NCBI RefSeq assembly: GCF_011045215.1 | Contig: NZ_CP049203.1 | Origin: Escherichia coli | GTDB lineage: Bacteria; Pseudomonadota; Gammaproteobacteria; Enterobacterales; Enterobacteriaceae | Direction: 5' to 3' (one strand) | Length of the DNA: 4,727 bases | Shown here: one piece after another, positions 1 to 4,727 of the stretch | How the letters are laid out: the number at the start of each line of letters is the position of its first letter | How positions within the stretch are numbered: position 1 is the first letter of the stretch | The notes under the pieces: generated by a model | What the model saw: the letters and a program-made list of their open reading frames with translations, nothing else | The model's database searches: none | Told to the model about the DNA's origin: nothing | Made by a program: the position numbers and the translations under genes

Positions 1-2
1 TA

Positions 3-39
3 GATGTATTTCATCCATAAATATAAGATGAAATACATC
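3..39 (-). terminator. Stem-loop just downstream of the lysozyme-like gene (13-bp stem, 11-nt loop); candidate terminator or attenuator
   Basis: gatgtatttcatc (3-15) is the exact reverse complement of gatgaaatacatc (27-39). It lies about 20 nt past the stop codon on the minus strand. The 3' flank runs off the window, so a U-tract cannot be confirmed. Confidence 0.3.
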
Positions 40-58
40 ACATATCTACAATTATATA

Positions 59-808
59 TTAACGCTTATCTCGCAACTGCGCAGCTGTATCTTTATTTCT
101 CTGATCACCTCTTTGATGTAAATTTCGATGGCTCTCTTGTGCAGCCGTCTCCCAGTCACCACGATTAACTGCAGCATTGAAATTAGGAAAATCTTTAGAT
201 AACTTAGGGATACCTAAATTAAACCCCATGTCAACCAACGCTGTTTTCCTTGAATTAGAAAAACCATCATAACCAGAATACAAAGAACGCAATCCCTTCT
301 CTGTCACTTGAACATCACTAATACATAAACCGATAACAGCATTATTTGATAAATGTAAGTTCATAGGAACTTGTCTAGAATCTTTTTTAAAATTATTAAA
401 CGCCTCTGTAATTTCCTCTTTAGATGCGGAAACCTCTTTTTCCATATCATCACCATGAGCATGCCATGTATGTGTTCTTGAAAATGGAAGGGATGCAGCC
501 ATATCAGGCGTAGATAGTAAATGACCGATTCCAACAGTAATATTTCCCTCACTGTCTTTGTACATTGTGTTTTTAAAACCTTCATGAGATTTCAAATTAT
601 TAACACACATAGTCATATAAAAACCATCATAACTCCTAGTGGAGGAAATATTTATGTGTGTCTTATCAGAAATGCCCTCATGACTATTCCCTCCAGAGTG
701 TCCACCATAGCTACTATGATTATCACCATCATAACTATGAATCGTGCCATAAGGGGTATCATGATCGTGCCATCCCGGACCTTGATTAGAACTTTCAATA
801 CCGCTCAT
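59..808 (-). CDS. T4-type lysozyme (GH24 muramidase) domain protein with Gly/Ser/His-rich N-terminal extension, 249 aa; candidate SOS-inducible cell-wall-degrading bacteriocin
   Basis: Long ORF in AT-rich DNA. Start set at ATG 808-806 (Met31 of the 279-aa track ORF) because AGAGGA lies 8 nt upstream and the earlier Met codons are upstream of the LexA box; stop TAA at 61-59. Residues ~85-249 align by eye with T4 lysozyme: SHEGFKNTMYKDSEGNITVGIGHLL vs T4L [25 protein letters not shown], with Glu, Asp and Thr at T4L-equivalent spacing (E11/D20/T26); C-terminal RKTALVDMGFNLG and DWETAAQ match T4L RRAAINMVFQMG and WDEAAV. Confidence 0.85.
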   Translation of the reverse strand: MSGIESSNQGPGWHDHDTPYGTIHSYDGDNHSSYGGHSGGNSHEGISDKTHINISSTRSYDGFYMTMCVNNLKSHEGFKNTMYKDSEGNITVGIGHLLSTPDMAASLPFSRTHTWHAHGDDMEKEVSASKEEITEAFNNFKKDSRQVPMNLHLSNNAVIGLCISDVQVTEKGLRSLYSGYDGFSNSRKTALVDMGFNLGIPKLSKDFPNFNAAVNRGDWETAAQESHRNLHQRGDQRNKDTAAQLRDKR

Positions 809-844
809 ATTAATTTCCTCTTTGACTAACAAATAACAACACCA

Positions 845-898
845 CACAAAACTGTGTTTATATACAGTATACTTACGCCTCTCCATATTCCCTGTCAA
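845..898 (-). promoter_or_regulatory. Promoter region of the lysozyme-like gene: consensus -35 TTGACA (893-898); -10 ambiguous
   Basis: Minus strand reads TTGACA-gggaatatggagaggcg-TAAGTA-TACTGTATATAAACACAG. TAAGTA (870-875) gives a 17-bp spacer but is a poor -10; TATACT (866-871) is a better hexamer but gives a 21-bp spacer. The -10 cannot be fixed from sequence alone. Confidence 0.5.
850..869 (-). promoter_or_regulatory. LexA (SOS) box
   Basis: Minus strand TACTGTATATAAACACAGTT: CTGT-N8-ACAG with AT-rich spacer, 17 of 20 matches to consensus TACTGTATATATATACAGTA, placed between the -35 and the start codon as in colicin promoters. Only one box is seen; many colicins have two. Confidence 0.65.
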
Positions 899-1036
899 GA
901 ATATGGATTTTCATTTTTGTGATATAAATCAAAAAAAATCAATCGTGAGTAGTTCCAAGAGAAACATACGCGAACACTTCATCTAATCGAAAACGAGTGA
1001 AAGATATTTCCAAGAAAAATAAATAATAAGGGCTGC

Positions 1037-1072
1037 GTTTGGGAAACGTACAATAATTTCCGTTTCCCAAAC
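1037..1072 (-). terminator. Stem-loop (12-bp stem, 12-nt loop) between cer and the bacteriocin promoter; candidate terminator or insulator for leftward transcription
   Basis: gtttgggaaacg (1037-1048) pairs with cgtttcccaaac (1061-1072). On the minus strand it is followed by GCAGCCC then a T-rich run (TTATTATTTATTTTT). The T-run is not immediately adjacent, so this is only a candidate. Confidence 0.3.
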
Positions 1073-1115
1073 CGCCCCCAATAAGGCCGCCACACTACAG
1101 CTTTTGCATTAACAC

Positions 1116-1340
1116 ATTTACCATAATCCCTTAATTGTACGCACCGCTGAAACGCTCTCAGACGCTTTCTGACGCAAAAACCGTAAAAAGAGATGTTTTC
1201 CCCCGGGTAAACCGAAAAAATGCGTCAGGAACGTTTTCAGCGCGTTGCATGACTATGCATGAAACTGAATGGCGATCGGTTTGGGCGCGTCCGGTGTCTC
1301 AAAGGCTTATTTTCGGATGTTTTCGTCCTCCGGCGTCGTT
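1116..1340 (-). other. cer: cer-like Xer site-specific recombination (multimer resolution) site: XerC/XerD core 1116-1145 plus ~190 bp accessory region
   Basis: Minus strand 1145-1116 reads GGTGCGTACAA-TTAAGGGA-TTATGGTAAAT, identical to the ColE1 cer XerC arm, 8-bp central region and XerD arm as I recall them. The accessory sequences would extend rightward on the + strand; the far boundary is approximate. Confidence 0.75.
1245..1262. promoter_or_regulatory. Candidate ArgR box within the cer accessory region
   Basis: ttGCATgactATGCAtga resembles the ARG box TnTGAATwwwwATTCAnw (two half-sites, 4-bp spacer) and lies about 100 bp from the XerC arm, where cer carries its ArgR site. The match is imperfect. 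Confidence 0.3.
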
Positions 1341-1367
1341 TTTCCGGCTCCTCCTGGTGGCCAGAAG

Positions 1368-1582
1368 CAGCACCGTAACGGTGCCTGCCTCACAGTGCTG
1401 GATCCAGCACCGCAGCACCGTAAGCAGCACCGTAAAGGGAAAATCCAGCCACAATCCAGCACCATAACAGGCACCGTTACAGTGCCTGTTGTTGATTAAC
1501 ACCATGATTAATAAGGATTAGCACTGTAGCAGTGCCGGTTACAGTGCTTGATCCAGCCACAATCCGGCACCGTTGCGGTGCT
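1368..1582. repeat. Dense cluster of short palindromes and direct repeats built on GCACCG / CAGTGC, flanking an AT-rich core (1487-1520)
   Basis: CAGCACCGTAA x3 (1368-1378, 1413-1423, 1425-1435). Palindromes: gcaccgt-a-acggtgc (1370-1384), perfect 16-bp gtgctggatccagcac (1395-1410), ggcac-N7-gtgcc (1470-1486), gcactg-tag-cagtgc (1521-1535), gcaccg-ttg-cggtgc (1567-1581). Direct repeat atccagccacaatcc[a/g]gcacc at 1443-1463 and 1551-1571. Confidence 0.6.
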
Positions 1583-1832
1583 GCGTATGGCGGAAAAACG
1601 TAAATTTTGCCACCTGAAATAATTCTAATGCACTGATTCCAAAGAGAAATCATGCAAAACGCAGTTTTGCGACAGGTGTGGTGACAGCAGGTCAGAGAAG
1701 GGGCGGATTCAGATATGAATCCGGGCCAGATCCGGGCATTAAGGGGTTCCCGGAAACATGAATAAGATTGCCAGTGCACGGGGATTTTTAATCCCCTGCC
1801 CCGTTGAGCCGCTCCACGGCGAAAAGGGGAAA

Positions 1833-1852
1833 GTAAAGTTAGCTAACTTTAC
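1833..1852. repeat. Perfect 20-bp palindrome gtaaagttagctaactttac; candidate operator or minus-strand terminator hairpin
   Basis: Self-complementary over all 20 bp. On the minus strand it is followed directly by TTTCCCCTTTTC and lies about 130 nt downstream of the stop of ORF 1981-2226. Confidence 0.5.
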
Positions 1853-1980
1853 ATGTCCTGCCCGGCGTTCACCGGTGTTTATGGCGGGGAACTGAACCAC
1901 CGGACGGGTGGAAACATGTGTATTCCTGTGTGCCCCTGTGTAATCCGGTGGATTTGTGTGTGCAAAATTCCGTAGCCGGT

Positions 1981-2226
1981 TCACCTGCGCCTCGCCGGCT
2001 GCCAGGTAAACGTGTTCTCTGCGGCACGATATGCTTTTGTTCGTTGAGCCTTTGCGCTTCTCGCTCTGCGTTCTGCCCGAATCATTCTCAAAACTTTTGC
2101 ACGCACTTTTCGCTTAACTTCCCGTGGCAGCTCTTCTTTGTCGGATAACTGCAACTGCGCAGCCTGTAAGGCATACGCATCACTGATACGCTTACGTTCT
2201 GCCACTGTCAGTTTCACCCAATACAT
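1981..2226 (-). CDS. Hypothetical small basic protein (81 aa), possibly ribbon-helix-helix-like DNA-binding or relaxosome-accessory remnant
   Basis: ORF with a G-rich Shine-Dalgarno-like sequence (GGGGGATAGGT) before the ATG. The protein is strongly basic and helix-prone (KRKVRAKVLRMIRAERRARSAKAQR). Its N-terminus WVKLTVAERKRISDAYA resembles the strand-helix start of RHH proteins. No firm homology; GC-rich DNA produces chance ORFs. Confidence 0.35.
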   Translation of the reverse strand: MYWVKLTVAERKRISDAYALQAAQLQLSDKEELPREVKRKVRAKVLRMIRAERRARSAKAQRTKAYRAAENTFTWQPARRR

Positions 2227-2322
2227 ACCTATCCCCCTGGCAACTTCCCGGAGTTATGCCTTTCGCTGTTTCCTGTTCGTTGTCGTTCGTCTGAGGTGTC
2301 GAGGCTGTGCCCTGACCAGGCA

Positions 2323-2498
2323 TTTTGTAGCACTGCCGCATCGGTGGCGGTGCTACAAAACATATCCTGTCCCGTCGATGGGGCAGGATATCACGTCCGT
2401 TAGTTTTCATCGTCCGGGGTGCAGGGGTGGCACTCCTGCCAGGCGTTTTGCTGAACGGCCATCACCGATGGCGGTTCAACAAAACATATCCTGTCCCG
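2323..2498. repeat. Two ~30-bp imperfect direct repeats (2345-2374 and 2469-2498) with associated inverted repeats
   Basis: tggcggt-NNN-acaaaacatatcctgtcccg occurs twice about 124 bp apart. An 11-bp inverted repeat ttttgtagcac / gtgctacaaaa (2323-2333 / 2350-2360) overlaps the first copy, and atatcctgtccc / ggggcaggatat (2362-2373 / 2380-2391) is a 12-bp inverted repeat with one mismatch. Confidence 0.55.
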
Positions 2499-2632
2499 CC
2501 TTTGCGTTCGCCGTTCGCGCATTGATGGCCAGCTTTGGCCAGTACACTGGCCATCACGCCGGGTCACTTTGTCAGATGTTAAAAAATCACGCGGTAAACG
2601 CCGTTATGCGCGGGTTTGCGCATGAAGCTCCC

Positions 2633-2667
2633 GTGCGTCACTTTGTCAAAAAGTCAAAGTGACGCAC
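2633..2667. repeat. Perfect 13-bp inverted repeat with 9-bp spacer (gtgcgtcactttg ... caaagtgacgcac)
   Basis: 2633-2645 is the exact reverse complement of 2655-2667. No flanking T-tract on either strand, so a protein-binding site is more likely than a terminator. Confidence 0.55.
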
Positions 2668-2816
2668 ATCAGGAACCGCCGGAACGTTCGTGTTGATGAC
2701 GGCAACATGCGCACAACGCAGACAGAAAATCGCGCACATATTCAGCAAAAAATAAGCGTCACGGGGTGTTAATTTCGTGCAGCCCACGCGTGGCAGGGCT
2801 TGTGTGATAATTTTCA

Positions 2817-2852
2817 GTGACGTCACCTGGTGTGATGACCAGGTGACGCACA
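2817..2852. repeat. Inverted repeat cgtcacctggt / accaggtgacg (11-bp arms, 6-bp spacer) carrying GTGACG(T/C)CAC motifs, about 40 bp upstream of rop
   Basis: 2821-2831 pairs with 2838-2848. The 10-bp palindrome gtgacgtcac sits at 2817-2826 and GTGACGCAC at 2844-2852; the same 9-mer occurs at 2659-2667 and inverted at 2633-2641. Confidence 0.55.
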
Positions 2853-2891
2853 GGCGGACGTAATAAACACCAGTAACGGAGACGGGAGAAC

Positions 2892-3086
2892 GTGAACAAA
2901 CAGCAACAGACCGCGCTCAACATGGCGCGATTCATCAAAAGCCAGAGCCTGACATTACTCGGGAAACTTGACGCTCTGGACGCCGACGAACAGGCCACCC
3001 TGTGCGAACGGCTACACGAACTGGCGGAAGAACTCTGTGACAGCGTACAGACGCACTTTGAGGCGCAGTACAGCACGGAACCATAA
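2892..3086 (+). CDS. rop: Rop/Rom, RNA I-RNA II pairing modulator of ColE1-type replicons (64 aa, GTG start)
   Basis: MNKQQQTALNMARFIKSQSLTLLGKLDALDADEQATLCERLHELAEELC aligns along its length with pMB1/pBR322 Rop (MTKQEKTALNMARFIRSQTLTLLEKLNELDADEQADICESLHDHADELY, from memory). It is oriented toward the origin as in pBR322. Stop TAA at 3084-3086; GGAGA/GGGAGA precedes the GTG. Confidence 0.9.
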   Translation: MNKQQQTALNMARFIKSQSLTLLGKLDALDADEQATLCERLHELAEELCDSVQTHFEAQYSTEP

Positions 3087-3796
3087 CAGGGGCTGGCGAA
3101 AGCGGTCGCGGCTCGTCCGTGAGCGTTTTCGCCAGCAGACAAGCCCGGAGAGCGCGTCAGGACATGGGCTGAGAGAAACACCGGCGCGTAAGTGCTCAAA
3201 TCAGACTGGCGGAGACATTCCGCTTCCTCGCCCACTCGCTCACTACGTTCGGTCGCTGGGGCTGCGGCGAGCGGTGACGGCTCTCTCATAACGGCGGACA
3301 GTTTATCCACAGAATCGGGGGATAAGCCGGACAGAACATGTGAGCAAAAAGCACGAACAAAAAGGCCGCGGCGGGGCCGTTTTTCCATAGGCTCCGCCTC
3401 CCCCTGGCGAGCTTCACACTTTTCGAAGCTGCAAGCCTAGGATTTGACGAAACCCGATGTGGCTTCAAGATCATCACCGTTTCCGGTGAATCGCTCCCCC
3501 CTGCGACCTCCACATTCCCGCCATATCGTTTGCCGGATACCTTACCGCCTTTCCCCTTGCGGGACCGTGGCGCTTTCTCATAGCTCACGTGCATCTCTGC
3601 GGTATCTCGGGCGACTTAGGCAGTTCGCTCCAGGTCTGGCTGTATGCAGGACCCCCCCTTTCAGCCTGACTGCTGCGCCTGTTCCGGTAACTGTTCTCTT
3701 GAGGCCAACCCGGAAAGACACGCCTTAACGCCACTGGCAGCAGCCACTGGTAACTGGATTTGCAGAGCGAGATGTATACAGATGGTTACAGAGTTC

Positions 3797-3825
3797 TTGA
3801 GTAACAGCCCTCTTATGGCTACACT
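3797..3825 (+). promoter_or_regulatory. RNA I promoter (-35 TTGAGT, 17-bp spacer, -10 TACACT)
   Basis: Positionally equivalent to the pBR322 RNA I promoter (TTGAAG-N17-TACACT), with the transcript start about 7 nt downstream. Confidence 0.6.
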
Positions 3826-3831
3826 AGAGGG

Positions 3832-3940
3832 ACAGTTTTTAGGTAATCTGCGCTCTGCGATAGCCAGTTACCATTGGAACAATGAGAAGGTGAGATGTCT
3901 CATCGCTCCCGGAAAAAACCGCCTTACGGCGGTTTTTTCC
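3832..3940 (+). ncRNA. RNA I (antisense replication inhibitor)
   Basis: Begins ACAGTTTTTAGGTAATCTGCGCTCTGC (pMB1 RNA I begins ACAGTATTTGGTATCTGCGCTCTGC) and ends in the hairpin plus U-tract aaaaaaccgcc-ttac-ggcggtttttt (3913-3936). About 108 nt, antisense to the 5' end of RNA II. Confidence 0.8.
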
Positions 3941-3953
3941 GTTTACAAGCCGA

Positions 3954-3982
3954 AGATTACGCGCAGCGGCAAAGGATCTCAA
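3954..3982 (-). promoter_or_regulatory. RNA II promoter (-35 TTGAGA, 17-bp spacer, -10 TAATCT)
   Basis: Minus strand reads TTGAGA-tcctttgccgctgcgcg-TAATCT-tcggctt-G. The hexamers are identical to the pBR322 RNA II promoter. Confidence 0.7.
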
Positions 3983-4203
3983 GAGGATCTTTTGCGATCC
4001 GCCTGAAACTCATCACCGTAATTCCGTCTGTGGAATAAACGCAACCTTTTGCACATTATCGGTTAAATCATAACGAATTTGCATATACAACTGCGGTTCA
4101 AAGCCAGTAAACTGGGGGGCGAAGCCCAACCGTTACCAGCTTTGGTGACGTAATTTCCTGAAGTTCCAGCGTAGAACACCAGTTACCAAAAAACGAACAC
4201 AAC

Positions 4204-4727: not shown

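Follow-up and report, generated by a model that had tools for sequence, protein, structure and literature searches.

The 4,727-nt stretch of Escherichia coli DNA analyzed here (the window) carries a perfect 13-bp inverted repeat shortly after the stop codon of a gene for a lysozyme-like toxin. The question raised by this locus is whether the repeat acts as a hairpin in the operon transcript and, if so, how it would affect the ratio between the toxin and the product of the next gene. That next gene lies at the opposite end of the window, and a preliminary description had made its proposal depend on the two ends being joined, asking that circularity be established. The window is a small circular ColE1-type plasmid. 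Its positions 1116-4000 match hundreds of Rop/RNAI plasmids, and an RNAI match was obtained in the equivalent region of a near-identical contig (L098). Roughly 1.85 kb of cargo (4000-4727 plus 1-1115) makes up the rest; its minus strand carries, in order, the TTGACA/LexA box, the toxin gene, the hairpin and then, past the window end, a Shine-Dalgarno sequence, a mini-ORF and a 159-aa ORF. L098, from a food metagenome, is collinear with window positions 3498-4727 followed directly by 1-982, at 99.9% identity, on a backbone that differs from that of the window. The 111 nt that lead from the toxin stop codon into the beginning of the partner ORF recur unchanged in ten additional contigs, drawn from E. 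coli assemblies and from metagenomes. Plasmids of the E. coli p1303_5 family align without a break over the 4727/1 junction, and the partner protein of the window is also recorded from a 4727-bp E. coli contig. With 11 independent contigs and the p1303_5 family reading across 4727/1, the ends are adjacent and the premise of the preliminary description holds. The hairpin travels together with the operon on differing plasmid backbones.

The toxin gene (59..808, minus strand; ATG 808..806, stop codon TAA 61..59) codes for a bacteriocin-like protein of 249 aa whose N-terminal region is rich in Gly and His; a T4-lysozyme (GH24) domain makes up the C-terminal part. This domain scored 39.1 bits against Pfam Phage_lysozyme (cut-off 22.3) and matched PDB T4 lysozyme chains across the catalytic region with E about 1e-6. 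The exact protein was found on 43 contigs, where the sources call it a GH24 lysozyme. Colicin Z was considered as a known relative and rejected. Further relatives were sought in metagenomes with a degenerate DNA pattern for the toxin motif AVNRGDW, which gave 120 loci, mostly chance matches, of which about 10 were kept after filtering by tblastn. Upstream of the gene lies an SOS-type promoter (852..898, minus strand) formed by a -35 hexamer TTGACA (898..893) and a LexA box CTGTATATAAACACAG (867..852; CTGT-N8-ACAG), and this layout, including the TTGACA hexamer, recurs in p1303_5. As judged from this putative LexA box, the toxin gene is presumably under SOS/LexA control.

The partner gene (4204..4683, minus strand) codes for 159 aa as called. 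Its product is 56% identical to a protein of p1303_5 (L001) and 34-38% identical to Klebsiella and Raoultella proteins encoded after homologous toxins. Contigs from E. coli, Klebsiella, Raoultella, Pantoea and metagenomes have a homolog right after a homologous toxin gene; these homologs carry Sec-type signal peptides and share two Cys residues that never vary. The proposal that the downstream ORF is a partner of the toxin holds: it belongs to a conserved small family of signal-peptide proteins trailing this toxin. No relative of the partner was found in Pfam, NCBIfam or PDB; the toxin and immunity families have no curated name, and no paper on them was found. An annotated colicin-release lysis gene follows the partner gene in several operons (L001/L003, L002 and L013-L015), with a gap between immunity and lysis genes of 11 nt and no hairpin in L001; none follows it in L076, L064 or the window. 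For the window, a tblastn search with three lysis proteins of the family gave only noise (E >= 0.13), and no lysis gene was recognizable. Truncation of the toxin gene in some contigs has left the partner and lysis genes in place. Since the partner gene always comes after the toxin gene, is usually followed by the lysis gene and persists where the toxin is truncated, we presume that it is the immunity gene. A second set of relatives has, after the toxin gene, a convergent gene for a protein of about 210 aa.

Between the toxin and the presumed immunity genes, the repeat (repeat I6; 3..39, minus strand) consists of the arms GATGTATTTCATC (3-15) and GATGAAATACATC (27-39), complementary at 13 of 13 positions and separated by 11 nt. 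In the sense RNA these become a 5' arm GAUGUAUUUCAUC (39..27), a loop UUAUAUUUAUG (26..16) and a 3' arm GAUGAAAUACAUC (15..3). The preliminary description, which placed a perfect 13-bp stem about 20 nt past the lysozyme stop, was exact: the stem starts 19 nt after the TAA codon, beyond an A/U-rich spacer (40..58, minus strand). The isolated hairpin has a predicted folding energy of -16.6 kcal/mol with 14 pairs, four of them G-C, and the loop is reduced to 9 nt once a U.G pair closes. Folding of 70 nt of sense-strand RNA gave -20.6 kcal/mol, versus -10.1 +/- 2.4 for shuffled sequences (z = -4.3; 0/200 shuffles as good). The 1.85-kb cargo was also shuffled 300 times with its dinucleotide composition preserved; perfect inverted repeats with loops of 3-20 nt then reached 11 bp at most, and none of 13 bp appeared. 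Rfam 15 contains no family for the hairpin, and the equivalent region of L098 gave no match; the sole Rfam match over the hairpin, in L001, was a spurious miRNA precursor (22.7 bits versus a gathering score of 75). The exact hairpin pattern matched only once among 100,044 species-representative genomes, in a p1303_5-like contig filed under Pseudomonas sp., and this revealed no new variant. A function of the repeat on the plus strand was rejected: the ORF at 4..168 (+) is antisense to the toxin gene and lacks support, and the plus-strand tail is not U-rich.

Comparison with relatives revealed a hairpin 12-23 nt past the toxin stop codon in every Enterobacteriaceae co-directional operon examined, in six distinct variants. 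The window and 11 sister contigs share the arms GATGTATTTCATC / GATGAAATACATC with an 11-nt loop, and p1303_5 has the same arms with a loop of 10 nt. The other variants have the arms CTCCTGCCAT / ATGGCAGGAG (Klebsiella, L002), TTGCTCCTATCT / GGATGGGAGCAA (Raoultella, L007), AGGTTCCCATCA / TGATGGGAACCT (metagenome, L076) and TTGCTCCCATC / GATGGGAGCAA (toxin-truncated lineage, L013), the last of these followed by GGA and T8. Energies of the six variants range from -16.0 to -19.4 kcal/mol despite very different G+C content, the stem of the window having 14 A/U-rich pairs versus 10-12 richer pairs in the other variants. The stem and the immunity start are separated by about 18-67 nt, depending on the variant. 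Since the distance from the stop codon is constrained and that to the immunity start is variable, the element appears to be tied to the 3' end of the toxin gene. The loop measures 10 or 11 nt in E. coli and 3-7 nt elsewhere, while stem stability stays constant, which disfavors a spacing-dependent palindrome bound by a protein.

The E. coli and Klebsiella hairpins could not be aligned by MAFFT in a single structural register, and covariation was therefore counted lineage by lineage. Among the Klebsiella/Raoultella-type sequences (n = 4), both sides had changed in 8 of 12 pairs, 93.8% of the cells were paired (versus at most 48% with a slid partner), and the observed covariation score was reached by none of 500 shuffles. 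The Raoultella variant L007 has two U.G pairs on the sense strand that would be C.A mismatches on the antisense strand; these wobble pairs, fitting the sense strand alone, point to the sense-strand RNA and are a further reason for rejecting a plus-strand function. Within the own lineage of the window (window, L001, L137, L138 and L140), 11 of 13 pairs are invariant and the sole changes, in L138 and L140, break pairs 4 and 13 without compensation, so support for the hairpin in this lineage comes from conservation. That conservation is marked between the window and p1303_5: all 26 stem bases are identical, while identity is about 82% in the toxin gene, about 62% in the immunity gene and about 55-60% in the flanking non-coding and spacer sequences. 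The Pantoea-type co-directional operons (L064 and L141) have no significant hairpin (z = 0.24), which indicates that the element is common and not indispensable to the gene pair.

The preliminary description had envisaged a partial terminator, as in colicin operons. The location agrees with this, as the hairpin is intercistronic in a colicin-like operon with an SOS promoter, but the defining features of an intrinsic terminator are lacking. These were taken as a stable stem-loop, a G+C-rich stem with a loop of 3-8 nt, and at least five U in the 8 nt directly after it. A stable stem-loop is predicted in the nascent RNA (-16.6 kcal/mol, 14 pairs; z = -4.3), but only 4/14 pairs are G-C, the loop is 9-11 nt, and the tail UAAAUAUU has four U in 8 nt and starts with UAA. 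A terminator scan called the site neither in the window nor in p1303_5. By these usual criteria the hairpin is probably not a classical terminator. The U-tract is absent in all five distinct intact-operon variants, which have 2-4 U in the first 8 nt. In the convergent-gene relatives, a canonical G+C-rich hairpin with a T-run closes the toxin gene, and only one co-directional lineage has a stem followed by GGA and T8. This is the lineage whose toxin gene is truncated, having lost its front, and in it a deletion relative to L007/L076 has moved the T-run close to the stem. That intact operons lack a U-tract, while the truncated one has it next to the stem, suggests that intact operons have been kept competent for read-through. 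Past the partner gene, no canonical terminator-like hairpin occurs before a perfect 14-bp repeat (repeat I4; 3910..3941, minus strand), the bidirectional RNAI-region hairpin, which the scan called terminator-like on the minus strand at 3930..3918; it is a possible end of the operon transcript.

An experimentally studied hairpin with which that of the window can be compared is T1 of ColE7/ColE2, described as a terminator that limits read-through and yields short and long mRNAs (PMC2896534; PMC5157957). Reported effects of T1 are reduced expression of the cistron that follows it and altered mRNA stability, and its loop in ColE7 carries a mapped CsrA site (PMC2896534). This ratio-setting T1 provides the precedent invoked by the preliminary description, which had placed such elements after the activity or immunity gene; T1 lies in the gap between the immunity and lysis genes only, whereas the hairpin studied here lies between the activity and immunity genes. 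The two share their setting, a polycistronic bacteriocin operon driven by the SOS response on a small plasmid of ColE1 type: in the window a putative LexA box and TTGACA precede the toxin gene, and toxin and partner genes are contiguous in 11 contigs. They are also alike in stability, -16.6 kcal/mol for the hairpin versus -18.5 kcal/mol for the ColE-type T1 of a real plasmid (L136). The T1 tail, UUUCACAA, has no good U-tract, so neither element has a strong one, and neither was called by the scan. Both contain the 12-mer UUUAUGGAUGAA. They differ in that the window has no lysis gene, the T1 stem is G+C-richer, the CsrA-binding GGA of T1 is not conserved in the relatives of the hairpin, and there is no homology beyond those 12 nt. 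With intrinsic terminators the hairpin shares a stable stem-loop shortly past a stop codon and a tail of A/U only, and it departs from them in its four G-C pairs, its 9-11 nt loop and the lack of consecutive U at the start of the tail. Hairpins that stabilize mRNA offer a further comparison. The REP sequences of malE-malF are intercistronic barriers to 3' exonucleases, and papA and ompA provide examples of stabilizing 5' stem-loops. Like such hairpins, that of the window is a stable stem-loop lacking a U-tract, and it separates a highly expressed upstream cistron from downstream cistrons in the same operon, and its structure rather than its sequence is conserved across lineages. Unlike the REP family of dispersed repeats, it is a single hairpin confined to one family of operons. 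In all, the hairpin is ordinary biology of a known class, the intercistronic hairpins of bacteriocin operons.

Based on these comparisons, we tentatively favor, with a probability of roughly 45%, the reading that the repeat is the copy in the window of a position-conserved, T1-like intercistronic RNA stem-loop marking the 3' boundary of the toxin cistron in co-directional operons for toxin, immunity and sometimes lysis proteins, and that it acts mainly as a decay barrier and at most weakly in termination. Upon SOS induction, transcription would proceed from the LexA-controlled promoter through the toxin gene, and the hairpin (about -17 kcal/mol) would form just beyond the footprint of a ribosome on the stop codon. 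There it would give a toxin-only message a stable 3' end, chiefly by blocking 3'->5' exonucleases after cleavage further downstream; termination at the hairpin would be inefficient at most. Because of this proposed protection of the toxin-only 3' end, toxin mRNA would exceed that of the downstream gene or genes. As expected of a decay barrier, a stable stem-loop without a U-tract lies just 3' of the stop codon (19 nt in the window, 12-23 nt across the six variants). Compensatory substitutions, also expected of one, are found in 8/12 pairs in the Klebsiella/Raoultella type but not in the lineage of the window, which has 11/13 invariant pairs and two with mismatches only. From the sequences we infer that the hairpin acts in RNA, that it would shift the ratio in favor of the toxin, and that more of its effect would come from protection against decay than from termination. 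As for the proposal that the hairpin sets the ratio of toxin to partner, its outcome, less downstream than toxin message, would agree with the favored reading, while the partial-terminator mechanism offered for it is unproven and non-canonical. The hairpin could equally work as a 5' stem-loop stabilizing the downstream message after cleavage in the A/U-rich spacer, in which case the ratio would be reversed.

If the hairpin were instead a partial intrinsic terminator, polymerase would drop a fraction of the transcripts after the stem and so set read-through into the immunity gene directly. In favor of such a role are its stability of -16.6 kcal/mol and its tail, of which the first 11 nt are all A/U (UAAAUAUUAUU): the estimated RNA:DNA hybrid of -5.2 kcal/mol is comparable to that of the canonical L013 site (-5.9) and weaker than that of ColE T1 (-6.8). 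Moreover, T1 is described as a read-through-limiting terminator and yet is missed by the same scan, and a sister lineage has made the homologous hairpin canonical by placing T8 after the stem. These points are set against the four U in the first 8 nt, the UAA start, the 9-11 nt loop, the 4/14 G-C pairs and the lack of a called site in the window or L001. In the other intact operons the tails contain 2-3 U and have estimated hybrids of -7.8 to -9.6 kcal/mol, and such strong-hybrid, U-poor tails rule out termination as the family-wide function of the hairpin. We regard a partial terminator as unlikely for the element as such, though partial termination may occur in this particular plasmid given its weak, pure-A/U tail. 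A neutral or DNA-level repeat that plays no part in expression was also weighed, for instance a scar left by recombination where the toxin and immunity modules meet, or a palindrome kept by descent. The site does mark a module boundary, as the window and p1303_5 are about 82% identical up to the hairpin and only about 60% identical immediately beyond it; in addition, there is no covariation in the E. coli lineage, two relatives have uncompensated mismatches, and the Pantoea-type operons have no hairpin. We nevertheless give this reading little credence, as other lineages have, at this position, covarying hairpins of equal stability that are unrelated in sequence, all 26 bases of the stem are shared by the window and p1303_5 amid far more divergent non-coding flanks, and the element moves with the operon across plasmid backbones.

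Two further readings assign the hairpin region to control of the immunity gene. A promoter-like match, TAGATA-17-TATATT (9/12; 20..48, minus strand), has its -10 hexamer inside the hairpin loop, and the palindrome could thus house a constitutive immunity promoter whose transcripts would start in the 3' arm, the hairpin forming only in SOS read-through transcripts. An immunity gene should need expression independent of SOS; the window (48..20) and p1303_5 have this 9/12 match in common, optimally spaced; and the conserved block begins at TAGATATG, 9 nt before the stem. The number of promoter-like matches in the window is at chance level, however (6 found, 6.2 expected), and the Klebsiella/Raoultella operons keep the hairpin without an equivalent match; only L076 has a good one, which lies downstream of the hairpin. 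In p1303_5, such a promoter would also drive the lysis gene 11 nt past the immunity gene. These observations make an immunity promoter very unlikely. The other reading would make the hairpin responsive to CsrA, as in ColE7 T1, with CsrA bound to the GGA at the junction of loop and 3' arm and to that of the Shine-Dalgarno sequence repressing downstream translation. The 12-mer UUUAUGGAUGAA (10..21, minus strand), which includes a GGA, is common to the loop of the ColE-type T1 with its mapped CsrA site, and a second GGA, in GGGGGAG, lies 28 nt downstream; the motifs of the window are thus AUGGAUG at the hairpin and GGGGGAG at the Shine-Dalgarno sequence. The similarity is confined to 12 nt, though, and its local alignment score was matched by 9 of 1000 shuffles; the GGA of the window lies largely within the stem, and the motif is not conserved, as p1303_5 has AGA at that position and the Shine-Dalgarno regions of Klebsiella have no GGA. 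A CsrA-responsive hairpin was accordingly considered extremely unlikely.

Downstream of the hairpin, the leader of the immunity gene has features of its own. In the joined sequence, the Shine-Dalgarno sequence GGGGGAG (4712..4718, minus strand) lies 13 nt past the hairpin and 2 nt before the ATG at 4709, and in the minimum-energy fold it does not pair with the hairpin. That ATG opens a nine-codon mini-ORF, MLKRFFFVQ* (4680..4709, minus strand), which includes a run of nine T (4697..4689) and whose TGA overlaps the next ATG (ATGA). The fixed T9 run of the immunity gene throws the signal peptide of the family out of frame: in the alignment, one added T restores a family-typical signal peptide, MLKRFFFCAMILFSGSIYA|SV. 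T9 was present in 11 of 11 related contigs examined, and the repaired 168-aa partner protein was absent among about 15 billion sequences. A second helix is predicted (4676..4727, minus strand), in which AAUAUUAUUG (4727..4718) pairs with CAAUGAUAUU (4685..4676). This helix would enclose the Shine-Dalgarno sequence together with the mini-ORF and its U9 run and would mask the AUG at 4683; it was found in the own lineage of the window only. The sense-strand fold of the joined 123 nt reached -32.3 kcal/mol (z = -4.7). These elements could be combined into a composite device, in which the hairpin would be the first layer of a post-transcriptional dosing of a periplasmic immunity protein whose output would be throttled by recoding. 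The stem-loop would limit or stabilize the message, and the strong Shine-Dalgarno sequence would drive the mini-ORF containing U9. The true immunity AUG would be hidden in the helix formed with the sequence just 3' of the hairpin. The signal-peptide-bearing immunity protein would then arise only through termination-reinitiation at AUGA or through transcriptional slippage from U9 to U10. We consider such a device quite improbable.

By itself the hairpin matters little, as stem-loops are known for uncoupling the expression of toxin, immunity and lysis genes in colicin-type operons. It places this lysozyme-type bacteriocin and its partner in a single transcription unit of a circular plasmid, and it offers a defined and mutable element with which to probe how the stoichiometry of toxin and immunity is set; an immunity protein acting in the periplasm need not match its toxin one-to-one. 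The comparison of intact with toxin-truncated operons constitutes a small natural experiment on the conversion of a read-through hairpin into a full terminator. Of more interest than the hairpin itself is the system around it: an uncharacterized family of GH24-lysozyme bacteriocins with two alternative immunity-gene architectures.

Immediately upstream of the partner gene, on the minus strand, lies a mini-ORF of nine codons (MLKRFFFVQ*; window 4680-4709), whose ATG at 4709 is served by a strong Shine-Dalgarno sequence (GGGGGAG) and whose TGA stop codon shares bases with the ATG start codon of the partner ORF (159 aa) in an ATGA overlap. The mini-ORF contains a run of nine T residues (window 4689-4697, minus strand). 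With a tenth T in this run, the reading frame would yield MLKRFFFCAMILFSGSIYA|SV, a sequence that can be aligned to the signal peptide of every family member. The repaired partner protein, with one T added, was searched for among approximately 15 billion sequences and had no record, and because of this absence the T9 run is not a sequencing error. The run was kept in all of the related contigs examined (11/11). Three explanations of this arrangement are possible: translational coupling of the mini-ORF to the partner ORF, transcriptional slippage on the U9 run, or a weakened signal peptide.

The same region was predicted to form a second helix of 10 bp on the minus strand, in which AAUAUUAUUG pairs with CAAUGAUAUU (window 4718-4727 and 4676-4685). 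In this fold prediction, the Shine-Dalgarno sequence, the mini-ORF and the U9 run are enclosed by the helix, and the AUG of the 159-aa ORF is sequestered. The energy predicted for the joined 123-nt fold was -32.3 kcal/mol (z = -4.7). This predicted helix was seen only in the lineage of the window.

Comparison of the window with p1303_5, a related E. coli plasmid family, revealed a nucleotide identity of about 82% in the toxin gene and about 60% in the immunity gene, and the drop was located right at the hairpin (cargo positions ~1100-1130; window 3 to 4700). At the protein level, identity was 88% between the toxins and 56% between the immunity proteins. Either faster divergence of the immunity gene or a boundary of recombination located at the hairpin could account for this drop. 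On the 3' side of the partner gene (window 3990-4203, minus strand) no colicin lysis gene was found, whereas one follows the partner gene in p1303_5 and in the Klebsiella and Raoultella relatives; the window partner protein ends in a lineage-specific C-terminal extension, NGGSDRVAANGDK. Four Raoultella/Klebsiella plasmids (L013, L014, L015, and L025) carry orphan immunity-plus-lysis modules adjoining a truncated toxin gene, of which only the last ~110 codons are left. In these plasmids the homologous hairpin is a canonical terminator (stem, GGA and T8), which arose via loss of GTCATAAGTAA, a segment seen in the Raoultella locus L007 and the metagenomic locus L076.

Two other relatives were unusual. 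A p1303_5-type toxin operon with an identical hairpin was present on a 7.6-kb contig (NZ_JAHBDQ010000047.1) filed under Pseudomonas sp. A-RE-19, an unexpected host for Escherichia ColE1-type cargo; this label may be due to contamination or a mixed culture. One E. coli contig (UCVZ01000047.1) has two called 159-aa partner-type genes (1301-1780 and 2238-2717) downstream of a single toxin gene, and this pair may represent a tandem duplication of the immunity gene or result from assembly of a plasmid multimer.

At the toxin promoter, a 9-bp inverted repeat (TCCATATTC/GAATATGGA; window 882-907) brackets the -35 TTGACA. On the plus strand, the repeat precedes TTTTCATTTT, and a terminator scan scored it as terminator-like. 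The repeat, which is absent from p1303_5, may insulate the toxin promoter against incoming plus-strand transcription.

Database records name every product of the loci compared (window 59-808 and 4204-4683; L001-L011, L064, L076, and L141) either a hypothetical protein or a glycoside hydrolase. Colicin Z was considered as a relative and proved to be unrelated. The toxin family is represented on plasmids of E. coli, Klebsiella, Enterobacter, Raoultella, and Rahnella, as well as on a Pantoea contig of 315 kb, in two architectures: in one, the partner is co-directional, has a signal peptide and measures ~160 aa, and a colicin lysis gene may or may not be present; in the other, the partner is convergent and measures ~210 aa. 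The toxin is a member of a family, apparently not yet described, of SOS-controlled bacteriocin-like proteins that contain a GH24/T4-lysozyme domain.

Follow-up and report, generated by a model that had tools for sequence, protein, structure and literature searches.

A T4-lysozyme-like protein behind a colicin E1-like promoter: a likely bacteriocin operon on small enterobacterial plasmids

Results

A two-gene module occupies the colicin slot of a ColE1-type plasmid

The window (the whole stretch of DNA analysed here, 4,727 nucleotides of the Escherichia coli contig NZ_CP049203.1) carries a ColE1-type plasmid backbone with a compact cargo module between the cer site and the replication origin (Table 1). 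The first gene of the module, which we refer to as the toxin gene, runs on the minus strand from an ATG at 808-806 to a TAA at 61-59. The second, here called the partner gene, follows it and encodes a putative immunity protein. The resulting order of cer, promoter, toxin, partner and origin mirrors that of ColE1, and the module fills the cer-to-ori slot that holds cea-imm-kil there. The GC content of the cargo is 34.8%, against 53.8% for the backbone. Rfam at gathering thresholds returned nothing in the window, and no holin, spanin or phage genes were found in it, only plasmid backbone. The stem-loop between the two genes has a folding energy of -17.8 kcal/mol (z = -3.9, matched by 0 of 200 shuffles) and is also present in plasmid p1303_5; it is a possible attenuator or mRNA stabiliser.

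Table 1. Features of the window, with positions counted from its first nucleotide
Feature	Position	Strand	Remarks
Perfect 14-bp stem-loop	3..39	minus	just 3' of the toxin stop codon, between the toxin and partner genes
Toxin gene	59..808	minus	ORF call; 249 aa, 27.6 kDa, no signal peptide
T4-lysozyme-type (GH24) muramidase domain	62..622	minus	toxin aa 63-249 (start at about 63)
N-terminal module, putative translocation domain	623..808	minus	toxin aa 1-62; Ser/Gly/His-rich, mostly disordered; motif NQGPGWHDHDTPYGTIHSYD
Ribosome-binding site GAGGAA	815..820	minus	6 nt ahead of the toxin ATG
LexA (SOS) box TACTGTATATAAACACAGTT	850..869	minus	directly downstream of the candidate -10, which it abuts
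Candidate -10 hexamer TAAGTA	870..875	minus	17-nt spacer from the -35; weak match; putative assignment
-35 hexamer TTGACA of the toxin promoter	893..898	minus	perfect; kept upstream of family members
cer XerCD core site	1116..1145	minus	exact 30-nt ColE1 sequence; one edge of the cargo slot
ColE1-type replication origin region	3218..3993	plus	76% identical to ColE1 594-1364; other edge of the cargo slot
Partner (putative immunity) gene	4204..4709	minus	on the circular plasmid, lies immediately downstream of the toxin gene
Homopolymer run, T9 on the coding strand	4689..4697	minus	frameshifts the signal-peptide region of the partner gene

The toxin promoter is homologous to that of colicin E1 and carries a LexA box

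Window positions 851-937 are 79% identical to ColE1 4990-5079, the segment directly upstream of the colicin E1 gene (cea), and by this alignment the toxin promoter is homologous to the colicin E1 promoter. On the coding strand its LexA box agrees with the consensus TACTGTATATATATACAGTA at 17 of 20 positions. The CTGT-N8-ACAG core lies at 852-867, and shuffling puts the expected number of occurrences of this 16-nt pattern at 0.06 per window. A generic consensus promoter scanner did not call the promoter, because the -10 is weak. The original prediction had described a near-consensus LexA box, a perfect -35 hexamer and an SOS-box gene beside cer on a ColE1 backbone, as in colicin operons. At the sequence level all of this stands.

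The same arrangement recurs in related loci. Of the 16 loci examined, 11 have an exact LexA-box match ahead of the toxin gene and 1 more has a near-match; the remaining 4 have no obvious box. Double overlapping boxes of the colicin style are found in loci L009, L010 and L019, and L001 has a version that is one base off. The context of the ribosome-binding site, GTCAAAGAGGAAAT, is kept in most relatives. From these motifs we infer SOS control of the toxin gene by LexA.

A second match to the LexA pattern lies at 3035-3050, inside a rop-like ORF; it has a GC-rich core and no promoter context, and is probably due to chance.

The toxin combines a T4-lysozyme-like domain with a short disordered N-terminus

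The 249-aa reading frame had been predicted to end in a lysozyme-like part with Glu, Asp and Thr at the spacing of T4 lysozyme (T4L), with profile searches and structure prediction named as checks, and several approaches agree. Pfam PF00959 covers residues ~73-234 (E 4e-8) and is the sole Pfam match, with no domain in the N-terminal part. T4L was retrieved from the PDB by phmmer at E ~1e-6, and hhalign of the toxin family profile against T4L gave a probability of 97.5% (E 5e-12). A PHROG endolysin family matched at E 3e-12, and PHROG tail-lysozyme families matched as well. The AlphaFold model has a pLDDT of ~90 over residues 50-250, and its top 50 Foldseek matches in the PDB are all T4L or T4L fusions, at a TM score of ~0.68 (normalised to T4L). 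In the HMMER alignment Glu76, Asp85 and Thr91 fall on Glu11, Asp20 and Thr26 of T4L, with identical spacings of 9 and 6 residues, and the three are invariant in 32 family members. The domain also has a family-specific beta-hairpin insertion at residues ~111-128. As modelled, the toxin has the two-lobe fold of T4L and the GH24 catalytic triad, and muramidase activity is predicted.

The N-terminus is hydrophilic, with no SAR or signal sequence, and is modelled at a pLDDT below 56, with no folded domain. Neither Pfam nor AlphaFold reveals a central receptor-binding domain, as only ~62 residues, none of them folded, precede the lysozyme domain. The claim that the architecture is unusually compact is thus borne out: the toxin has no space for such a domain.

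The motif NQGPGWHDHDTPYGTIHSYD within this module is invariant or nearly so in 17 family members. It shares 11 of 20 residues with the translocation domain of cloacin DF13 (residues 42-62), a score reached by 0 of 2000 shuffles; the likeness is confined to this 20-residue motif and is seen only by direct pairwise comparison. The QGPGW of the window protein differs from the canonical TolB box. A sibling protein (P0036) has an N-terminus with 94% identity, over 18 residues, to those of colicins A, Y and R, and this N-terminus carries DGTGWSSE. Across the family, one conserved lysozyme domain is fused to at least 6 unrelated types of N-terminal module.

We also considered whether the GPGW-type module is a portable domain shared with other toxin classes, and rejected this. 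A profile search of 1.84 billion representative proteins placed it on no other toxin class: its only hits were family members or pieces of them and two long repetitive proteins, apparently spurious, and tblastn against plasmids gave family members only. The proposed import role of the module consequently rests on the 20-residue cloacin likeness and on the sibling proteins.

A secreted partner always accompanies the toxin

The partner gene has a Shine-Dalgarno sequence, GGGGGAG, at 4712-4718 ahead of an ATG at 4709, and its full-length product, MLKRFFFCAMILFSGSIYA/SV..., carries a Sec-type signal peptide. Throughout the toxin family a partner gene adjoins the toxin gene, either as a same-strand gene of ~160 aa (46 plasmids) or as a convergent gene of ~212 aa. 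The same-strand type occurs only beside the toxin gene, and both families carry Sec signal peptides. Because the adjacent partner always has such a signal, its putative protective action would take place in the periplasm, the site of peptidoglycan. Strict synteny and a signal peptide, together with the parallel to pesticin and its immunity protein Pim, lead us to infer that the partner is an immunity protein.

NCBIfam, Pfam and PHROGs returned nothing for either partner type. The same-strand partner is modelled with a fold that may be like that of the TolA C-terminal domain (the TonB-CTD fold). Similarity to TolA at the sequence level was rejected: hhalign against residues 301-421 of E. coli TolA gave a probability of 0.5%, a profile search of PDB sequences with this partner returned no TolA match, and Pfam gave none either.

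The window copy lacks a lysis gene and has a frameshift in the partner gene

The family comprises ~250-aa proteins in 45 database clusters and 74 plasmid records. Identity among its members is 50-90% across Escherichia, Klebsiella, Enterobacter, Raoultella, Citrobacter, Rahnella, Kosakonia and Lonsdalea, and a secreted partner is present in every case. Individual sequences occur on 700 to 1000 or more contigs, and members come from E. coli, Klebsiella, Enterobacter, Raoultella and Salmonella of clinical and livestock origin. In databases they are named "hypothetical", "glycoside hydrolase" or "phage lysozyme" and nothing else, and full-text searching of the searchable library found no literature that describes the family. 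One relative adjoins an S-type pyocin gene.

Most relatives carry a gene for a colicin lysis lipoprotein, among them L001, L002, L014, L015 and L018. On p1303_5, pD120-1_3kb, two Raoultella plasmids and L018, which include close and distant relatives, the genes for the toxin and the secreted partner stand together with one annotated as a colicin release lysis protein. Tblastn and a lipobox motif search found no such lysis (release) gene in the window, and none lies between the origin and the partner gene. Homology to the p1303_5 operon stops at about window position 4249, within the 3' end of the partner gene, and the C-terminal tail of the partner differs; the partners of the window and of p1303_5 are 55% identical.

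The T9 run breaks the partner frame. It leaves an upstream ORF of 9 codons, and the TGA of this short ORF overlaps the start codon (ATG at 4683) of an annotated 159-aa ORF (4204-4683). T9 is also found in a JGI contig (L004), whose copy of the gene has two further stop codons. A Logan contig (L005) has T10, which is in frame. T10 and an intact, 168-aa-equivalent partner are found in a short-read assembly, so the T9 may be a homopolymer sequencing error.

The frameshift in the signal peptide and the absent lysis gene together mean that the window copy may be impaired. The locus could then be a bacteriocin by descent whose copy here is decaying or disarmed, its lysis gene deleted and its immunity signal peptide frameshifted. 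Release of the toxin would be inefficient, and its host might gain little killing ability or immunity from the plasmid. That no part of the window resembles a lysis protein, that the p1303_5 homology breaks off inside the partner gene, and that T9 appears in two independent assemblies, one with the two extra stops, are all consistent with decay. On the other hand, three independent assemblies agree on an intact toxin ORF (99-100% conserved), the T10 assembly points to an intact partner, and even with T9 the ATGA stop-start overlap could yield a translationally coupled partner whose signal peptide is shorter. Moreover, neither pesticin nor the group B colicins need lysis genes to work (PMC3390615). 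On balance we regard decay of the window copy as possible but somewhat unlikely; it is compatible with a bacteriocin reading of the family.

Discussion

A likely bacteriocin with a lysozyme warhead

The window protein belongs to a widespread enterobacterial family and is, judging from its sequence and that of its relatives, most likely a bacteriocin that delivers a T4-lysozyme-like enzyme into rival bacteria. We accordingly read the locus, with good though not full confidence, as a colicin-type bacteriocin operon whose putative killing domain is a T4-lysozyme-like muramidase. Against the alternative of an endolysin, the bacteriocin reading is strongly supported by comparative sequence evidence: the cea-like promoter and slot, the full colicin operon in relatives, the recurrent LexA boxes, the swapped N-termini, the secreted partner and the lack of phage context.

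In the mechanism that we propose, LexA would repress the colicin E1-like promoter and DNA damage would derepress it. Having no signal peptide, the toxin would build up harmlessly in the cytoplasm of the producer, away from peptidoglycan. Release in most relatives would proceed via the colicin lysis lipoprotein; the plasmid lineage of the window has lost this gene and would depend on leakage, cell death or a lysis function supplied in trans. Translocation would fall to the disordered module of ~60 residues, which has no separate receptor-binding domain beside it and would probably thread a porin and engage the Tol system so that the lysozyme domain reaches the periplasm. This step is suggested by the cloacin DF13-like motif, by the siblings with the TolB box of colicins A, Y and R, and by the small-plasmid and lysis-gene organisation, which is typical of Tol-dependent colicins. 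Once inside, Glu76, Asp85 and Thr91 would hydrolyse the glycan strands and the target cell would lyse. Plasmid-bearing cells would be guarded in the periplasm by the co-transcribed, Sec-exported partner (~150-160 aa), most likely through binding to the lysozyme domain.

The TolA-like model of the same-strand partner allows another form of protection. TolA captures colicin A and phage g3p. The partner, secreted and free, might imitate the TolA C-terminal domain: as a decoy in the periplasm it would catch the translocation segment of the toxin and so block import, not the enzyme. More widely, the family would form a widespread but unrecognised class of "natural lysocins" devoid of a receptor domain in E. 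coli, Klebsiella and Enterobacter. We know of no description of this decoy principle of immunity for colicin-like bacteriocins. A decoy specific to the GPGW motif is weakened by the presence of TolA-like partners beside toxins with unrelated N-termini (L019 and L020), and we consider the proposal as a whole improbable.

The lysozyme could also act on the producer itself. As a plasmid autolysis module, it would be an endolysin that is not imported but opens the cell after SOS induction and releases plasmid DNA or other colicins, with the partner as a timing brake. A GH24 lysozyme under SOS control fits this idea, and the membrane-damaging lysis lipoprotein co-expressed in relatives could let the enzyme reach the wall. 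However, an endolysin has no need of a conserved, disordered 60-residue extension, let alone one that is swapped for the import N-terminus of colicins A, Y and R or is cloacin-like. The toxin comes with no holin, SAR or signal sequence, the lineage of the window retains it without any lysis gene, and a periplasmic inhibitor on the same transcript would defeat the purpose. We judge autolysis to be very unlikely.

That the gene is a remnant of a captured phage lysis cassette with no current role is barely credible. Among its profile matches are, it is true, Phage_lysozyme of Pfam as well as endolysin and tail-lysozyme families of PHROG, but identity to phage sequences peaks at only ~30% and is confined to the catalytic domain, no phage genes lie nearby, and the family is conserved with its secreted partner in enterobacterial genera from Escherichia to Lonsdalea, with individual sequences on up to 1000 or more contigs. 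A recent phage origin was rejected separately, as tblastn against 50,697 phage records gave nothing above ~31% identity.

If the bacteriocin reading is correct, the family would represent a third kind of attack on the cell wall by colicin-type plasmids, beside the lipid II cleavage of colicin M and pesticin. The toxin would consist of little beyond an import tag of ~60 residues and a T4-type lysozyme, and would define a minimal natural route for a folded 20-kDa enzyme through the Gram-negative outer membrane, a design that engineers imitate with pesticin-T4L hybrids and "lysocins". The interchangeable N-terminal tags on a single warhead would amount to a natural experiment on uptake routes. 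The two unrelated families of secreted partners may supply new proteinaceous inhibitors of GH24 lysozymes, and one of them has a TolA-like predicted fold. Surveys of bacteriocins and studies of plasmid ecology miss the toxins because they are annotated as hypothetical proteins or phage lysozymes.

Comparison with known systems

One close parallel is pesticin with Pim on the Yersinia pestis plasmid pPCP1, which likewise pairs a ColE1-type plasmid with a muramidase warhead of the T4L fold acting in the periplasm and an adjacent periplasmic immunity gene (PMC3390615; pPCP1 annotation); for the window these functions are putative. Like pesticin, the window version has no lysis gene, whereas in most of its relatives a colicin lysis gene is present, as is a double SOS box of the colicin E type. 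Pesticin has 357 residues, including a TonB box and a folded domain that binds FyuA; the toxin here is 108 residues shorter, has a disordered N-terminal module only and shows no similarity to pesticin residues 1-165. Kinship between the two catalytic domains is only remote. We rejected membership in the pesticin family: hhalign of the toxin family against pesticin gave a probability of 27% over 44 columns (compared with 97.5% for T4L), blastp 26% identity over 95 aa (E 3e-4), and Pfam PF00959 alone. Native pesticin is absent from the top Foldseek matches of the toxin model, and blastp of either partner type against Pim gave E values of 0.06 or higher. A "pesticin" with an immunity protein has been reported on a small plasmid of E. 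coli ED1a (bioRxiv 10.64898/2026.07.22.739985); it could be a member of the present family or a true pesticin homologue.

In its operon organisation the family resembles the group A (Tol-dependent) colicins (E1, A, Y and R) and cloacin DF13, with TTGACA and one or more LexA boxes followed by toxin, putative immunity and lysis lipoprotein genes; the cea-like promoter and the cer-to-ori site of the window agree with them too. Also alike is the disordered, Gly/Ser-rich N-terminus, which has a motif in common with cloacin DF13, and siblings of the toxin carry the N-terminus of colicins A, Y and R. The warhead differs, being a pore-former or nuclease there and a lysozyme here. The toxin has no central receptor-binding domain, and the immunity protein, cytoplasmic or membrane-integral in those systems, is here a putative and secreted one.

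Pectocin P of Pectobacterium and TelB of Klebsiella telomere phages are likewise smallish bacteriocins, in which an uptake module of non-colicin type is coupled to a lysozyme-fold domain that degrades peptidoglycan (PMC3302902; PMC12042878). Pectocin P uses a ferredoxin domain for uptake, and its pesticin-type domain is 41% identical to pesticin (PMC3302902). TelB (WP_110096654.1) is described as pesticin-like and phage-borne (PMC12042878). The phage records searched with the window protein gave nothing above ~31% identity, and TelB may be distantly related to the toxin.

Colicin Z is similar in scale: 237 aa, SOS-inducible from a single SOS box, encoded on a plasmid of ~4 kb (pColZ) and peptidoglycan-degrading (PMC6668396). 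The small protein, small plasmid and single SOS box are common to both. Unlike the toxin here, colicin Z has no similarity to the lysozyme family, its immunity protein is a convergently encoded protein of the inner membrane that has four transmembrane segments and no signal peptide, its uptake goes through CjrBC/ExbBD, and pColZ has no lysis gene and a different replicon (PMC6668396). With its GH24 toxin and secreted partner, the window locus is thus not colicin Z: the protein, the type of immunity and the uptake route are all different.

The engineered hybrid of pesticin and T4L follows the design proposed here. An import module joined to a T4L-type domain kills Gram-negative bacteria from outside, and import of this chimera with ensuing killing shows that T4L is able to serve as the warhead of a bacteriocin (PMC3390615). 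Its structure (PDB 4epi) is among the phmmer and Foldseek matches of the toxin. The hybrid is man-made and uses the TonB/FyuA module of pesticin, while the family described here is natural, shorter and equipped with its own putative immunity proteins.

The predicted toxin and its promoter

The original prediction of a 249-aa reading frame was confirmed (see table), and its C-terminal part (residues ~63-249) is, as judged from sequence and model, a T4-type (GH24) lysozyme. The protein matches Pfam PF00959 (E 4e-8), T4 lysozyme (T4L) is found by phmmer against PDB sequences (E ~1e-6), and comparison of the family profile with T4L gives a probability of 97.5% (E 5e-12). The AlphaFold model reaches a pLDDT of ~90 across the lysozyme domain, and the best 50 PDB hits in Foldseek are all T4L or T4L fusions (TM ~0.68), in agreement with the fold that had been proposed. 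The Glu/Asp/Thr triad likewise lies at T4L spacing: in the alignment Glu76, Asp85 and Thr91 correspond to T4L Glu11, Asp20 and Thr26, and they are invariant in 32 homologues. The model also shows a family-specific beta-hairpin insertion relative to T4L (residues ~111-128). The first 62 residues are rich in Ser, Gly and His, are for the most part disordered in the model, and include the strongly conserved motif SNQGPGW.DH.TPYG.IHSYDG. The toxin has neither a signal peptide nor a hydrophobic segment.

The near-consensus LexA box and the perfect -35 hexamer reported earlier are both present. The CTGT-N8-ACAG core of the box is expected 0.06 times per window, and the promoter was missed by a generic promoter scanner because its -10 is weak. 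Positions 851-937 are 79% identical to ColE1 4990-5079, directly upstream of the colicin E1 gene (start 5140). Of the 16 loci examined, 11 have an exact LexA box behind a TTGACA -35 ahead of the toxin gene, and double overlapping boxes in the style of colicins occur at three loci of relatives (L009, L010 and L019); the E. coli 1303 plasmid p1303_5 (L001) has the same double arrangement, each box being one base off the pattern.

Two further features of this kind were noted. A second exact CTGT-N8-ACAG match (CTGTGACAGCGTACAG, 3035-3050) lies within a rop-like ORF (2892-3086) and is probably due to chance, since its core is GC-rich and it has no promoter context. An inverted repeat (TCCATATTC...GAATATGGA, 882-907) flanks the -35 hexamer, with a T-run after it on the plus strand; it is terminator-like according to the scanner, is absent from p1303_5, and might shield the toxin promoter from read-through from the cer side.

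Features of the toxin-partner locus
Feature	Position	Strand	Remarks
Hairpin, perfect, 14 bp	3-39		between toxin and partner genes; -17.8 kcal/mol, z = -3.9; present in p1303_5 too
Toxin ORF, 249 aa	ATG at 808 to TAA at 61-59	-	
RBS GAGGAA	815-820	-	upstream of toxin ATG
LexA box TACTGTATATAAACACAGTT	850-869	-	17/20 consensus positions matched
-10 TAAGTA	870-875	-	weak; abuts LexA box
-35 TTGACA	893-898	-	perfect
cer core	1116-1145		exact 30-nt ColE1 sequence
T9 run	4689-4697	-	on coding strand; shifts frame in partner signal-peptide region
Partner start	ATG 4709	-	SD GGGGGAG

Plasmid organization

The window comprises an entire E. coli plasmid of 4727 bp. Its backbone (1116-4000) is of the ColE1/Rop type and common to thousands of plasmids, whereas no near matches to 1-1115 and 4000-4727 were found in PLSDB or in 5,426 complete E. 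coli genomes; the GC content of the cargo (1-1000 and 4200-4727) is 34.8%, versus 53.8% for the backbone (1100-4000). The gene order of ColE1 is cer - (exc) - Pcea - cea - imm - kil - ori, and the order found here, cer - promoter - toxin - partner - ori, therefore reproduces it. Together with the exact cer core and the homology to the cea promoter, this upholds the colicin-like placement next to cer that had been claimed. At gathering thresholds, Rfam reported no RNA family in 3218-3993, RNAI included, although the sequence there shares 76% identity with the ColE1 origin. Between cer and the remaining backbone, 1369-1581 contains a 16-nt palindromic unit (GCACCGTnACnGTGC) in five copies, along with several longer inverted repeats, and may be a protein-binding array.

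A family of putative toxins with exchanged N-termini

The toxin belongs to a family of ~250-aa proteins (45 clusters, 74 plasmid records) in Escherichia, Klebsiella, Enterobacter, Raoultella, Citrobacter, Salmonella, Shigella, Rahnella, Kosakonia and Lonsdalea, single sequences of which occur on 700 to 1000 or more contigs each. In the sources consulted no member has a bacteriocin name; entries are labelled "hypothetical protein", "glycoside hydrolase family protein" or "phage-related lysozyme".

The gene context of the relatives offers what we regard as the decisive, sequence-based evidence for a bacteriocin reading. On p1303_5 (toxin 87.6% identical to that of the window), the 3.9-kb plasmids of Klebsiella (64%) and two Raoultella plasmids, two genes come after the toxin gene: first, on the same strand, a ~160-aa ORF whose product has a Sec signal peptide, and next a colicin-release lysis lipoprotein (...LxGCQANYIRDVQGG...), annotated or recognisable as such. 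Other members have a convergent gene for a ~212-aa secreted partner immediately 3' of the toxin gene, accompanied at locus L018 by a Lysis_col gene. On a Klebsiella michiganensis IncF plasmid (L003, 2756-5759), the toxin gene lies ~570 bp from a divergent S-type pyocin-domain gene; the two point to a bacteriocin island carried by a large conjugative plasmid.

The lysozyme domain is 50-90% identical across the family, while at its N-terminal side ~60 residues exist in at least six unrelated forms. Plasmids of ~4.7 kb in E. coli, E. albertii, Klebsiella and Shigella encode a sibling toxin (P0036) that starts with MPGFNYGGHGDGTGWSSERG. Over residues 1-18 it shares 94% identity with the annotated pore-forming colicins A, Y and R at their N-termini, a segment that carries the TolB box of these colicins. 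The window motif NQGPGWHDHDTPYGTIHSYD aligns with residues 42-62 of cloacin DF13 (NSGPGWGTTHTPNGDIHNYN, 11/20 identical), within the cloacin N-terminal region, at a score reached by none of 2000 shuffles. A profile of this N-terminal (GPGW) module returned only family members from 1.84 billion representative proteins, so the module is not demonstrably common to other toxins. Keeping the warhead while swapping the N-terminal uptake module is the hallmark of colicin-like bacteriocins. The alternative that the toxin is an endolysin is hard to reconcile with such an exchange. Gene context and module exchange thus argue for the bacteriocin interpretation, and we think it quite likely that the family as a whole consists of bacteriocins.

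The partner gene

The partner gene lies directly 3' of the toxin gene, on the other side of the plasmid numbering origin. Read from ATG 4709, its product would begin with MLKRFFFCAMILFSGSIYA, by inspection a typical signal peptide, followed by SV.... The T9 run leaves a 9-codon uORF (MLKRFFFVQ*) whose TGA overlaps ATG 4683 of the annotated 159-aa ORF (ATGA). The run may reflect a sequencing error, a genuine lesion or a switch prone to slippage. In a short-read Logan assembly (L005; four samples) the run is T10 and the partner ORF is intact and in frame. The JGI metagenome contig Ga0557493_097076 (L004), whose toxin differs by one residue, has T9 too, plus two in-frame stop codons in the partner gene (about 1495-1974); either this assembly is of poor quality, or immunity has decayed while the toxin was kept.

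Homology to p1303_5 ends near 4249, within the 3' end of the partner gene, and the window partner has a different 13-residue C-terminal tail (NGGSDRVAANGDK). The same truncated module is found in L005 on a partly different backbone. The lysis lipoprotein gene of the p1303_5, Klebsiella and Raoultella relatives is missing from 4000-4260, and no similarity to a lysis gene was found in the window. Our confidence that the window copy is fully functional is lower than that in the bacteriocin reading of the family, because of this missing gene and the T9 run.

Between the window and p1303_5 the partner has diverged much faster than the toxin (55% versus 87.6% identity). It is found only beside the toxin gene (46 plasmids), and its sequence contains a VCKISITTGNT motif as well as two conserved cysteines. 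It has no match in Pfam, NCBIfam, PHROGs or PDB sequences, and is unrelated to the pesticin immunity protein (Pim) and to the convergent partners. The latter (L003, L006, L009, L010, L011, L013, L016, L018 and L021) are ~212 aa, secreted, end in ...LDENS.., have no Pfam or PHROG match, and pair with GPGW-type, colicin-A-type and other N-terminal variants.

The lysozyme domain is common to all toxins of the same-strand partner, and we therefore take classical enzyme-binding immunity as the default. The partner might instead be a TolA-like decoy for the import segment of the toxin: its model appears to resemble the TolA C-terminal domain, with further TolA and HasB entries among the lower-ranked structural matches, and Foldseek too places 1tol on top, weakly (E 0.7). 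We consider this improbable; profile comparison with E. coli TolA was negative (probability 0.5%), and a motif-specific decoy is disfavoured because the same partner type accompanies toxins with unrelated N-termini (L019, L020).

Proposed mechanism and comparison with known systems

With fold, catalytic residues, promoter motifs and homology, synteny, signal peptides and domain shuffling established, we infer that the colicin-E1-type promoter is most likely repressed by LexA and the toxin induced by DNA damage. The toxin would be harmless in the producer cytoplasm because it has no export signal. Relatives would release it through the lysis lipoprotein, and the window lineage through leakage, cell death or a lysis function supplied in trans. 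At the target cell, the disordered N-terminal tag would pass through a porin and contact the Tol system, so that the lysozyme domain would reach the periplasm; there Glu76/Asp85/Thr91 would hydrolyse glycan strands and kill the cell. The exported partner would guard plasmid carriers in the periplasm. A pesticin-T4L chimera is imported and kills (PMC3390615), which supports the feasibility of such a route.

Our findings support an operon of the colicin type in which a GH24 lysozyme is the warhead, joined to a putative minimal import tag and accompanied by secreted partners of new kinds. Its family is widespread and unannotated, and mechanistically informative on minimal protein import; with a function so far predicted, it would extend an established paradigm. 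The full-text literature searched, which leaves out most subscription journals, yielded no description of it. The "pesticin" of a small E. coli ED1a plasmid may belong to this family or be a true pesticin homologue, and TelB could be a distant relative.

Like pesticin and Pim, the family pairs a bacteriocin of lysozyme fold with an immunity protein located in the periplasm (both predicted here), and the members with the 212-aa partner share the convergent secreted partner right after the toxin gene. Membership in the pesticin family is ruled out by the catalytic domain, which is T4L-type rather than pesticin-type, by the missing TonB box and FyuA-binding domain of the window toxin, and by partner families neither of which resembles Pim. 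The operon organisation resembles that of group A colicins and cloacin; unlike these, the toxin has no recognisable receptor-binding domain, the window carries no lysis gene, and the partner, the putative immunity protein, is secreted.

Follow-up and report, generated by a model that had tools for sequence, protein, structure and literature searches.

A candidate small colicin-like lysozyme with a disordered, family-wide exchanged N-terminal tail on a ColE1-type plasmid of Escherichia coli

Lysozyme bacteriocins are represented by the Yersinia pestis protein pesticin and by TelB, a pesticin-like telocin, both of which combine a T4-lysozyme-fold killing domain and a periplasmic peptidoglycan target with a periplasmic immunity protein. 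Colicin N, the smallest classical colicin (387 aa), combines a pore-forming warhead with a folded domain for receptor binding. According to PMC5647543, its short disordered N-terminus and the porin account for most of its entry work. For pesticin and TelB, our comparisons draw on PMC12042878. The published core of the TolB box is DG(S/T)GWSSE (PMC2821528). In colicin A, the TolB box has been crystallographically defined as 9-KGDGTGWSSERG-20 (PMC2821528) and TolA is bound through the motifs 57-SYNT-60 and 89-PYGR-92 (PMC3365938), with Tyr58 of the TolA box being essential (PMC3365938; PMC2821528).

We analyzed a stretch of 4,727 nt from E. coli, referred to here as the window. Its two ends are joined without interruption in an independent contig, so it represents a complete ColE1-type plasmid. 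One of its genes encodes a 249-residue protein that, although not annotated as such, is probably a colicin-like toxin of very small size, in which a disordered tail would carry a cell-wall-cutting enzyme into rival bacteria. Direct support in this analysis comprises predicted disorder, motif conservation, a colicin-type gene context, T-domain motif homology and swapping of the tail for those of colicin A (ColA) and colicin K (ColK).

The protein and the extent of its tail

Minus-strand translation of positions 808 to 59 yields the 249-residue protein, starting exactly with MSGIESSNQGPGWHDHDTPYGTIHSYDGDNHSSYGGHSGGNSHEG, and a Shine-Dalgarno (SD) sequence, GAGG, is located 8 nt upstream of the ATG (Table 1). 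The initial annotation had described ~85 Gly/Ser/His-rich N-terminal residues as a possible disordered translocation domain. Composition and disorder were both borne out, over a shorter stretch. Residues 1-45 contain 22% G, 18% S and 13% H and are 7% aliphatic, compared to 26% aliphatic residues at positions 67-249. AlphaFold2 (AF2), run with an alignment of 29 sequences, assigned pLDDT values below 50 to residues 1-21 and 27-43 and predicted confident structure from around residue 46-50 onward. A low-confidence hairpin at residues ~13-18 and 21-26 appeared in both AF2 runs. The proposed length of ~85 residues was too long, as the disordered part covers residues 1-45, the Pfam domain PF00959 is detected from residue 73 and Glu76 and Asp85 lie inside the longer stretch. 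Since the lysozyme has already begun there, the interval 554-808 takes in ~20 enzyme residues and ends on the Asp85 codon.

Table 1. Coordinates of features in the window
Feature	Position	Strand	Basis or remark
Bacteriocin-like gene	59..808	-	249 aa and stop codon; disordered tail followed by GH24/T4-type lysozyme
Residues 1-45, disordered Gly/Ser/His-rich tail	674..808	-	pLDDT <50, composition, wholesale replacement in other N-terminal types
Residues 8-27, NQGPGWHDHDTPYGTIHSYD, conserved linear epitope	728..787	-	Conservation in window type; common to cloacin DF13 and Yersinia
Residues 28-45, GDNHSSYGGHSGGNSHEG, variable G/S/H/N spacer	674..727	-	35% pairwise identity; pLDDT 27-44
Residues 46-66, junction, start of ordered part	611..673	-	In every N-terminal type; alignment and AlphaFold2
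Residues 67-249, putative T4-lysozyme-fold muramidase domain	62..610	-	phmmer against PDB, PF00959, Foldseek, invariant triad
Catalytic codons Glu76; Asp85; Thr91	583-581; 556-554; 538-536	-	
-35 hexamer TTGACA of bacteriocin promoter	893..898	-	-10-like TAAGTA at 875-870, 17-nt spacer
Single LexA (SOS) box CTGTatataaacACAG	852..867	-	Right after the -10, 44 nt upstream of ATG
Perfect 13-bp inverted repeat GATGTATTTCATC / GATGAAATACATC, 11-nt loop	3..39		Between bacteriocin stop codon and next gene
Putative periplasmic immunity gene	4204..4709	-	Follows activity gene; homologues with intact signal peptides

The tail is joined to the enzyme by a junction with the family-wide pattern H-x-G-[IV]-x-D-x-T-x-I...ST[KR]xY[ND]G. 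In the AlphaFold2 model, it contains a strand at residues 51-54 and the beginning of a helix spanning residues 62-76. In a phmmer search of the PDB, the alignment to T4 lysozyme started only at query residue 64-72, in agreement with the earlier remark that the tail has no counterpart in that enzyme. PF00959 was the sole Pfam match (E=4e-8) and the best Foldseek matches were T4 lysozyme, with a TM score of about 0.68 normalized to the target. Glu76, Asp85 and Thr91, the equivalents of T4 lysozyme Glu11, Asp20 and Thr26, are invariant in 29 homologues. The predicted fold and these catalytic residues identify the enzyme part as a putative GH24/T4-type lysozyme. Cys68 and Cys162 co-occur in 25 of the 29 homologues and are both missing in the other four, with neither ever found alone.

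Pfam, AlphaFold2 and Foldseek provided no indication of a coiled coil, a receptor domain or a three-domain T-R-C layout, leaving one folded lysozyme domain only. No receptor-binding domain that would account for target recognition is evident in the window protein, which counts against import. As the initial annotation pointed out, the tail of an imported protein would have to serve for receptor binding as well as for translocation. Matches in phage records spanned only residues ~69-233, with at most 32% identity, and none included the tail.

Tail motif and exchange of N-termini

Among 19 proteins sharing the window N-terminal type, mean pairwise identities were 79% for residues 8-27, 58% for the enzyme and 35% for residues 28-45, making residues 8-27 the most conserved part of the protein. 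As this segment is more conserved than the enzyme, the GPGW sequence highlighted by the initial annotation belongs to a linear motif of 20 residues under selection and is not a compositional accident. The tail consensus of the window type is NQGPGWxDHDTPYGxIHSYDG, with N8, G10, G12, W13, T18, P19, Y20, G21 and Y26 being invariant; for Y20 and Y26, this invariance was recorded in 17 sequences.

The motif recurs outside the lysozyme family. Residues 43-62 of cloacin DF13 are 55% identical to window residues 8-27 (pairwise BLASTP E-value, 2e-5), and residues 40-65 of cloacin DF13 scored 28 bits against the tail profile. Searching 1.84 billion representatives with this 32-position profile identified, outside the own family, two Yersinia kristensenii proteins, P0069 (E=3.6e-5) and P0070 (E=1e-4), that carry the motif at residues 31-56. 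P0069 consists of the Pfam domains Cloacin (PF03515), Pyocin_S and Col-Pyo_DNase, and its gene is followed by a PF01320 immunity gene. Beyond the family, only these two representatives and cloacin DF13 were matched, at modest significance. The window tail and the cloacin DF13 type have in common the pattern N-x-G-x-G-W-x4-T-P-x-G-x-I-x-x-Y in a Gly-rich N-terminus and, judged by sequence, the window motif belongs to the cloacin DF13/Yersinia-klebicin subtype. The Pfam scan detected no folded PF03515 translocation domain after the motif in the window protein.

Other searches remained within the family. A tblastn search of residues 1-45 against 72,556 plasmids recovered the own family only (49 records), with short-query statistics that cannot reach cloacin DF13. 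For residues 1-62, a word-indexed homologue search returned shortened or frameshifted fragments of the same family and no new fusion partner. With residues 1-65 as phmmer query, the PDB contained nothing meaningful (CD177, E=0.19), and colicin A fragments were also unmatched.

Across ~50 homologues, the lysozyme body is constant and the N-terminus is swapped, with at least six interchangeable tails on one enzyme scaffold. Residues 1-45 of one homologue, P0036, correspond to residues 1-45 of colicin A (PDB 3iax_B, E=8e-15), including HGDGTGWSSERG, and thereby match the crystallographically defined TolB box. The P0036 gene is located behind a dual-LexA colicin promoter. In two further homologues, P0028 and P0031, the N-termini match those of colicin K and related pore formers. 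Such an exchange with N-termini of Tol-dependent colicins would be expected of a translocation module that can be swapped. Owing to the N-terminus swapping, the motif conservation and the recurrence in cloacin DF13 and Yersinia at the TolB-box position, the interpretation of the tail as a putative translocation domain is well supported on comparative grounds.

Plasmid context and candidate import routes

The plasmid has a GC content of 54% in its backbone (rop, ori) and of 36% in its cargo. The setting of the gene is colicin-type and fits a translocation tail, with a LexA box and TTGACA upstream, an adjacent signal-peptide protein and a lysis gene in relatives. The TTGACA promoter was not listed by a generic promoter scan because of its weak -10; the same layout, TTGACA-17 nt-TAATTT, is present in the related loci p1303_5 and L005. 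The window contains two CTGT-N8-ACAG matches (0.06 expected), the second one inside rop. In relatives, LexA boxes are either dual and overlapping, as in p1303_5 and L005, or single. The 13-bp inverted repeat is kept in p1303_5 and in a further relative, L004; no Rfam family exceeded its gathering threshold.

In the window and in its relatives alike, the activity gene is followed by a conserved gene for a signal-peptide protein. Its homologues feature intact signal peptides and two invariant Cys residues and the candidate matched no entry in Pfam, NCBIfam or the PDB, including any known immunity family. In the window, the SD-preceded ATG at 4709 runs into a stop after nine codons at a run of nine T (4697-4689), and the long ORF restarts at ATG 4683, overlapping that stop as ATGA. 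In E. coli p1303_5, an 88%-identical homologue is accompanied by dual LexA boxes, a signal-peptide protein of 159 aa and a colicin lysis lipoprotein of canonical type (MRGLVFCALILILPGCQANYIRDVQGG...), and a Klebsiella plasmid has the same layout, lysis gene included. The window lacks a gene for a colicin lysis lipoprotein, and its sequence diverges directly after the immunity ORF. With no lysis gene, a single LexA box and the T9 frameshift between the immunity start codon and its ORF, the window copy looks partly degenerate.

Among complete E. coli genomes, relatives were found on plasmids only (12 of 5,426 genomes). A megablast search with the gene returned no match in this set, and distant mode recovered only the p1303_5-type allele at 80.6% identity. 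Per 90% cluster, the protein is found on at least 1,000 contigs, in both E. coli and Klebsiella.

For import, we propose the mechanism of the colicins E9 and E3 (ColE9/E3), in which porin threading is followed by Tol capture (PMC6455109). Once the protein has been released by a damaged producer, its free N-terminus would thread a pore of the outer membrane, with a general porin as the likeliest candidate. The epitope at residues 8-27 would emerge in the periplasm and capture a component of Tol-Pal, presumably TolB or TolA, with the ~18-residue G/S/H spacer (28-45) probably sitting in the pore. Proton-motive-force-coupled pulling by Tol would then bring the ~200-residue enzyme, presumably in unfolded form, into the periplasm, where it would refold, probably lock a Cys68-Cys162 disulfide and cut peptidoglycan. 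The neighboring signal-peptide protein would act as a putative immunity protein that shields the periplasm of the producer. With a periplasmic target, neither inner-membrane crossing nor an FtsH-dependent step would be needed. The pairing of Cys68 and Cys162 and the adjacent signal-peptide protein with its two invariant Cys count for this predicted site of action.

An alternative account is a protein that is not imported, namely a plasmid-borne endolysin or autolysin used, for example, for SOS-induced host lysis, with a functionless or merely solubilizing tail. Database names ('glycoside hydrolase family protein', 'lysozyme' or 'hypothetical') agree with it throughout, no more than the enzyme domain is needed for the Pfam match and the window copy comes without a lysis gene. 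We nevertheless judge this account very unlikely, as there is no signal peptide or holin partner for reaching the producer's own wall, an exported neighbor protein co-occurs and relatives already possess a dedicated colicin lysis gene; a tail motif more conserved than the enzyme and an exchange with ColA and ColK tails that would be purposeless for an endolysin argue in the same direction. Highly improbable, too, is a tail that serves as a TonB-dependent import signal, or as a receptor-binding signal only, as in pesticin or colicin M, and uses a TonB-dependent transporter rather than Tol. Pesticin, the only characterized lysozyme bacteriocin, does depend on TonB and FyuA (PMC12042878). However, the initial annotation had seen no evident TonB box and, indeed, [DE]T..V is missing from residues 1-66, where D17-T-P-Y-G comes nearest. 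In addition, a folded receptor-binding domain is lacking, the fold that begins at ~residue 46 being the lysozyme; the sole pesticin-related PDB match, to a pesticin-T4L chimera (4epi), falls in its T4-lysozyme portion; and all identifiable tail homologues are Tol-dependent group A colicins.

Within the preferred reading of a Tol-dependent translocation tail, TolB and TolA are the candidate partners. A narrower form of it, a canonical TolB epitope that occupies the β-propeller canyon with W13 and Y20 in the roles of ColE9 Trp39 and Trp46, is possible but doubtful. The resemblance of GPGW to the TolB box, suggested by the initial annotation, held for its position and failed for its core. At the TolB box, cloacin DF13 'NSGPGWGTTHTPNG' and colicin E3 'SDGSGWSSENNPWG' align column for column, which gives the window motif positional homology to colicin E3. 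Through cloacin DF13, T18-P19-Y20-G21 also aligns to N-P-W-G of ColE9, so G-x-G-W and P-aromatic-G are kept, and Y20 restores a distal aromatic that is absent from cloacin DF13. Moreover, the same enzyme body is combined with an authentic ColA TolB box in the sister protein P0036. Against these points, window Q-G-P-G-W-H-D-H is identical to D-G-[ST]-G-W-S-S-E at three of eight positions, with Q9 in place of Asp35, P11 in place of Ser/Thr37 and HDH in place of the SSE triplet, and ColE9 and ColA TolB-box peptides obtained no score against the tail profile. Cloacin DF13, the characterized carrier of this motif type, reportedly requires TolA/Q/R and not TolB; if so, TolB binding cannot be deduced from homology at the TolB-box position. 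We also modeled a tandem fusion in AF2, in which the ColE3 TolB-box peptide, a TolB propeller, window residues 1-48 and a second TolB propeller were joined by linkers. With a 10-row, ~90%-identical alignment, the model failed to fold the propellers (mean pLDDT 37.5) and the ColE3 control peptide had a pLDDT of 23-25, so the model counts neither for nor against TolB binding; a weak hairpin formed at window residues about 13-26 (pLDDT about 54). Direct binding of TolA as in colicins A and N, with T-P-Y20-G and S-Y26-D presented on a short β-hairpin and TolB unneeded, is likewise a tentative option that we would not favor. The tail contains PYG and SYD tyrosine motifs, six residues apart, that resemble the TolA-binding motifs of colicin A. 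Their invariant tyrosines, the hairpin in both AF2 runs and the reported TolA/Q/R dependence of cloacin DF13 (NYNP) are consistent with TolA docking. However, likenesses of three to four residues are statistically weak, the window N-terminus has no significant PDB match, colicin A fragments included, and the disordered regions of enzymatic colicins have no TolA box (PMC2821528). Rather unlikely as a whole is a bolder scenario in which the 45-residue tail would be a self-sufficient import tag that, without a receptor domain, combines porin threading with direct docking to TolA instead of TolB by a W/PYG/SYD hairpin. The protein would then be the smallest natural colicin, with a portable tag that could bring a folded ~200-residue enzyme into the periplasm of Escherichia, Klebsiella or Enterobacter.

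In the literature accessible to our searches, neither a natural lysozyme bacteriocin of the Tol type nor this lysozyme family is described, and we found no annotations that call the family a bacteriocin. If true, the colicin-like reading would reveal a widespread, overlooked bacteriocin class that goes by 'glycoside hydrolase', 'lysozyme' or 'hypothetical' in all annotations and joins an entry tail of the Tol type directly to a lysozyme, without a receptor domain or a folded domain for translocation. It would provide the simplest natural system in which a disordered peptide and Tol-Pal pull a folded enzyme across the outer membrane, would reveal the binding partner of the 'TolB box' variant seen in the cloacin DF13 type and, with at least six entry tails on one scaffold, would offer a ready specificity-swapping kit.

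Comparison with known systems

Bacteriocins of the cloacin DF13/klebicin type share with the window protein a linear motif within a Gly-rich disordered N-terminus. These proteins of 560-880 aa continue after the motif with a folded PF03515 domain, a receptor region of coiled-coil or pyocin-S type and a nuclease. In contrast, the window motif begins 7 residues from the N-terminus and the lysozyme follows 18 residues after it. ColE9/E3, with the epitope 32-GASDGSGWSSENNPW-46, likewise have a disordered N-terminus rich in Gly, Ser, His and Asn, with the window motif at a homologous position via cloacin DF13. Kept in the window are G36, G38, W39, P45 and G47, with W46 replaced by Y; D35 is changed to Q, S37 to P and S40/S41/E42 to H/D/H. 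Unlike ColE9/E3, the window protein has no equivalent of OmpF-binding site 1 and no BtuB-binding coiled coil, and its predicted target is periplasmic. In colicin A, the epitope starts fewer than ten residues from the N-terminus, as in the window, and the PYG and SYD motifs recall its TolA box. The window sequence itself is, however, not colicin A-like; the ColA TolA box spans ~45 residues and folds on TolA, whereas the window tyrosine motifs lie within nine residues.

In size and setting, the window protein is similar to colicin Z, a SOS-regulated, peptidoglycan-degrading protein of 237 aa encoded on a ~4-kb plasmid (PMC6668396). The two proteins are unrelated, and identity with colicin Z was rejected, as the latter has no lysozyme domain, a different architecture, CjrC/CjrB/ExbBD uptake and a different backbone (PMC6668396); its immunity protein, with four transmembrane segments and encoded in the opposite direction (PMC6668396), also differs from the window arrangement. 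Pesticin (357 aa) has a folded domain that binds FyuA as well as a TonB box, both missing from the window protein, and direct sequence similarity does not extend beyond the generic lysozyme fold, with PDB 4epi aligning by its T4-lysozyme part. Colicin N resembles the window protein in its minimal architecture with a short disordered N-terminus and differs in its receptor-binding domain and pore-forming activity. A conceptual parallel is provided by pesticin-T4 lysozyme or 'lysocin' hybrids, in which a bacteriocin entry module delivers a phage-type lysozyme (PDB 4epi). Those hybrids are artificial and TonB-dependent, whereas the window protein is a natural two-module protein of 249 aa that, if the preferred reading is true, would represent a natural counterpart of engineered lysin-bacteriocin hybrids aimed at Gram-negative pathogens.

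A small plasmid with a colicin-type cargo

The window (4727 bases) is a complete small plasmid; its two ends adjoin without a gap in L004, an independent metagenome contig. By database comparison, its backbone matches thousands of ColE1-type plasmids. The cargo of ~1.8 kb wraps round the window ends and has 36% GC versus 54% in the backbone; a perfect 12-bp inverted repeat (GTTTGGGAAACG / CGTTTCCCAAAC, 12-nt loop) lies where this AT-rich cargo meets the backbone. An Rfam search of positions 3300-3950 on both strands returned nothing above the gathering threshold, RNAI included, despite the ColE1-like backbone encoding Rop.

Features of the plasmid and its cargo
Feature	Window position	Strand	Description
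Toxin promoter			Upstream of toxin gene; TTGACA -35, 17-nt spacer, TAAGTA, perfect LexA box CTGTatataaacACAG
Toxin ORF	808..59	minus	249 aa
Cys68 codon	605-603
Inserted hairpin, residues 107-127	about 490-428		Strands 110-117 and 120-127
Cys162 codon	323-321
13-bp inverted repeat	3-39		Between toxin stop and immunity start
12-bp inverted repeat	1037-1072		Cargo/backbone boundary
Backbone match	1116-4000		ColE1-type plasmids
rop	2892-3086		ColE1-type backbone; replication origin also there
Lysis-gene place	4000-4245		~230 nt unrelated sequence
Immunity-like ORF	4683..4204	minus	159 aa
Leader	4680-4709	minus	Strong SD, ATG 4709; MLKRFFFVQ, then stop
T9 homopolymer	4697-4689

The toxin promoter contains one LexA box, with a GAGG ribosome site downstream of it; 0.06 matches to the LexA pattern would be expected by chance. 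An 88% identical homologue on the E. coli 1303 plasmid p1303_5 carries two overlapping LexA boxes in a promoter of the classic colicin kind. There, the toxin gene is followed by a 159-aa signal-peptide protein (MIKRLLFLYVALLFLSEGAYA, then SV) and a 43-aa gene annotated as ‘colicin release lysis protein’, featuring lipobox LPGC and QANYIRDVQGG. The same order, with one LexA box, recurs on a 3.9-kb Klebsiella plasmid (L003). Relatives were present in 12 of 5426 complete E. coli genomes, on plasmids every time, and phage genomes yielded only distant lysozyme domains with the tail absent. Rather than a phage lysis cassette, the window cargo is an operon of the colicin type. Identity with colicin Z was ruled out because architecture, immunity protein, orientation and uptake route all differ. 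Between the two cargo genes, an 11-nt loop is flanked by the arms of a perfect 13-bp inverted repeat. This repeat is kept in p1303_5 and L004 and may act as an attenuator or RNA-stability hairpin setting the toxin:immunity ratio.

The proteins encoded downstream of the toxins are mutually homologous (41-55% identity), all with signal peptides and two invariant Cys, and gave no match in Pfam, NCBIfam or PDB. In the window, the T9 homopolymer places the upstream ATG out of frame with the immunity-like ORF. The leader TGA and the ORF start share the overlap ATGA, which would permit termination-reinitiation; one added T would give a normal, homologue-like signal peptide (MLKRFFFCAMILFSGSIYA, then SV). 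L004 has an identical T9, and its immunity-like gene is broken further. No lysis gene was found in the window, where likeness to p1303_5 ends directly after the immunity ORF. Both p1303_5 and L003 (about 582-695) have a lysis lipoprotein gene; its place in the window, compared with L002 3250-3400, is taken by a replacement stretch running up to AAAGGATCTTCTTGAGATCC, a conserved sequence bordering the origin. The toxin ORF is intact, with every invariant residue present.

Layout of the putative toxin

The sequence quoted in the initial annotation is the exact start of the 249-aa translation, and the described composition bias was confirmed: residues 1-45 contain 22% Gly, 18% Ser, 13% His and 7% aliphatic residues, as well as GPGW. 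AlphaFold2 with a 29-sequence alignment likewise predicted disorder (pLDDT <50 at residues 1-21 and 27-43), with a confident fold beginning at about residue 46-50. Foldseek on the model identified the folded part as T4 lysozyme, which aligns from query residue 64-72 (phmmer versus PDB), and Pfam PF00959 spans residues 73-234 (E=4e-8). The T4 lysozyme catalytic residues Glu11/Asp20/Thr26 correspond to Glu76/Asp85/Thr91, invariant in 29 homologues. The proposed low-complexity length of ~85 residues was too great: 554-808 reaches as far as the Asp85 codon and so covers the initial helix and strand of the enzyme. After correction, the protein consists of a tail (1-45), a family-conserved junction (46-66) and the enzyme (67-249). 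A TonB box, already thought missing, is absent ([DE]T..V).

Relative to T4 lysozyme, the enzyme has an inserted beta-hairpin whose His-rich motif H-x-H-G-D-D (THTWHAHGDD) is nearly invariant and could bind a metal or the immunity protein. Cys68 and Cys162 are the only cysteines of the toxin; 25 of 29 homologues have both, four have both replaced and none has a single one. This covariation suggests a disulfide, formable only after import into the oxidizing periplasm.

Swapped N-termini and a possible Tol partner

About 50 homologues from Escherichia, Klebsiella, Enterobacter, Citrobacter, Kosakonia, Pantoea, Lonsdalea, Serratia and others combine a common junction and lysozyme body with at least six unrelated N-terminal types. 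The homologue P0036 starts MPGFNYGGHGDGTGWSSERG, and over residues 1-45 it matches the same stretch of colicin A as crystallized with TolB (3IAX; E=8e-15), a match that includes the 12-residue colicin A TolB box, 9-KGDGTGWSSERG-20 (PMC2821528). A dual-LexA colicin promoter lies upstream of its gene. The tail of P0040 contains DGTSWSSERG, and over 21-26 residues the starts of P0028 and P0031 are 76-81% identical to those of colicin K and related pore formers. Because one enzyme body bears several Tol-dependent colicin entry N-termini, the tail position probably holds a translocation module, for which these swaps are the strongest comparative evidence. The translocation-domain reading of the initial annotation is retained in position but shortened from ~85 to ~45 residues. 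The homologue alignment contains three more tail types on the lysozyme body, in P0020/P0024, P0025/P0027 and P0029 (MASGYQADGYYHIEITGG, MGDLNSGNSGGFGHMGDNDPY and MTKELKGRPISGQYMGGSGKNLNERG). On the P0036 contig (L005), the toxin is followed by a convergent 208-aa signal-peptide protein (2087-2713, minus strand), unlike the 159-aa type, which points to a second family of immunity proteins that accompanies a diverged lysozyme body (54% identity).

Across 19 proteins with the window-type tail, residues 8-27 (NQGPGWHDHDTPYGTIHSYD) show 79% pairwise identity versus 58% for the enzyme and 35% for the G/S/H spacer, with N8, G10, G12, W13, T18, P19, Y20, G21 and Y26 invariant. Searches with the N-terminus only returned family fragments or no match. 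A 32-position tail profile, searched against 1.84 billion representative proteins, hit two long proteins outside the family and its fragments, P0069 (E=3.6e-5) and P0070 (E=1e-4), with the motif at 31-56. P0069, from Yersinia kristensenii, contains Pfam Cloacin (PF03515), Pyocin_S and Col-Pyo_DNase, precedes a PF01320 immunity gene and is, judged by these domains, a bona fide nuclease bacteriocin. At its locus (L007 5656-7318), this DNase bacteriocin and its immunity gene are followed by two orphan DNase-domain/immunity pairs, a typical displaced-warhead array.

Residues 40-65 of cloacin DF13 (plasmid CloDF13; TDPNSGPGWGTTHTPNGDIHNYNPGE) scored 28 bits against the tail profile, and pairwise BLASTP with the window tail gave E=2e-5. 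Aligned by HMMER to colicin E3 (1JCH), cloacin DF13 has ‘NSGPGWGTTHTPNG’ column for column opposite the E3 TolB-binding epitope ‘SDGSGWSSENNPWG’; the window motif is thus, by position, a homologue of the TolB box of E colicins. It keeps G-x-G-W and P-aromatic-G; in the DG(S/T)GWSSE core, Asp35 is replaced by Q, Ser37 by P and SSE by HDH. The suggested likeness of GPGW to a TolB box thus stands for position and G-x-G-W but not for the core. On this comparative basis, we class the window tail with cloacin DF13, as one subtype of the motif at the TolB-box position.

Engagement of TolB is favored by this positional homology and by the true TolB box of the sister protein P0036. However, the window motif fails the published consensus, TolB-box peptides score nothing against the tail profile and cloacin DF13 reportedly needs TolA, TolQ and TolR, not TolB. 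For TolA, there are leads only: the invariant PYG and SYD, six residues apart, show a short resemblance to the tyrosine motifs of the colicin A TolA box (57-SYNT-60 and 89-PYGR-92, with Tyr58 essential; PMC3365938; PMC2821528), and two independent AlphaFold runs predicted a weak beta-hairpin bearing both. The AF2 tandem model, which carried a ColE3 peptide as internal control, remained unfolded and so is uninformative.

Proposed mechanism and relation to known bacteriocins

As the observed promoter architecture suggests, SOS induction would switch on the toxin gene. The protein has no signal peptide and should therefore be harmless in the producer cytoplasm until release, which in relatives would occur via the lysis protein; the window is without a lysis gene. 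By analogy with ColE9, a model for tail entry through an outer-membrane pore (PMC6455109), the disordered tail would enter such a pore of the target. As in colicin A, the epitope sits near the N-terminus (7 residues away), and ~18 flexible residues (~60 Å extended) separate it from the fold, probably long enough to cross a porin while the enzyme remains outside. Capture by TolB or TolA, coupled to proton-motive force, would pull the unfolded enzyme in; it would refold in the periplasm with the Cys68-Cys162 disulfide and lyse the target by muramidase action. In producers, the exported neighbor may neutralize imported enzyme, as Pim, which protects against pesticin, does.

All sources name these proteins only ‘glycoside hydrolase’, ‘lysozyme’ or ‘hypothetical’, and the two 90% clusters examined are each seen on at least 1000 contigs. 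None of the papers covered by the literature search describes this family. The window protein is best described as a putative natural two-module bacteriocin consisting of entry tail and lysozyme. It resembles group A (Tol-dependent) colicins in its tail but lacks their receptor domain and folded T-domain, and resembles pesticin in its warhead but lacks the pesticin TonB box and FyuA-binding domains; it belongs to neither the group A colicins nor the pesticin family.

Follow-up and report, generated by a model that had tools for sequence, protein, structure and literature searches.

The window, by which we mean the whole stretch of 4,727 nucleotides that was analysed, is a complete-looking ColE1-type plasmid of 4.7 kb. 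It carries genes for Rop and RNAI, a cer-type resolution core, and a lysozyme-like bacteriocin gene with its own SOS promoter (Table 1). The backbone shows homology with hundreds of plasmids from position 1116 to about position 4000, and this homology ends exactly at the cer core. On the other side, the bacteriocin promoter is kept among relatives up to about position 937. A 159-aa gene downstream of the bacteriocin (4204–4683) is probably the immunity gene. The hairpin that is the subject of this analysis lies between the cer core and the bacteriocin promoter, about 130 bp upstream of the −35 hexamer, just where the original prediction had placed it (cer core at 1116–1145, −35 at 898–893).

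Table 1. Coordinates of features in the window.
Feature	Position	Strand	Remarks
Bacteriocin gene, 249 aa, GH24 (T4-lysozyme-like)	59–808	minus	Pfam Phage_lysozyme; sits downstream of the hairpin
Bacteriocin SOS promoter	852–898	minus	−35 TTGACA 898–893; −10 TAAGTA 875–870; LexA box CTGT-N8-ACAG 852–867
T-rich tail, TTATTATTTATTTTTCTTGG	1010–1029	minus	Target duplication plus AT-rich target DNA, none of it from the element
Left AATAA, 5-bp direct repeat	1025–1029		Target-site duplication
Tn3-derived miniature element (TIME), 50 bp, very probably collapsed	1030–1079		Whole extended hairpin; both terminal inverted repeats, joined
Left inverted repeat (IRL), positions 1–26 only, GGGCTGCGTTTGGGAAACGTACAATA	1030–1055	+	Inner 12 positions lost
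5' arm of perfect 12-bp stem	1037–1048		Inverted-repeat positions 8–19
Right inverted repeat (IRR), positions 1–35 of 38, GGGGGCGGTTTGGGAAACGGAAATTATTGTACGTT	1045–1079	minus	
Probable deletion junction	1046–1055	+	Lone remaining copy of 10-bp direct repeat ACGTACAATA
3' arm of perfect 12-bp stem	1061–1072		
Right AATAA, 5-bp direct repeat	1080–1084		
cer-type XerC/XerD core, GGTGCGTACAATTAAGGGATTATGGTAAAT	1116–1145	minus	Same 30-mer in ColE1; end of backbone common to ColE1-like plasmids
Promoter-like site CTGAGA-16-TACAAT	1134–1161	minus	Consensus match only; overlaps XerC half-site, reads toward the hairpin
Rop	2892–3086		Pfam Rop, E = 3.5e-31
RNAI	3835–3942	+	Rfam scan

The bacteriocin gene and its downstream partner (59–808 and 4204–4683), together with loci L013–L060, define a family of bacteriocins of about 250 aa with a Gly/His-rich N-terminus and a T4-lysozyme-like domain. 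Members of this family have SOS boxes and are followed downstream by a gene without a Pfam match, which encodes 159 aa or, among the more remote relatives, 212 aa; some relatives additionally carry a colicin-type lysis gene. The family is common on small ColE1-like plasmids of E. coli, Klebsiella, Enterobacter and Citrobacter. In the window, a 9-bp inverted repeat (TCCATATTC / GAATATGGA, 882–907) surrounds the bacteriocin −35 hexamer and looked terminator-like on the + strand in the scan. Directly past the bacteriocin stop codon there is a perfect 13-bp hairpin (GATGTATTTCATC...GATGAAATACATC, 3–39) with a U-tract on neither strand, and in the list of open reading frames the putative immunity gene follows beyond this hairpin on the same strand.

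The backbone contains other repeated structures. Positions 1360–1600 hold dense direct and inverted repeats based on CAGCACCGTAA / GCACCGTTACAGTGC, including a 32-nt inverted repeat (1454–1485 / 1521–1552). This cluster is kept in related backbones and looks like an iteron-like or protein-binding array. Two units of about 85 bp (2311–2391 and 2410–2498) are 77–80% alike, and each has a 15-bp hairpin (TTTTGTAGCACTGCC...GGCGGTGCTACAAAA) followed by ATATCCTGTCCCG; they may be single-strand initiation or oriT-related structures. A weak Rfam match to traJ-II (1791–1855, minus strand; 29.5 bits, below the gathering score of 40; E = 0.015) includes a perfect palindrome, GTAAAGTTAG/CTAACTTTAC, at 1833–1852.

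The two arms of the hairpin, GTTTGGGAAACG and CGTTTCCCAAAC, are 100% complementary and enclose a 12-nt loop. As RNA, the 36-mer folds with −15.8 kcal/mol on the + strand and −17.3 kcal/mol on the minus strand (z = −5.4 and −5.9), and none of 200 shuffles folded as well. The strong 12-bp stem that had been predicted is thereby confirmed. A perfect 12-bp inverted repeat with a loop of 3–20 nt appeared in 11 of 2000 dinucleotide shuffles of the window; the repeat is far beyond chance. When two bulges are admitted, the stem lengthens to 17 pairs over 1030–1079 and reaches −25.4 kcal/mol on the minus strand. The original prediction also had a T-rich run following the stem on the minus strand. This run is present (1029 to 1010) and adjoins the extended stem, but it is not adjacent to the 12-bp stem, from which it is separated by 7 nt (GCAGCCC). 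In an Rfam scan of the whole window the hairpin was unmatched; the scan returned only RNAI and two weak matches at chance level.

The extended hairpin has the make-up of a Tn3-derived inverted-repeat miniature element, or TIME. It is bounded by a perfect direct repeat, AATAA, and Tn3-family elements generate 5-bp target duplications. Both the 50-bp remnant and its 235-bp parent, described below, are well under the 500 bp expected of a TIME, and they contain no open reading frame and hence no transposase gene. The window IRR begins with GGGG and includes TTGTACGTT, which relates it to Tn3 repeats. At least 20 E. coli plasmids contain elements whose IRR matches it with 100% identity over 35 bp. 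It equals the IRR of the copy in plasmid CP057769 (L001) at 34 of 38 positions and, in a hand alignment, the inverted repeat of a TnEc1-family Tn3-like transposon at 30 of 38. The window IRL equals the first 26 nt of the IRL in L001, L010 and L021 and diverges after position 26. As neither terminal repeat is complete, the window copy is a degenerate derivative and not an intact TIME. Thus, the hairpin belongs, in degenerate form, to an already known class of elements and is an ordinary mobile-element scar.

We found the parent by a sensitive plasmid search with the hairpin and its flanks, which thousands of plasmids matched. The best matches came in two pieces with about 245 bp between them, as when window positions 1024–1084 were aligned with CP057769. 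There the pieces are the two ends, GGGCTGCGTTTGGGAAACGTACAATATTGTACGG... and ...CTAACGTACAATAATTTCCGTTTCCCAAACCGACCCC, of a 235-bp element with AATAA on both sides, and the element ends are Tn3-family inverted repeats (GGGG...TTGTACGTTARG). Full-length copies can be flanked by 5-bp duplications (AATAA/AATAA in L001, CACAA/CACAA in L019), and many copies have none. In PLSDB, 938 records cover at least 80% of the parent. It resides in IncF, IncI and ColE1-like plasmids with different flanks, that is, in unrelated contexts, as is expected of a TIME; the collapsed form was seen in two contexts.

MITESen1 is a 256-bp TIME represented in ISfinder, many copies of which lack duplications (Gomi & Yano 2026, PMC13367494). 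The parent resembles MITESen1 in its 38-bp Tn3-type ends of the same sub-type (GGGGTCAGTTTGG...ATTATTGTACG), its homologous interior, its presence on Enterobacteriaceae plasmids, and its 5-bp AT-rich duplications, which are likewise missing from many copies. However, it is 235 bp long and only 67–69% identical to MITESen1 in a global alignment, short of the high identity to the 256-bp reference that would make it an isoform, and the window holds only the 50-bp collapsed derivative. On the strength of these alignments, we regard the parent as a related but separate sub-family, and it may be an unnamed MITESen1-like one. Unlike MITESen1, the parent has an extra palindrome (CGTACAATATTGTACG) in its IRL, and this palindrome created a 10-bp direct repeat.

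Additionally, the ends of the parent resemble those of TnEc1-family Tn3-like transposons. The terminal repeat of one of these (GGGGTCAGTTTGGATATCGGAAATTATTGTACGTTAAG), whose transposase is annotated in pDY612-4 (L003), is identical to the L001 IRR at 33 of 38 positions. TnEc1-family transposons are autonomous and about 4–5 kb long, with tnpA and tnpR, whereas the window encodes no transposase. Judging from the repeats, they are a likely source of transposase in trans for the parent. In the window, L001, L002, L004 and L027, which are otherwise unrelated contexts, the right inverted repeat is followed by AATAA; two of these five are autonomous TnEc1-like transposon ends. The recurrence of this flank suggests either a strong target preference or co-transfer of the flank.

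The route from the 235-bp element to the hairpin appears to run through a 10-bp direct repeat. The sequence ACGTACAATA occurs twice in the 235-bp element, at positions 17–26 (inside the IRL) and 202–211 (inside the IRR). A deletion made in silico between these copies in the element of pE2855-5 (L021) yielded the 50 bp of the window with 0 mismatches, and the same deletion in the CP057769 element yielded it with 1 mismatch. We consider it very probable that the hairpin is the scar of a collapsed TIME, whose inverted ends were fused by an internal deletion. With the terminal repeats fused, the 12-bp stem corresponds to their positions 8–19 and the 12-nt loop is the residue of their inner parts. 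We also considered the opposite order of events, in which the 185-bp interior would have inserted into an older hairpin and ACGTACAATA would be its 10-bp target duplication. We rejected this order because the 38-bp repeats of MITESen1 and of autonomous transposons cross the junction unbroken and because the interior is homologous to that of MITESen1.

Based on these comparisons, we propose a model for the origin of the hairpin. First, a non-autonomous 235-bp TIME, a cousin of MITESen1 with about 68% identity and with 38-bp ends resembling those of TnEc1-family Tn3-like transposons, would have entered the AT-rich DNA that separates cer from the bacteriocin promoter, and the 5-bp target AATAA would have been duplicated. 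Second, the 185-bp interior would have been deleted between the 10-bp repeats, one of which lies in each terminal repeat. This probably occurred by replication slippage, aided by pairing of the inverted ends. Third, the remnant would consist of IRL 1–26 fused to IRR 1–35, whose common positions 8–19 form the perfect 12-bp stem. As its left end is truncated, this remnant is most likely immobile. Any effect on expression would be a by-product: the 17-pair stem and the U-rich target DNA directly after it on the minus strand may stop some of the transcripts that read through from cer or RNAII in the direction of the toxin gene.

A similar process is known from another transposon. Tn10 reportedly undergoes 'nearly precise excision', a transposase-independent deletion between short direct repeats inside its inverted ends, after which the target duplication and about 50 bp able to fold into a hairpin stay behind. 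The collapse in the window would be the same kind of event, although here we infer it from sequence. Tn10 belongs to a different transposon family and is a composite transposon, whereas the parent in the window is a MITE.

Closely related plasmids carry both forms of the element at the same site. Many E. coli assemblies and gut metagenomes encode the bacteriocin, in two variants one residue apart: P0053 and P0054 differ at residue 37 only, and P0054 has the His of the window. Metagenomic and E. coli contigs encoding P0053 (L025, L028–L032 and L034) have the full 235-bp element at this site, with the same cer core and the same promoter on either side. The same arrangement is present in L010, which encodes P0001 (aligned by blastp at 100% to the window protein). 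In the full-length contigs the junction on the IRL side, which faces the promoter, is identical (CAGCCC/TTATTATTTATTTTT). Contigs encoding P0054 (L009, L035–L037, L039, L041, L043 and L044) have the 50-bp form and the AATAA duplication. We counted 128 index blocks for the 235-bp plasmid type and 107 for the 50-bp type, and both are common in nature.

The full-length plasmids do not seem to be the parents of the window. Their IRR differs from the window IRR at three positions (G5 vs T5; AAATT vs AATCT), and they are without 13 bp beside the IRR, one AATAA included. Thus, the sampled full-length plasmids are sisters of the window and not its direct ancestors. As the window is not a one-step derivative of them, recombination with other TIME copies must be invoked. 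A near-full-length copy with the repeat variant of the window and a TTATT flank is present in a 39.7-kb contig (L027). Our search for an empty site found none among the relatives, which share sequence only to about window position 937 or 982. L008, a contig of this plasmid from a metagenome, carries the GGGGTCGG repeat variant, and outside its right repeat the 102-bp flank (positions 1–102) is a different one. The coverage of L008 is 2.9x; the difference may stem from a chimeric assembly at the repeat or from a genuine rearrangement at the element end, and we excluded this contig from the evidence.

A third lineage (L038, L040 and L042) encodes the P0054 bacteriocin, but everything upstream of window position 982/983 has been replaced by an IS101-like end. 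The replacing sequence, located about 140–230 bp ahead of the start of the gene, comprises the right part of an IS101-like TIME (...CCTCTTACCGTACGTTTTCGTACGGTTGGCCCTCAAACCCC), and before it lies another Tn3-family inverted repeat (reverse complement GGGGTCAGCTCACGAAACGGAAAAAATCGTACGCTAAG). The DNA upstream of the bacteriocin promoter thus seems to be a hotspot for Tn3-derived miniature elements. More distant bacteriocins, 69–88% identical to that of the window, have the SOS promoter in common with it up to about position 937 and have no hairpin.

The original prediction had suggested that the hairpin could terminate leftward transcripts from cer or the backbone and so insulate the LexA-repressed promoter. 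Its geometry holds. With RNAI on the + strand, RNAII runs along the minus strand; rcd and RNAII have the same direction of transcription (PMC2831885); and the promoter-like match that overlaps the XerC half-site reads along the minus strand as well. Transcripts from cer or the backbone would therefore reach the hairpin before the bacteriocin promoter. The hairpin is probably not the terminator of Rcd itself. The size of Rcd in the literature is 70–90 nt; in the ColE1 sequence, Pcer (TTGCAT-15-TAAAAT) appears to adjoin the ArgR box, and Rcd probably ends before the XerC site.

Like an intrinsic terminator, the hairpin has a stable stem that contains G+C (12 perfect and 5 further pairs, −25.4 kcal/mol). 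As to a U-tract, UUAUUAUUUAUUUUU stands directly 3' of the extended stem on the minus strand, but the 12-bp core has 7 nt before its U-tract, and on the + strand no U-tract adjoins the stem. In our own implementation of a d'Aubenton-Carafa-type score, which is uncalibrated, the element scored −4.3 on the minus strand, compared with −3.2 for the RNAI terminator of the plasmid; we obtained −63 for the + strand, −69 for the core of 12 bp by itself and −26 for the full 235-bp element. However, the 12-nt loop exceeds the about 3–8 nt of intrinsic terminators, and for this reason a consensus terminator scan of the window did not call the hairpin. Partial, one-way termination of minus-strand read-through is plausible on these grounds. 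Miniature repeats such as Correia- or ERIC-type elements can donate Rho-independent terminators, and like them the repeat-derived hairpin beside a U-rich run could end transcripts. Unlike them, the U-run of the window comes from target DNA and the loop is 12 nt, and termination is here predicted from the sequence.

It is possible that the collapsed hairpin was later co-opted as a one-way terminator that shields the LexA-controlled lysozyme toxin from cer/RNAII read-through, or that its nearly intact right end still binds transposase, with consequences for movement or target immunity; we give this proposal a small chance. We consider it improbable that the hairpin is a dedicated Rho-independent terminator, selected as an insulator against read-through from cer (Rcd, Pcer) or RNAII into the LexA-repressed promoter. 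The direction of transcription fits this explanation, the promoter-like site in the cer core aims at the hairpin, and there is a precedent in pMB1, whose Xer/cer sites contain an embedded cargo promoter (PMC7315355). The extended stem with its U-rich tail and the strand-specific score, similar to that of the RNAI terminator though uncalibrated, also speak for it. But the stem consists of the inverted repeats of a transposon, and with its 12-nt loop the hairpin was not called by the consensus scan. The hairpin lies outside conserved cer and has no counterpart in the regulatory regions of related bacteriocins. The third lineage has lost the site altogether, and plasmids whose bacteriocin differs by one residue carry the 235-bp form with its much lower (uncalibrated) score, so an insulating hairpin is not needed to carry the toxin gene. 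Given a U-tract that comes from target DNA, a long loop, two forms that are both common, a third lineage that lost the site and relatives that are without the hairpin, we conclude that terminator activity, if any, would be incidental and dispensable. Thus, of the insulator idea, the strand direction and the U-rich tail stand, but the hairpin itself is made of fused miniature-transposon ends.

The 50-mer was also found outside the bacteriocin plasmids. An identical copy is present in pABW_A19b, where its neighbours are yiaY and an ISNCY transposase gene, both truncated; its flanks are unrelated and show no duplication, and a search for a full-length copy at that site found none. This copy reflects either a recurrent collapse or movement of the 50-mer. 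If it moved, the 50-bp inverted-repeat pair could be a still-mobile minimal MITE that is mobilized in trans by a TnEc1/MITESen1-type transposase. The identity of the 50-mer in two unrelated contexts is in keeping with this, as are an IRR intact at 35 of 38 positions and the perfect 5-bp duplication of the window copy. However, the IRL departs from the full-length IRL past position 26 and the inner repeat is lost on one side, and the pABW_A19b copy abuts truncated genes without a duplication. The exact 36-nt hairpin had 0 matches in 100,044 representative genomes, as did the flank pattern, and in metagenomes it was present in two contigs only, both of the plasmid type of the window. Insertion of the 235-bp parent explains the duplication equally well, and the near-full-length copy in L027 keeps the TTATT flank. 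We therefore judge a still-mobile 50-mer to be very improbable.

There is next to no chance that the hairpin is a functional DNA palindrome unrelated to transposons, such as the site of a dimeric regulator or a cruciform in cer/Xer function, since, for all its perfect dyad symmetry near cer, the homology with 773 cer-bearing plasmids stops at 1114–1116, 35 bp short of the element, so that the hairpin is not part of cer, TIME ends account for the entire sequence, and no candidate regulator is encoded nearby.

The collapsed TIME scar has several implications. A conspicuous, 'regulatory-looking' hairpin in a small plasmid can be a transposon scar, which cautions against inferring function from structure alone. 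The 235-bp MITESen1-like element is widespread in enterobacterial plasmids and has a reproducible route to a 50-bp hairpin. The region upstream of the bacteriocin promoter has been hit or rearranged repeatedly by Tn3-derived miniature elements, and such events may explain the transfer of the toxin module between backbones. If the scar terminates read-through, it would be a natural case of a mobile-element remnant that insulates a toxin gene. If co-option or transposase binding proves true, such scars would be functional parts of small plasmids and not debris.

A search of the window for a further TIME copy bordering the bacteriocin module on its other side, as in a composite transposon, found none. 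Plasmid p1 of E. coli J-8 (L007), a ColE1-like plasmid of 4505 bp, has two TIMEs of the 235-bp type in inverted orientation, at about 2111–2335 and about 2927–3162. A cer-like core is 22 bp away from the first of them, and the pair encloses a small hypothetical gene (2512–2865) in what looks like a composite, TIME-COMP-like structure.

Follow-up and report, generated by a model that had tools for sequence, protein, structure and literature searches.

A predicted cer-type multimer resolution site, probably lacking a ColE1-type Rcd, on an Escherichia coli bacteriocin plasmid

The architecture of the ColE1 cer site consists of an XerC-binding arm, an 8-bp central region and an XerD-binding arm, and the 8-bp central region is the mark of a class of sites at which XerC alone exchanges strands, to the stage of a Holliday junction (PMC5357621). 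The psi site of pSC101 and the chromosomal dif site are likewise XerC/XerD sites with 11-bp arms; both have central regions of 6 bp, psi employs ArcA in place of ArgR, whereas dif lacks an accessory arm and requires FtsK (PMC5357621). In all ColE1-like plasmids cer points the same way as RNAII, and phased A/T tracts that lead to curvature are a described feature of the family (PMC2831885). ColE1 cer is further associated with the promoter Pcer, which has a 15-bp spacer, and with Rcd, an RNA that forms a single stem-loop (PMC5935869); loss of either XerC or XerD de-represses Pcer (PMC2831885). A 15-nt Rcd sequence is 87-93% identical among ColE1, ColA, pRK2 and CloDF13 (86.7% between ColE1 and CloDF13), and the most distant Rcd-like sequences reported are 53% identical over this 15-nt motif (PMC5935869). 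The cer core of pMB1/NTP14, which lies upstream of the EcoRI restriction-modification genes, has been described as a hot spot at which hybrid sites form and genes are captured (PMC7315355).

Our study reports on a 4,727-nucleotide stretch of Escherichia coli DNA (contig NZ_CP049203.1, assembly GCF_011045215.1), the whole of which is referred to here as the window. We conclude, with a probability of roughly 0.85, that positions 1116-1324 on its minus strand are the plasmid's single cer-type multimer resolution site, probably one without a ColE1-type Rcd. The call of a resolution site draws on sequence identity and family homology, on spacing and phasing, and on orientation; which proteins the site depends on, how it recombines and that it lacks Rcd are predictions. 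A site of the psi or dif type was considered and rejected, given that the central region in the window has 8 bp and is accompanied by an ARG box and an accessory arm of 180 bp; psi is set apart from it by the published description.

A search with the 30-bp query GGTGCGTACAATTAAGGGATTATGGTAAAT gave a single match in the window, at 1116-1145 on the minus strand and with 0 mismatches, while none of 200 shuffles of the window gave a match. Read on that strand, the core is GGTGCGTACAA-TTAAGGGA-TTATGGTAAAT and agrees with ColE1 cer and with ColK at 30 of 30 positions; the same 30-mer is found at 3909-3938 of the ColE1 record (NC_001371, in which cer occupies approximately 3700-3938) and at 8133-8162 of pColK-K235 (NC_006881), within the ckr site. 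The cer-type layout of an 11-bp XerC arm, a central region of 6-8 bp and an 11-bp XerD arm is present in the window, and by sequence its 8-bp central region places the core in the cer class. The XerD arm is unchanged in 17 of the 17 family members examined, and the central regions of relatives come in variants of 6, 7 or 8 bp. CloDF13 parB (NC_002119, 4773-4800) retains the XerD arm and the overall architecture of the window site, but its core reads GGTACCGATAA-GGGATG-TTATGGTAAAT, with a 6-bp central region and a diverged XerC arm.

Table 1. Features of the putative resolution site and of its XerD-side flank, in window coordinates.
Feature	Position	Strand	Basis or remark
Hairpin and U-rich tail, probable intrinsic terminator for leftward transcription leaving cer	1013..1079	-	folding, sequence
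XerD-binding arm, TTATGGTAAAT	1116..1126	-	same in ColE1, ColK, CloDF13
8-bp central (crossover) region, TTAAGGGA	1127..1134	-	same in ColE1, ColK
XerC-binding arm, GGTGCGTACAA	1135..1145	-	same in ColE1, ColK
Promoter-like match CTGAGA-16-TACAAT, -10 inside XerC arm	1134..1161	-	9/12 match; probably chance
Accessory sequences (presumed PepA/ArgR wrapping arm), ~179 bp	1146..1324	-	PLSDB homology, phased A/T tracts
Imperfect inverted repeat, positional equivalent of the ColE1 Rcd stem-loop	1148..1249	-	arms 1148-1176 and 1221-1249
Equivalent of the inferred ColE1 Pcer -10 hexamer: TGAAAA, not TAAAAT	1234..1239	-	alignment
ARG box (candidate ArgR site), palindrome TGCAT-GACT-ATGCA at 1246-1259	1244..1261	.	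alignment and spacing

The candidate ARG box, TGCATGACTATGCA at 1246-1259, is the sole site of its kind in the window. Because palindromes of the form TGCAT-N4-ATGCA are expected by chance at 0.26 sites per window when one mismatch is allowed, the palindrome taken alone is weak evidence, and it is its position that counts. The distance from its centre to the XerC arm is 107 bp, compared with 106 bp in ColE1, 107 bp in ColK, 108 bp in CloDF13 and 107-108 bp in 10 further family members. In an alignment of 14 sites (the window, ColE1, ColK, CloDF13 and ten plasmids chosen to span the range of identities) the palindrome is the best-conserved element of the accessory arm and is kept in all 14 sequences. 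Of the 16 specified positions of the ARG-box consensus, the window and CloDF13 parB each match 10, and ColE1 matches 12.

A sensitive BLAST search with 1100-1345 found matches in 3,220 PLSDB plasmids, 381 of which cover at least 80% of the query; the common extent of these matches is 1116-1324, with about 180 bp of family-homologous accessory sequence on the XerC side. The global identity of the accessory arm to ColE1, ColK and CloDF13, the three experimentally studied sites, is only about 44%, and the arm is therefore not of the ColE1 type; the arm of ColK ckr, which is 44% identical to that of the window, is ColE1-like, with 75% identity to ColE1. At the same time the arm is 78-97% identical to sequences in hundreds of small enterobacterial plasmids of Escherichia and Salmonella, none of them annotated; in the likewise unannotated cer sites of E. 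coli EC14 p3, E. albertii pEA5_3 and pRHB06-C19_4 the arm is 92-98% identical. Judged by these identities, it belongs to a widespread, unannotated cer-family lineage that is distinct from that of ColE1. The A/T tracts of the window nevertheless stand at the ColE1 distances from the XerC arm (-90.5, approximately -65, approximately -52.5, -42, approximately -6 and -176/-166), whereas the DNA between the tracts differs from that of ColE1, and their power at a period of 10-11.2 bp reaches 1.71, where shuffles average 0.25 and 1 of 1000 attains the observed value. An open reading frame overlaps the arm at 1135-1467, but it has no Pfam hit and is interrupted by stop codons in most relatives, so that the conservation of the accessory arm is not protein-coding.

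These results bear out the original prediction of a cer-like multimer resolution site on each point open to a sequence-level test, namely a 30-bp core equal to that of ColE1 cer with its 8-bp central region, and a TGCAT-N4-ATGCA ArgR-box-like element about 100 bp away. The span that had been proposed, 1116-1340, is exact at its left edge and slightly generous at its right, where family-wide homology stops at approximately 1324. An alignment to ColE1 cer, ckr and parB had been suggested as a check, with an accessory region unrelated to cer-family sites as the outcome that would count against the idea; the identity with ColE1 and ColK turned out to be confined to the core and did not extend to the arm, and the arm is nonetheless related to the family through its thousands of plasmid matches.

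The place of the site on the plasmid also follows that of ColE1. The Rfam scan of the window returned RNAI, at 3835-3942 on the plus strand (44.7 bits, just under the threshold of 47, E = 4e-6), and two sub-threshold hits only. With RNAI on the plus strand RNAII runs leftward and, since the ori segment and the cer core alike run opposite to their orientation in the ColE1 record, cer and RNAII point in the same direction, as the rule for ColE1-like plasmids requires (PMC2831885). The gene order, ori-rop-(oriT remnant)-cer-bacteriocin-immunity, mirrors that of ColE1, with the site between the backbone and the colicin module in both and facing the bacteriocin module as had been predicted. The presence of the cer site confirms the window as a ColE1-family bacteriocin plasmid with a canonical stability module.

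Homology of the arm with more than 3,200 plasmids, phased A/T tracts and a fixed orientation to RNAII together point to a cer-family XerCD/ArgR/PepA resolution site, and suggest a model of its activity along the lines of the reviewed mechanism (PMC5357621). Host XerC and XerD would bind the two 11-bp arms that flank the 8-bp central region, while ArgR would bind the ARG box, whose centre is 107 bp away from the XerC arm. ArgR and PepA would then wrap the curved accessory arms, about 180 bp each, of the two directly repeated sites of a dimer into a synapse that allows intramolecular recombination only. Within this synapse XerC would exchange one pair of strands to form a Holliday junction, and the cell would resolve the junction, returning dimers to monomers. 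Dependence of the window site on XerCD, ArgR and PepA is a prediction from sequence, PepA binding having no usable consensus, and that on ArgR and PepA is extrapolated, because the accessory arm is so distant from the three studied sites.

The position of Pcer and Rcd in ColE1 bears on whether the window has an equivalent. In the checkpoint of ColE1-like cer sites the Rcd transcript, a stem-loop of about 70-90 nt, is induced in multimers and stimulates tryptophanase. Rfam has no Rcd family, and ColE1 cer itself gives noise hits only; searches of full-text literature for Rcd sequence strings found only unrelated primers. All ColE1 15-mers that are identical to CloDF13 at 13 of 15 positions sit upstream of the core (-113 to -46), and none lies in or beyond it. 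The stretch from the ARG box to the XerC arm folds as one long stem-loop in ColE1 (z = -4.4), CloDF13 (-4.2), ColK (-5.0) and a Raoultella site (-3.9), whereas 75 nt starting from within the ColE1 core fold weakly (-12 kcal/mol). Two candidates with a 15-bp spacer are found in ColE1: TTGCAT-15-TAAAAT at the edge of the ARG box (3795-3821) and TGAACG-15-TACAAT in the XerC arm. Diagrams from the Summers laboratory fit a position between the ARG box and the XerC arm. From the identity figures published for Rcd, our own alignment and folding, and these diagrams, we infer that ColE1 Rcd very probably maps between the ARG box and the XerC arm and not across the core.

At the corresponding place the window has no promoter-like match. 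The hexamers homologous to those of ColE1 are ATGCAT and TGAAAA, the second of which has neither the A at position 2 nor the T at position 6 that are key to a -10 hexamer, and the 15-nt Rcd motif GGGTGGTTTGTTGCC is matched at only 5 of 15 positions in the aligned columns, less than the 53% reported for the most distant Rcd-like sequences (PMC5935869). Of the three features attributed to Pcer and Rcd in ColE1, the window lacks TTGCAT-15-TAAAAT and GGGTGGTTTGTTGCC, and in place of the strong stem-loop it has a weakly folding, imperfect inverted repeat; ColK ckr has features of the Rcd type, and CloDF13 parB, unlike the window, retains TAAAAT, 13 of 15 positions of the Rcd motif and a 16-bp stem. 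We consider a ColE1-type Rcd to be probably absent from the window, with the proviso that the position of Pcer and Rcd in ColE1 is itself deduced. If confirmed, a common cer lineage seemingly without the hallmarks of Pcer and Rcd would mean that the Rcd checkpoint is not general to cer sites.

An alternative is that the site resolves multimers and also encodes a diverged Rcd-like RNA, running from approximately 1228 to 1150 on the minus strand from a weak or non-canonical promoter at the edge of the ARG box and folded around the stem CTGACGCA/TGCGTCAG. These two sequences form the perfect 8-bp core, at 1169-1176 and 1221-1228, of an imperfect inverted repeat of 29 nt that stands exactly where ColE1, ColK and CloDF13 have their long Rcd stem. 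The three classical sites build this stem from different sequences (GCGATCGCG versus CGTTTCCGGCGG), which suggests that its position is conserved and its sequence free. The equivalent RNA of the window folds at -26.1 kcal/mol, a modest gain over shuffled sequences (z = -2.0, with 6 of 200 shuffles matching its stability), but all lineage members that share its accessory arm fold weakly (z = -1.5 to -2.0), and in three of them (L006, L008 and L009) the 8-bp stem has changes that are neither paired nor compensated. For 14 family members RNAalifold yielded no consensus structure (4 pairs, -0.34 kcal/mol), an almost empty result that we attribute to stems in different registers in the sub-lineages. 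Together with the defective -10 equivalent and the poor motif match, these observations make a diverged Rcd unlikely, and we retain the reading of a resolution site probably without Rcd.

The original prediction had an Rcd-like RNA transcribed leftward through the core towards a hairpin at 1037-1072. The hairpin is there, with 12-bp perfect arms at 1037-1048 and 1061-1072 within an extended stem at 1031-1079, while the conserved features of Rcd map upstream of the core and speak against the RNA. The hairpin folds with z = -3.0 on the minus strand (96 nt) and z = -4.1 on the plus strand, and a U-rich tail, UUAUUAUUUAUUUUUCUU at 1030-1013, follows it on the minus strand only; an automatic terminator scan missed it because its 12-nt loop exceeds the limit of the scan. 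The same hairpin is found at unrelated intergenic places in other plasmids. It is most likely a one-way terminator, which would shield the LexA/SOS-controlled bacteriocin promoter from RNAII read-through and from transcription originating in cer. A second Xer site was considered for the hairpin and rejected: its loop has CGTACAAT in common with the XerC arm, but nothing resembling an XerD arm accompanies it. In another small plasmid (L017; NZ_CP047008.1, approximately 1000-1250) the halves of the 1031-1079 hairpin are split by about 200 bp, and the left half lies 20 bp after a cer core with a dif-like XerD arm, TTATGTTAAAT; the arrangement suggests an insertion or deletion within the hairpin loop.

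In a model that follows the route of the original prediction, a promoter overlapping the XerC arm (CTGAGA-16-TACAAT, 1161-1134) would be occluded by XerCD and would fire leftward once freed, giving an RNA of about 100 nt that passes through the core and ends at the 1079-1013 terminator, and that would either replace Rcd or read towards the bacteriocin gene. The match is the only one resembling a sigma-70 promoter at 8 of 12 or better on the minus strand of 1100-1360, and the strong hairpin with its U-rich tail lies about 50-110 nt downstream. The EcoRI promoter PR, which takes TTAAGG of the central region as its -35 hexamer, offers a precedent for a cargo promoter built on the cer core (PMC7315355), and ColE1 Pcer is de-repressed on XerC or XerD loss (PMC2831885). 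However, the match is at chance level, being the only hit in 900-1420 where 0.7 are expected; TACAAT owes its presence to the XerC arm, to which it belongs; the -35 hexamer varies among relatives (CTGAAC, CTGAGC, CTCAAC and TTCAGC); the body of the would-be RNA, 1115-1080, has no homologue in any plasmid; and the conserved Rcd features of the family sit upstream of the core. We regard such a promoter as very unlikely. The chance is slim, too, that the cer lineage of the window has lost the Rcd/indole checkpoint and that an XerCD-occluded promoter in the XerC arm may replace it here, although an RNA fired through the core to the terminator on departure of the recombinases would then constitute a dimer sensor embedded in the core.

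On its XerD side the site coincides with the boundary between backbone and cargo. Every search shows homology with other plasmids ending at 1115/1116, at the outermost base of the XerD arm, which pins this boundary to a single base, and the exact cer-cargo junction of the window was found in none of 72,556 plasmids or 5,426 complete E. coli genomes. The cargo DNA past the XerD arm is unique and is not homologous to any cer flank. In ColE1 this flank holds exc2, and in the window it holds the terminator hairpin and an SOS promoter. The closest sites with an identical core are those of EC14 p3, in which the 60 bp upstream of the core are also identical to the window, pEA5_3 and a ZYB62 plasmid, each with different DNA past the core; pRHB06-C19_4, the best backbone relative, has the central region TACTGATG, and its cargo too differs directly after the XerD arm. 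The difference in the central region of pRHB06-C19_4 indicates that exchange at the core has occurred, and the simplest reading is that cargo modules are exchanged at cer cores, where the invariance of the XerD arm throughout the family would explain why the break shows at the end of that arm and not in the central region. The occurrence of one site with different cargo past its XerD arm would make cer cores points of cargo exchange, an idea already in the literature for EcoRI plasmids (PMC7315355). As in the window, the core of pMB1/NTP14 abuts the cargo on its XerD side; there the central region supplies the -35 of the cargo promoter, while in the window the terminator hairpin and a separate LexA-controlled promoter lie between core and cargo (PMC7315355).

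The coincidence of the XerD end with the mosaic junction, and the exchange at the core recorded in TACTGATG of the best backbone relative, would also suit an inactive relic or recombination scar at the point of cargo acquisition, with stability provided by copy number and by bacteriocin/immunity addiction, but this is extremely unlikely given that all defining features are intact (core 30/30, ARG-box spacing, A/T-tract phasing), that the site is the sole Xer site on a high-copy replicon, and that the accessory arm is 96-98% identical in many independent plasmids, which argues for purifying selection.

The bacteriocin-like cargo gene occupies 59-808 on the minus strand and encodes a protein of 249 amino acids that is rich in Gly, His and Ser at its N-terminus and contains a T4-lysozyme-like domain (Pfam PF00959, E = 1e-9); the PDB matches of the protein are to T4 lysozyme, among them an entry for a pesticin-lysozyme chimera, matched in its lysozyme part. 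A LexA box, CTGT-N8-ACAG, lies ahead of the gene at 852-867, in a promoter region (851-937) that is 79% identical to that of colicin E1 in ColE1. Relatives of the protein occur in 74 PLSDB plasmids; the best matches listed have 87.6% amino-acid identity, and every relative is labelled hypothetical. An open reading frame of 159 amino acids (4204-4683, minus strand), which follows the bacteriocin gene on the far side of the circular junction, has a hydrophobic N-terminus and no family hit; it is probably the immunity protein. In the related plasmid CP057467.1 a colicin-release lysis gene follows the counterpart of this reading frame, and none is present at 4000-4204 of the window.

Directly beyond the accessory arm, 1357-1700 is dense in direct and inverted repeats, among them three copies of GCAGCACCGTAA and five resembling GGCACCGTTACAGTGC, and 1415-1680 is 84-87% identical to the intergenic region between traM and the SLT transglycosylase gene of F-like conjugative plasmids. 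The region resembles an F-type oriT, in which the repeats would be those bound by TraM and TTTTGCGACAGGTGTGGTG, near 1668-1690, would be the nic-like sequence; an oriT of this kind has been reported for plasmids of the pEC156 type. Rfam gives a weak match to traJ-II at 1791-1855 on the minus strand (29.5 bits, threshold 40, E = 0.015), which could be a remnant of an F-like transfer region or simply chance. At 1941-2245, where the best backbone relative CP057986.1 has a gene of the ProQ/FinO family, the window has unrelated DNA, with a very basic reading frame of 81 amino acids and no family hit at 1981-2226 (minus strand). Two tandem-like repeats of about 100 bp follow at 2275-2374 and 2397-2498; they are approximately 75% identical to each other (cross-matching with L005), and both contain GC-rich hairpins that end in AAAACATATCCTGTCCCG. 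At the other end of the window, in positions 1-40, an inverted repeat that looks perfect, GATGTATTTCATC...GATGAAATACATC, separates the stop codon of the bacteriocin gene from the immunity gene; it is 87% conserved in CP057467.1 and, by analogy with colicin operons, is probably an attenuating terminator.

What the first reader, a model, noticed from the sequence alone, without database searches (positions are those of the whole stretch)
1340..2890. No intact mobilisation or lysis genes: a 1.5-kb spacer of short overlapping ORFs between cer and rop
ColE1 carries its mob operon in this general region. Here there is only a chain of short, overlapping, compositionally odd minus-strand ORFs (2410-2192, 2226-1981, 1984-1739, 1779-1477) and many palindromes, with no relaxase-like sequence. 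No small lipoprotein-type lysis (BRP) gene was seen near the bacteriocin module either. That fits the lysis-gene-free organisation of colicin M and pesticin, and suggests a non-self-mobilisable plasmid carrying decayed or repurposed mob-region DNA.
Basis: partly seen in the sequence, partly recalled or inferred. Interest (0 to 1): 0.35.

Follow-up and report, generated by a model that had tools for sequence, protein, structure and literature searches.

The report
Four transfer origins, no relaxase
The supposed 1.5-kb "spacer" of a small bacteriocin plasmid is a compact set of four hitch-hiking sites (origins of transfer) copied from three families of conjugative plasmids, plus one real small gene; the plasmid cannot move itself but probably gets carried by several helpers, which is a known strategy.

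Summary
The negative observations hold. No relaxase, mob accessory or lysis gene is present in any frame. Palindromes are about 9-fold enriched.

The "chain of ORFs" is at chance level. Three of the four ORFs are broken in close relatives. Only 2226-1981(-) is a real gene (dN/dS 0.14).

The DNA is not decayed mob sequence. It holds four cis-acting origins of transfer, each homologous to the oriT spot of a conjugative plasmid:
- F-type: 1352-1690, nic 1679|1680.
- IncP-type: 1795-1962, nic 1860|1861.
- I-complex type, two tandem copies: nics 2369|2370 and 2493|2494.

All four nics lie on the + strand. The ColE1-type bom is deleted.

The plasmid is therefore a relaxase-less "pOriT" plasmid, very likely mobilisable in trans by F-like, IncP-like and I-complex helpers. 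The closest precedent is pEC156, which carries oriT-F plus oriT-R64 and was shown experimentally to be mobilised by both (PMC4743918).

Verdict: a new member of a known kind. It is unusual only in packing three oriT families and four nic sites into about 1.2 kb. Interest is modest.

The parts
1352..1690 (+). F-type origin of transfer. It has the repeat-rich accessory-protein side (GCACCGT / CAGTGC motifs, 1352-1600), the nic-proximal inverted repeat and the nic.
   Evidence: 96% identical over 1415-1680 to the traM|SLT(orf169) intergenic region of the conjugative IncFIA/FII plasmid pRHB15-C07_3. 84% identical to pSE11-2. Alignable with the F plasmid oriT.
1654..1670 (+). Nic-proximal inverted repeat of the F-type oriT: GCAAAAC-GCA-GTTTTGC.
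   Evidence: Aligns with F GCAAAAAC-TTG-TTTTTGC immediately 5' of nic. Coordinates.
1671..1688 (+). F-type nic core GACAGGTGT|GGTGACAGC. The predicted nick is between 1679 and 1680.
   Evidence: The F nic is TTTGCGTGGGGTGT|GGTGCTTT (PMC2504302). The 9 nt 5' of the nic are identical to conjugative pRHB06-C19_2. Homology to every helper ends exactly at this point.
1795..1962 (+). IncP-type origin of transfer.
   Evidence: 95% identical over 1838-1881 to the traJ|traK intergenic region of the MOBP/MPF_T plasmid pSTEC2018_607-e. Aligns block by block with the IncP-1alpha oriT of pBS228. The nic core is shared by 52 conjugative and 33 small 'non-mobilizable' plasmids.
1833..1852 (.). IncP-type inverted repeat GTAAAGTTAG/CTAACTTTAC, a perfect 20-bp palindrome. 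It is a shortened form of the helper's repeat with 19-bp arms.
   Evidence: About 20 nt of inner stem and loop are deleted relative to the helper. The nic-proximal arm is retained.
1853..1865 (+). IncP-type nic core ATGTCCTG|CCCGG. The predicted nick is between 1860 and 1861, 8 nt after the repeat.
   Evidence: Identical in the helper pSTEC2018_607-e. IncP-1alpha has CTATCCTG|CCCGG. The nick position in RP4 is from established knowledge (Pansegrau/Waters/Lanka), not tested here.
1963..2245 (-). Gene cassette that replaces the ProQ/FinO-family gene of the closest relatives.
   Evidence: Flanks are 92-94% identical to pRHB39-C22_5 while the interior is unrelated. The relatives' gene is ProQ/FinO, PF04352 E=4e-19.
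1981..2226 (-). Real gene for an 81-aa, very basic protein of unknown function. The model is a helical hairpin.
   Evidence: Nine homologues at 57-96% identity with a conserved C-terminus. dN/dS is 0.14 and 0.07. There is an AGGGGGA Shine-Dalgarno sequence 6 nt upstream. AlphaFold pLDDT is 81, with helices at 8-27 and 35-72. No Pfam, NCBIfam, PDB-fold or NikA-profile match.
2244..2257 (-). 5' remnant of the displaced ProQ/FinO gene: ATG changed to ATA, followed by about 4 codons.
   Evidence: Alignment A1, columns about 1050-1070, read against the FinO translation.
2289..2376 (+). I-complex-type origin of transfer, copy a. Short repeat 2298-2305/2309-2316; long repeat 2323-2337/2346-2360; nic core ATATCCTG|TCCCG with the nick at 2369|2370.
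   Evidence: Aligns with the nikA(mobA)|leading-region intergenic oriT of IncK2/Z, IncI-gamma/K1, Klebsiella MOBP/MPF_I plasmids and R64. Both repeats are kept by compensatory changes.
2377..2391 (-). Inverted partial copy of the I-type nic core (ATATCCTGCCCC). With 2362-2376 it forms a 15-bp palindrome.
   Evidence: (I14). Also present in pRHB39-C22_5. Its role is unknown.
2412..2504 (+). I-complex-type origin of transfer, copy b. Short repeat 2421-2428/2432-2439; long repeat 2446-2463/2467-2484; nick at 2493|2494.
   Evidence: 85% identical to the IncK2/Z oriT. Its nic-proximal arm GATGGCGGTTCAACAAAA is identical to IncK2/Z and IncI-gamma/K1. It is a direct repeat of copy a with 124-bp spacing (D3).
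2533..2890 (.). Conserved rop-upstream segment with GTCACTTTGTCA boxes (2563-2574, 2637-2648) and two hairpins (2633-2645/2655-2667 and 2821-2831/2838-2848). It is probably promoter or regulatory DNA, not an oriT.
   Evidence: Present upstream of rop in about 40 small plasmids. The 2539-2678 part also lies directly upstream of the FinO gene in ColK-like pSCU-171-3 and of the 81-aa homologue in L020. No consensus sigma-70 promoter was found.
3142..3143 (.). Point at which the ColE1-type bom/oriT is missing: about 113 bp, including nic CTGG|CTTA.
   Evidence: Alignment with ColE1. There is no CTGGCTTA in the window, and one-mismatch matches are at chance level.

Best explanation
Window 1340-2890 is the mobilisation region of a relaxase-less ColE1-type plasmid. 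It works in cis only.

Contents:
- Four origins of transfer in a row. All are nicked on the + strand, which is the rop-sense strand and the polarity of the lost ColE1 bom.
  - F-type, nic 1679|1680.
  - IncP-type, nic 1860|1861.
  - Two tandem I-complex-type copies, nics 2369|2370 and 2493|2494.
- One real small gene (2226-1981, minus strand), which sits where relatives carry a ProQ/FinO gene.
- A conserved regulatory segment upstream of rop.

Inferred mechanism:
1. In a cell that also carries a matching conjugative plasmid, the helper's relaxase and accessory proteins assemble on the cognate site. These would be TraI/TraY/TraM/IHF for the F type, TraI/TraJ for the P type and NikB/NikA for the I type.
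2. The relaxase cuts the + strand at the nic.
3. The strand is piloted 5'->3' through the helper's type IV secretion system, with rop and ori entering first.
4. The relaxase reseals it at the regenerated nic in the recipient.

Shown here: the homology, architecture and strand polarity of the four sites, and the absence of any relaxase, lysis gene or ColE1 bom.

Inferred, not shown: that the sites are actually nicked and support transfer.
For: Each site matches the oriT position of a conjugative plasmid.
- F-type: between traM and the SLT gene (orf169) in MOBF/MPF_F plasmids, 96% over 266 bp.
- P-type: between traJ and traK in a MOBP/MPF_T plasmid, and alignable with the IncP-1alpha oriT.
- I-type: between nikA/mobA plus relaxase and the ArdA/Hok leading region in IncK2/Z, IncI-gamma/K1, Klebsiella MPF_I plasmids and R64.

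The nic cores are conserved.
- F-type: GGTGT|GGTG, against the experimentally defined F nic.
- I-type: ACAAAACATATCCTGTCCCG is invariant across the six non-R64 rows of the alignment, which include both window copies; R64 differs within this stretch.
- P-type: ATGTCCTG|CCCGG is identical to its helper.

The repeat-to-nic architecture is kept. The I-type repeats are maintained by compensatory changes: 6 pairs changed on both sides and 88.7% of cells paired, reached by 0-1 of 500 shuffles, against 33-56% paired in slid controls.

Homology to F-like helpers stops exactly at the predicted nic.

The module is conserved in several small plasmids that carry different cargo.

No relaxase, mob or lysis gene is present, and the ColE1 bom is deleted.

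There is experimental precedent. pEC156, a mob-less ColE1-type plasmid with oriT-F and oriT-R64 near cer and rom, is mobilised by F and by R64, and loses this ability when both loci are deleted (PMC4743918). The general pOriT concept is described in PMC10123127.
Against:
- The P-type repeat is shortened by about 20 nt relative to its helper.
- The window lacks 33 bp of the F-type accessory-site repeats that both helpers and relatives have.
- The long repeat of I-type copy a was not found in the conjugative plasmids I examined; it occurs mostly in small plasmids (102 of 113 records), so its helper is unidentified.
- pKPN2, which has similar loci, was reported to be mobilised by F but not by R64. 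Sequence similarity therefore does not guarantee function.
- The window's own host and its co-resident plasmids are unknown.
Confidence: 0.8

Rival explanations
1. The oriT-like sequences are non-functional scars. They would have been left by past recombination or cointegration with conjugative plasmids and then carried along passively. On this reading the plasmid is truly non-mobilisable.
For: - The P-type repeat is truncated.
- There is a 33-bp deletion in the F-type accessory region.
- Orphan pieces of the P-type oriT that begin at the nic lie in non-coding DNA of IncF and IncX1 plasmids, so such fragments do get scattered.
- MOB-suite types the relatives as 'non-mobilizable'.
Against: - All four nic cores and their nic-proximal repeat arms are intact and in the correct register.
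- All four share one polarity, that of the lost ColE1 bom.
- The array is conserved across small plasmids with unrelated cargo.
- The short P-type repeat plus nic is 100% identical in many 2.6-12-kb plasmids of several genera.
- A comparable two-oriT plasmid is experimentally mobilisable.
- MOB-suite typing relies largely on relaxase genes.
Confidence: 0.12
2. One reading: the region is a decayed, pseudogenised ColE1-type mob operon.
For: - In ColE1 the mbe operon lies between cer and rop.
- A ColK-like relative carries mbe genes near a ProQ/FinO gene and the 2552-2667-like segment.
Against: - There is no translated similarity to MbeA/B/C/D or to other relaxases in any frame.
- 1352-1962 and 2289-2504 are accounted for by homology to non-coding oriT regions of conjugative plasmids, and 1963-2245 by a gene cassette.
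- The ColE1 bom is also absent.
Confidence: 0.03
3. The palindromes mainly serve other functions, and the resemblance to oriTs is secondary. Candidates are single-strand initiation or primosome sites, terminators, or RNA or DNA targets of the ProQ/FinO-like or 81-aa protein.
For: - The segment 2533-2890 and some hairpins (1706-1723, 1781-1797) are not explained by oriT homology.
- The 2539-2678 element travels with the FinO or 81-aa gene.
- There is a weak Rfam traJ-II hit at 1791-1855.
Against: - The traJ-II hit is below threshold (29.5 against 40 bits) and coincides with the P-type repeat.
- For 1352-1962 and 2289-2504 the homology is to oriTs specifically, down to the nic cores.
- Terminator-like and promoter-like matches are at chance level.
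Confidence: 0.05

Closest known systems
pEC156 and relatives (pColG, pKPN2, pSe-Kan): mob-less ColE1-type plasmids with oriT-F plus oriT-R64 (PMC4743918; PMC9282650)
   Same: - ColE1-type replicon with cer and rom/rop.
- No mob genes.
- F-type and R64/I-type oriT loci in the cer-rop interval.
- pEC156 and pSe-Kan were shown experimentally to be mobilised in trans.
   Different: - This plasmid adds a third family, IncP-type.
- It has the I-type site as two tandem copies that differ in sequence.
- Its F-type site is of a divergent livestock F-like lineage (84-96% to the pSE11-2/pRHB plasmids). I did not measure its identity to F itself; pEC156's site is 86.5% identical to F.
- Its cargo is a lysozyme-domain bacteriocin rather than a restriction-modification system or resistance gene.
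- I could not fetch pEC156 itself for direct alignment.
pOriT plasmids (Ares-Arroyo, Coluzzi & Rocha 2023, PMC10123127)
   Same: A relaxase-less plasmid carrying oriTs of conjugative ('pCONJ-like') type, dependent on helpers. The paper notes that a few plasmids have up to 5 oriTs.
   Different: That survey found about 88% of oriT-bearing E. coli plasmids have one oriT, and that multi-oriT plasmids tend to encode several relaxases. This one has four oriTs and no relaxase in 4.7 kb.
pCERC7 / NTP16 / pU302S group and pBuzz (Moran & Hall, cited in PMC9282650)
   Same: Small plasmids with I-complex-type oriT(s) next to a multimer resolution site, mobilised by I-complex helpers. pBuzz has two I-type oriTs.
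   Different: - The pCERC7 group encodes its own NikA accessory protein. Here no NikA-like protein is present.
- The pBuzz oriTs are inversely oriented. Here they are tandem, with one extra inverted nic-core fragment.
ColE1 mob/bom system (MbeA-D plus bom)
   Same: Same backbone position between cer and rop. The strand polarity of the nick relative to rop and ori is also the same.
   Different: No mbe genes and no ColE1 nic. The bom is deleted.

Membership tests
F-type (MOBF12) oriT | Nic core recognised by TraI: G-rich ...GTGT|GGTG, with the bases at -1, -2 and -4 (T, G, G) that form the intrastrand triple. | tested here: met
   The window has GACAGGTGT|GGTGAC at 1671-1685 and F has GTGGGGTGT|GGTGCT, so T-1, G-2 and G-4 are kept.
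F-type (MOBF12) oriT | Inverted repeat immediately 5' of the nic, and an accessory-protein (TraY/IHF/TraM) side extending toward traM. | tested here: met
   The repeat is at 1654-1670. The stretch 1415-1680 is 84-96% identical to the traM-proximal oriT of F-like helpers. A 33-bp stretch is missing in the window.
F-type (MOBF12) oriT | Nicking and transfer by a cognate F-like relaxosome. | not testable with these tools
   Needs mating and nicking assays.
IncP-type (MOBP, RP4-like) oriT | Nick-region consensus ..TCCTG|C, located 8 nt 3' of an inverted repeat whose nic-proximal arm binds TraJ. | tested here: met
   The repeat is at 1833-1852, followed by ATGTCCTG|CCCGG, which puts the nick 8 nt after the repeat. 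The nic-proximal arm is retained. The repeat as a whole is shortened.
IncP-type (MOBP, RP4-like) oriT | Homology to the traJ|traK intergenic region of an IncP-like conjugative plasmid. | tested here: met
   95% over 44 bp to pSTEC2018_607-e. Block-wise alignment with IncP-1alpha pBS228.
I-complex / R64-type (MOBP, MPF_I) oriT | Core of 'repeat A' (NikA site) plus the nick region ..ATCCTG|TCCCG at fixed spacing, with a short GC-rich repeat upstream. | tested here: met
   Both copies have all three elements in register with R64, IncK2/Z, I-gamma/K1 and Klebsiella MPF_I oriTs. The repeats covary. Spacing differs from R64 by 1 nt but equals that of the K/Z/I-gamma type.
I-complex / R64-type (MOBP, MPF_I) oriT | Cognate NikA/NikB available. 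In the pCERC7 group, nikA is plasmid-borne. | tested here: not met
   No NikA-like or relaxase sequence is in the window. It would have to be supplied wholly in trans.
ColE1 (MOBP5/HEN) mobilisable plasmid | An mbeA-type relaxase gene and a bom with nic CTGG|CTTA. | tested here: not met
   tblastn was negative. The bom is deleted and the nic motif is absent.
Colicin lysis (BRP) gene | An ORF of about 45-50 aa with a lipoprotein signal and a lipobox Cys. | tested here: not met
   tblastn with the ColE1 and ColK lysis proteins was negative, and the lipobox scan gave no credible ORF.
pOriT (relaxase-less, oriT-bearing plasmid) | At least one homologue of a verified oriT and no relaxase gene. | tested here: met
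   Four oriT homologues. No relaxase in the 4727-bp window.

The most novel reading that the evidence does not exclude
The array may not be a passive collection. It could be a modular 'universal hitch-hiking cassette' assembled by relaxase-mediated joining at nic sites. Two observations point that way: homology to helpers breaks exactly at the F nic, and orphan P-type fragments elsewhere start at their nic.

On this reading the interchangeable small basic gene at its centre (the 81-aa protein here, ProQ/FinO in relatives) would be a dedicated nucleic-acid-binding factor. It might assist relaxosome formation or single-strand handling, or manipulate the helper's fertility control, for several unrelated conjugation systems at once.
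Probability: 0.12. Interest if true: 0.6.

Novelty: new member of a known kind. Interest (0 to 1): 0.35.

Why it matters
Small plasmids like this one are routinely scored 'non-mobilizable' because they have no relaxase. MOB-suite does so for its closest relatives.

Carrying oriTs for F-like, IncP-like and I-complex helpers would give a 4.7-kb bacteriocin plasmid access to most of the conjugative plasmids common in Enterobacteriaceae. That bears on how bacteriocin, resistance and restriction-modification cargo spreads, and on how plasmid mobility is predicted from sequence.

The idea itself is established (pEC156, the pOriT concept). The value here is a clear, coordinate-level example with three oriT families, and a correction of the 'junk spacer' reading.

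Tried and rejected
- Decayed mob operon. tblastn with 23 mob, relaxosome, lysis, exclusion and FinO proteins, plus six-frame Pfam, found nothing.
- The 81-aa protein as a NikA/RHH accessory protein. Its position next to the I-type oriT suggested this. hhalign against a NikA/MobA/TraJ/MbeC profile gave probability 0.2% (hhalign Probab=0.24). Pfam and NCBIfam gave no hit. Foldseek against the PDB gave no hit with E below 5. The AlphaFold model is a generic helical hairpin. Function remains unknown.
- The Rfam traJ-II hit at 1791-1855 (29.5 bits against a gathering score of 40). I treat it as a chance match to the P-type hairpin.
- A residual ColE1 bom between rop and ori. It is absent.
- 2533-2890 as a fifth oriT. 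No conjugative-plasmid oriT homology was found. Matches in large plasmids come with rop, so they look like co-integrated small plasmids, or lie in unrelated non-coding DNA. It is better read as regulatory DNA that travels with rop and with the FinO or 81-aa gene. No consensus promoter was found, however.
- Finding the window's own record and its co-resident helpers. It is not in PLSDB or in E. coli RefSeq complete genomes.
- Fetching pEC156, AP005147, AP001918 and BN000925 by accession failed. R64 (NC_005014), F (NC_002483) and IncP-1alpha pBS228 were used instead.
Full report
**Context**

The window is a small ColE1-type plasmid. The landmarks are:
- RNAI at 3835-3942 (+).
- rop at 2892-3086 (+), PF01815 E=3.5e-31.
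- The cer XerC/XerD core at 1116-1145.
- An AT-rich cargo: a lysozyme-domain bacteriocin ORF at 59-898(-) and a putative immunity ORF at 4204-4683(-).

The finding concerns the 1.5 kb between cer and rop.

**Checking the observation**

The four minus-strand ORFs are present, but they are what chance gives. The region has six ORFs of at least 70 aa, against 5.7 +/- 1.9 in dinucleotide shuffles. Three of them (2410-2192, 1984-1739, 1779-1477) carry frameshifts and stops in the closest relatives despite 83-96% DNA identity, and they hit no protein family.

Palindromes, in contrast, are real. There are 15 inverted-repeat centres against 1.7 +/- 1.2 expected, and 0 of 200 shuffles reach 15.

The absence of mobilisation and lysis genes is confirmed:
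- tblastn with ColE1 MbeA/B/C/D, lysis, Exc1/2, ColK lysis, I-complex NikA-like and relaxase proteins, IncP-like TraJ/I/K, F-like TraM/TraY and FinO gave nothing significant.
- Six-frame Pfam of 1300-2951 found only the start of Rop.
- A lipobox scan of the circularised window found no plausible BRP.

The region is not compositionally odd. It has the GC content of the backbone, and the cargo is the outlier.

**What the DNA is**

The closest relatives are pRHB39-C22_5 (E. coli) and pEA5_2 (E. albertii). They share the flanks at about 92-95% identity but carry a ProQ/FinO-family gene where the window has ORF 2226-1981. Searching sub-segments against the plasmid collection showed that the non-coding parts match conjugative plasmids at precisely their origins of transfer.

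*(i) F-type oriT.* Window 1415-1680 is 96% identical to the DNA between traM and the SLT (orf169) gene of the IncFIA/FII plasmid pRHB15-C07_3, and 84% identical to pSE11-2.
- Aligned with F itself, the window has the nic-proximal repeat GCAAAAC-GCA-GTTTTGC (1654-1670), followed by GACAGGTGT|GGTGAC. F has GTGGGGTGT|GGTGCT.
- The F nic is experimentally defined as TTTGCGTGGGGTGT|GGTGCTTT (PMC2504302).
- The nine bases 5' of the predicted nick are identical to another F-like helper, pRHB06-C19_2.
- Homology to all helpers stops exactly at the nick. This independently supports the position 1679|1680.

*(ii) IncP-type oriT.* Window 1838-1881 is 95% identical to the traJ|traK intergenic region of a 40.8-kb MOBP/MPF_T plasmid.
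- It aligns block by block with the IncP-1alpha oriT of pBS228. The shared blocks are TCCCGTTGAG, GCGAA.A.GGGA, the inverted repeat, and ..TCCTG|CCCGG.
- In the window the repeat is a perfect 20-bp palindrome (1833-1852). The nick core ATGTCCTG|CCCGG places the nick 8 nt after the repeat, at 1860|1861.
- The repeat is a shortened version of the helper's repeat, which has 19-bp arms. The nic-proximal arm is retained.
- This core occurs in 52 conjugative and 33 small 'non-mobilizable' plasmids.

*(iii) Two I-complex-type oriTs.* Window 2289-2376 and 2412-2504 are two tandem oriTs, 124 bp apart.
- They align with the intergenic DNA between nikA/mobA plus relaxase and the ArdA/Hok leading region of IncK2/Z, IncI-gamma/K1 and Klebsiella MPF_I plasmids, and with R64.
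- The stretch ACAAAACATATCCTGTCCCG is invariant across the six non-R64 rows of the alignment, which include both window copies; R64 differs within it.
- The short and long inverted repeats differ between copies but are kept by compensatory changes: 6 pairs changed on both sides and 88.7% of cells paired, reached by 0-1 of 500 shuffles, against 33-56% paired in slid controls.
- Copy b has the same nic-proximal arm as the IncK2/Z and I-gamma/K1 plasmids.
- The arm of copy a was found mostly in other small plasmids, so its helper is unidentified.

All four nick cores are on the + strand. This is the polarity of the ColE1 bom, which is itself precisely missing between rop and ori: an approximately 113-bp gap that includes CTGG|CTTA.

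**The gene in the middle**

ORF 2226-1981(-) is a real gene.
- It has a good Shine-Dalgarno sequence.
- It has nine homologues at 57-96% identity with a conserved C-terminus.
- dN/dS is 0.14 and 0.07.
- Homologues sit next to rop in 3.9-kb plasmids, and next to the 3' end of a NikA-like plus 1423-aa (unannotated, presumably relaxase) operon on a 40-kb contig.
- It is very basic and is predicted to be a helical hairpin.
- It shows no family, fold or NikA-profile similarity.
- A five-codon remnant of the FinO gene, with ATG changed to ATA, remains at 2244-2257. The cassette 1963-2245 therefore displaced a FinO gene.

The segment 2533-2890 is conserved upstream of rop in about 40 small plasmids. 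Part of it also lies upstream of the FinO or 81-aa gene elsewhere. I read it as regulatory DNA, but no consensus promoter was detected.

**Mechanism**

The best-supported reading is a relaxase-less plasmid that is mobilised in trans. A co-resident helper's relaxosome assembles on the cognate site and nicks the + strand. The strand is transferred 5'->3', with rop and ori leading, and is religated in the recipient.

Homology, architecture and polarity are shown here. Nicking and transfer are inferred.

The inference rests on direct experimental precedent. pEC156 is a mob-less ColE1-type plasmid with oriT-F and oriT-R64 near cer and rom. It is mobilised by F and by R64, and it loses this ability when both loci are removed (PMC4743918). 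pSe-Kan is mobilised by F through its F-type oriT (PMC9282650). The general category is the pOriT plasmid (PMC10123127).

There are caveats:
- The P-type repeat is shortened.
- The window lacks 33 bp of the F-type accessory repeats.
- pKPN2 shows that an R64-like site need not work with R64.
- The native host and its helpers are unknown.

**Comparison and novelty**

This is the same kind of object as pEC156, pColG, pKPN2 and pSe-Kan, and related to pCERC7 and pBuzz. It differs in four ways:
- It has a third oriT family, IncP-type.
- Its I-type site is a tandem pair of distinct copies.
- It has no plasmid-borne NikA.
- It has a swappable small gene in the middle.

Surveys report that about 88% of oriT-bearing E. 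coli plasmids have one oriT, and that a few have up to five, usually together with several relaxases. Four oriTs with no relaxase in 4.7 kb is therefore at the dense end, but not a new category.

**Verdict**

The 'decayed spacer' interpretation is wrong. The finding is explained by a known strategy. Interest is modest (0.35).

Noticed in passing
window 3142-3143 (between rop and ori): Relative to ColE1, about 113 bp containing the ColE1 bom/oriT and its nic CTGG|CTTA are precisely absent. The same gap is present in pRHB39-C22_5. The four acquired oriTs have the same strand polarity as the lost bom.
   Followed up: yes
window 1671-1680; L028, L029, L006: Homology between the small plasmid and the F-like helpers ends exactly at the predicted F-type nick. 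The 9 nt before the nick match one helper (pRHB06-C19_2), while the rest matches another (pRHB15-C07_3) at 96-98%. This looks like recombination at or near the nic.
   Followed up: partly
L007 3216-3323, L009 3001-3076, L011 3001-3108 (IncFIA, IncX1 and IncF plasmids): Orphan copies of the P-type oriT that begin 4-7 nt 5' of its nick (window 1854/1857 onward) lie in non-coding DNA of unrelated large plasmids, away from any relaxase gene.
   Followed up: no
window 2362-2391: A 15-bp palindrome is formed by the I-type nic core and an inverted partial copy of it (ATATCCTGCCCC on the minus strand). It is conserved in pRHB39-C22_5. Small plasmids L020-L022 carry two inversely oriented CATCCTGTCCCG cores, which recalls pBuzz.
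   Followed up: partly
window 2244-2257 (-); L001 3306-3680, L002 1452-1802, L014 4098-4451: Relatives, and a ColK-like mob+ plasmid, encode a 116-124-aa ProQ/FinO-domain protein at this position. The window keeps only a 5-codon remnant with ATG changed to ATA. Why small ColE1-type plasmids carry a FinO-domain protein next to their oriTs is unexplained.
   Followed up: partly
window 2533-2890: A conserved segment with GTCACTTTGTCA boxes and two strong hairpins (2633-2667, 2821-2848). It accompanies rop in about 40 plasmids and, in part, the FinO or 81-aa gene in others. No consensus promoter or Rfam family was found.
   Followed up: partly
window 59-898 (-) and 4204-4683 (-): The bacteriocin-like ORF has a phage-lysozyme domain (PF00959, E=1.6e-9), which makes it pesticin-like. 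The adjacent 159-aa ORF has no family. Both lie in 33-38% GC DNA with no match in PLSDB or E. coli RefSeq genomes.
   Followed up: no
window 3835-3942 (+): RNAI scores 44.7 bits, just under Rfam's gathering score of 47. The replicon is only 76% identical to ColE1 over 3218-3993.
   Followed up: no
window after 1421, against L001, L002 and L028: The window lacks a 33-bp stretch (GTAAGCAGCACTCCCCCCATAAAATCAGGCACT) of the F-type accessory-site repeats. The stretch is present in relatives and in the helper pRHB15-C07_3. It looks like a deletion between GCAGCACC repeats.
   Followed up: partly
L002 (pEA5_2) about 1290-1330, against window 1833-1852: pEA5_2 has a full-length P-type inverted repeat whose nic-proximal arm resembles that of RP4 (GGTGGGCC..CTT.AC). 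It also has a single I-type oriT that looks like a recombinant of the window's copies a and b.
   Followed up: partly

Follow-up and report, generated by a model that had tools for sequence, protein, structure and literature searches.

The window analyzed here (the whole stretch of 4,727 nucleotides, from Escherichia coli contig NZ_CP049203.1) carries, at positions 1368-1582, two sets of palindromes and direct repeats arranged around an AT-rich segment, and the locus raises the question of which protein such an array would serve and in which process. A sequence-only reading had left several answers side by side, namely an oriT or nick region, possibly recognized in trans, a remnant of such a site, iterons, and a single-strand initiation site. 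Our comparisons of the array with plasmid records, of its units with the binding sites of a conjugation protein, and of its flanks with the F plasmid indicate that it is most probably the TraM-binding module of an orphan F-like oriT, located on a small ColE1-type plasmid that lacks a relaxase.

Composition of the Repeat Array

All the palindromes and repeats attributed to 1368-1582 by the earlier reading were found again in the sequence. The three-copy repeat is CAGCACCGTAA, at 1368, 1413, and 1425; the perfect 16-bp palindrome is GTGCTGGATCCAGCAC (1395-1410, with its GGATCC center at 1400); and four short palindromes of the GCACNG-N3-CNGTGC type, built as 6+3+6 or 7+1+7, occupy 1370-1384, 1471-1485 (with one mismatched pair), 1521-1535, and 1567-1581. 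Besides, a 21-bp direct repeat, ATCCAGCCACAATCC(A/G)GCACC, is present at 1443-1463 and 1551-1571 with 20 of the 21 positions identical, and the AT-rich segment (1487-1520) has the reported composition and holds TGATTAA at 1493 and 1505.

The clustering of these motifs exceeds chance. Thirteen of the 18 GCACYG/CRGTGC hexamers of the window fall inside 1368-1582, and the densest 215-bp stretch obtained in 200 composition-preserving shuffles held 3.3 hexamers on average and eight at most. Likewise, ACNGT, which is the most enriched palindrome-with-N 5-mer in the window, occurs in ten exact copies in 1360-1590, against 0.84 expected and a maximum of six in 2000 shuffles. A promoter scan found no sigma-70-like promoter inside the array of the window; in pSE11-2, a large plasmid with the same array, promoter-like sites facing traM overlap it, as consensus matches only. 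The whole window was also scanned at the Rfam gathering thresholds and matched no family, RNAI included, so that no structured-RNA explanation arises.

A Small ColE1-Type Plasmid Without a Relaxase Gene

The window reads as a small ColE1-type plasmid, with Rom at 2892-3086 and flanks common to thousands of ColE1-like plasmids, and positions 1116-1145 of its minus strand hold what we take to be the 30-bp XerCD core of ColE1 cer. Both ends of the window belong to a cargo module of low GC content, and the open reading frames comprise one of 249 aa with a Phage_lysozyme domain, its 159-aa neighbor, Rom, and several ORFs without support. Neither a relaxase, nor a Rep, nor a mating-pair gene was found in the window by the ORF list and by NCBIfam scans of ORFs of at least 80 aa, in agreement with what the earlier reading had stated for relaxase and Rep.

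The Array Occurs Beside traM in Conjugative Plasmids

The repeats were searched across related plasmids, as the sequence-only reading had proposed, by blastn with 1340-1610 and 1340-1680 as queries against 72,556 plasmid records (PLSDB), and they proved to be conserved in 71-72 records, consisting of 21 small and about 46-50 large plasmids. The small plasmids (3.8-11.8 kb) were matched end to end, and the large ones, the pSE11-2 group, were matched from about 1392/1415 to 1680. Conjugative MOBF/MPF_F types are assigned to 44 of the large plasmids, and 16-17 of the carrier records are typed as non-mobilizable by MOB-suite. The carriers belong to Escherichia, except for two Salmonella records, and one of the searches adds a partial match in Citrobacter.

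In all 11 large-plasmid loci inspected, the array fills the gap between traM and the transglycosylase (SLT) gene of the leading region, which is the place of oriT in F (record NC_002483). Projected onto the window, the leading region would follow on the right, and traM would lie on the left and be read toward the left. Judged by this homology, the array makes up the accessory-protein half of an entire oriT of the F-like type, which would extend over about 1360-1684. The proposal of an oriT recognized in trans is thereby strengthened, both by the homology to the traM-to-nic part of oriT and by the lack of a relaxase in the window, and the repeats, which had been taken for possible relaxase-binding sites, are most likely sites of the accessory protein TraM instead.

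The same genomic context bears on a role in replication or segregation, in which the repeats would be iterons, a parC-like centromere, or a single-strand initiation site. Two repeat sets around an AT-rich core do resemble such elements, but the window has no gene for a Rep, for ParR/ParM, or for a protein of similar kind, its replicon is of the ColE1 type (Rom, RNA-primed origin), and in the large plasmids the array adjoins traM and never rep or par genes. Since a Rep/Par gene is missing and the neighbor in relatives is traM, we reject the iteron and single-strand initiation options of the earlier reading together with the par one, and hold any role of this kind to be extremely unlikely.

The large plasmids carrying the array encode what we call the cognate TraM, a protein that scores above the NCBIfam cut-off for the TraM equivalog. 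It shares 30% identity with F TraM and aligns over its full length with the TraM chain of pED208 in PDB 3ON0 (E = 4.6e-6). Its residues 1-32, which include the DNA-contacting beta-strand, are invariant across plasmids of E. coli, E. albertii, and Salmonella, and the sole change in the N-terminal domain is V33A, present in one of five plasmids. Identities of at least 95% to this protein were found in 47 PLSDB records, of 60-80% in a single record, and below 60% in thousands; on the basis of this distribution, the cognate TraM is a discrete allele, and the 47 records come close to the count of array-bearing large plasmids. Moreover, the array is confined to plasmids with this one TraM allele or to small plasmids that also have the nick region, and it is missing from the F-like plasmids with a different TraM allele, which number in the thousands, since blastn matched nowhere else. 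Within the library searched, no paper deals with the pSE11-2 group as regards its oriT or its TraM. For this unstudied allele, ACNGT in 6-bp phase represents a candidate unit of DNA recognition.

Phasing and Block Structure of the ACNGT Units

Three sites in the stretch from the traM promoter to nic are occupied by TraM, and a site of high affinity is made up of four short palindromes (GANTC in pED208 and A(G/C)CG(G/C)T in F), of which one tetramer reads alternate motifs 12 bp apart (PMC3159463). The array of the window shares with pED208 sbmA the presence of four palindrome-with-N units per 24-bp site and the 12-bp distance between alternate units, whereas the unit itself is GANTC in pED208 and ACNGT in the window, where binding is predicted. 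When one mismatch at most was allowed, ACNGT formed nine pairs at 6 bp, six at 12 bp, and four at 18 bp. The units sit within GCACNGT, mostly in 6-bp phase, on either side of the AT-rich segment, and two blocks (IV and V) each hold, at the sequence level, four ACNGT-type units in this phase. Symmetry and phasing suggest that ACNGT, rather than, for example, GCACNG, would be the contacted unit.

The array can be divided into six blocks (Table 1). Block I belongs to a portion of the array that some relatives have lost or carry in replaced form. Block II is formed by ACAGT...ACCGC around the 16-bp palindrome, and block III by two copies of CAGCACCGTAA that lie 12 bp apart (unit pair 1417/1429). 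The units of block IV (1461-1483) read ACCAT, ACAGG, ACCGT, and ACAGT, and a plasmid of E. albertii carries in this block an in-phase duplication of 12 bp, equal to two units. On the other side of the AT-rich core, block V holds ACTGT, GCAGT, CCGGT, and ACAGT in phase (1523-1545), and block VI (1567-1581) is GCACCGTTGCGGTGC, with two units (1569-1579).

Several units of the window are degenerate or solitary, and among relatives the N position is often substituted (ACC/TGT, ACA/GGT). The mean non-majority counts were 0.90 at fixed positions, 1.50 at N, and 0.83 in spacers, so the classes differ weakly, and this per-position conservation is weakly informative because block V has been replaced wholesale in three relatives.

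Table 1. Features of the putative F-like oriT in the window, with the observations on which each assignment is based.
Feature	Position	Strand	Basis
TraM-type unit array, putative sbmA/B/C equivalent	1368..1582		Counts, phasing, homology, association with one TraM allele
Block I, palindrome GCACCGTAACGGTGC	1370..1384		Two ACNGT units 6 bp apart (1372-1382); left-most site
Blocks II and III	1392..1435		Phasing and alignment with relatives
Block IV, sbmA-like 24-bp site	1459..1485		Four units in 6-bp phase; architecture compared with sbmA of F and pED208
AT-rich core	1487..1520		74% A+T; position equals IHF-b of F oriT
Blocks V and VI, sbmC-equivalent position	1521..1581		Phasing; about 100-160 bp from the putative nick
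Spacer, presumed TraY (sbyA-like) and IHF-a region	1583..1653		Conserved with large plasmids; TraY site by position only
Inverted repeat GCAAAACGCAGTTTTGC	1654..1670	+	Directly 5' of the putative nick; counterpart of GCAAAAACTTGTTTTTGC in F
Putative TraI recognition sequence and nick, GCGACAGGTGT^GGTGA	1669..1684	+	Similarity to F, TraI covariation, identity break
Post-nick segment	1681..1760	+	Conserved in small plasmids, 93% in the closest; about 62% to large plasmids

The Putative Nick Region and Its Relation to F

The plus strand of the window reads GCAAAACGCAGTTTTGCGACAGGTGT^GGTGA at 1654-1684, i.e., the hairpin GCAAAACGCAGTTTTGC followed by GACAGGTGT^GGTGA, and F reads GCAAAAACTTGTTTTTGCGTGGGGTGT^GGTGC around nic, with the nic itself as TTTGCGTGGGGTGT^GGT. 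The hairpin and GGTGT^GGTG are shared by both, and 27 of 38 positions around nic (71%) are identical to F, and because of these likenesses we place the nick at T1679^G1680, where the plus strand, which would be the strand to be transferred, would be cut. The strand with the nick motif reads from the traM side toward the leading region.

The order of elements in F oriT (nic, IHFa, sbyA, sbmC, IHFb, sbmB, sbmA) and their approximate distances are also matched by the window, in which blocks V-VI lie 100-160 bp, the AT-rich core 160-190 bp, and blocks I-IV 195-310 bp from the putative nic. It follows from this correspondence in position that the AT-rich core, which had been proposed as a nick or melting site, is better compared to IHF-b, and the nick as placed here, at 1679^1680, lies outside the array. 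Two IHF-like sites on the minus strand, each with one mismatch, to WATCAANNNNTTR at 1497-1509 and to the consensus at 1626-1638, fall at the places expected from F oriT, although the window-wide number of such hits is no higher than chance. Outside the nick region, however, no similarity to F oriT was detectable: identity to F is 65% at -80..0, 31% at -160..-80, and 7% in the 80 nt after nic. Furthermore, the repeat unit is ACNGT/GCACNGT in the window and A(G/C)CG(G/C)T in F, the cognate relaxase domain is about 53-57% identical to that of F, and the oriT of the window, unlike that of F, has no adjacent traM.

The placement of the nick receives support from two further comparisons. When six small and five large plasmids were aligned, with segment-wise identities as a complement, the window proved to be 82-97% identical to the large plasmids as far as the nick; over the following 80 bp the identity dropped to about 62%, and farther on to about 20%, and the blast matches of all large plasmids end at position 1680 of the window. 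The second comparison concerns the nick allele, i.e., the four bases before GTGT^, which is mainly TGAT or ACAG in the large plasmids (ATAG in one) and ACAG in all small plasmids, including the window. When the relaxase domains of two TGAT and two ACAG plasmids were compared, residues 98-220 of TraI were 57% identical between the two kinds of helper, whereas residues 1-97 and 221-308 were 97-98% identical; as judged from these sequences, the four bases beside the putative nick co-vary with a swapped TraI segment of the helpers. Residues 193 and 201, inside this segment, are those that Harley and Schildbach reportedly identified in 2003 as determining the specificity of F and R100; F has Q/R at these positions, the TGAT group Q/L, and the ACAG group K/R. 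TGAT and ACAG provide a natural pair of TraI/nick-site alleles for the study of relaxase specificity.

State of the Array in Small Plasmids

The array of the window is 34 bp shorter than that of most relatives, with a deletion between GTAAGCAGCAC repeats, in the region of blocks II and III (1392-1435), that is likewise found in the closest relative, and in EC14 and KOr024 the left end of the array is shortened by 37 and 43 bp, respectively. These losses could be read as the signs of a decaying relic, i.e., a descendant of an F-like oriT that would be non-functional here and passively carried. The length variation of the small plasmids, however, lies wholly in the traM-proximal third of the array, and from block IV to the nick they are colinear with the large plasmids, with this segment intact in all 21 of them; besides, the hairpin and GCGACAGGTGT^GG are identical in all small plasmids despite their differing backbones and cargo. 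It has been shown that sbmC, the site closest to nic, is the most important for transfer, while sbmA and sbmB autoregulate traM (PMC3159463), and the deletions are limited to the part that, in F, serves autoregulation and not transfer. The traM-proximal loss would therefore fit a transfer function that is retained on a plasmid to which the autoregulation of traM is irrelevant.

The co-residence of small and large plasmids was examined as well. A small plasmid and a cognate large plasmid occur together in five strains, as confirmed by strain name. The nick allele is ACAG on both plasmids in SCU-478 and in RHB06-C19 (as read on _2 of its large plasmids _2 and _3), and it is TGAT on the large and ACAG on the small plasmid in RHB19-C13 and in E. 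marmotae RHB35-E2-C08, the latter with two large plasmids. In RHB15-C07, the allele was read on the large plasmids only, two of them and both TGAT, and the small plasmid was assigned by accession adjacency only. A mismatch of a large TGAT with a small ACAG plasmid is counted in three of the five co-resident strains, RHB15-C07 included, and in such strains the resident relaxase may not be the cognate one. Overall, about 7 of about 12 host strains, as estimated from accession blocks, have a cognate large plasmid, a plasmid type seen in only about 13 of the 5426 complete genomes of E. coli, although these co-residence samples are non-independent, a single farm survey having supplied many of the isolates. 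In RefSeq complete genomes, four of the small plasmids lack a cognate large plasmid in the same genome, and this, like the mismatched nick alleles, speaks against a plain one-to-one dependence on the helper.

The mismatched nick alleles in three strains and the hosts without a cognate helper are also compatible with a relic, but co-residence with the cognate plasmid far exceeds the background rate. Hence, of the options given by the sequence-only reading, that of a remnant is opposed by conservation and cognate co-residence, and we consider it unlikely, while still leaving it some weight in the form of a relic.

Another possibility is that the array acts as a decoy for TraM, by which a multicopy array would titrate the TraM of the helper and alter traM autoregulation or helper transfer, with mobilization being secondary. 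In F, TraM represses its own promoter via sbmA and sbmB, and here homologous sites are found on a ColE1-type, presumably multicopy, replicon whose nick allele is often mismatched with that of the resident helper. Yet every small plasmid retains the nick region and the hairpin, which would be needless for a pure decoy, and the sites that were lost are the promoter-proximal ones, which in F are the high-affinity autoregulatory sites. As the primary role, titration therefore appears very improbable, even though it is compatible with a TraM-binding module of an orphan oriT and may be a side effect of mobilization.

Proposed Mode of Mobilization

The reading of the array as the TraM-binding part of an F-like oriT leads to the following proposal, in which the binding of TraM, IHF, and TraY, the exact position of the nick, and mobilization itself are all deduced from sequence comparisons. 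The small plasmid would cohabit a donor cell with an F-like conjugative plasmid of the pSE11-2 group, whose TraM tetramers would occupy the ACNGT units cooperatively, these being arranged two to four per group and in 6-bp phase. IHF would bend the DNA both at the AT-rich core (1487-1520) and at another site close to 1626-1638, and TraY would dock between the array and the nick. TraI of the helper would recognize GCGACAGGTGT^GG behind the 1654-1670 hairpin and cut the plus strand at 1679^1680, and DNA-bound TraM would link the relaxosome to the coupling protein TraD. The plus strand would then be transferred in the 5' to 3' direction, with position 1680 entering first and the array last.

Relation to Known Orphan oriTs

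Plasmids that carry an oriT without a relaxase (pOriT) have been defined as a class and surveyed in E. coli (PMC10123127). Among them, pEC156 is a mob-less ColE1-like plasmid with an F-type oriT beside cer that is mobilized by F (PMC4743918), and pSe-Kan, for which in-trans mobilization has been demonstrated experimentally, has an F-type orphan oriT, pKPN2 being of the same kind (PMC9282650). Together with pColG, these plasmids share with the window the small ColE1-type replicon, cer, rom, the lack of a relaxase, and an F-like oriT near cer. In contrast, the oriTs of the pEC156/pSe-Kan type are 86-90% identical to F oriT, an identity that the allele of the window does not reach, and the oriT of the window belongs, as far as its sequence indicates, to a different TraM/TraI specificity group, that of pSE11-2. 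The window therefore carries a probable orphan oriT of the known pOriT kind with an uncharacterized allele of the TraM sites.

Allelic TraM/sbm systems are already well known from F, R1, R100, and pED208 (PMC3159463). A similar strategy is seen in Staphylococcus aureus, where non-conjugative plasmids copy the oriT of the conjugative pWBG749 family and the subtypes of these oriT mimics track the specificity of accessory proteins (PMC8136818); relaxase family, host, and sequence are unrelated to those of the window. Altogether, the established picture of F-like conjugation and of oriT hitch-hiking is unchanged by our results, which add a probable transfer route for a plasmid family that is mostly typed as non-mobilizable by current tools. 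Chimeric oriTs and the specificity of TraM were reportedly addressed by Fekete and Frost in 2000.

Possible Exchange of Arrays at the Nick

Some sibling small plasmids have kept the nick region and carry a wholly different array, made of AGCCCAC repeats, which was found in nine small plasmids and in no large plasmid of PLSDB. The break in identity lies 1 nt from the putative nick, which suggests that the chimeras arose from relaxase-catalyzed joining at nic and not from ordinary recombination. How orphan oriTs are acquired could be learned from this abrupt boundary and from the array replacement in the siblings, and we regard this putative nick-bounded modular exchange of specificity cassettes as the most interesting thread of the present analysis. 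It is conceivable, although we hold it to be rather doubtful, that the array is one interchangeable "helper-specificity cassette" among small plasmids that collect orphan oriTs. In this respect, plasmids of the pEC156 type have an additional IncI/R64-like oriT, and the window appears to carry four orphan oriTs, consisting of the F-like one, one IncP-like core, and two IncI-like cores.

Additional oriT-like sequences in the window

Besides the F-like oriT, the stretch of the window between the ColE1-type landmarks cer and rom carries three further putative orphan oriT sequences (one IncP-like and two of the IncI/R64 type), which brings the predicted total in this stretch to four. The first of these appears to be an orphan oriT core in addition to the F-like one. 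BLAST aligned window positions 1838-1881 (95.5% over 44 bp) with the sequence between traJ and traK in IncP-like conjugative plasmids of the MOBP/MPF_T type, for example pTHO-015-2; in IncP plasmids such as RP4, oriT is located in this region. The two IncI/R64-type copies are in direct orientation, and both match sites located directly upstream of the mobA(nikA-like)-traI operon in MPF_I conjugative plasmids, namely pUMNK88_Hly and an 86-kb Klebsiella plasmid.

Coordinates of putative additional oriT cores and of the cargo module in the window
Feature	Window position (strand)	Sequence characteristics
IncP-like oriT core	1833-1866	inverted repeat GTAAAGTTAGCTAACTTTAC, then ATGTCCTGCCCGGC
IncI/R64-type oriT core, copy 1	2323-2374	11-bp inverted repeat, then AACATATCCTGTCCCG
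IncI/R64-type oriT core, copy 2	2446-2498	11-bp inverted repeat, then AACATATCCTGTCCCG
Low-GC cargo module	59-808 (-), 852-867, 4204-4683 (-)	32-39% GC

TraI variation and the nick-proximal allele

Comparison of the TraI relaxases of four large conjugative helper plasmids, two with the TGAT allele of the nick-proximal bases (L023 and L025) and two with the ACAG allele (L024 and L026), revealed a 123-residue segment (residues 98-220) that is 57% identical between the two groups, the rest of the relaxase domain being 97-98% identical. In these four plasmids the type of this segment tracks the nick-proximal allele, and the segment has the appearance of a recombined specificity cassette.

Array variants and neighboring genes in other plasmids

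The nick region of the window (GCGACAGGTGT^GG and approximately 50 bp upstream) is common to nine sibling small plasmids (positions 40-335 in L022, NZ_CP077599.1, and eight others), where AGCCCAC repeats around an AT-rich core replace the ACNGT array. In PLSDB, the AGCCCAC array was found only in these nine small plasmids and in none of the large ones, which leaves no candidate in that collection for its presumed helper.

Some large F-type plasmids, namely L005 (NZ_CP083264.1, 6267-9519) and three similar large plasmids, carry a truncated small-plasmid version of the array that spans window positions 1300-1559, without block VI and the nick. This copy lies outside the tra region, between the genes for a ProQ/FinO-family protein and an AAA ATPase, and may be left over from the integration of a small plasmid.

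In the closest small relatives, a gene for a 124-aa protein of the ProQ/FinO family (L010, 1189-1563, minus strand; NCBIfam FinO/ProQ, E ~1e-12) lies on the right side of the oriT; the corresponding place in the window contains just an 81-aa ORF (1981-2226, minus strand) with no family match.

Cargo module and plasmid backbone

The low-GC cargo module contains a 249-aa ORF with a Pfam Phage_lysozyme domain (residues 73-234, E = 4e-8), preceded by a LexA-box-like sequence (CTGTGTTTATATACAG). A further ORF in the module, of 159 aa, is hydrophobic at its N-terminus. The module seems to pair the gene for a lysozyme-type (pesticin-like) bacteriocin with the corresponding immunity gene. In PLSDB, Megablast returned no match to the module, coverage of the window running from approximately 1116 to approximately 4000. 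Although the window has its Rom gene and origin region in common with ColE1-like plasmids, an Rfam scan of its whole length at gathering thresholds returned no families, and thus no RNAI either.

Follow-up and report, generated by a model that had tools for sequence, protein, structure and literature searches.

What is a perfect 20-bp palindrome doing on a small plasmid of Escherichia coli? Positions 1833-1852 of the window (the whole stretch of DNA that was analysed, 4,727 nucleotides) read GTAAAGTTAGCTAACTTTAC, which is identical to its own reverse complement, as an earlier sequence-only reading had reported. No longer spacer-free palindrome occurs in the window, the runner-up being 16 bp long at 1395-1410. 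A perfect palindrome with arms of at least 10 nt appeared in 14 of 3000 dinucleotide-preserving shuffles (0.47%), in agreement with the same reading, which had held the palindrome to be improbable by chance. The repeat finder did not list it, because its 10-nt arms are below the reporting limit of 12 nt. A chance origin is unlikely, and the palindrome is independently explained by homology to a known element, the transfer origin (oriT) of IncP plasmids.

We agree with the earlier reading that the site is not a LexA box. A TyrR box (TGTAAA-N6-TTTACA) was dropped as well, since GTAAA and TTTAC are 10 nt apart in the palindrome and not 6. Directly 3' of the palindrome lies a relaxase nick region, ATGTCCTG/CCCGG (the slash marks the nick here and below), which the sequence-only reading had overlooked. 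The parts of the IncP-type oriT in the window, assigned by homology, are as follows.

1799-1829, plus strand: traJ-side conserved block (CCCCGTTGAGCCGCTCCACGGCGAAAAGGGG), counterpart of the second hairpin in the Rfam traJ-II model
1833-1852, no strand assigned: collapsed oriT inverted repeat (perfect 20-bp palindrome), the 40-nt repeat of pJJ1886_4 minus 20 nt
1838-1852, plus strand: nick-proximal arm (GTTAGCTAACTTTAC), predicted site for TraJ of the pJJ1886_4 clade supplied in trans
1853-1865, plus strand: relaxase nick region ATGTCCTG/CCCGG, predicted nick between G1860 and C1861
1866-1885, plus strand: short conserved block on the traK side (CGTTCACCGGTGTTTATGGC), end of the IncP homology

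Homology with IncP transfer origins

The RP4 oriT sequence matched database plasmid records at 100% identity, among them the IncP plasmid pBS228, in which it is flanked by traJ and traK. With window 1770-1900 as the query, a sensitive search returned 79 plasmids typed as conjugative. The best group consisted of MOBP/MPF_T plasmids of 40-74 kb with 95.5% identity over window 1838-1881 (44-nt match, E = 2e-10). In pJJ1886_4 and p588889_3, the match is intergenic between traK and the divergent traJ, which adjoins a TraI/MobA(P) relaxase gene. In a six-way alignment, homology extended from CCCGTTGAGC...GCGAA(T/A)AAGGG across the repeat and ATGTCCTGCCCGG as far as GGTGTTTA(T/C)G; beyond this point the window diverges from the IncP plasmids, and window 1799-1885 could be aligned column by column with the oriTs of pBS228, pJJ1886_4 and p588889_3. 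By homology, we assign the palindrome with high confidence as the collapsed inverted repeat of an IncP-type oriT. Judged by sequence, the closest kin of the window oriT is the pJJ1886_4/pMCR_1511 clade of enterobacterial IncP plasmids. This is a new IncP/MOBP11 clade, and its tested members were transferred by conjugation (PMC5660977, PMC4270462).

The Rfam family RF01760 ('traJ-II') matched the minus strand at 1791-1855 with 29.5 bits (E = 0.002-0.015), below the gathering threshold of 40. In the alignment with this model, the palindrome corresponds to the first hairpin minus about 20 loop positions, and CCCC...GGGG (1799-1829) corresponds to the second hairpin. The traJ-II model gave 112.6, 99 and 97.4 bits for three genuine IncP oriTs and 41.7 bits for a small relative from E. 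albertii that has the full-length hairpin, which confirmed what the model detects and accounted for the low score of the window. In RK2/RP4 the traJ-II motif is the oriT, that is, the major inverted repeat and the nick site; the IncP repeat is recognised by the small DNA-binding protein TraJ of the relaxosome, and the nick-proximal (right) arm of the repeat confers the specificity of the RP4 relaxosome (PMC6206304).

Although RF01760 is curated as a cis-regulatory RNA, the oriTs between traJ and traK in three IncP plasmids gave scores of 97-113 bits with it. The family more probably describes a transfer origin, a DNA element, than an RNA, and traJ-II as oriT DNA has been noted already (PMC6206304).

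A structured RNA is the alternative suggested by the Rfam entry. The traJ-II hairpins would then act in a transcript, for example a 3'-UTR or an antisense RNA bound by the ProQ/FinO-family protein of the relatives, comparable to FinP/traJ/FinO of F plasmids. The minus-strand match would fit such an RNA, as would the ProQ/FinO-family gene that adjoins the element, just upstream on the minus strand, in CP057986, CP117577 and CP057044; ProQ/FinO proteins bind 3'-terminal hairpins. However, traJ-II coincides with the IncP oriT, and the relevant traJ is the RP4-type relaxosome gene and not the traJ of F. The window has an unrelated 81-aa ORF in place of the ProQ/FinO gene, and the plasmids of rep_cluster_2324 described below retain the repeat and nick region without that gene. 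The scan found no promoter-like or terminator-like site there, and the boundary of conservation is that of the repeat plus nick region rather than a transcript end. In an Rfam search of 1600-2300 with E up to 10, only traJ-II and one chance microRNA model were matched, the family of the F-type traJ 5'-UTR/FinP was not, and no traJ gene of the F type was found beside the element in the window. We consider a structured RNA very unlikely. The FinP/FinO-style version, suggested by the name traJ-II and the gene of the relatives, was rejected on the scores of traJ-II on IncP oriTs and the lack of a ProQ/FinO gene in the window.

Anatomy of the shortened repeat

The traJ-side block (1799-1829) aligned with CCCGTTGAGC...GCGAATAAGGG of pBS228 (RP4 type), pJJ1886_4 and p588889_3 as well as with the traJ-II model, and it formed a hairpin in the single-stranded DNA fold. 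The 40-nt repeat of pJJ1886_4 is GTAAAGTT(TGATAACCTGTTTACAGGTT)AGCTAACTTTAC, of which the window repeat lacks the central 20 nt, and its layout is GTAAAGTTTGATAACCTG-TTTA-CAGGTTAGCTAACTTTAC followed by ATGTCCTGCCCGG. Removal of 20 nt turns this repeat exactly into the window palindrome; owing to a GTT direct repeat, the precise end points of the deletion are ambiguous. The perfect symmetry of the product is due to a small internal dyad (GTTAGCTAAC) in the nick-proximal arm. As single-stranded DNA, 1833-1852 has an 8-bp stem and a 4-nt loop, and the fold of 1775-1885 contains three hairpins with the palindrome among them (z = -3.3). The arms are 10 nt long, compared with arms of about 17-19 bp in a hairpin of 37-40 nt typical of the conjugative members.

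The 15 nt of the nick-proximal arm recur unchanged as the right arm in pJJ1886_4 and in metagenomic loci encoding TraJ at 81-100% identity, and TraJ would be expected to bind at 1838-1852. The nick region is identical in the oriTs of pJJ1886_4 and p588889_3, and RP4 has CTATCCTG/CCCGG in the same aligned columns. We take the cut to be at 1860/1861 from the alignment with the RP4 nick (ATCCTG/CCC). The distance from the repeat end at 1852 to this predicted nick is 8 nt, the same register as in RP4-type oriTs and in pJJ1886_4. The IncP relaxase nick consensus is YATCCTG/Y, and the window agrees with the RP4 heptamer at 6 of 7 positions. On the traK side, 1866-1885 aligned with CTTTCGCCGGTGTTTACGCC of pJJ1886_4; only these ~20 nt are kept there, whereas the block on the traJ side is retained. 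The next block on the traK side of IncP plasmids (CAAGGAAAGTCTACAC or GCCAAGGAAAGTCTACAC) was absent from the window in the six-way alignment.

The sequence-only reading had proposed that the palindrome may be an operator of a dimeric regulator or, on the minus strand, a terminator for the small ORF 1981-2226. The dyad of the first proposal is real and probably bound by a protein, the IncP homologue being a TraJ site, but a role as an operator for the plasmid's own genes did not hold up. Such an operator would have a dimeric host or plasmid transcription factor on the dyad regulating the neighbouring genes. Its symmetry is perfect, and in IncP plasmids the relaxosome proteins at oriT have a second role as repressors of the divergent tra promoters. 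However, no promoter-like site was found by the scan of 1550-2550, no candidate regulator gene was found in the window by family searches, the sequence of the element is constant while the neighbouring genes vary between plasmids, and an operator would not explain why the element is so closely linked to a relaxase nick sequence. An operator is therefore highly improbable.

For the terminator, the minus-strand tail cited by that reading (TTTCCCCTTTTC) is indeed present, and a minus-strand hairpin followed by UUUCCCCUUUUC lies about 130 nt past the stop codon of ORF 1981-2226. The site nevertheless failed the terminator scan, the stem having 2 G-C pairs and the tail UUUCCCCUUUU an interrupted U run. 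Its RNA hairpin is weak (-6.4 kcal/mol, compared with -24 kcal/mol for the terminator of RNAI on this plasmid), and the homologous repeats are flanked by divergent genes or precede a minus-strand gene and are not at the 3' end of a gene. An intrinsic terminator at this site is hardly credible.

The plasmid and its neighbouring features

The window, with its Rop gene (2892-3086) and its RNAI match (3835-3942), is a small plasmid of the ColE1 type. Of eight ORFs compared with NCBIfam, among them all of at least 159 aa, none matched a relaxase family, and tblastn found no TraI, TraJ or TraK in the window. The relatives of the window are typed as non-mobilizable, and the closest among the matches listed cover only 1116-4000. 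The best matches listed from plasmid or E. coli collections did not cover window 1-1115, and none of the best database matches listed covered 4000-4727.

Two further oriT-like units of another type were found downstream, 460-630 bp from the palindrome.

2323-2374, plus strand: unit A, IncI-complex (MPF_I/MOBP) oriT-like, arms 2323-2337 and 2346-2360, then CATATCCTG/TCCCG, predicted nick 2369/2370
2445-2498, plus strand: unit B, IncI-complex oriT-like, arms 2445-2460 and 2470-2485, then ATATCCTG/TCCCG, predicted nick 2493/2494

Unit A was detected through repeat pair I9 and direct-repeat family D2, and it aligned with the intergenic region that immediately precedes the mobA/nikA-like and relaxase genes of p205880-qnrS and pRHB39-C22_3. 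The two units have different inverted repeats of 15-16 bp followed by the same ATATCCTG/TCCCG. The repeat of unit B is closest to that of pRHB39-C22_3 (IncI-gamma/K1), and strain RHB39-C22 holds both this plasmid and pRHB39-C22_5, a close relative of the window. The three predicted nicks (IncP-type, A and B) are all on the plus strand in the same orientation, and three oriT-like units of two unrelated helper types lie within 700 bp.

Several other features of the plasmid were observed. The minus strand at 1106-1135, reverse complement GGTGCGTACAATTAAGGGATTATGGTAAAT, is identical to the XerC/XerD core of ColE1 cer and would be a multimer-resolution site. Homology to the relatives begins at about 1116, right at this cer-like site, which fits an exchange of modules at Xer sites. 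Between it and the oriT, 1357-1591 contains closely packed, mutually related dyads with the pattern GCACCGT-N-ACGGTGC (e.g., 1370-1384, 1471-1485, 1521-1535 and 1567-1581) along with GCAGCACCGTAA direct repeats and the 16-bp perfect palindrome mentioned above.

The 249-aa protein encoded at 59-808 on the minus strand has a T4-lysozyme-like domain, with matches to T4 lysozyme (1e-6) and a pesticin-lysozyme chimera in the PDB and to a PHROG endolysin (3e-12). A LexA-box-like site, CTGTGTTTATATACAG, lies at 852-867 ahead of the gene. From sequence the product looks like an SOS-induced, pesticin-like lysozyme bacteriocin. The 159-aa ORF at 4204-4683 on the minus strand has a hydrophobic N-terminus and no NCBIfam or PHROG match, and its product is a candidate immunity protein for the bacteriocin.

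Positions 1981-2240 appear as a cargo slot between the IncP-type and IncI-type units, with conserved flanks and a variable gene, when the window is compared with L001 (1189-1563), L002 (1452-1802) and L018 (2999-3373). The slot encodes a ProQ/FinO-family protein in close relatives; in others it encodes an ANR-family regulator, and the window has an unrelated basic ORF of 81 aa (1981-2226, minus strand) there. This ORF had no Pfam, NCBIfam or PHROG match. Its homologues (tblastn, ~50% identity) are found mostly on ColE1-type plasmids of Klebsiella typed as mobilizable, about 400 Klebsiella plasmids in all, and are annotated only as hypothetical. Without a family match and with such homologues, the ORF was rejected as a relaxosome accessory protein.

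Conservation of the collapsed repeat in small plasmids

The sequence-only reading had named conservation across related plasmids as a check. The 33-mer 1833-1865, comprising the palindrome and nick region, is identical (33/33) in a second ColE1-type lineage, rep_cluster_2324, while the 60-nt flanks in that lineage are only 53-67% identical to the window. The carriers are about 21 further small plasmids of 2.6-7 kb with RNAI-type origins from E. coli, Klebsiella and Enterobacter, and none of them has an annotated relaxase. One plasmid sharing the 33-mer carries tet(A). By contrast with this short form, the listed conjugative-typed plasmids of 40-94 kb all match from window 1838 onward, which is the pattern of the long repeat.

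Further records of the 33-mer are NZ_CP007394.1 (5040156-5040188), NZ_CP034557.1 and NZ_CP138699.1 (70145-70177). They comprise an E. coli ST2747 chromosome, where the 33-mer probably marks an integrated small plasmid, a 174-kb Klebsiella plasmid and a 3849-bp entry labelled Burkholderia cepacia ATCC 25416. The Klebsiella plasmid has the short form; the same strain holds a 7-kb short-form plasmid, and the large one is probably a cointegrate or contains an integrated small plasmid. The Burkholderia entry equals E. coli plasmids in size and may be a contamination.

A metagenome scan with the 16-mer TTTACATGTCCTGCCC gave 123 matches. The repeat, the conserved flank or both were present in 60 of them, and the 63 with neither were treated as chance or unrelated. 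The plasmid database and the metagenome scan together gave 26 copies of collapsed repeats (19-27 nt), every one on a locus without a TraJ, TraI or TraK homologue, and the majority of these loci have a ColE1-type replication origin. Most repeats of 37-40 nt adjoin a TraJ homologue, the exception being a 38-nt group (~13 copies), whose loci also lack tra genes and mostly have ColE1-type origins.

Other collapsed versions stand beside the same nick region on metagenomic small-plasmid contigs (L040 and L041; L107; L096, L120 and L121; L077). The version in L040 and L041, GTAAAGTGGGCCCACTTTAC, is a second perfect 20-bp palindrome, GTGAAGTGGTACCACTTTAC has one mismatched pair, and GTAAAGTGCAGCACTTTAC is 9+1+9. 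The last form, which is not accompanied by the conserved flank GCGAA, may have matched by chance. With that proviso, the dyad symmetry is perfect or nearly so in two to four further collapsed forms. A partially deleted 27-nt repeat is also present among the loci, and in L063, L080 and L119 the repeat is wholly lost and the nick region kept. Stem position 7 is T:A in some of the long forms and C:G in others, both arms having changed; this paired change indicates that the dyad is maintained and not accidental.

Working origin or relic

We think it probable that the palindrome is the repeat of an orphan oriT of the IncP/MOBP11 (RP4) type on a relaxase-less ColE1-type plasmid, which would be mobilised in trans by TraJ and TraI of the IncP clade. 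The serious rival, which we judge unlikely, is a dead relic. The element would then descend from an IncP-type oriT inactivated by the 20-nt deletion in the repeat and by the missing traK-side region, and the palindrome would be a by-product of hairpin-tip deletion via replication slippage in a multicopy plasmid. The 3-nt direct repeat flanking the deletion is what slippage across a hairpin predicts, and the graded series of repeats (27-nt partial, 20-nt, fully deleted) and the Rfam score under threshold also speak for a relic. Against a relic, the 33-mer is 100% conserved in two lineages with such divergent flanks, and two to four independently collapsed forms have stayed (near-)perfectly symmetric with the nick region intact. 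The arm that is retained is also the nick-proximal one, which carries TraJ specificity in RP4.

Some observations weigh against a working orphan oriT. The fully repeat-less loci fit ongoing decay as well as selection. The RP4 machinery failed on Pasteurellaceae plasmids with a comparable traJ-II-type orphan oriT (PMC6206304). In 5426 complete genomes of E. coli, the nick region was present in 67, and a short-form small plasmid together with a pJJ1886_4-type plasmid in 0; this count, with about 0.2 expected and little power, shows no enrichment of co-residence with the cognate helper and was counted for the relic as well. In the farm sample RHB15, an IncP-clade plasmid and short-form plasmids were present in different isolates. 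Efficient assembly of a relaxosome is uncertain, because the repeat has half the canonical length, the traK-side block is missing and the Rfam score is below the gathering threshold.

A more specific version of the working orphan oriT can be put forward only tentatively, and we hold it to be rather doubtful. The 20-bp perfect palindromes may be a recurrently evolved 'mini-oriT' and not decay, in which the IncP hairpin was trimmed on relaxase-less multicopy plasmids to its outer 7-8 bp plus a symmetric TraJ site (GTTAGCTAAC, GTGGGCCCAC or GTGGTACCAC). Full relaxosome recognition and the hairpin in the single strand would be kept, and the unstable long palindrome would be shed. If so, the IncP relaxosome would need just half of the canonical repeat, and TraJ would read a small dyad within the nick-proximal arm. 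Counting the IncI units too, the plasmid, classed as non-mobilizable by standard typing tools, would hitchhike on several kinds of helper.

Proposed mobilisation and its significance

In the orphan oriT model, TraJ of a co-resident cognate IncP plasmid would bind the nick-proximal arm at 1838-1852, as suggested by RP4 biochemistry, and would load the TraI relaxase onto ATGTCCTG/CCCGG. TraI would nick the plus strand between 1860 and 1861 and stay bound to the 5' end, and the plus strand would move 5' to 3' from 1861 via the MPF_T secretion system of the helper. The repeat and nick region would arrive last, where the 20-nt hairpin and the nick sequence in the single strand would permit the closing cut-and-join. 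Units A and B of the IncI complex would open MPF_I helpers to the plasmid as well.

The window has three oriT-like units for two conjugation systems on a plasmid of a 'non-mobilizable' type, and one of these systems is the IncP clade that is spreading mcr-1. If the units work, such plasmids and their cargo, here a putative lysozyme-type bacteriocin, could spread among Enterobacteriaceae given a matching helper, and predictions of mobility based on relaxase genes would understate it. As natural deletions of graded extent, the shortened repeats could be used to ask what portion of the IncP inverted repeat is required by the TraJ/TraI relaxosome. The principle that orphan oriTs hijack helpers is already established (PMC10123127, PMC8136818). 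A full-text literature search with the palindrome or nick-region strings gave no relevant match, and we did not find this shortened oriT of the IncP clade described in the searchable literature.

Comparison with known systems

The oriT of IncP-1 plasmids (RP4/RK2; RF01760) and that of the pJJ1886_4/pMCR_1511/pMCR16_P053 clade are the nearest models. The base of the repeat is GTAAAG...CTTTAC in the window and GTGAAG...CTTCAC in RP4. With the pJJ1886_4 clade the window shares ATGTCCTG/CCCGG, where RP4 has CTATCCTG/CCCGG, the 15-nt nick-proximal arm and the traJ-side CCCGTTGAGC...GCGAA(T/A)AAGGG. Unlike these oriTs, its repeat is 20 nt long and perfect, compared with 37-40 nt and imperfect, and it is without the traK-side block and adjoining traJ, traI or traK, on a multicopy replicon of the ColE1 type.

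Units A and B resemble the oriT of R64 and the IncI complex (NikA-NikB relaxosome) in their repeat of 15-16 bp followed by ATATCCTG/TCCCG and in their match upstream of mobA/nikA-like and relaxase genes in MPF_I plasmids. They differ in being two tandem units with differing repeats, without nikA or nikB, and they are distinct from the palindrome.

Orphan oriTs of the traJ-II type are known on the small tet(B) plasmids pB1001, p780 and pYE-tet of Pasteurellaceae and Yersinia (PMC6206304, PMC8155512). These are likewise small plasmids without mob genes that have an RP4-like nick site beside a major inverted repeat, and pYE-tet has a VbhA antitoxin gene nearby, as do the rep_cluster_2324 plasmids with the 33-mer of the window. 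In contrast to the window, they have iteron/Rep replicons and not ColE1, their repeat differs in sequence and length, and they were not mobilised by RP4.

Relaxase-less plasmids with an oriT ('pOriT', Ares-Arroyo et al.) are an established class, and ColE1-type plasmids with an R64-related oriT (oriT_pCERC7) have been described already (PMC10123127). Mimics of oriT are also known on staphylococcal plasmids (PMC8136818). The window is like both in being a small plasmid without conjugation proteins that has a copy of the oriT of a conjugative plasmid, with repeat subtypes that parallel the conjugative ones. It differs from them in that its IncP-type unit is shortened and not a full copy, and in having three units for two helper types.

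Follow-up and report, generated by a model that had tools for sequence, protein, structure and literature searches.

A divergent plasmid-borne DUF3811-like gene among four helper-type oriT copies on a relaxase-less ColE1-type plasmid of Escherichia coli

The gene and the plasmid around it

The window, by which we mean the whole stretch of 4,727 nucleotides of E. coli DNA analysed here, is a small ColE1-type plasmid with RNA I, rop and an SOS-box bacteriocin gene (Table 1), and with a cer-type XerCD site near 1111-1145, read from the sequence by its cer core. The largest ORF, of 279 aa, contains a Phage_lysozyme domain and is assigned to the bacteriocin. None of the ORFs in the window is of relaxase size, which bears out the sequence-only reading of a backbone that lacks a relaxase, and MOB-suite typed the sibling plasmids as non-mobilizable.

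Within the spacer between cer and rop lies an 81-codon ORF (ATG at 2226-2224, TGA at 1983-1981, stop included). It is preceded by a Shine-Dalgarno (SD) sequence, and each of the four DNA contexts that we aligned has an AGGAG-like SD at this spacing. The encoded protein is strongly basic, with 23 Lys and Arg against 8 Asp and Glu, a net charge of +15 and a pI of 11.46, and the same holds across its family (pI 10.5-11.6; net charge +7 to +16). A promoter scan of 1700-2700 found no sigma-70-like site, and none upstream of the ORF, so expression of the gene in the window is at most presumed.

Table 1. Coordinates of the gene and of the neighbouring features in the window; a slash in motifs in the text marks the nick.
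Feature	Position	Strand	Evidence
Gene for an 81-aa basic two-helix protein, YjbD/DUF3811-like	1981..2226	-	ORF list, homologues, dN/dS, AlphaFold2, hhalign, Foldseek
Shine-Dalgarno GGGGGA, 5 nt before the ATG	2232..2237	-	Sequence reading; same-spacing SD conserved in other contexts
Leader/upstream region common with ProQ/FinO siblings	2227..2289	-	Alignment
I-type (MOBP/MPF_I) oriT copy A	2290..2400	+	Alignment with pUMNK88_Hly and pJX4-3 (intergenic region next to mobA); inverted repeat
I-type oriT copy B	2414..2524	+	Same alignment; direct repeat
IncP-like (MOBP/MPF_T) oriT copy	1791..1881	+	Match to pYDC107_41; sub-threshold Rfam traJ-II on the - strand
F-type oriT copy, GCAGCACCGTAA-type repeats	1415..1690 (about)	+	Identity to IncF plasmids
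RNA I	3835-3942		Rfam RF00106 at 44.7 bits, slightly below the gathering score (47)
rop	2892-3086		Annotated 'Rop family' in all relatives
SOS-box bacteriocin gene	59-808		

Four putative origins of transfer surround the gene in this spacer: two of the oriT copies are I-type, one is IncP-like and one F-type. Each I-type element combines a GGGGTGTCGGGGC...CCTGACCAGG box with an inverted repeat and a nick region, and both align with the intergenic region adjoining mobA, which encodes a ribbon-helix-helix (RHH) protein, and traI, which encodes a MOBP relaxase, in MPF_I conjugative plasmids such as pUMNK88_Hly and pJX4-3. In copy A the box reads GGTGTCGAGGC...CCTGACCAGG, the inverted repeat spans 2323-2360 and the nick region is AAAACATATCCTG/TCCCG, a sequence that is invariant in both window copies and in the mobA-side intergenic regions of the two MPF_I plasmids. 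The nick would fall between 2369 and 2370 in copy A and between 2493 and 2494 in copy B; the arms of the inverted repeats differ between the copies, those of copy B being closest to pUMNK88_Hly.

Over positions 1838-1881, the IncP-like copy agrees at 95.5% identity with the stretch between traJ and traK of pYDC107_41, a plasmid of the MOBP/MPF_T class. The nick region ACATGTCCTG/CCCGG is identical in that plasmid and places the nick, by inference, between 1860 and 1861. As in MOBP-type oriTs, the inverted repeats of the I-type and IncP-like copies are followed, after about 8 nt, by a nick region resembling YATCCTG/Y. The Rfam traJ-II model, which matches here on the opposite strand, corresponds to the complement of the IncP oriT as represented by RP4. 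At 80-97% identity, the F-type copy matches the stretch between traM and SLT on conjugative IncF plasmids, one of them from a strain that also harbours a sibling small plasmid; its nick motif, GGTGT/GGTG, puts the likely nick between 1679 and 1680, and homology to F plasmids stops there. All four nick motifs lie on the + strand and point in the same direction.

The repeats flanking the ORF had been put forward in the sequence-only reading as possible binding sites for the encoded protein. They are present as described (direct repeats at 2339-2374 and 2463-2498, an inverted repeat at 2323-2337 and 2346-2360, and a perfect 20-bp palindrome at 1833-1852, which is a shortened form of the inverted repeat with 18-bp arms in pYDC107_41), but the alignments identify them as inverted repeats of oriT copies taken from helper plasmids. 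Such repeats would be recognised by TraJ-, MobA- and TraM-type proteins and by relaxases supplied in trans by I-type, IncP-like and F-type helpers. With four oriT copies and the relaxase absent, the plasmid is therefore an oriT-only hitchhiker for three helper types. Relaxase-less plasmids of the oriT-only type have already been described (PMC9282650), and up to five oriTs have been reported on one plasmid (PMC10123127). Like the window plasmid, the oriT-only ('pOriT') plasmids pBuzz and pSe-Kan lack a relaxase and carry copies of helper oriTs, several per plasmid (PMC9282650); the window differs from them in having four co-oriented oriTs of three helper types around a DUF3811-like gene.

Conservation of the gene and its link to YjbD

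Relatives of the protein were found by tblastn in 506 plasmid records, 479 of which cover at least 80% of the query, with full-length matches at 40-94% identity. Klebsiella and Escherichia account for most of the hosts, and a few are Citrobacter, Enterobacter, Serratia, Salmonella and Hafnia; 10,060-bp Klebsiella ColRNAI plasmids are among the carriers. Close pairs gave dN/dS values of 0.13-0.31 (pairwise Nei-Gojobori). When DNA was aligned from four contexts (the window, one plasmid each of E. marmotae and E. coli, the latter of 3.9 kb, and an insertion with IS flanks in an IncK2/Z plasmid), nucleotide similarity set in at the SD and ended at the stop codon, and two of the four had unrelated flanks. 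By these signs the ORF is a genuine conserved gene, a discrete unit on which purifying selection acts. The earlier view that an ORF with a plausible ribosome binding site represents a real gene is thus upheld by the SD, the homologues, the dN/dS values and the borders of conservation; whether the ORF would be intact in related plasmids had been raised as well, and most of the 506 records proved to have full-length relatives.

When 1.8 billion representative proteins were searched exhaustively with an HMM, just 31 clusters came back, all of them the family itself or fragments of it, so that the family has no distant annotated relative beyond DUF3811. A search with a broader profile gathered 122 proteins, mostly from contigs of 3-12 kb, whose named sources are chiefly Escherichia and Salmonella and also include, among others, Xenorhabdus, Obesumbacterium, Pantoea and Enterobacter. 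Nearly every source annotates the members as 'hypothetical protein', as does PGAP on the plasmids examined. Membership of a defence-system or phage family was rejected, since PADLOC gave no match for the protein and PHROGs gave noise only. Neither the protein nor the family profile nor YjbD matched a solved structure by sequence.

The link to the DUF3811 family (PF11656) came from several comparisons. In a Pfam scan of 15 family members, DUF3811 matched one at an E-value of 1.3e-4 and three at 0.1 or below; the window protein alone gave no DUF3811 match, even at an E-value of 10. The NCBIfam model PRK10515 matched two family members weakly at the C terminus and, like the Pfam model, did not match the window protein. 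We then compared alignments, using as the YjbD profile an alignment of 14 YjbD proteins that includes the product of E. coli K-12 yjbD. Against it, hhalign scored the family at 80.5% probability (E 1.3e-5) over 72 collinear columns, which run from 5 to 80 of the family and from 8 to 83 of the 90 YjbD positions and thus cover nearly the entire length of both; against a single YjbD sequence the score was 44% (E 2.3e-4). A C-terminal motif, [ST]-F-[ST]-W-x(2-6)-R-[GR]-R-R, is common to the plasmid family and YjbD and stands at the extreme end of these basic proteins of about 80-90 aa; the window protein has TFTWQPARRR as its tail, a Xenorhabdus member has TFSWSASVGNRRR and YjbD of E. coli has SFSWSANTSTRGRR. 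A Foldseek search of AFDB50 matched the family itself and A0A427KDZ2 and nothing else. The latter is an 82-aa Enterobacter protein with 46% identity to the window protein (TM 0.89, E 2e-5), which UniProt labels 'YjbD family (DUF3811)'; one Klebsiella member likewise carries the UniRef name 'DUF3811 domain-containing protein'. Because of the profile-profile match, the common motif, the intermediate members and the label of A0A427KDZ2, we file the ORF under DUF3811. Its product appears to belong to a divergent branch of that family that is carried on plasmids, the window sequence on its own lying below the reach of the Pfam model.

YjbD proteins resemble the plasmid family in size (78-90 aa) and in being strongly basic, and they present the same elements in the same order: an N-terminal hydrophobic-T-x-x-E box, a helix, a loop, a long basic helix and the [ST]F[ST]W...R[GR]RR tail. 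The differences are also plain. E. coli YjbD is only about 17% identical to the window protein; the plasmid tail is usually TFTWQPxRRR as against FSWSANTSTRGRR; and yjbD is a chromosomal gene for a 90-aa protein of Enterobacteriaceae, situated between rluF and lysC, whereas the plasmid family resides on ColE1/CloDF13-type replicons. The literature on YjbD holds incidental screen results only, with no function given for YjbD or DUF3811. The match to YjbD therefore supplies a family name for the window protein, not a mechanism.

Predicted fold and the slot beside the I-type oriT

The N terminus of the protein, with its hydrophobic-K-L-T-x-x-E pattern, had been likened to the start of CopG/MobC-type RHH proteins. 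This likeness did not hold up. A Pfam search with the window protein gave no match even at an E-value of 10, RHH families included (PF01402, PF05713, PF21983 and PF05509), and the scan of 15 family members likewise returned zero RHH families. As RHH comparators we used the MobA/TraJ accessory proteins of the conjugative plasmids from which the neighbouring oriT copies derive. The family profile scored 0.12% probability against the MobA/TraJ alignment and 0.09% against a single MobA sequence in hhalign, that is, no similarity to the relaxosome accessory proteins tested (MobA and TraJ). AlphaFold2 (monomer, 12-sequence alignment, pLDDT 83) predicted coil at residues 1-7, a helix at 8-24, a 10-residue loop, a second helix at 35-72 and a flexible tail. 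In a tandem dimer with a 30-residue linker (paired 15-sequence alignment), a strand formed in neither copy, in a model of low confidence (pTM 0.35). The compact strand-helix-tight turn-helix domain of about 45 residues is absent from the window protein, and the predicted fold is a two-helix hairpin without a beta ribbon. The description of the protein as charged and helical was sound, given its composition and the AlphaFold2 helices. Lys and Arg residues along helix 2 are conserved across the family, with K38, R42 and R53 invariant or nearly so, and the aromatic-plus-RRR tail at the C terminus is invariant.

The position of the gene resembles that of an RHH accessory gene. The I-type parents have their RHH accessory gene between the relaxase gene and oriT, and it starts about 50 bp from the conserved box; the window ORF starts 64 bp from the same box and has the orientation of the parents' accessory gene. 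RHH proteins of the NikA/MobA/TraJ type (R64 NikA, RP4 TraJ) are thus like the window protein in small size, slot and orientation relative to the I-type oriT, and differ from it in sequence, profile and predicted fold. The relaxase is also missing from the NikA-only plasmids of the pCERC7/pU302S group (PMC9282650), as it is from the window plasmid.

Two sibling ColE1-like plasmids, CP057986 and CP117577, carry a gene for a ProQ/FinO-family protein of 116-124 aa in the position of the ORF. Alignment showed that the flanks on both sides are conserved between the window and these siblings and that the cassette between them is swapped; the old FinO start codon is still visible in the shared leader and now reads ATA. 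The sibling proteins share with the window protein their position, basic character and richness in alpha-helix, and have no homology to it (0.4% probability in hhalign). That the ORF might be a truncated ProQ/FinO remnant was discarded, because the cassette replacement is clean and residual similarity is nil. Conserved flanks around different genes indicate that genes can be exchanged in the slot next to the captured oriT and that the ORF arrived as a cassette. We thus read the ORF as a cassette running from SD to stop, and not as a degenerate accessory gene or a relic of a mob operon. On two plasmids a family member occurs together with a ProQ/FinO gene, so the two kinds of gene are not simple substitutes for each other. 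The sequence-only reading had proposed an autoregulated DNA-binding protein or relaxosome accessory factor left behind after loss of the mob genes; of this, the RHH fold and the relic origin have fallen away, and the location in the accessory-gene slot of the I-type oriT stands.

Candidate roles of the plasmid family

The reading we prefer, at a probability of roughly 0.6, is that the locus holds a real gene for a two-helix protein of the DUF3811 branch, which is not an RHH protein and acts as a nucleic-acid-binding factor of the ColE1-type backbone; within this package, the identity of the protein carries most of the weight. The net charge, the Lys and Arg residues of helix 2 and the aromatic-plus-RRR tail are the grounds for proposing nucleic-acid binding, and judged by charge and shape only, the binding would be of low specificity. 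The protein would be an accessory to the backbone of ColE1-type (RNA I/RNA II) plasmids, with plasmid RNA, or DNA during transfer or establishment, as its probable target; operator-specific repression at the adjacent repeats would not be expected of it. The surroundings of the gene on other plasmids are heterogeneous, with neighbours on the bacteriocin, mob, rop and oriT sides, and do not single out one pathway. On plasmids of 4-10 kb, a gene is expected to lie next to any given module by chance, and such neighbourhoods are weak evidence.

More specific roles can be weighed against these contexts. We consider it unlikely that the protein is a mobilisation helper ('MobE-like'), that is, a relaxosome, coupling-protein or transfer accessory factor that boosts helper-driven transfer of ColE1-type plasmids, either by binding at or near oriT or by recruitment to the secretion system through its Arg-rich C terminus. 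Such a role would suit two distinct lineages in which the family gene follows a MOB_HEN relaxase gene by 17-34 bp in the same orientation, and the disrupted copies found ahead of exc2/exc1, the slot after mbeA in ColE1, on pSMS35_8 (IS-disrupted) and p14408_3. It would also fit the placement in the accessory-gene slot beside an oriT, seen in the window and on the E. marmotae plasmid, as well as the ColE1-type oriT-like box that adjoins the gene on the 3.9-kb plasmid and the traM-oriT(F) fragment near it on a 150-kb Enterobacter plasmid. Yet ColE1 itself has no family homologue and is nevertheless typed mobilizable, with a MOBP relaxase; most members are divergent from a bacteriocin gene and far from oriT; and chromosomal yjbD is unlinked to conjugation genes. 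No similarity to known relaxosome proteins was found, and on small plasmids the adjacencies listed above count for little.

A low probability also attaches to an RNA-binding regulator, in which the basic helical hairpin would work alongside Rop and the ProQ/FinO protein of the same slot, or as their analogue, and modulate RNA I/RNA II copy control or further transcripts of the plasmid. All identifiable host replicons are of the ColE1/CloDF13 type with RNA I/RNA II, or are cointegrates or integrated copies, and on a Xenorhabdus plasmid the family gene is packed against the rop stop codon. The exchange with a ProQ/FinO gene between the same flanks, which includes the region of the old start codon and ribosome binding site, and a charge similar to that of the FinO-domain protein are consistent with this idea as well.

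Combining transfer with nucleic-acid binding, the plasmid DUF3811-like proteins might form an unrecognised class of nucleic-acid-binding transfer or establishment factors of ColE1-type hitchhikers, with which these plasmids would exploit helper conjugation systems or gain a foothold in a new host, a proposal that we regard as speculative and quite improbable. Counted from the F-type and IncP-like nicks, the gene would enter the recipient ahead of all others, with the transferred strand as its template, as for leading-region genes. The invariant W-x-P-x-RRR C terminus could be a secretion or partner-docking signal.

Still less probable is a factor of the bacteriocin module that regulates, or is co-regulated with, the adjacent bacteriocin operon, the position in the window then being secondary. 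In the commonest arrangement, 116-330 bp separate the family gene from the start of a divergently oriented bacteriocin gene, and the toxins concerned are unrelated: colicin D (pColD157-like), cloacin-like tRNases/rRNases (on abundant Klebsiella CloDF13-like plasmids), a Salmonella pore-former, a pesticin-like operon and a 791-aa protein. A leader of about 60 nt is conserved between the ColD and cloacin contexts. Against this, the window gene lies 1.1 kb from the bacteriocin gene, with cer and two oriTs between them; none of the three annotated genes of the close 3.9-kb relative p7-S1-IND-02-A encodes a bacteriocin; and the pattern could simply mark the junction of backbone and cargo. The LexA boxes of the other plasmids also tell against it, as they lie 168-263 bp away from the ORF start and on the side of the bacteriocin gene. 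With the boxes so placed, and with none near the ORF in the window, SOS control of the gene through LexA boxes was discarded.

Last, an RHH DNA-binding protein, autoregulated through the flanking repeats or acting as a NikA/MobC-like relaxosome accessory, is most improbable, being largely refuted by the profile searches, hhalign and the predicted fold, even though the N-terminal pattern resembles a strand followed by a helix N-cap, the gene sits where the conjugative parents have mobA, an RHH gene, and NikA-only ColE1-like plasmids are a known precedent (PMC9282650).

The protein is an additional member of a known, uncharacterised family, and the oriT platform around its gene is a clear example of a known phenomenon. 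The window shows a relaxase-less ColE1-type plasmid that has stacked four oriT copies for three helper types, and a slot beside a captured oriT that takes an RHH accessory gene, a ProQ/FinO gene or a DUF3811 gene, which bears on how hitchhiker plasmids are constructed. A widespread plasmid gene is now linked to the orphan enterobacterial protein YjbD, and a cheap plasmid phenotype, such as copy number, mobilisation or bacteriocin expression, could reveal the role of DUF3811. If the plasmid proteins were indeed transfer or establishment factors, they would offer the first functional handle on the orphan chromosomal YjbD.

Origins of transfer and neighbouring sequence in the window

The window carries two tandem I-type oriT copies with the same nick region and differing inverted-repeat arms, of the GTAGCAC and TTGAAC types. 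This difference in sequence suggests that the two copies would be recognised by accessory proteins from two different helper plasmids.

The F-type oriT copy contains GCAGCACCGTAA repeats, which, from the known F oriT, we presume to be TraM/TraY sites. The similarity of this copy to F plasmids ends exactly at the GGTGT/GGTG nick motif (1679/1680), as would be expected if the F-type segment had been captured through relaxase-mediated recombination at nic.

Comparison of the IncP-like copy with the oriT region of the MOBP/MPF_T plasmid pYDC107_41 revealed a single mismatch across the nick region and the right inverted-repeat arm, together with deletion of the left arm and loop from the window, which leaves a perfect 20-bp palindrome. 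The Rfam 'traJ-II RNA' model seems to represent the complement of IncP-type oriT DNA, and not an RNA. Window positions 1854–1962 match non-coding DNA in MOBF/MPF_F plasmids, such as p120899_50 and ETEC H10407 p666, at 83–85% identity; the p120899_50 counterpart is flanked by a toxin–antitoxin pair and a J-domain gene.

Features of the window and of compared plasmids
Feature	Location	Strand	Remarks
249-aa protein gene	window 59-808	-	SOS-box-controlled
LexA box	window 852-867		associated with the 59-808 gene
F-type oriT copy	window 1415-1690		80-97% identity to traM-SLT intergenic region, IncF plasmids
IncP-like oriT copy	window 1791-1881
I-type oriT, tandem copies	window 2290-2400, 2414-2524
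Perfect inverted repeat, 13-bp arms (GTGCGTCACTTTG/CAAAGTGACGCAC), and second, GTGACG-containing palindrome	window 2633-2667, 2821-2854		upstream of rop
159-aa ORF	window 4204-4683	-
rop and DUF3811-like gene	L023 2997-3445		Xenorhabdus bovienii plasmid contig HG780066
ProQ/FinO-family gene	L001 (CP057986) 1189-1563; L002 (CP117577) 1452-1802; L040 3261-3635

Surroundings of the DUF3811-like gene

In L023, the YjbD/DUF3811-like gene starts 0–3 nt from the rop stop codon, either at an ATGA overlapping that stop or, 3 nt further on, at another ATG with GAGGA ahead of it. Such a near-zero gap implies a putative rop–DUF3811 operon. Between colicin D and cloacin-type plasmids (L007 2346–2608, L003 2675–3000), approximately 60 nt directly upstream of the gene are conserved in the pattern GGAGAG...TTAA.CTGTT...ACCCGGAG.CCACC-ATG, a candidate leader or promoter. 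The GTGCGTCACTTTG/CAAAGTGACGCAC inverted repeat also adjoins the gene in the 3.9-kb plasmid p7-S1-IND-02-A.

Probable bacteriocin module and ProQ/FinO genes

The 249-aa protein has a Phage_lysozyme domain (PF00959, 4e-8) and an N terminus rich in Gly, His and Ser; it is probably a small bacteriocin of the lysozyme type. Its immunity protein may be encoded by the 159-aa ORF, for which a search for a family match found none.

In sibling ColE1-like plasmids lacking a relaxase gene, the captured I-type oriT is directly adjoined by a gene for a 116–124-aa ProQ/FinO-family protein, and these siblings have an F-type oriT as well. A FinO-like protein encoded by the hitchhiker might modulate transfer of its helper.

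Follow-up and report, generated by a model that had tools for sequence, protein, structure and literature searches.

Two putative orphan transfer origins of the R64/pCTX-M3 type in direct tandem on a small ColE1-type plasmid

Transfer origins that depend on helper plasmids

In R64, NikA acts at repeat A, one arm of an inverted repeat, and the inverted repeats take part in termination. The NikA site of R64 is given as the nick-proximal arm, repeat A (PMC4743918, PMC9282650), and repeat A and termination are treated in PMC4743918, PMC4652767 and PMC9282650. The transfer origins (oriTs) of R64/ColIb-P9 (IncI1) and pCTX-M3 (IncM), both processed by NikA and NikB, share their order of elements with the two units described here (PMC6112013, PMC8125031). 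In pCTX-M3, a 106-bp fragment (nt 31,616-31,721) is enough by experiment for mobilisation (PMC6112013), and the oriT comprises the nic site, ACATCTTG|T, and two inverted-repeat pairs (PMC8125031).

For plasmids that carry only an oriT, the accepted model is that a helper relaxase acts in trans (PMC10123127). Helper-driven mobilisation has been demonstrated for the orphan R64-type oriT of ColE1-type pEC156, which has no mob genes (PMC4743918). Like the plasmid studied here, pEC156, pKPN2 and pSe-Kan are small and ColE1-type, with cer and rom, no relaxase and an orphan oriT; they carry an F-type oriT together with a 93-bp R64-like oriT, two oriTs for two helpers, and mobilisation was shown by experiment (PMC4743918). 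The oriTs of pEC156 belong to unrelated families (F/MOBF and R64/MOBP), whereas the present pair belongs to one family, differs mainly in its inverted-repeat arms and lies on the same strand, 124 bp apart. The plasmids pCERC7, NTP16 and pU302S are likewise small, with an R64-related oriT and an I-complex relaxase in trans. They encode NikA themselves and have a single oriT whose repeats are 20 bp long (PMC9282650), whereas the present plasmid has no NikA homologue.

The pWBG749 system of Staphylococcus aureus is the closest conceptual parallel. There, too, non-conjugative plasmids carry mimics of several oriT subtypes and obtain the relaxase in trans, and the subtypes differ in one inverted repeat, matching the different ribbon-helix-helix accessory proteins of the helpers (PMC4652767, PMC8136818). 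The system differs in relaxase family and in host phylum. In S. aureus plasmids with two oriTs, the two never lie on one strand, and same-strand pairs are deleted by the relaxase (PMC4652767). Same-strand pairs are expected to be unstable in transfer because the relaxase can delete the intervening DNA. R6K (IncX) is also described as a plasmid with more than one functional oriT from a single family (bioRxiv 10.1101/2024.01.30.577996). R6K differs in being self-transmissible and in that its oriT copies are a duplicated pair. These copies lie far apart and are inverted.

The DNA analyzed here, called the window, is a stretch of 4,727 bp that represents a small ColE1-type plasmid. A Rop gene (2892-3086, + strand) is annotated likewise in related plasmids. 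No rep, relaxase, NikA/MobA, mob or mating gene was found among the ORFs of the window, and none of them could serve as an adjoining cognate nikA-nikB (mobA-traI) pair. Plasmids like the window at 80% coverage or more were absent from PLSDB and from complete E. coli genomes; its close relatives (98 to 99.9% identity) were found only as two metagenome contigs, L029 and L035. We propose, with a probability of about 0.8, that the window carries two complete NikA/NikB-type (MOBP relaxase, MPF_I) oriT units, placed in direct tandem on the + strand as orphan, or mimic, origins. Since the window has no relaxase, the units would be orphan oriTs that need a helper relaxase in trans, and since it has no relaxase or NikA/MobA ORF, they would not be the oriT of a self-contained mobilisation module. 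Compared with pCTX-M3 and R64, the window lacks nikA and nikB in cis, has two units instead of one and has arm sequences that differ from both. Orphan oriTs are a known kind of element, and the finding refines the known picture without overturning it. A pairing of two subtypes next to each other is unusual: no report of two subtypes of one oriT family adjacent on one strand was found in the literature searched.

Structure of the repeat pair and of the two units

The initial annotation had described direct repeats of about 30 bp, some 124 bp apart, each near hairpin-capable inverted repeats. A repeat search of the window recovered a direct repeat of 36 nt (2339-2374 and 2463-2498) that is 89% identical, with a start-to-start distance of 124 bp. 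It ends in an exact 20-nt core, ACAAAACATATCCTGTCCCG, on the + strand at 2355-2374 and 2479-2498. The core occurs exactly twice in the window, and none of 200 dinucleotide-preserving shuffles contained any match to it. The motif given earlier, tggcggt-N3-acaaaacatatcctgtcccg, is exact as well, reading TGGCGGT GCT ACAAAAC... at 2345-2374 and TGGCGGT TCA ACAAAAC... at 2469-2498. An inverted repeat of its own stands 5′ of each 36-nt copy. The expected hairpins were confirmed by arm complementarity (93% between 2323-2337 and 2346-2360 of unit 1 in the repeat search) and by single-stranded DNA folding, which gave -27.1 kcal/mol (z = -6.5) for the unit 1 region and -20.2 kcal/mol (z = -3.5) for the unit 2 region, with 0/200 shuffles as good in either case. 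The repeat is thus real, but its size had been set too small: gapped homology extends over about 90 bp per unit (about 2290-2378 and 2413-2502), with identity of only 71% beyond the core. We preferred a gapped alignment of the units because a 1-nt indel upstream of the core makes an ungapped comparison at offset 124 understate the homology 5′ of it. Comparison with related plasmids, which had been suggested as a check, showed that the repeat pair recurs at 18 loci, in 16 distinct sequences.

Judged by alignment, each unit is composed of an 8-bp inverted-repeat block of the type GGGGTGTCGGGGC..GCCCTGACC, an inverted repeat of about 17 bp and a nick region with ATCCTG|TCCCG at its end. Unit 1 (2290-2378, + strand; type 1, arm GGCGGTGCTACAAAAC) was delimited by alignment to the pCTX-M3 oriT and to mobA-mobC intergenic regions. 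Its distal 8-bp inverted repeat, GTCGAGGC tgt GCCCTGAC, lies at 2298-2316 (arms 2298-2305 and 2309-2316) and is the equivalent of the R64/pCTX-M3 block, with one mismatch. The ~17-bp inverted repeat at 2323-2360 (arms 2323-2339 and 2344-2360) can form a 17-pair hairpin and shows compensatory changes. By its position, the nick-proximal arm (2344-2360) would correspond to the NikA-binding repeat A of R64. The nick-region core occupies 2355-2374, and homology to the pCTX-M3 and IncI1 nic sites predicts a nick between G2369 and T2370. A second inverted repeat, ATATCCTGTCCCG tcga TGGGGCAGGATAT, at 2362-2391 (arms 2362-2374 and 2379-2391) spans the nick site as a 13-pair hairpin and is kept in the tandem modules. 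The spacer between the units is at 2375-2412 (+ strand).

Unit 2 (2413-2502, + strand; type 2, arm GGCGGTTCAACAAAAC) was delimited by alignment to the oriTs of pCTX-M3 and pUMNK88_Hly. Its distal 8-bp inverted repeat, GCAGGGGT ggc ACTCCTGC, at 2421-2439 (arms 2421-2428 and 2432-2439) keeps the register of unit 1 with another sequence; it has diverged from the GGGGTGTCGGGGC-N-GCCCTGACC pattern and is still paired. The ~17-bp inverted repeat, TTTTGCTGAACGGCC ... GGCGGTTCAACAAAA, at 2446-2484 (arms 2446-2460 and 2470-2484) was placed by hairpin prediction and helix alignment. The core lies at 2479-2498, with the nick predicted by homology, as for unit 1, between G2493 and T2494.

In both units, the nick region contains CATATCCTGTCCCG, of the form ATC(C/T)TG|TCCC, 9 nt separate the nick-proximal arm from the predicted nick, and the ~17-bp inverted repeat lies directly 5′ of the nick region. 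The nick-proximal arms of unit 1 (GGTGCTAC) and unit 2 (GGTTCAAC) differ at 2 of 16 positions, and the distal arms compensate. One detail counts against the oriT reading, namely the mismatch at A2302, which breaks one pair of the unit 1 distal block and is missing from most relatives. Of 17 other tandem modules, 15 have G at this position and the remaining 2 have a 1-nt deletion.

No known RNA was found in the region: scanning the entire window against Rfam at gathering thresholds gave no matches. A promoter scan of 1900-2950 found no sigma-70-like site. A terminator scan of the same interval gave one terminator-like site, which was not above chance, so terminators do not explain the hairpins.

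Relation to the transfer origins of conjugative plasmids

Window positions 2300-2520, run as a sensitive query against 72,556 plasmid records, matched 570 of them, of which 370 were conjugative. In MOBP/MPF_I plasmids, the oriT lies in the intergenic DNA between mobA-traI and mobC. The match falls between a divergent mobA(nikA-like)-traI pair and mobC, or an unnamed ORF at the corresponding place, in four plasmids: pUMNK88_Hly, pKOR-5873 of K. oxytoca, a Serratia plasmid and pYR6 of Y. ruckeri. Intergenic DNA upstream of mobA contained the matching oriT-type unit in K. pneumoniae p1_130120 and in a plasmid from Salmonella Gaminara. MOB-suite assigned MPF_I to all six plasmids except that of Salmonella Gaminara (non-mobilizable), and MOBP to all except the latter and pYR6. 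In pUMNK88_Hly, the MobA and TraI/MobA(P) relaxase profiles scored above their cut-offs (115.6 versus 80 bits and 425 versus 250 bits, respectively), and MobA was 45% identical to IncI1 NikA.

The pCTX-M3 fragment with experimental support (sequence from NC_004464) reads GGGGGTGTCGGGGCTTGCCCTGACC..TTTTTGGACGGCCGCC..GGCGGTACTCCAAAAACACATCTTG|TCCCG, with the nick-region sequence CACATCTTGTCCCG. Aligned to this oriT, unit 1 was identical at 67 of 78 bases (score 42) and unit 2 at 63 of 77 (score 29); shuffled sequences scored no higher than 14 in either comparison. The IncI1-type nick region, CACATCCTG|TCCCG, was used together with the pCTX-M3 nic to place the nicks by homology, and the element order of both units is common to IncI1-type and IncK2/Z oriTs. 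Over 84 functional columns, unit 1 was 81% identical to the oriTs of pKOR-5873 and pUMNK88_Hly. Unit 2 was 82% identical to the pUMNK88_Hly oriT, and its arm and nick region (32 bp) were fully identical. The closest arms are those of pUMNK88_Hly-like plasmids for unit 2 and of pKOR-5873 and Yersinia and Serratia MPF_I plasmids for unit 1. From these alignments, the sequence identity of both units as NikAB-type oriTs is close to certain.

To characterize the hairpins across the family, we aligned 15 units, those of the window among them, drawn from 13 plasmids or fragments of plasmids. In both helices together, 89.9% of cells were paired, compared with 33 to 60% when the partners were slid. Seven pairs changed on both sides, a level reached by 2 of 500 shuffles; the covariation score was 0.246 versus 0.137, and none of 500 shuffles reached it. 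Helix 1, the distal block, was 98% paired over the 15 units, with 3 pairs changing on both sides. Unit 2 differs from unit 1 there at pairs 19/35 (UA to CG), 20/34 (CG to AU) and 25/29 (CG to UA), all compensated. Compensatory changes were also present across the family in helix 2, the ~17-bp inverted repeat, and the columns ATC, TG and TCCC were invariant in all 15 units, including those of IncI1, IncK2/Z and pUMNK88_Hly. Given the small number of related sequences, the pairing and covariation are supportive and not proof.

The type 1 plus type 2 tandem was found in seven PLSDB plasmids, in one 3.5-kb contig among 100,044 species-representative genomes searched and in 13 metagenome contigs. 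The search pattern fixed both cores and left arms, blocks and spacer free to vary. Core conservation in this set is therefore by construction, and the arms, blocks and spacer of the 18 loci compared were nearly constant. The tandem occurs on ColE1-type and on Col156 Rep-type replicons. Its neighbor is an 81-aa ORF in the window, L029 and L035, a ProQ/FinO gene in pRHB39-C22_5 and no gene in pRHB15-C07_4 and L030. In two modules (L015 and L030), the unit 1 distal block is absent.

Single-oriT relatives with the same flanks as the tandem were found in two forms, each equal to a 124-bp in-register deletion of the tandem. Form A (L016, L017 and L011) has the block and arms of unit 1, joined at the core to the downstream flank of unit 2. 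In form B (L002), the unit 1 block is joined to the unit 2 arms. Form A is also the product expected of a relaxase that starts at the unit 2 nick and finishes at the unit 1 nick. It does not separate a relaxase route from an ordinary one, because recombination within the identical core gives the same product.

The two arm types differ in distribution. The type 1 36-mer was present in 113 plasmid records, 102 of which were small and typed as non-mobilizable by MOB-suite; it was also found in a small number of MPF_I plasmids from Klebsiella oxytoca, Yersinia and Serratia. Of the 38 records with the type 2 36-mer, 24 were conjugative and resembled pUMNK88_Hly. The MobA/NikA proteins of the type 1 and type 2 lineages are 49 to 60% identical and differ in the N-terminal segment. 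In ribbon-helix-helix proteins, this segment would form the DNA-reading strand. Tandem plasmids and helpers were found together in the two strains examined, and the helpers were type 2 only. E. coli RHB39-C22 harbors pRHB39-C22_5, which bears the tandem, along with a MOBP/MPF_I plasmid whose oriT is of type 2, and E. marmotae RHBSTW-00814 harbors a type 2 helper (MOBP/MPF_I), a tandem plasmid and a single-oriT plasmid. No conjugative-plasmid source was found for the spacer plus the diverged distal block of unit 2 (query 2370-2462), which matched only small plasmids carrying the tandem and one F plasmid with an integrated fragment of the module.

Possible use of the pair and alternative explanations

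A function of the units in mobilisation is likely, as far as it can be read from these comparisons, and the plasmid, having no transfer genes, probably hitches on larger conjugative plasmids. On the model of R64 and pCTX-M3, a co-resident conjugative plasmid would provide NikA/MobA, a ribbon-helix-helix protein that would bind the nick-proximal arm of the ~17-bp inverted repeat. The NikB/TraI relaxase, recruited by NikA/MobA, would then cut the + strand at ATCCTG|T (2369/2370 and 2493/2494) and, attached to the 5′ end, would be exported together with the strand via the secretion system of the helper. The inverted repeats would act in termination, when the strand is rejoined.

The pair would probably broaden the range of helpers able to move the plasmid, since the arms of the two units differ and each is typical of another helper lineage. 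A real difference in helper specificity between the units is nevertheless doubtful. One helper may well use both, because the arms differ at only 2 of 16 positions and low-frequency cross-mobilisation occurs between R64-type and pCTX-M3 oriTs, which are far less alike (PMC6112013). The second unit could therefore be redundant. We put forward only tentatively the idea that the tandem is a selected dual-specificity origin, with unit 1 suited to NikA/NikB of the pKOR-5873/Yersinia/Serratia kind and unit 2 to those of the pUMNK88_Hly kind, and that it edits itself on the same strand. If so, with a helper that can act at both nick sites, transfer that starts at 2493/2494 and finishes at 2369/2370 would yield a plasmid shorter by 124 bp with a single hybrid oriT. 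This hybrid, made of the unit 1 arms and the unit 2 downstream flank, is exactly form A.

The alternative that survives best, possible although we consider it improbable, is that only one unit is active and the other is a passenger from recombination of related small plasmids, bringing no gain in helper range. The small difference between the arms fits this explanation, as do the two modules without a unit 1 distal block and the co-resident helpers, all of type 2. The single-oriT relatives with identical flanks, type 1 in form A and type 2 in form B, are in line with it as well: since they exist in both forms, one unit is evidently enough. Against a passenger, core, arm and hairpins are intact in both units over 18 loci, 16 sequences and two replicon types, and the hairpin of the unit 2 distal block has been kept through compensatory changes. 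Moreover, an in-register deletion of 124 bp should easily remove a redundant copy on the same strand, but the pair has been kept. As the pair is a same-strand tandem, such a deletion would cost only 124 non-essential bases.

The initial annotation had also suggested that the repeats might be binding sites of the small basic protein encoded nearby. This 81-aa ORF (1981-2226, - strand) is a neighbor and not part of the element. In one version of the suggestion, the repeats are operators for autoregulation; in another, the protein replaces NikA as a plasmid-specific relaxosome accessory. The protein is small and basic, and the position and orientation of its gene match those of mobA/nikA relative to a helper oriT. 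However, it gave no BLASTP alignment to NikA or MobA at E <= 100 and belongs to no Pfam or NCBIfam family. Its predicted structure is a two-helix hairpin (pLDDT 81) without the strand of a ribbon-helix-helix protein, and the model had no fold match in the PDB with E < 5. A role as a NikA-like ribbon-helix-helix accessory was rejected on these grounds. Only 9 homologues were found, all unnamed. One is encoded between nikB and trbC on an IncK2/Z plasmid and another near topB and hha in a 40-kb contig, and neither has an oriT core nearby. Elsewhere, the tandem stands beside ProQ/FinO genes or no gene. The 81-aa protein is not tied to the repeats, and we regard binding-site explanations built on it as very unlikely.

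A recent in situ tandem duplication without selected function, raised earlier as a duplication scar, would account for the direct orientation and the exact 20-nt core. The units, however, are 71% identical to each other (84 functional columns), compared with 81 to 82% identity to the oriTs of conjugative plasmids. Because each unit is nearer to the oriT of a conjugative plasmid than to the other unit, the pair is not a fresh duplication. In addition, the differences cluster at paired positions and are compensated, and the exact core coincides with the segment that hardly varies throughout the family. A scar is thus highly improbable.

Iterons are at least three closely spaced direct repeats of 17 to 22 bp at an origin, beside a rep gene whose product binds them. 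That the repeats are iteron-like, or serve otherwise in replication control or partition, is scarcely credible. In its favor are the direct orientation of the repeats and the place of the module in L014, a Col156-type plasmid, about 420 bp 5′ of a rep gene. Against it, the repeat is present in no more than two copies, spaced by 124 bp, and the window is a ColE1-type plasmid that encodes Rop, has no Rep gene and is RNA-primed as far as can be told from its sequence. The module is also present on two unrelated replicon types, and its homology is to the transfer origins of hundreds of conjugative plasmids.

A last proposal, that the repeats are relics of an oriT or bom region, was right about the oriT, which is of the NikA/NikB, R64/pCTX-M3 type. 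It did not hold for relics, as two intact units are present, or for ColE1 bom. The hallmarks of ColE1 bom are the nick sequence ..CTGG|CTTA and mbe genes. The ColE1 nick motif T[AG]CTGGCTTA was absent from the window on either strand, as were the nick motifs of F, RSF1010 and R388. A ColE1 bom/oriT (MbeA, MOB-HEN type) was rejected for want of a nick motif and of mob ORFs in the window.

The reading as tandem orphan oriTs bears on how small plasmids are classified. MOB-suite labels tandem-carrying relatives as non-mobilizable despite their full-length mimics of MOBP/MPF_I oriTs, and recognizing such oriTs changes the predicted mobility of many small enterobacterial plasmids. The heterotypic tandem, about 215 bp long, would be a compact natural test bed for the smallest number of inverted-repeat changes that sets which accessory protein recognizes which oriT among NikA/NikB systems. 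It could serve equally for relaxase-driven recombination between oriTs, which may shape small enterobacterial plasmids as has been proposed for staphylococci. The small plasmids concerned carry genes for bacteriocins, type VI secretion effectors and lipases.

An inverted core copy and a substitution in oriT unit 1

The minus strand at positions 2379 to 2391, just beyond oriT unit 1 (2290-2378, plus strand), carries the nick core again in inverted orientation (ATATCCTGCCCC), and this copy makes the second hairpin of the unit. The copy fits the pattern ATCCTG[CT], labelled "RP4" in the motif search. Because a NikA-type arm, the nick-proximal arm of the ~17-bp inverted repeat, is absent 5′ of this minus-strand core copy, the sequence is probably not a second-strand oriT. 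Among the 17 other tandem modules, the compared loci that carry units 1 and 2 side by side, 15 have G at the position corresponding to 2302, where the window has A. A2302 breaks one pair in the distal 8-bp inverted repeat of unit 1.

Repeat-rich and hairpin-rich DNA

Downstream of unit 2, a hairpin-rich stretch (2540-2880) is predicted to enter the recipient first after nicking at that unit. It contains perfect 13-bp inverted arms (2633-2645/2655-2667) and a second long hairpin (~2817-2852). Folded as single-stranded DNA, the stretch reached −67.3 kcal/mol (z = −3.6), and positions 2533 to 2720 are found at 92 to 94% identity in many small E. coli plasmids. Possible roles for this region are single-strand initiation and single-strand promoter activity.

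Direct and inverted repeats built on GCACCGT(A/T)AC(A/G)GTGC-like palindromes are densely packed at 1357-1591. This array comprises direct-repeat families D1, D4 to D6, and D8 together with inverted pairs I2, I4, I5, I18, and I19. It adjoins a cer-like XerCD site on the minus strand (~1108-1140), which was read by eye. The segment from 1415 to 1962 is kept in many related contigs.

Lysozyme-domain and 81-aa basic protein ORFs

A 249-aa ORF (59-808, minus strand) encodes a protein with a Phage_lysozyme domain (PF00959; E = 4e-8) and a His/Gly/Ser-rich N terminus. The ORF is preceded by a motif match to a LexA-box-like CTGT-N8-ACAG, CTGTGTTTATATACAG (852-867), one of two such motifs found in the window versus 0.06 expected by chance. 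The gene has the appearance of an SOS-induced gene for a lysozyme-type bacteriocin or for lysis. Convergent to it is a 159-aa ORF (4204-4683, minus strand), which a family search assigned to no family and which might encode the immunity partner of the lysozyme-domain protein.

The 81-aa basic protein (1981-2226, minus strand) belongs to a small unnamed family, and a Pfam search found no domain in it. Conjugative plasmids of the IncK2/Z group also carry the family (85% DNA identity); another member is encoded on a contig adjoining topB and hha.

Related plasmids in other contexts

Two large IncF (MOBF/MPF_F) plasmids, L011 (CP057981.1), which carries the single-oriT form A, and L025 (NZ_OX030702.1), contain integrated fragments of these small plasmids that include the oriT unit(s) and a gene for Rop or ProQ/FinO. 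Each of the two large plasmids thus has a foreign oriT as its second one. A 3,522-bp contig in an assembly named "Clostridium sp. C8-1-8" (L022; NZ_JAABNO010000065.1) is 93 to 95% identical to enterobacterial tandem-oriT plasmids; its source is probably a contaminating or cocultured enterobacterium.

Follow-up and report, generated by a model that had tools for sequence, protein, structure and literature searches.

The window, i.e. the whole stretch of 4,727 nucleotides analysed here, represents a complete-looking 4.7-kb ColE1-like plasmid of Escherichia coli without a relaxase. It carries rop (2892-3086, + strand), which begins with a GTG start, encodes 64 amino acids and has homologues annotated as 'Rop family plasmid primer RNA-binding protein'. 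The rop leader (2852-2891, + strand), common to the long and short forms of the locus described below, contains the ribosome-binding site GGAGACGGGAGAAC, which is unpaired in the fold. A covariance-model search against Rfam 15 recovered RNAI at 3835-3942 and two weak matches at chance level elsewhere, none of the matches being located at the two palindromes IR1 and IR2 that are the subject of this work; a known RNA family was rejected as identity of the site on this ground. The cargo is apparently an SOS-controlled lysozyme-type bacteriocin (59-808, - strand) showing a Gly/His-rich N-terminus and a Phage_lysozyme domain (E 4e-8). A LexA-type box, CTGT-N8-ACAG (852-867), precedes the bacteriocin gene, and an AT-rich ORF of 159 amino acids with a hydrophobic N-terminus (4204-4683, - strand) is a candidate for the immunity protein. 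Positions 1100-1330, conserved across many ColE1-like plasmids, are presumably a cer-like multimer-resolution site with the XerCD core GGTGCGTACAATTAAGGGATTATGGTAAAT on the minus strand near 1110-1140.

Two tandem oriT copies of the IncI-complex/MOBP type are present at 2285-2376 and 2410-2500 (+ strand), each consisting of an inverted repeat followed by ATATCCTG|TCCCG and both being 89% alike in the core. We assume the nicks to occur after 2369 and after 2493, a position predicted by analogy to R64/RP4. The assignment to the MOBP/IncI type is supported by the inverted repeat, the YATCCTG|Y nick region and the homology to helper plasmids: the second copy shows 91% identity over 66 nt to a sequence that precedes mobA(nikA)-traI by about 50 bp in pUMNK88_Hly, an IncI1 plasmid, and the oriT unit matches 353 conjugative plasmids. 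Relatives, designated here by L numbers, carry a single IncI-type copy or an inverted copy (L014, L016, L009). A third inverted repeat, TGATGGCCAG-N14-CTGGCCATCA (2523-2556), lies just past the second nick region and is variable or half-deleted in the relatives L013, L015 and L003. In addition, positions 1415-1625 within a wider repeat region (1320-1625) show about 85% identity to the interval that separates traM from the SLT gene of the leading region in conjugative plasmids of the IncF/MOBF group, identifying an F-type oriT with GCACCG-rich repeats, and the plasmid thus bears oriTs for two helper families. Near this F-type oriT remnant we noted a weak Rfam match to the traJ-II motif (1791-1855, - strand; 29.5 bits compared to a gathering score of 40, E 0.015). 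The region illustrates how relaxase-less plasmids gather oriTs of several helper types.

An ORF of 81 amino acids (1981-2226, - strand) occupies the slot in which relatives have a ProQ/FinO gene, the upstream sequence being common to both; it has no Pfam or NCBIfam match and only nine homologues among 5.8 billion proteins. ProQ/FinO-family genes adjoin the orphan oriT in several small plasmids, in the slot that nikA/mobC takes in self-mobilisable plasmids (L001, 1189-1563; L002, 1452-1802; L025, a 133-aa ORF beside oriT; L067, 795-1148; also L068-L070). The oriT beside these genes is of IncI type or ColE1 type, and in L067 there is none between the gene and the conserved island described below. 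The terms oriT, ColE, mobilizable and small plasmid are absent from the text of a 2023 review of the ProQ/FinO family.

IR1 and IR2 lie in a non-coding stretch of about 390 bp between the orphan oriT and rop. The only ORF over this region (2638-2826, minus strand) is broken by a 1-nt indel in L014/L016, from which we conclude that the region is non-coding and by which a small protein gene was rejected. ORFs of 18-28 codons starting in the island were discarded as well, having no ribosome-binding site and stops that differ by lineage.

Two perfect palindromes upstream of rop

We found three exact copies of the 9-mer GTGACGCAC, at 2633-2641 (- strand), 2659-2667 (+ strand) and 2843-2851 (+ strand), compared to a mean of 0.05 exact copies in 200 dinucleotide shuffles, none of which reached three; a looser test, allowing one mismatch, is not significant. 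An earlier note on this DNA had located the first two copies correctly and had set the third one base too high, at 2844-2852. The copies form the outer arms of two perfect palindromes: IR1 (2633-2667), in which GTGCGTCACTTTG-N9-CAAAGTGACGCAC builds two arms of 13 nt (2633-2645 and 2655-2667) enclosing a 9-nt loop, and IR2 (2821-2848), in which two arms of 11 nt (2821-2831 and 2838-2848) enclose a 6-nt loop. The arms are 100% complementary in both cases and the centres are 184.5 bp apart, in full agreement with the two inverted-repeat sites with 13-bp and 11-bp arms, about 185 bp apart, that the earlier note had described. The IR2 hairpin grows to 2817-2851 by GUG/CAC pairs with one bulge, thereby taking in the 10-bp palindrome GTGACGTCAC already reported for 2817-2826. 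Both dyads are real and non-random: the plasmid contains five perfect inverted repeats whose arms measure 11 nt or more and whose loops measure 3-12 nt, compared to a mean of 0.017 per shuffled plasmid. As single-stranded DNA, IR1 folds with -15.1 kcal/mol (z -9.3) and IR2 with about -15 kcal/mol (z -4.9), the DNA folds of both being about -15 kcal/mol on either strand.

The hexamer CGTCAC is present in six copies within 2636-2848, out of eight copies plasmid-wide where 1.9 are expected, showing the array to be wider than previously described. One solitary copy (2757-2762, + strand) is located between IR1 and IR2 and is conserved in most relatives. Upstream of IR1 we identified a conserved island, CACGCCGGGTCACTTTGTCAGATGTTAAAAAATC (2555-2588, + strand), which at 2563-2574 contains a third copy of GTCACTTTGTCA, placed exactly 74 bp upstream of its counterpart in IR1; the 14-mer GTCACTTTGTCA(GA) accordingly occurs three times, once in the island and once in each arm of IR1, the right-arm copy being inverted.

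Several identities were tried for the palindromes and rejected. A scan for intrinsic terminators found none at IR1 or IR2, and there is no T-run at either site on either strand, excluding intrinsic terminators and supporting the earlier observation that a terminator-like U-tract is missing from both. The hairpins are not plausible as RNA targets of the neighbouring ProQ/FinO-like protein: a 3' U-tail is missing from them, the module is also found in plasmids lacking that gene, and plasmids with more distant FinO-like genes (L068-L071) have no module. A second oriT copied from a helper was dismissed, as neither IR1 nor IR2 contains a YATCCTG nick motif or has a homologue in helper plasmids, even at E<=10. 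Searching the motifs against operator consensi, as had been proposed, could be done with a negative outcome for the two regulators considered: the LexA pattern is absent from the region and a CRP-like match at 2803-2818 is no better than chance, and both were rejected as binding sites.

Variation, deletion and distribution of the module

The module (2533-2890) is present in 40 PLSDB records, nearly all of them from Escherichia, on plasmids in 27 of 5426 complete E. coli genomes but never on a chromosome, and in 42 metagenome contigs; none of the records carrying it annotates it. Alignment with other rop upstream regions, a check that the earlier note had asked for, confines the module to a small clade of Escherichia ColE1-like plasmids, without a counterpart in ColE1. 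Scanning one genome per species (GTDB representatives) for IR2 together with the -10 motif discussed below resulted in four chance matches; the same scan returned one contig of a Clostridium assembly, which has 93% identity to the window plasmid over 1 kb and is taken to be a contaminant. Three independent lineages were at hand, i.e. the window clade, L009 and L067, and a literature search on the rop promoter or hairpins in such plasmids found nothing relevant. IR1 and IR2 are real, conserved in a narrow plasmid clade, undescribed and unannotated.

The arms of IR1 are identical in all relatives found by BLAST, including L009 with flanks of 74% identity. The IR1 loop is inverted in L015, and in L067 IR1 is rebuilt from two full inverted 14-mers resulting in 16-nt arms and a 3-nt loop, with a span of 29 bp compared to 27 bp in the window. 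For IR2 we observed 14 distinct variants, all sharing the unchanged outer 7 bp. Several plasmids show a change of one stem pair from C-G to T-A, a C·A intermediate being found in L006, single mismatches are tolerated near the loop, the loop length varies, and the outer half-sites (CGTCAC to GTGACG) are separated by 14, 16 or 18 bp. On at least three sequence backgrounds the IR2 loop, sometimes together with the adjacent mismatched pair, is inverted. Such inversions are the outcome of template switching, from which it follows that the hairpins form in vivo. Across the 14 variants 92% of the cells of the IR2 stem are paired, including one double change, and a covariation test performed no better than shuffles. 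Palindromes self-correct by template switching, and for this reason a maintained stem is no proof of selection.

The island is almost invariant in 26 variants, and in 55 of 56 copies it lies exactly 74 bp from IR1, a value kept even in the divergent L009 and L067. The 45-nt spacer of these two is about half identical, yet contains no indel. The retention of exactly seven helical turns suggests a factor binding to duplex DNA. A consensus fold of the spacer between island and IR1 gave a hairpin in each lineage, out of register between lineages.

Local comparison of the IR1 unit with the IR2 unit gave a single significant similarity, the direct repeat GTGACGCACA, which forms the 3' foot of IR1 (2659-2668, + strand) and the 3' foot of IR2 (2843-2852, + strand); with nothing significant in common beyond this 10-mer, a tandem duplication of the inverted-repeat unit was rejected. 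Short-form plasmids, i.e. NZ_CP081188 (L003) and its 3838-bp relatives, are missing exactly 184 bp between the GTGACGCACA copies, corresponding to 2669-2852 (174 bp plus one repeat copy), so that the rop leader follows immediately on the right arm of IR1 and IR1 stands in the place of IR2. Between L003 and one long-form sub-clade we counted 1 nt of difference across the 113 nt reaching from the island to IR1. L003 therefore nests inside the long-form diversity, which makes the short form a deletion derivative and not the ancestor, and the loss of 184 bp reads as a classical case of slippage, the short direct repeats involved being located at the feet of two hairpins. The earlier note had considered the sites as boundaries of a small inserted segment; a natural relative does exist that differs by exactly this segment between 10-bp repeats, but it arose by deletion from the long form and not by insertion into the window.

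Further architectures depart from the long form at the same place. In the divergent lineage L009, L031 and L037 the sequence changes right after the GTGACGCAC of IR1 and continues with a 22-nt leader to rop, and in a rop-less type represented by nine contigs an A/C-rich stretch of 315 bp follows at this point. This type comprises L025, L019, L024, L030, L039, L046, L051, L052 and L057, with rop cut to its first two codons; in L025, the contig of this type that was examined in full, the ProQ/FinO gene is intact. Other rearrangements, in L004 and the L025 type, have their end-points at or beside the palindromes as well. L005-type plasmids contain a 252-bp MITE with a 5-bp duplication between IR1 and IR2, showing that a fixed distance between IR1 and IR2 is not needed. 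In L005 this element (1675-1926), flanked by a TTAAT duplication inside the rop-upstream module, has the same ends as two 19-bp terminal repeats, GGGCTGCGTTTGGGAAACG, which lie back to back and flanked by AATAA at 1030-1079 of the window; both represent one small MITE family characterised by target duplications of 5 bp.

The proposed link to rop and competing explanations

A predicted extended -10 motif, TGTGATAAT (2803-2811, + strand), precedes the foot of the IR2 hairpin by 5-8 nt. It combines TGn with five of six matches to TATAAT, would place +1 at about 2816-2819, and is one of just two extended -10 motifs in the 9454 strand positions of both plasmid strands. Positions 2796-2826 are nearly invariant among 26 variants, being the best-conserved stretch near IR2, and the -35 position varies, as expected for a -35-independent promoter. 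A standard -35/-10 scan and our own weight-matrix scan, both covering the two strands, gave no convincing sigma-70 promoter, with none upstream of IR1. The orientation of the module and its distance to rop are kept while the IncI-type oriT is inverted in L014, L016 and L009, which argues for the module being tied to rop and not to a strand-specific conjugative role. In the long form, the short form (L003) and the divergent form (L009) the rop start is preceded, at a distance of 22-43 nt, by a hairpin with GTGACGCAC at its end, this constant orientation and proximity to the gene in three architectures being what is expected of a stabilising hairpin. In L005 the MITE sits 32 bp upstream of the -10 motif, and -10, IR2 and rop stay together.

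We suggest a model in which IR2 would be part of the rop transcription unit. Transcription from the -35-independent extended -10 TGTGATAAT would begin at about 2816-2819, the rop mRNA would form the IR2 stem-loop with its first 35 nt, and the ribosome-binding site would remain free 25-40 nt downstream. A stem-loop at the 5' end is a classic shield of mRNAs from 5'-end-dependent decay by RNase E/RppH, and IR2 might stabilise the rop mRNA in this way; as DNA covering +1 it could double as a roadblock or operator. Slippage between the GTGACGCACA copies, deleting 184 bp, brings IR1 to the distance that IR2 has from the rop start, suggesting that the IR1 and IR2 hairpins may be interchangeable. That IR2 forms the 5'-terminal stem-loop of the rop mRNA behind the predicted promoter is the explanation we prefer, though we put it forward tentatively. 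The shifts of 14, 16 or 18 bp in the spacing of IR2 are in favour of it, a hairpin tolerating these better than a rigid operator. Against it, the short forms L003 and L009 do not contain the TGTGATAAT promoter, and rop in these plasmids therefore needs another promoter or stays unexpressed; furthermore, the module persists where T6SS cargo has replaced rop (L006, L011, L021; Col156-type and IncF plasmids), and the rop-less Col156-type/IncF plasmids carry an even better IR2. The island, the fixed 74-bp phase and the extra CGTCAC copy are left unexplained by a 5' hairpin.

These unexplained features are accommodated by an explanation that broadens the operator idea of the earlier note: CGTCAC-N3-GT in both orientations and the three GTCACTTTGTCA(GA) copies would be operators for a duplex-DNA-binding protein supplied by the host or a helper conjugative plasmid, which would control rop, and thus copy number, or an oriT-linked function. 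The density of CGTCAC, with six copies in 215 bp compared to 1.9 expected plasmid-wide, the 12-14-mer GTCACTTTGTCA(GA) in three copies, the phase of seven helical turns, the arms of IR1 remaining invariant next to flanks of 74% identity, and the overlap of IR2 with the predicted +1 are consistent with such an array. However, rop is the only gene common to the carriers, the upstream neighbour varying between ORF81, ProQ/FinO, ANR, Exc2 and a nucleotidyltransferase gene; the half-sites are 14, 16 or 18 bp apart in IR2, and for IR1 the spacing is 27 or 29 bp; a 252-bp MITE is tolerated between the sites; loops and inner arms change orientation freely; the LexA and CRP patterns are not matched; and no helper plasmid contains a homologous array even at E<=10. 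We regard binding of this kind, for either the control of rop or an oriT-linked function, as unlikely. The same holds for the pair of operators in its original form: the dyad symmetry is real, with perfect arms of 13 nt and 11 nt, but no regulator gene is linked to the module or common to its carriers, the half-site spacing is not constant among homologues, loops invert and the MITE separates the sites, leaving this reading weakly supported. In its most far-reaching version the island, IR1, the solitary CGTCAC and IR2 would act as a phased array for a protein that is not plasmid-encoded, i.e. a factor of an IncI/IncF helper or of the host; this appears distinctly improbable to us. If it were true, a hitch-hiker plasmid equipped with an oriT only would use the phased array to sense its helper and to adapt rop expression and thus copy number, or transfer readiness, resulting in a cis link of mobilisation to copy-number control in relaxase-less ColE1-like plasmids. 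Only the fixed 74-bp phasing of the triple 14-mer hints beyond the ordinary.

The mutational record can also be read in the opposite direction, namely that the palindromes have no dedicated function, are inherited and self-maintaining by template-switch correction, and have a mutational effect only, by loop inversions and repeat-mediated deletions. This would account for loop inversions recurring on different backgrounds, for the precise 184-bp deletion between the 10-bp repeats, for the end-points of the L004- and L025-type rearrangements at or beside the palindromes, and for the covariation being no better than shuffles; moreover, the module is unchanged where rop is gone, and the clade is young with 90-95% identity, so that conservation carries little weight. 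On the other hand, IR1 and the island are identical in lineages with flanks diverged to 50-75%, the 74-bp spacing is kept exactly, an extended -10 is found at the foot of IR2, and long perfect palindromes are usually unstable in E. coli plasmids unless something retains them. On balance we consider the absence of any dedicated function rather doubtful, though somewhat less so than the binding array.

According to a further explanation, the hairpins, whose formation in vivo is shown by the loop flips, would arise on the transferred strand or the lagging strand and provide a signal for priming or establishment (ssi or Frpo-like) in IncI mobilisation or ColE1 lagging-strand synthesis. The block lies on the leading side, 140-360 nt past the predicted + strand nick, its entire 400 nt are unusually structured on both strands (z -4.8 and -5.1), and the plasmid collects oriTs of F type and IncI type. 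In L014, L016 and L009, however, the oriT is inverted relative to the block, which would be transferred last and on the other strand, whereas a signal of this kind would keep a fixed orientation on the transferred strand. Furthermore, the block does not resemble the leading regions of helper plasmids, none of the stems contains a -35/-10 pair, and positions 3218-3290 downstream of rop, which from pBR322 we take to be the homologue of the ColE1 primosome-site region, are still present, making a single-strand signal very unlikely. A mobile element is the least probable of all explanations and close to refuted. The arms 2630-2648 and 2836-2854 are 84% complementary and the presence/absence polymorphism is associated with a 10-bp direct repeat, which would fit a MITE-like element (2630-2854) with imperfect 19-bp terminal inverted repeats or a 174-bp insertion with a 10-bp target duplication. 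But the short form retains all of IR1, placing the putative left terminal repeat outside the polymorphic piece, the 174 bp themselves have no terminal inverted repeats, and the short form nests inside the long-form diversity. The segment is found at one locus only (PLSDB; 5426 E. coli genomes, with no chromosomal copy; GTDB representatives), and the true MITE in the L005 region looks quite different. A MITE or insertion was rejected because of the missing terminal repeats on the polymorphic piece and the missing copies at other loci.

Weighing these explanations, and judging from sequence comparison, we infer that the palindromes most likely are ordinary cis-elements of rop expression, with the promoter, the start site and the stabilisation of the mRNA being predictions; the palindromes have also served as deletion end-points. 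If IR2 acts as 5' stem-loop or operator of rop, it would set the Rop level and thereby the copy number of small plasmids with bacteriocin or T6SS cargo. This would be a modest, lineage-specific addition to ColE1 biology that does not overturn the current understanding of ColE1 control. The comparison of relatives is of practical use as well: these short palindromes with a common foot represent points at which the plasmid backbone is broken and rejoined, by deletion, loop inversion and module exchange.

Comparison with known systems

IR1 and IR2 are not terminators, MITEs, oriTs, Frpo/ssi signals or members of any Rfam family. The adjacent region 2285-2500 belongs to the family of R64/IncI1-type oriTs; in contrast, IR1 and IR2 have neither the YATCCTG nick motif nor a homologue in helper plasmids. 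Compared to the region upstream of rop in ColE1/pMB1, the module has the same position relative to rop and is followed by a similar ribosome-binding site (ACGGAG there), but in ColE1 only 63 bp separate rop from the divergent mob gene, containing no inverted repeat and no counterpart of the 330-bp module, in line with the earlier note, which knew of no equivalent upstream of rop in pMB1.

Parallels for a role in expression are the 5'-terminal stem-loops that stabilise bacterial mRNAs, of the ompA 5' UTR type, with which IR2 shares a strong hairpin predicted 0-2 nt from the 5' end, an unpaired ribosome-binding site downstream of it and a conserved position of the hairpin relative to the start codon. 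Unlike these, the start site here is a prediction, the stem is an unusually long perfect palindrome of 11-14 bp, and a second, related palindrome without a promoter of its own is located 184 bp upstream. With promoter-overlapping operators such as the dyads of LexA and other repressors, IR2 has in common the dyad symmetry, the overlap with the predicted +1 and the repeated CGTCAC half-sites; the inconstant half-site spacing, the lack of a cognate regulator and the mismatch to the LexA and CRP consensus sequences set it apart. Quasi-palindromes undergoing template switching, of which deletion studies on pBR322 and chloroplast spacers offer examples, resemble the locus by loops inverted between otherwise near-identical plasmids and by the loss of exactly the sequence between two 10-bp repeats that lie at hairpin feet, but this likeness explains the mode of mutation and not the purpose. 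In their working mode, IR1 and IR2 thus resemble promoter-proximal 5' hairpins or operators, and in their mutation mode they resemble quasi-palindromes.

Follow-up and report, generated by a model that had tools for sequence, protein, structure and literature searches.

A recombinant RNA I/RNA II control module that probably sets its own compatibility type in a small ColE1-type plasmid of Escherichia coli

The stretch of E. coli DNA analyzed here (the window, 4,727 bases in full) looks like an entire small bacteriocin plasmid of the ColE1 type, and its replication region aligns with those of ColE1 and pMB1 at 75-76% identity across ~800 nt. The elements of this region, together with the downstream regulator gene, are as follows.

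2892-3086, plus strand: rop, encoding 64 amino acids (Pfam PF01815, 107 bits)
3379-3390, minus strand: origin, RNA-to-DNA transition region, with GTTTTTCCATAG on the plus strand (placed by alignment)
3381-3946, minus strand: RNA II primer precursor, ~565 nt (placed by homology to the ColE1/pMB1 origin region)
3797-3802, plus strand: RNA I promoter -35 box, TTGAGT (assigned from its alignment to ColE1 and pMB1)
3820-3825, plus strand: RNA I promoter -10 box, TACACT, after a 17-nt spacer (same as ColE1/pMB1)
3832-3943, plus strand: RNA I, the predicted antisense repressor, ~112 nt (both ends assigned by homology to RNA I of ColE1)
3954-3959, minus strand: RNA II promoter -10 box, TAATCT (same as ColE1/pMB1)
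3977-3982, minus strand: RNA II promoter -35 box, TTGAGA, with a 17-nt spacer (same as ColE1/pMB1)

Homology places the RNA II start site at 3946 on the minus strand, where the transcript begins GUAAACGGAAAAAACC, and its far end at the conserved origin motif CTATGGAAAAAC. The transition-region sequence GTTTTTCCATAG is invariant in alignments of the window, ColE1, pMB1 and their relatives, and the origin motif GTTTTTCCATAGGCTCCGCC and two C/G runs are likewise conserved with ColE1/pMB1; the C runs are elements implicated in RNA II-DNA hybrid formation in ColE1. The RNA II start site lies ~565 nt from this origin with its G-run and C-run elements, in keeping with the spacing of ~550 nt expected of a ColE1-type replicon, and a Rop protein is present while a Rep initiator is absent among the open reading frames scanned: no Rep domain was found by Pfam and NCBIfam in any of four window ORFs, and the three other than rop have either a phage lysozyme domain or no family assignment. 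ColE1 and pMB1 have the same layout, with RNA I and RNA II promoters that converge, an RNA I of ~110 nt made up of a free 5' tail and three hairpins, an RNA II of ~560 nt whose end lies at the conserved origin motif, and a rop gene further downstream; p15A, NTP16 and CloDF13 share the three-hairpin antisense design. The control region belongs to an already known kind, and the known mechanism is unchanged.

The Rop protein is readily recognized, with matches to Rop entries in the PDB down to 1.5e-27 (wild-type Rop, 1rop, at 2.6e-17). It is 57% identical to Rop of ColE1, 92% to that of pRHB06-C19_4 and 54% to that of p28NP3, two plasmids described below. When identities to ColE1 Rop are counted on the alignment, residues 1-32, with the N-terminal helix, reach 75% and residues 33-63 only 39%, in agreement with an earlier reading of the DNA letters (hereafter the sequence-only reading), which had noticed a different C-terminal half. 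The protein retains Lys3, Asn10, Phe14, Gln18 and Lys25 in alignment with ColE1 Rop, which we take to be the RNA-binding residues. Because Rop recognizes the shape of the kissing complex and not its sequence, it is not expected to act as a specificity determinant.

Both promoters are called by homology only. A generic sigma-70 scan of 3600-4100 returned no sites; such a scan misses the RNA I and RNA II promoters because they match the consensus weakly. The sequence-only reading had delimited the control region as 3797-3982 and described its promoter hexamers as conserved. The span is exact, since its two ends are the first bases of the RNA I promoter -35 box (plus strand) and of the RNA II promoter -35 box (minus strand), and the string quoted from the RNA I body is present in the sequence. 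Conservation extends to both boxes of the RNA II promoter and to the -10 box of the RNA I promoter, but not to the -35 box of the latter, where two bases are changed relative to ColE1/pMB1 (TTGAAG to TTGAGT).

RNA I is predicted to form three stem-loops, preceded by a single-stranded 5' tail of 10 nt.

3842-3872, plus strand: stem-loop I, with loop CUGCGAU at 3855-3861 (predicted fold)
3876-3909, plus strand: stem-loop II, here type X, a 12-bp stem with the 10-nt loop AGGUGAGAUG at 3888-3897
3910-3941, plus strand: stem-loop III, the RNA I terminator, a perfect 14-bp stem with tetraloop UUAC at 3924-3927, followed by a U run

This three-hairpin fold has a predicted energy of -45.7 kcal/mol (z = -5.8 vs shuffles), and the complementary RNA II leader forms a mirror set of hairpins at -53.2 kcal/mol (z = -8.4 vs shuffles). 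The Rfam RNAI model (RF00106) matches end to end at 3835-3942 on the plus strand (E = 4.3e-6), so that a full-length family match and three-hairpin folds on both strands are found together, as in ColE1-type replicons, and covariation backs stem-loops II and III. The match scores 44.7 bits, which is below the Rfam gathering score of 47 bits, and the whole family to which the window belongs scores 44.7-45.5 bits on this model, compared with 49-83 for its relatives. The low score arises because an A is inserted in stem-loop I and because stem-loop II is atypical; it is a limit of the model and not evidence against homology.

At two positions in the stem of stem-loop II, RNA I has A.C where RNA II has G.U, which leaves the RNA II version of the hairpin strong, at -16.7 kcal/mol. 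For RNA I, folding puts the canonical form at -8.0 kcal/mol and a small alternative AUGU hairpin at -9.0 kcal/mol, and with a rival within 1 kcal/mol it is uncertain from the folding model which loop II RNA I presents. A second form of this hairpin, type Y, is carried by pRHB06-C19_4, pSCU-171-3 and contig L067, and comparison with it favors the canonical long stem: between types X and Y, seven of the 12 base pairs are changed on both sides and still pair. The terminator architecture had been described as conserved, and it is: as elsewhere in the family, a U run comes directly after the stem, here of 14 bp. Loop III varies among relatives (UUAC, GUAA, GCAA and ACAA), and the UUAC of the window reads as a GNRA-type GUAA in RNA II. 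Because it presents a 4-nt loop on a 14-bp stem, stem-loop III is probably mainly a terminator, with loops I and II the effective determinants.

What is said here of the transcripts, of loop kissing and of the phenotype is carried over by analogy from the ColE1 paradigm of RNA I/RNA II control, as summarized in PMC8683028. By this analogy, RNA II would be transcribed from 3946 on the minus strand toward the origin near 3380 and there be processed into the replication primer. RNA I (3832-3943, plus strand), the exact complement of the first ~112 nt of RNA II, would engage the nascent RNA II through kissing contacts between its hairpin loops and their complementary loops, after which its free 5' tail would nucleate and zip up the full duplex, and RNA II would refold so that no primer is formed. 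Rop (2892-3086) would stabilize the kissing complex of the two RNAs. Specificity would be expected to lie in loops I and II, and as one DNA encodes both the inhibitor and its target, the swap of a cassette should change specificity in a single step and leave regulation intact.

The RNA I of the window was compared with those of five reference replicons using pairwise alignments and a subfamily alignment (A4). ColE1 (NC_001371) and CloDF13 (NC_002119) were used directly, and NTP16 (L091) represented the RSF1030 type; a presumed RSF1030 sequence matched NTP16 and pOSAK1 at 97.9%, and NTP16 therefore served as its stand-in. The references for pMB1 and p15A were the genome-assembly contigs L042, L018 and L044, which we take to be pBR322, pUC or pACYC184 sequence. 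Identity to the window RNA I and the sequences of loops I, II and III are given below.

Window: loops CUGCGAU, AGGUGAGAUG and UUAC
ColE1: 74% identity; loops CUGCUGA, UUGGUAG and UUGGUAG
pMB1: 74% identity; loops CUGCUGA, UUGGUAG and CUGGUAG
p15A: 71% identity; loops CCUCCA, UUGGUAG and CUGCAA
NTP16 (RSF1030-type): 70% identity; loops CCUCCA, UUGGUAG and UUGGUAG
CloDF13: 66% identity; loops CUGCGAA, CCCC and CCCC

The proposal that RNA I had diverged from that of pMB1 is borne out by these alignments, with 88 of 119 aligned columns matching (74%) and all three loops different. Across the five references identity ranges from 66 to 74%, each of the three window loops differs from its counterpart in every one of them, and the loop set of the folded RNA I is identical to that of none. 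The RNA I sequences of ColE1 and pMB1, by comparison, are a single base apart in the references used here. Relative to ColE1, three of the seven bases of loop I are different; where the window has a 12-bp stem with a 10-nt loop at stem-loop II, ColE1 has a UUGGUAG hairpin, and its loop III is again UUGGUAG as opposed to a 4-nt loop. The closest single loop is loop I of CloDF13, which is one base off (CUGCGAA vs CUGCGAU), and loops II and III of the window are unrelated to those of any of the five references. The window thus lacks the near-identical loops that would place it in the pMB1/ColE1 incompatibility group, and has no loop set in common with the p15A, RSF1030 or CloDF13 groups. The p15A and RSF1030-type RNAs share loop II (UUGGUAG) with ColE1; RSF1030 is compatible with both ColE1 and p15A.

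The isolate plasmid whose replicon body is closest to that of the window is pRHB06-C19_4 (CP057986), from E. coli in sheep faeces. It also has a long stem-loop II with a 10-nt loop beginning AGGU, but this hairpin is of type Y, and its loop I is CUGCAAC and its loop III GCAA. Individual hairpins of the window recur elsewhere. Stem-loop II is found base for base in p28NP3 (CP152068), a pesticin plasmid of Salmonella diarizonae, and in pFF1043_1 (NZ_CP077817) of K. pneumoniae, both of which differ from the window in stem-loop I and loop III; the origin region of p28NP3 is 80.5% identical to the window overall. Stem-loop I, including CUGCGAU, is identical in the E. coli colicin K plasmid pSCU-171-3 (NZ_CP054366), which even keeps the extra A-U pair of the window (in the stretch beginning AGGUAAUCUG) and differs in having a type Y stem-loop II and the loop III ACAA, with an RNA I that is 76.6% identical overall. 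The PLSDB records of pRHB06-C19_4 and p28NP3 give no MOB-suite replicon type. We also considered whether the plasmid cargo has kinship with pesticin plasmids, given the stem-loop II common to p28NP3, and rejected this idea: the lysozyme-domain protein of the window resembles pesticin only remotely (E = 0.012), and for the putative immunity protein no similarity was found.

When the window is aligned with pRHB06-C19_4, the similarity ends abruptly, and a segment that appears to have been swapped can be delimited.

3803-4000, unstranded: swapped control cassette, relative to pRHB06-C19_4 (alignment)

Mismatches occupy five of 422 columns in 3381-3802 and 66 of 199 in 3803-4000 (Fisher p = 1.5e-30); in other words, 98.8% identity up to 3802 gives way to 33% divergence. 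Broken down into segments, the window and pRHB06-C19_4 agree at 99% of positions in the RNA II body, 83% in the 5' tail and stem-loop I, 35% in stem-loop II, 85% in stem-loop III and 62% in the RNA II promoter. The stem-loop II segment is nevertheless 97-100% identical in p28NP3 (97%), pFF1043_1 of Klebsiella and the contigs L005, L006 and L010, the last three being identical to the window throughout stem-loop II. The comparisons indicate that the module was built by recombination between co-circulating ColE1-like plasmids and not by gradual drift, with a body like that of pRHB06-C19_4, a stem-loop I as in pSCU-171-3 and a stem-loop II as in p28NP3 and pFF1043_1. Divergence from pMB1, as the sequence-only reading put it, is therefore real and at the same time an understatement, as the region is a recombinant cassette and not a drifted copy of pMB1.

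The distribution of hairpins across relatives points the same way. With loop I scored as GAU or AAC and stem-loop II as X or Y, all four combinations are found: GAU with X in the window, GAU with Y in pSCU-171-3, AAC with X in L006 and AAC with Y in pRHB06-C19_4. A four-gamete test on the 73 distinct RNA I sequences gathered here, with hairpin apexes as alleles, gave five quartets for stem-loops I and II, 19 for I and III, and none for II and III; when exact whole hairpins are used as alleles the same test gives zero quartets, trivial differences then splitting the alleles. Another mixed case is p1303_5, whose stem-loop I is that of Enterobacter, Tatumella and Kluyvera contigs (L023, L034 and L038) and whose stem-loops II and III are those of the Yersinia pestis contigs L049/L050, presumably pPCP1.

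Accelerated point mutation in place, driven by diversifying selection and without any recombination, would be expected to concentrate changes where new specificities arise, and the closest variants of the window do vary chiefly in loops I and III. It would not readily produce a step from 1.2% to 33% divergence between positions 3802 and 3803, nor a stem-loop II that is 35% identical to an otherwise 99% identical relative and matches at 100% in plasmids whose origin bodies are more distant, and the four-gamete pattern also holds against it; we regard this explanation as very unlikely. Recombination is thus the preferred origin of the cassette, and a broader proposal may be built on it, which we offer tentatively and with slightly more reservation than conviction: that new compatibility types of ColE1-like plasmids come about chiefly when plasmids in the same cell reassort whole RNA I hairpins, and not through point mutation, with stem-loop I swapped freely against a linked block of stem-loops II and III and a few loop bases then fine-tuned, the window being one such recombinant. 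A literature search turned up no specific earlier account of hairpins being shuffled in the RNA I of ColE1, which is no proof of novelty.

Fine-scale variation was assessed in the variants that carry the same stem-loop II, a small sample of five distinct RNA I sequences picked by exact match to that hairpin. They have 10 variable columns, six of which fall within the 11 nt of loops I and III (Fisher p = 3e-5) and two of which form a compensatory pair in stem III; loop II is invariant among them because the search selected for an exact stem-loop II. In L007, L009 and L011, loop III is GUAA, the exact reverse complement of the UUAC of the window. Such a flip would be the expected product of loop inversion within a perfect palindromic stem, and it would switch which of the two transcripts bears the GNRA-type loop.

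The RNA I of the window is rare among sequenced isolates. No match of at least 90% was found among 72,556 PLSDB plasmids, ~3,600 of which match the control region and the best of which over the full length of RNA I is p28NP3 (85.8%), and no match of at least 90% was found in 5,426 complete E. coli genomes from RefSeq. A metagenome search recovered the exact stem-loop II in eight contigs. In one of these, the food-metagenome contig L012, RNA I and the control region are both 100% identical to the window, and in L007, L009 and L011 they are 98% and 99% identical, respectively; L007 and L009 are the same plasmid type across most of the window. L012, L007 and L009 are complete plasmid-sized contigs, and L011 is a 1.4-kb fragment. 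The RNA I type has thus been recovered independently in four metagenome assemblies, and the sequence is real and circulating. As judged from these searches, its combination of three hairpins is new relative to the classic laboratory replicons and the isolate plasmids covered. The contigs L005 and L006 carry orphan copies of a related RNA I gene that have no adjoining origin body.

The sub-threshold Rfam score, the A.C mismatches in stem-loop II of RNA I and the existence of such orphan genes could together be taken to mean that the control region is decayed or chimeric, either an assembly artefact or part of a dying replicon that has lost regulation of replication. Recovery of the sequence in four independent metagenome assemblies speaks against an artefact of this kind, and the replicon has kept its promoters, terminator, origin and rop intact. 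The mismatches, moreover, are G.U pairs in RNA II, and the same hairpin is present in the isolate plasmids p28NP3 and pFF1043_1. We consider decay highly improbable, the least likely of the explanations weighed here.

Recognition in this system is loop to loop, and the loop set of the window matches no reference; for this reason its RNA I should inhibit pMB1/ColE1, p15A, RSF1030-type and CloDF13 replicons poorly, and their RNA I should likewise be a poor inhibitor of this one. Poor mutual inhibition would imply a separate compatibility type. ColE1 and p15A belong to different incompatibility groups, and single point mutations in RNA I can change incompatibility (PMC9458437); ColE1 plasmids that share a cell have differences at key positions of these RNAs (PMC8683028). 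Measured on the scale of the ColE1/p15A split and of these point-mutation effects, the RNA I of the window lies, by sequence, well outside the pMB1 group. Compatibility is a phenotype, however, and loop divergence alone is an unreliable predictor of it (PMC9458437), so that a separate type is something we infer. The distinct specificity proposed by the sequence-only reading is, with respect to pMB1, well supported in silico although not proven, and the replicon of the window probably defines a compatibility type of its own.

The module might instead be functional and yet have no separate type, if residual similarity lets its RNA I cross-inhibit a known replicon. Several elements are indeed shared, namely the stem of stem-loop I, the 5' tail, a loop I (CUGCGAU) one base from that of CloDF13 (CUGCGAA; ColE1 has CUGCUGA), and whole hairpins of other plasmids, with the same stem-loop I in pSCU-171-3 and the same stem-loop II in p28NP3 and pFF1043_1. 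Against pMB1, ColE1, p15A and the RSF1030 type, however, three of three loops differ; p15A has the full loop II of ColE1 and still belongs to another incompatibility group; and with CloDF13, loops II and III of the window have nothing in common. We therefore think it unlikely that cross-inhibition denies the replicon a type of its own, and partial cross-inhibition is possible with plasmids that share a hairpin or a near loop (pSCU-171-3, plasmids of the p28NP3 type, and CloDF13 through its loop I). Taken as a whole, 3797-3982 is probably the module through which antisense RNA controls copy number and incompatibility in a ColE1-type replicon, RNA-primed and Rep-independent, with its own specificity and of recombinant origin.

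The window offers a natural origin of the ColE1 type with a control RNA unlike those of standard vector origins, and this origin is a candidate for an additional compatible origin in multi-plasmid work. That potential use, the clean modular exchange of hairpins and the Rfam score that is below threshold across the family each add to its interest. Given that this family falls under the Rfam threshold and that two of its closest isolate relatives, pRHB06-C19_4 and p28NP3, are untyped by MOB-suite, such replicons may escape routine annotation and typing. Should hairpin reassortment prove general, typing would be better based on RNA I hairpin 'alleles' than on whole-origin similarity, and natural hairpins could supply ready parts from which to build orthogonal origins. 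The abrupt recombination boundary, together with the hairpins common to other plasmids, is an example of how plasmids may evade incompatibility, and the route of escape appears to be the swapping of a self-contained module in which inhibitor and target are encoded on the same DNA.

Across the 73 RNA I variants drawn from the compared loci (L001-L095), most ColE1-like sequences carry an identical motif in loops II and III. The pairs sharing a common motif include UUGGUAG/UUGGUAG, UCCCCA/UCCCCA and UUGCCGG/UUGCCGG, as well as CUGCAAG/CUGCAAG, CGCCAA/CGCCAA and GCCUGAGAA/GCCUGAGAA. When the hairpin apexes of these 73 variants were scored for reassortment, no four-gamete combinations of loops II and III were found, in contrast to stem-loop I, which reassorts freely. 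The lineage of the window departs from the shared motif in loops II and III, comprising stem-loop II type X (the window, p28NP3 and pFF1043_1) and type Y (pRHB06-C19_4, pSCU-171-3 and L067).

Within this lineage, loop III (window 3924-3927) reads UUAC in the window and in the food-metagenome contig L012, and GUAA in the metagenome contigs L007, L009 and L011. GUAA is the exact reverse complement of UUAC, and the remainder of RNA I is 98% identical, a pattern consistent with the two forms having been interchanged by inversion of loop III inside its perfect 14-bp palindromic stem.

Related RNA I genes, each with an RNA II promoter, were also located on three larger contigs:

L005, about 1241-1492: orphan RNA I gene with RNA II promoter
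L006 (58-kb contig), about 7738-7959: orphan RNA I gene with RNA II promoter
L008: orphan RNA I gene with RNA II promoter

These are orphan copies, with no RNA II body or origin adjoining the RNA I gene in any of the three. Possible sources are remnants of integration, chimeric assembly, or another replicon that carries them as incompatibility determinants. The scan of genome contigs (L013-L090) also returned, in many non-enterobacterial assemblies (Streptomyces, a Nitrospira MAG, Pseudoflavonifractor, Methylobacterium and others), short contigs whose origin sequence we take to be that of pUC, pBR322 or pACYC184, and which are probably vector contamination.

The traJ-II cis-regulatory RNA model of Rfam (threshold 40 bits) scores above threshold in two contigs related to the window but below it in the window itself:

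Window 1791-1855, minus strand: traJ-II match, 29.5 bits, sub-threshold
L012 3831-3913: traJ-II match, 49.1 bits
L010 4489-4572: traJ-II match, 44.1 bits

At about 1110-1140 the minus strand carries GGTGCGTACAATTAAGGGATTATGGTAAAT, a candidate cer-type XerC/XerD dimer-resolution core resembling that of ColE1 cer. Between 1360 and 1600, motifs such as CAGCACCGT, ACAGTGCC and ATCCAGC(C/A)AC are densely repeated in direct and inverted orientation; the sole match there, to an Rfam microRNA, is spurious.

Two reading frames of the window probably concern bacteriocin production:

62-808, minus strand: 249-aa protein with a phage-lysozyme domain (Pfam, 1.1e-9)
4204-4683, minus strand: 159-aa ORF with a hydrophobic N-terminus

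The 249-aa protein has an N-terminus rich in His, Gly and Ser, and a LexA-box-like CTGTGTTTATATACAG lies upstream of its gene at about 853-868. The protein appears to be a lysozyme-type bacteriocin induced by the SOS response; its similarity to pesticin is only remote. Homologs with 87.6% amino acid identity, annotated as 'hypothetical protein', occur on E. coli plasmids of ~4.67 kb such as p1303_5, which also possesses a lysis gene, none being seen in the window. The 159-aa ORF, which has no family match in Pfam or NCBIfam and a counterpart in p1303_5 with 68% nucleotide identity, is probably the immunity protein of this lysozyme-type bacteriocin.
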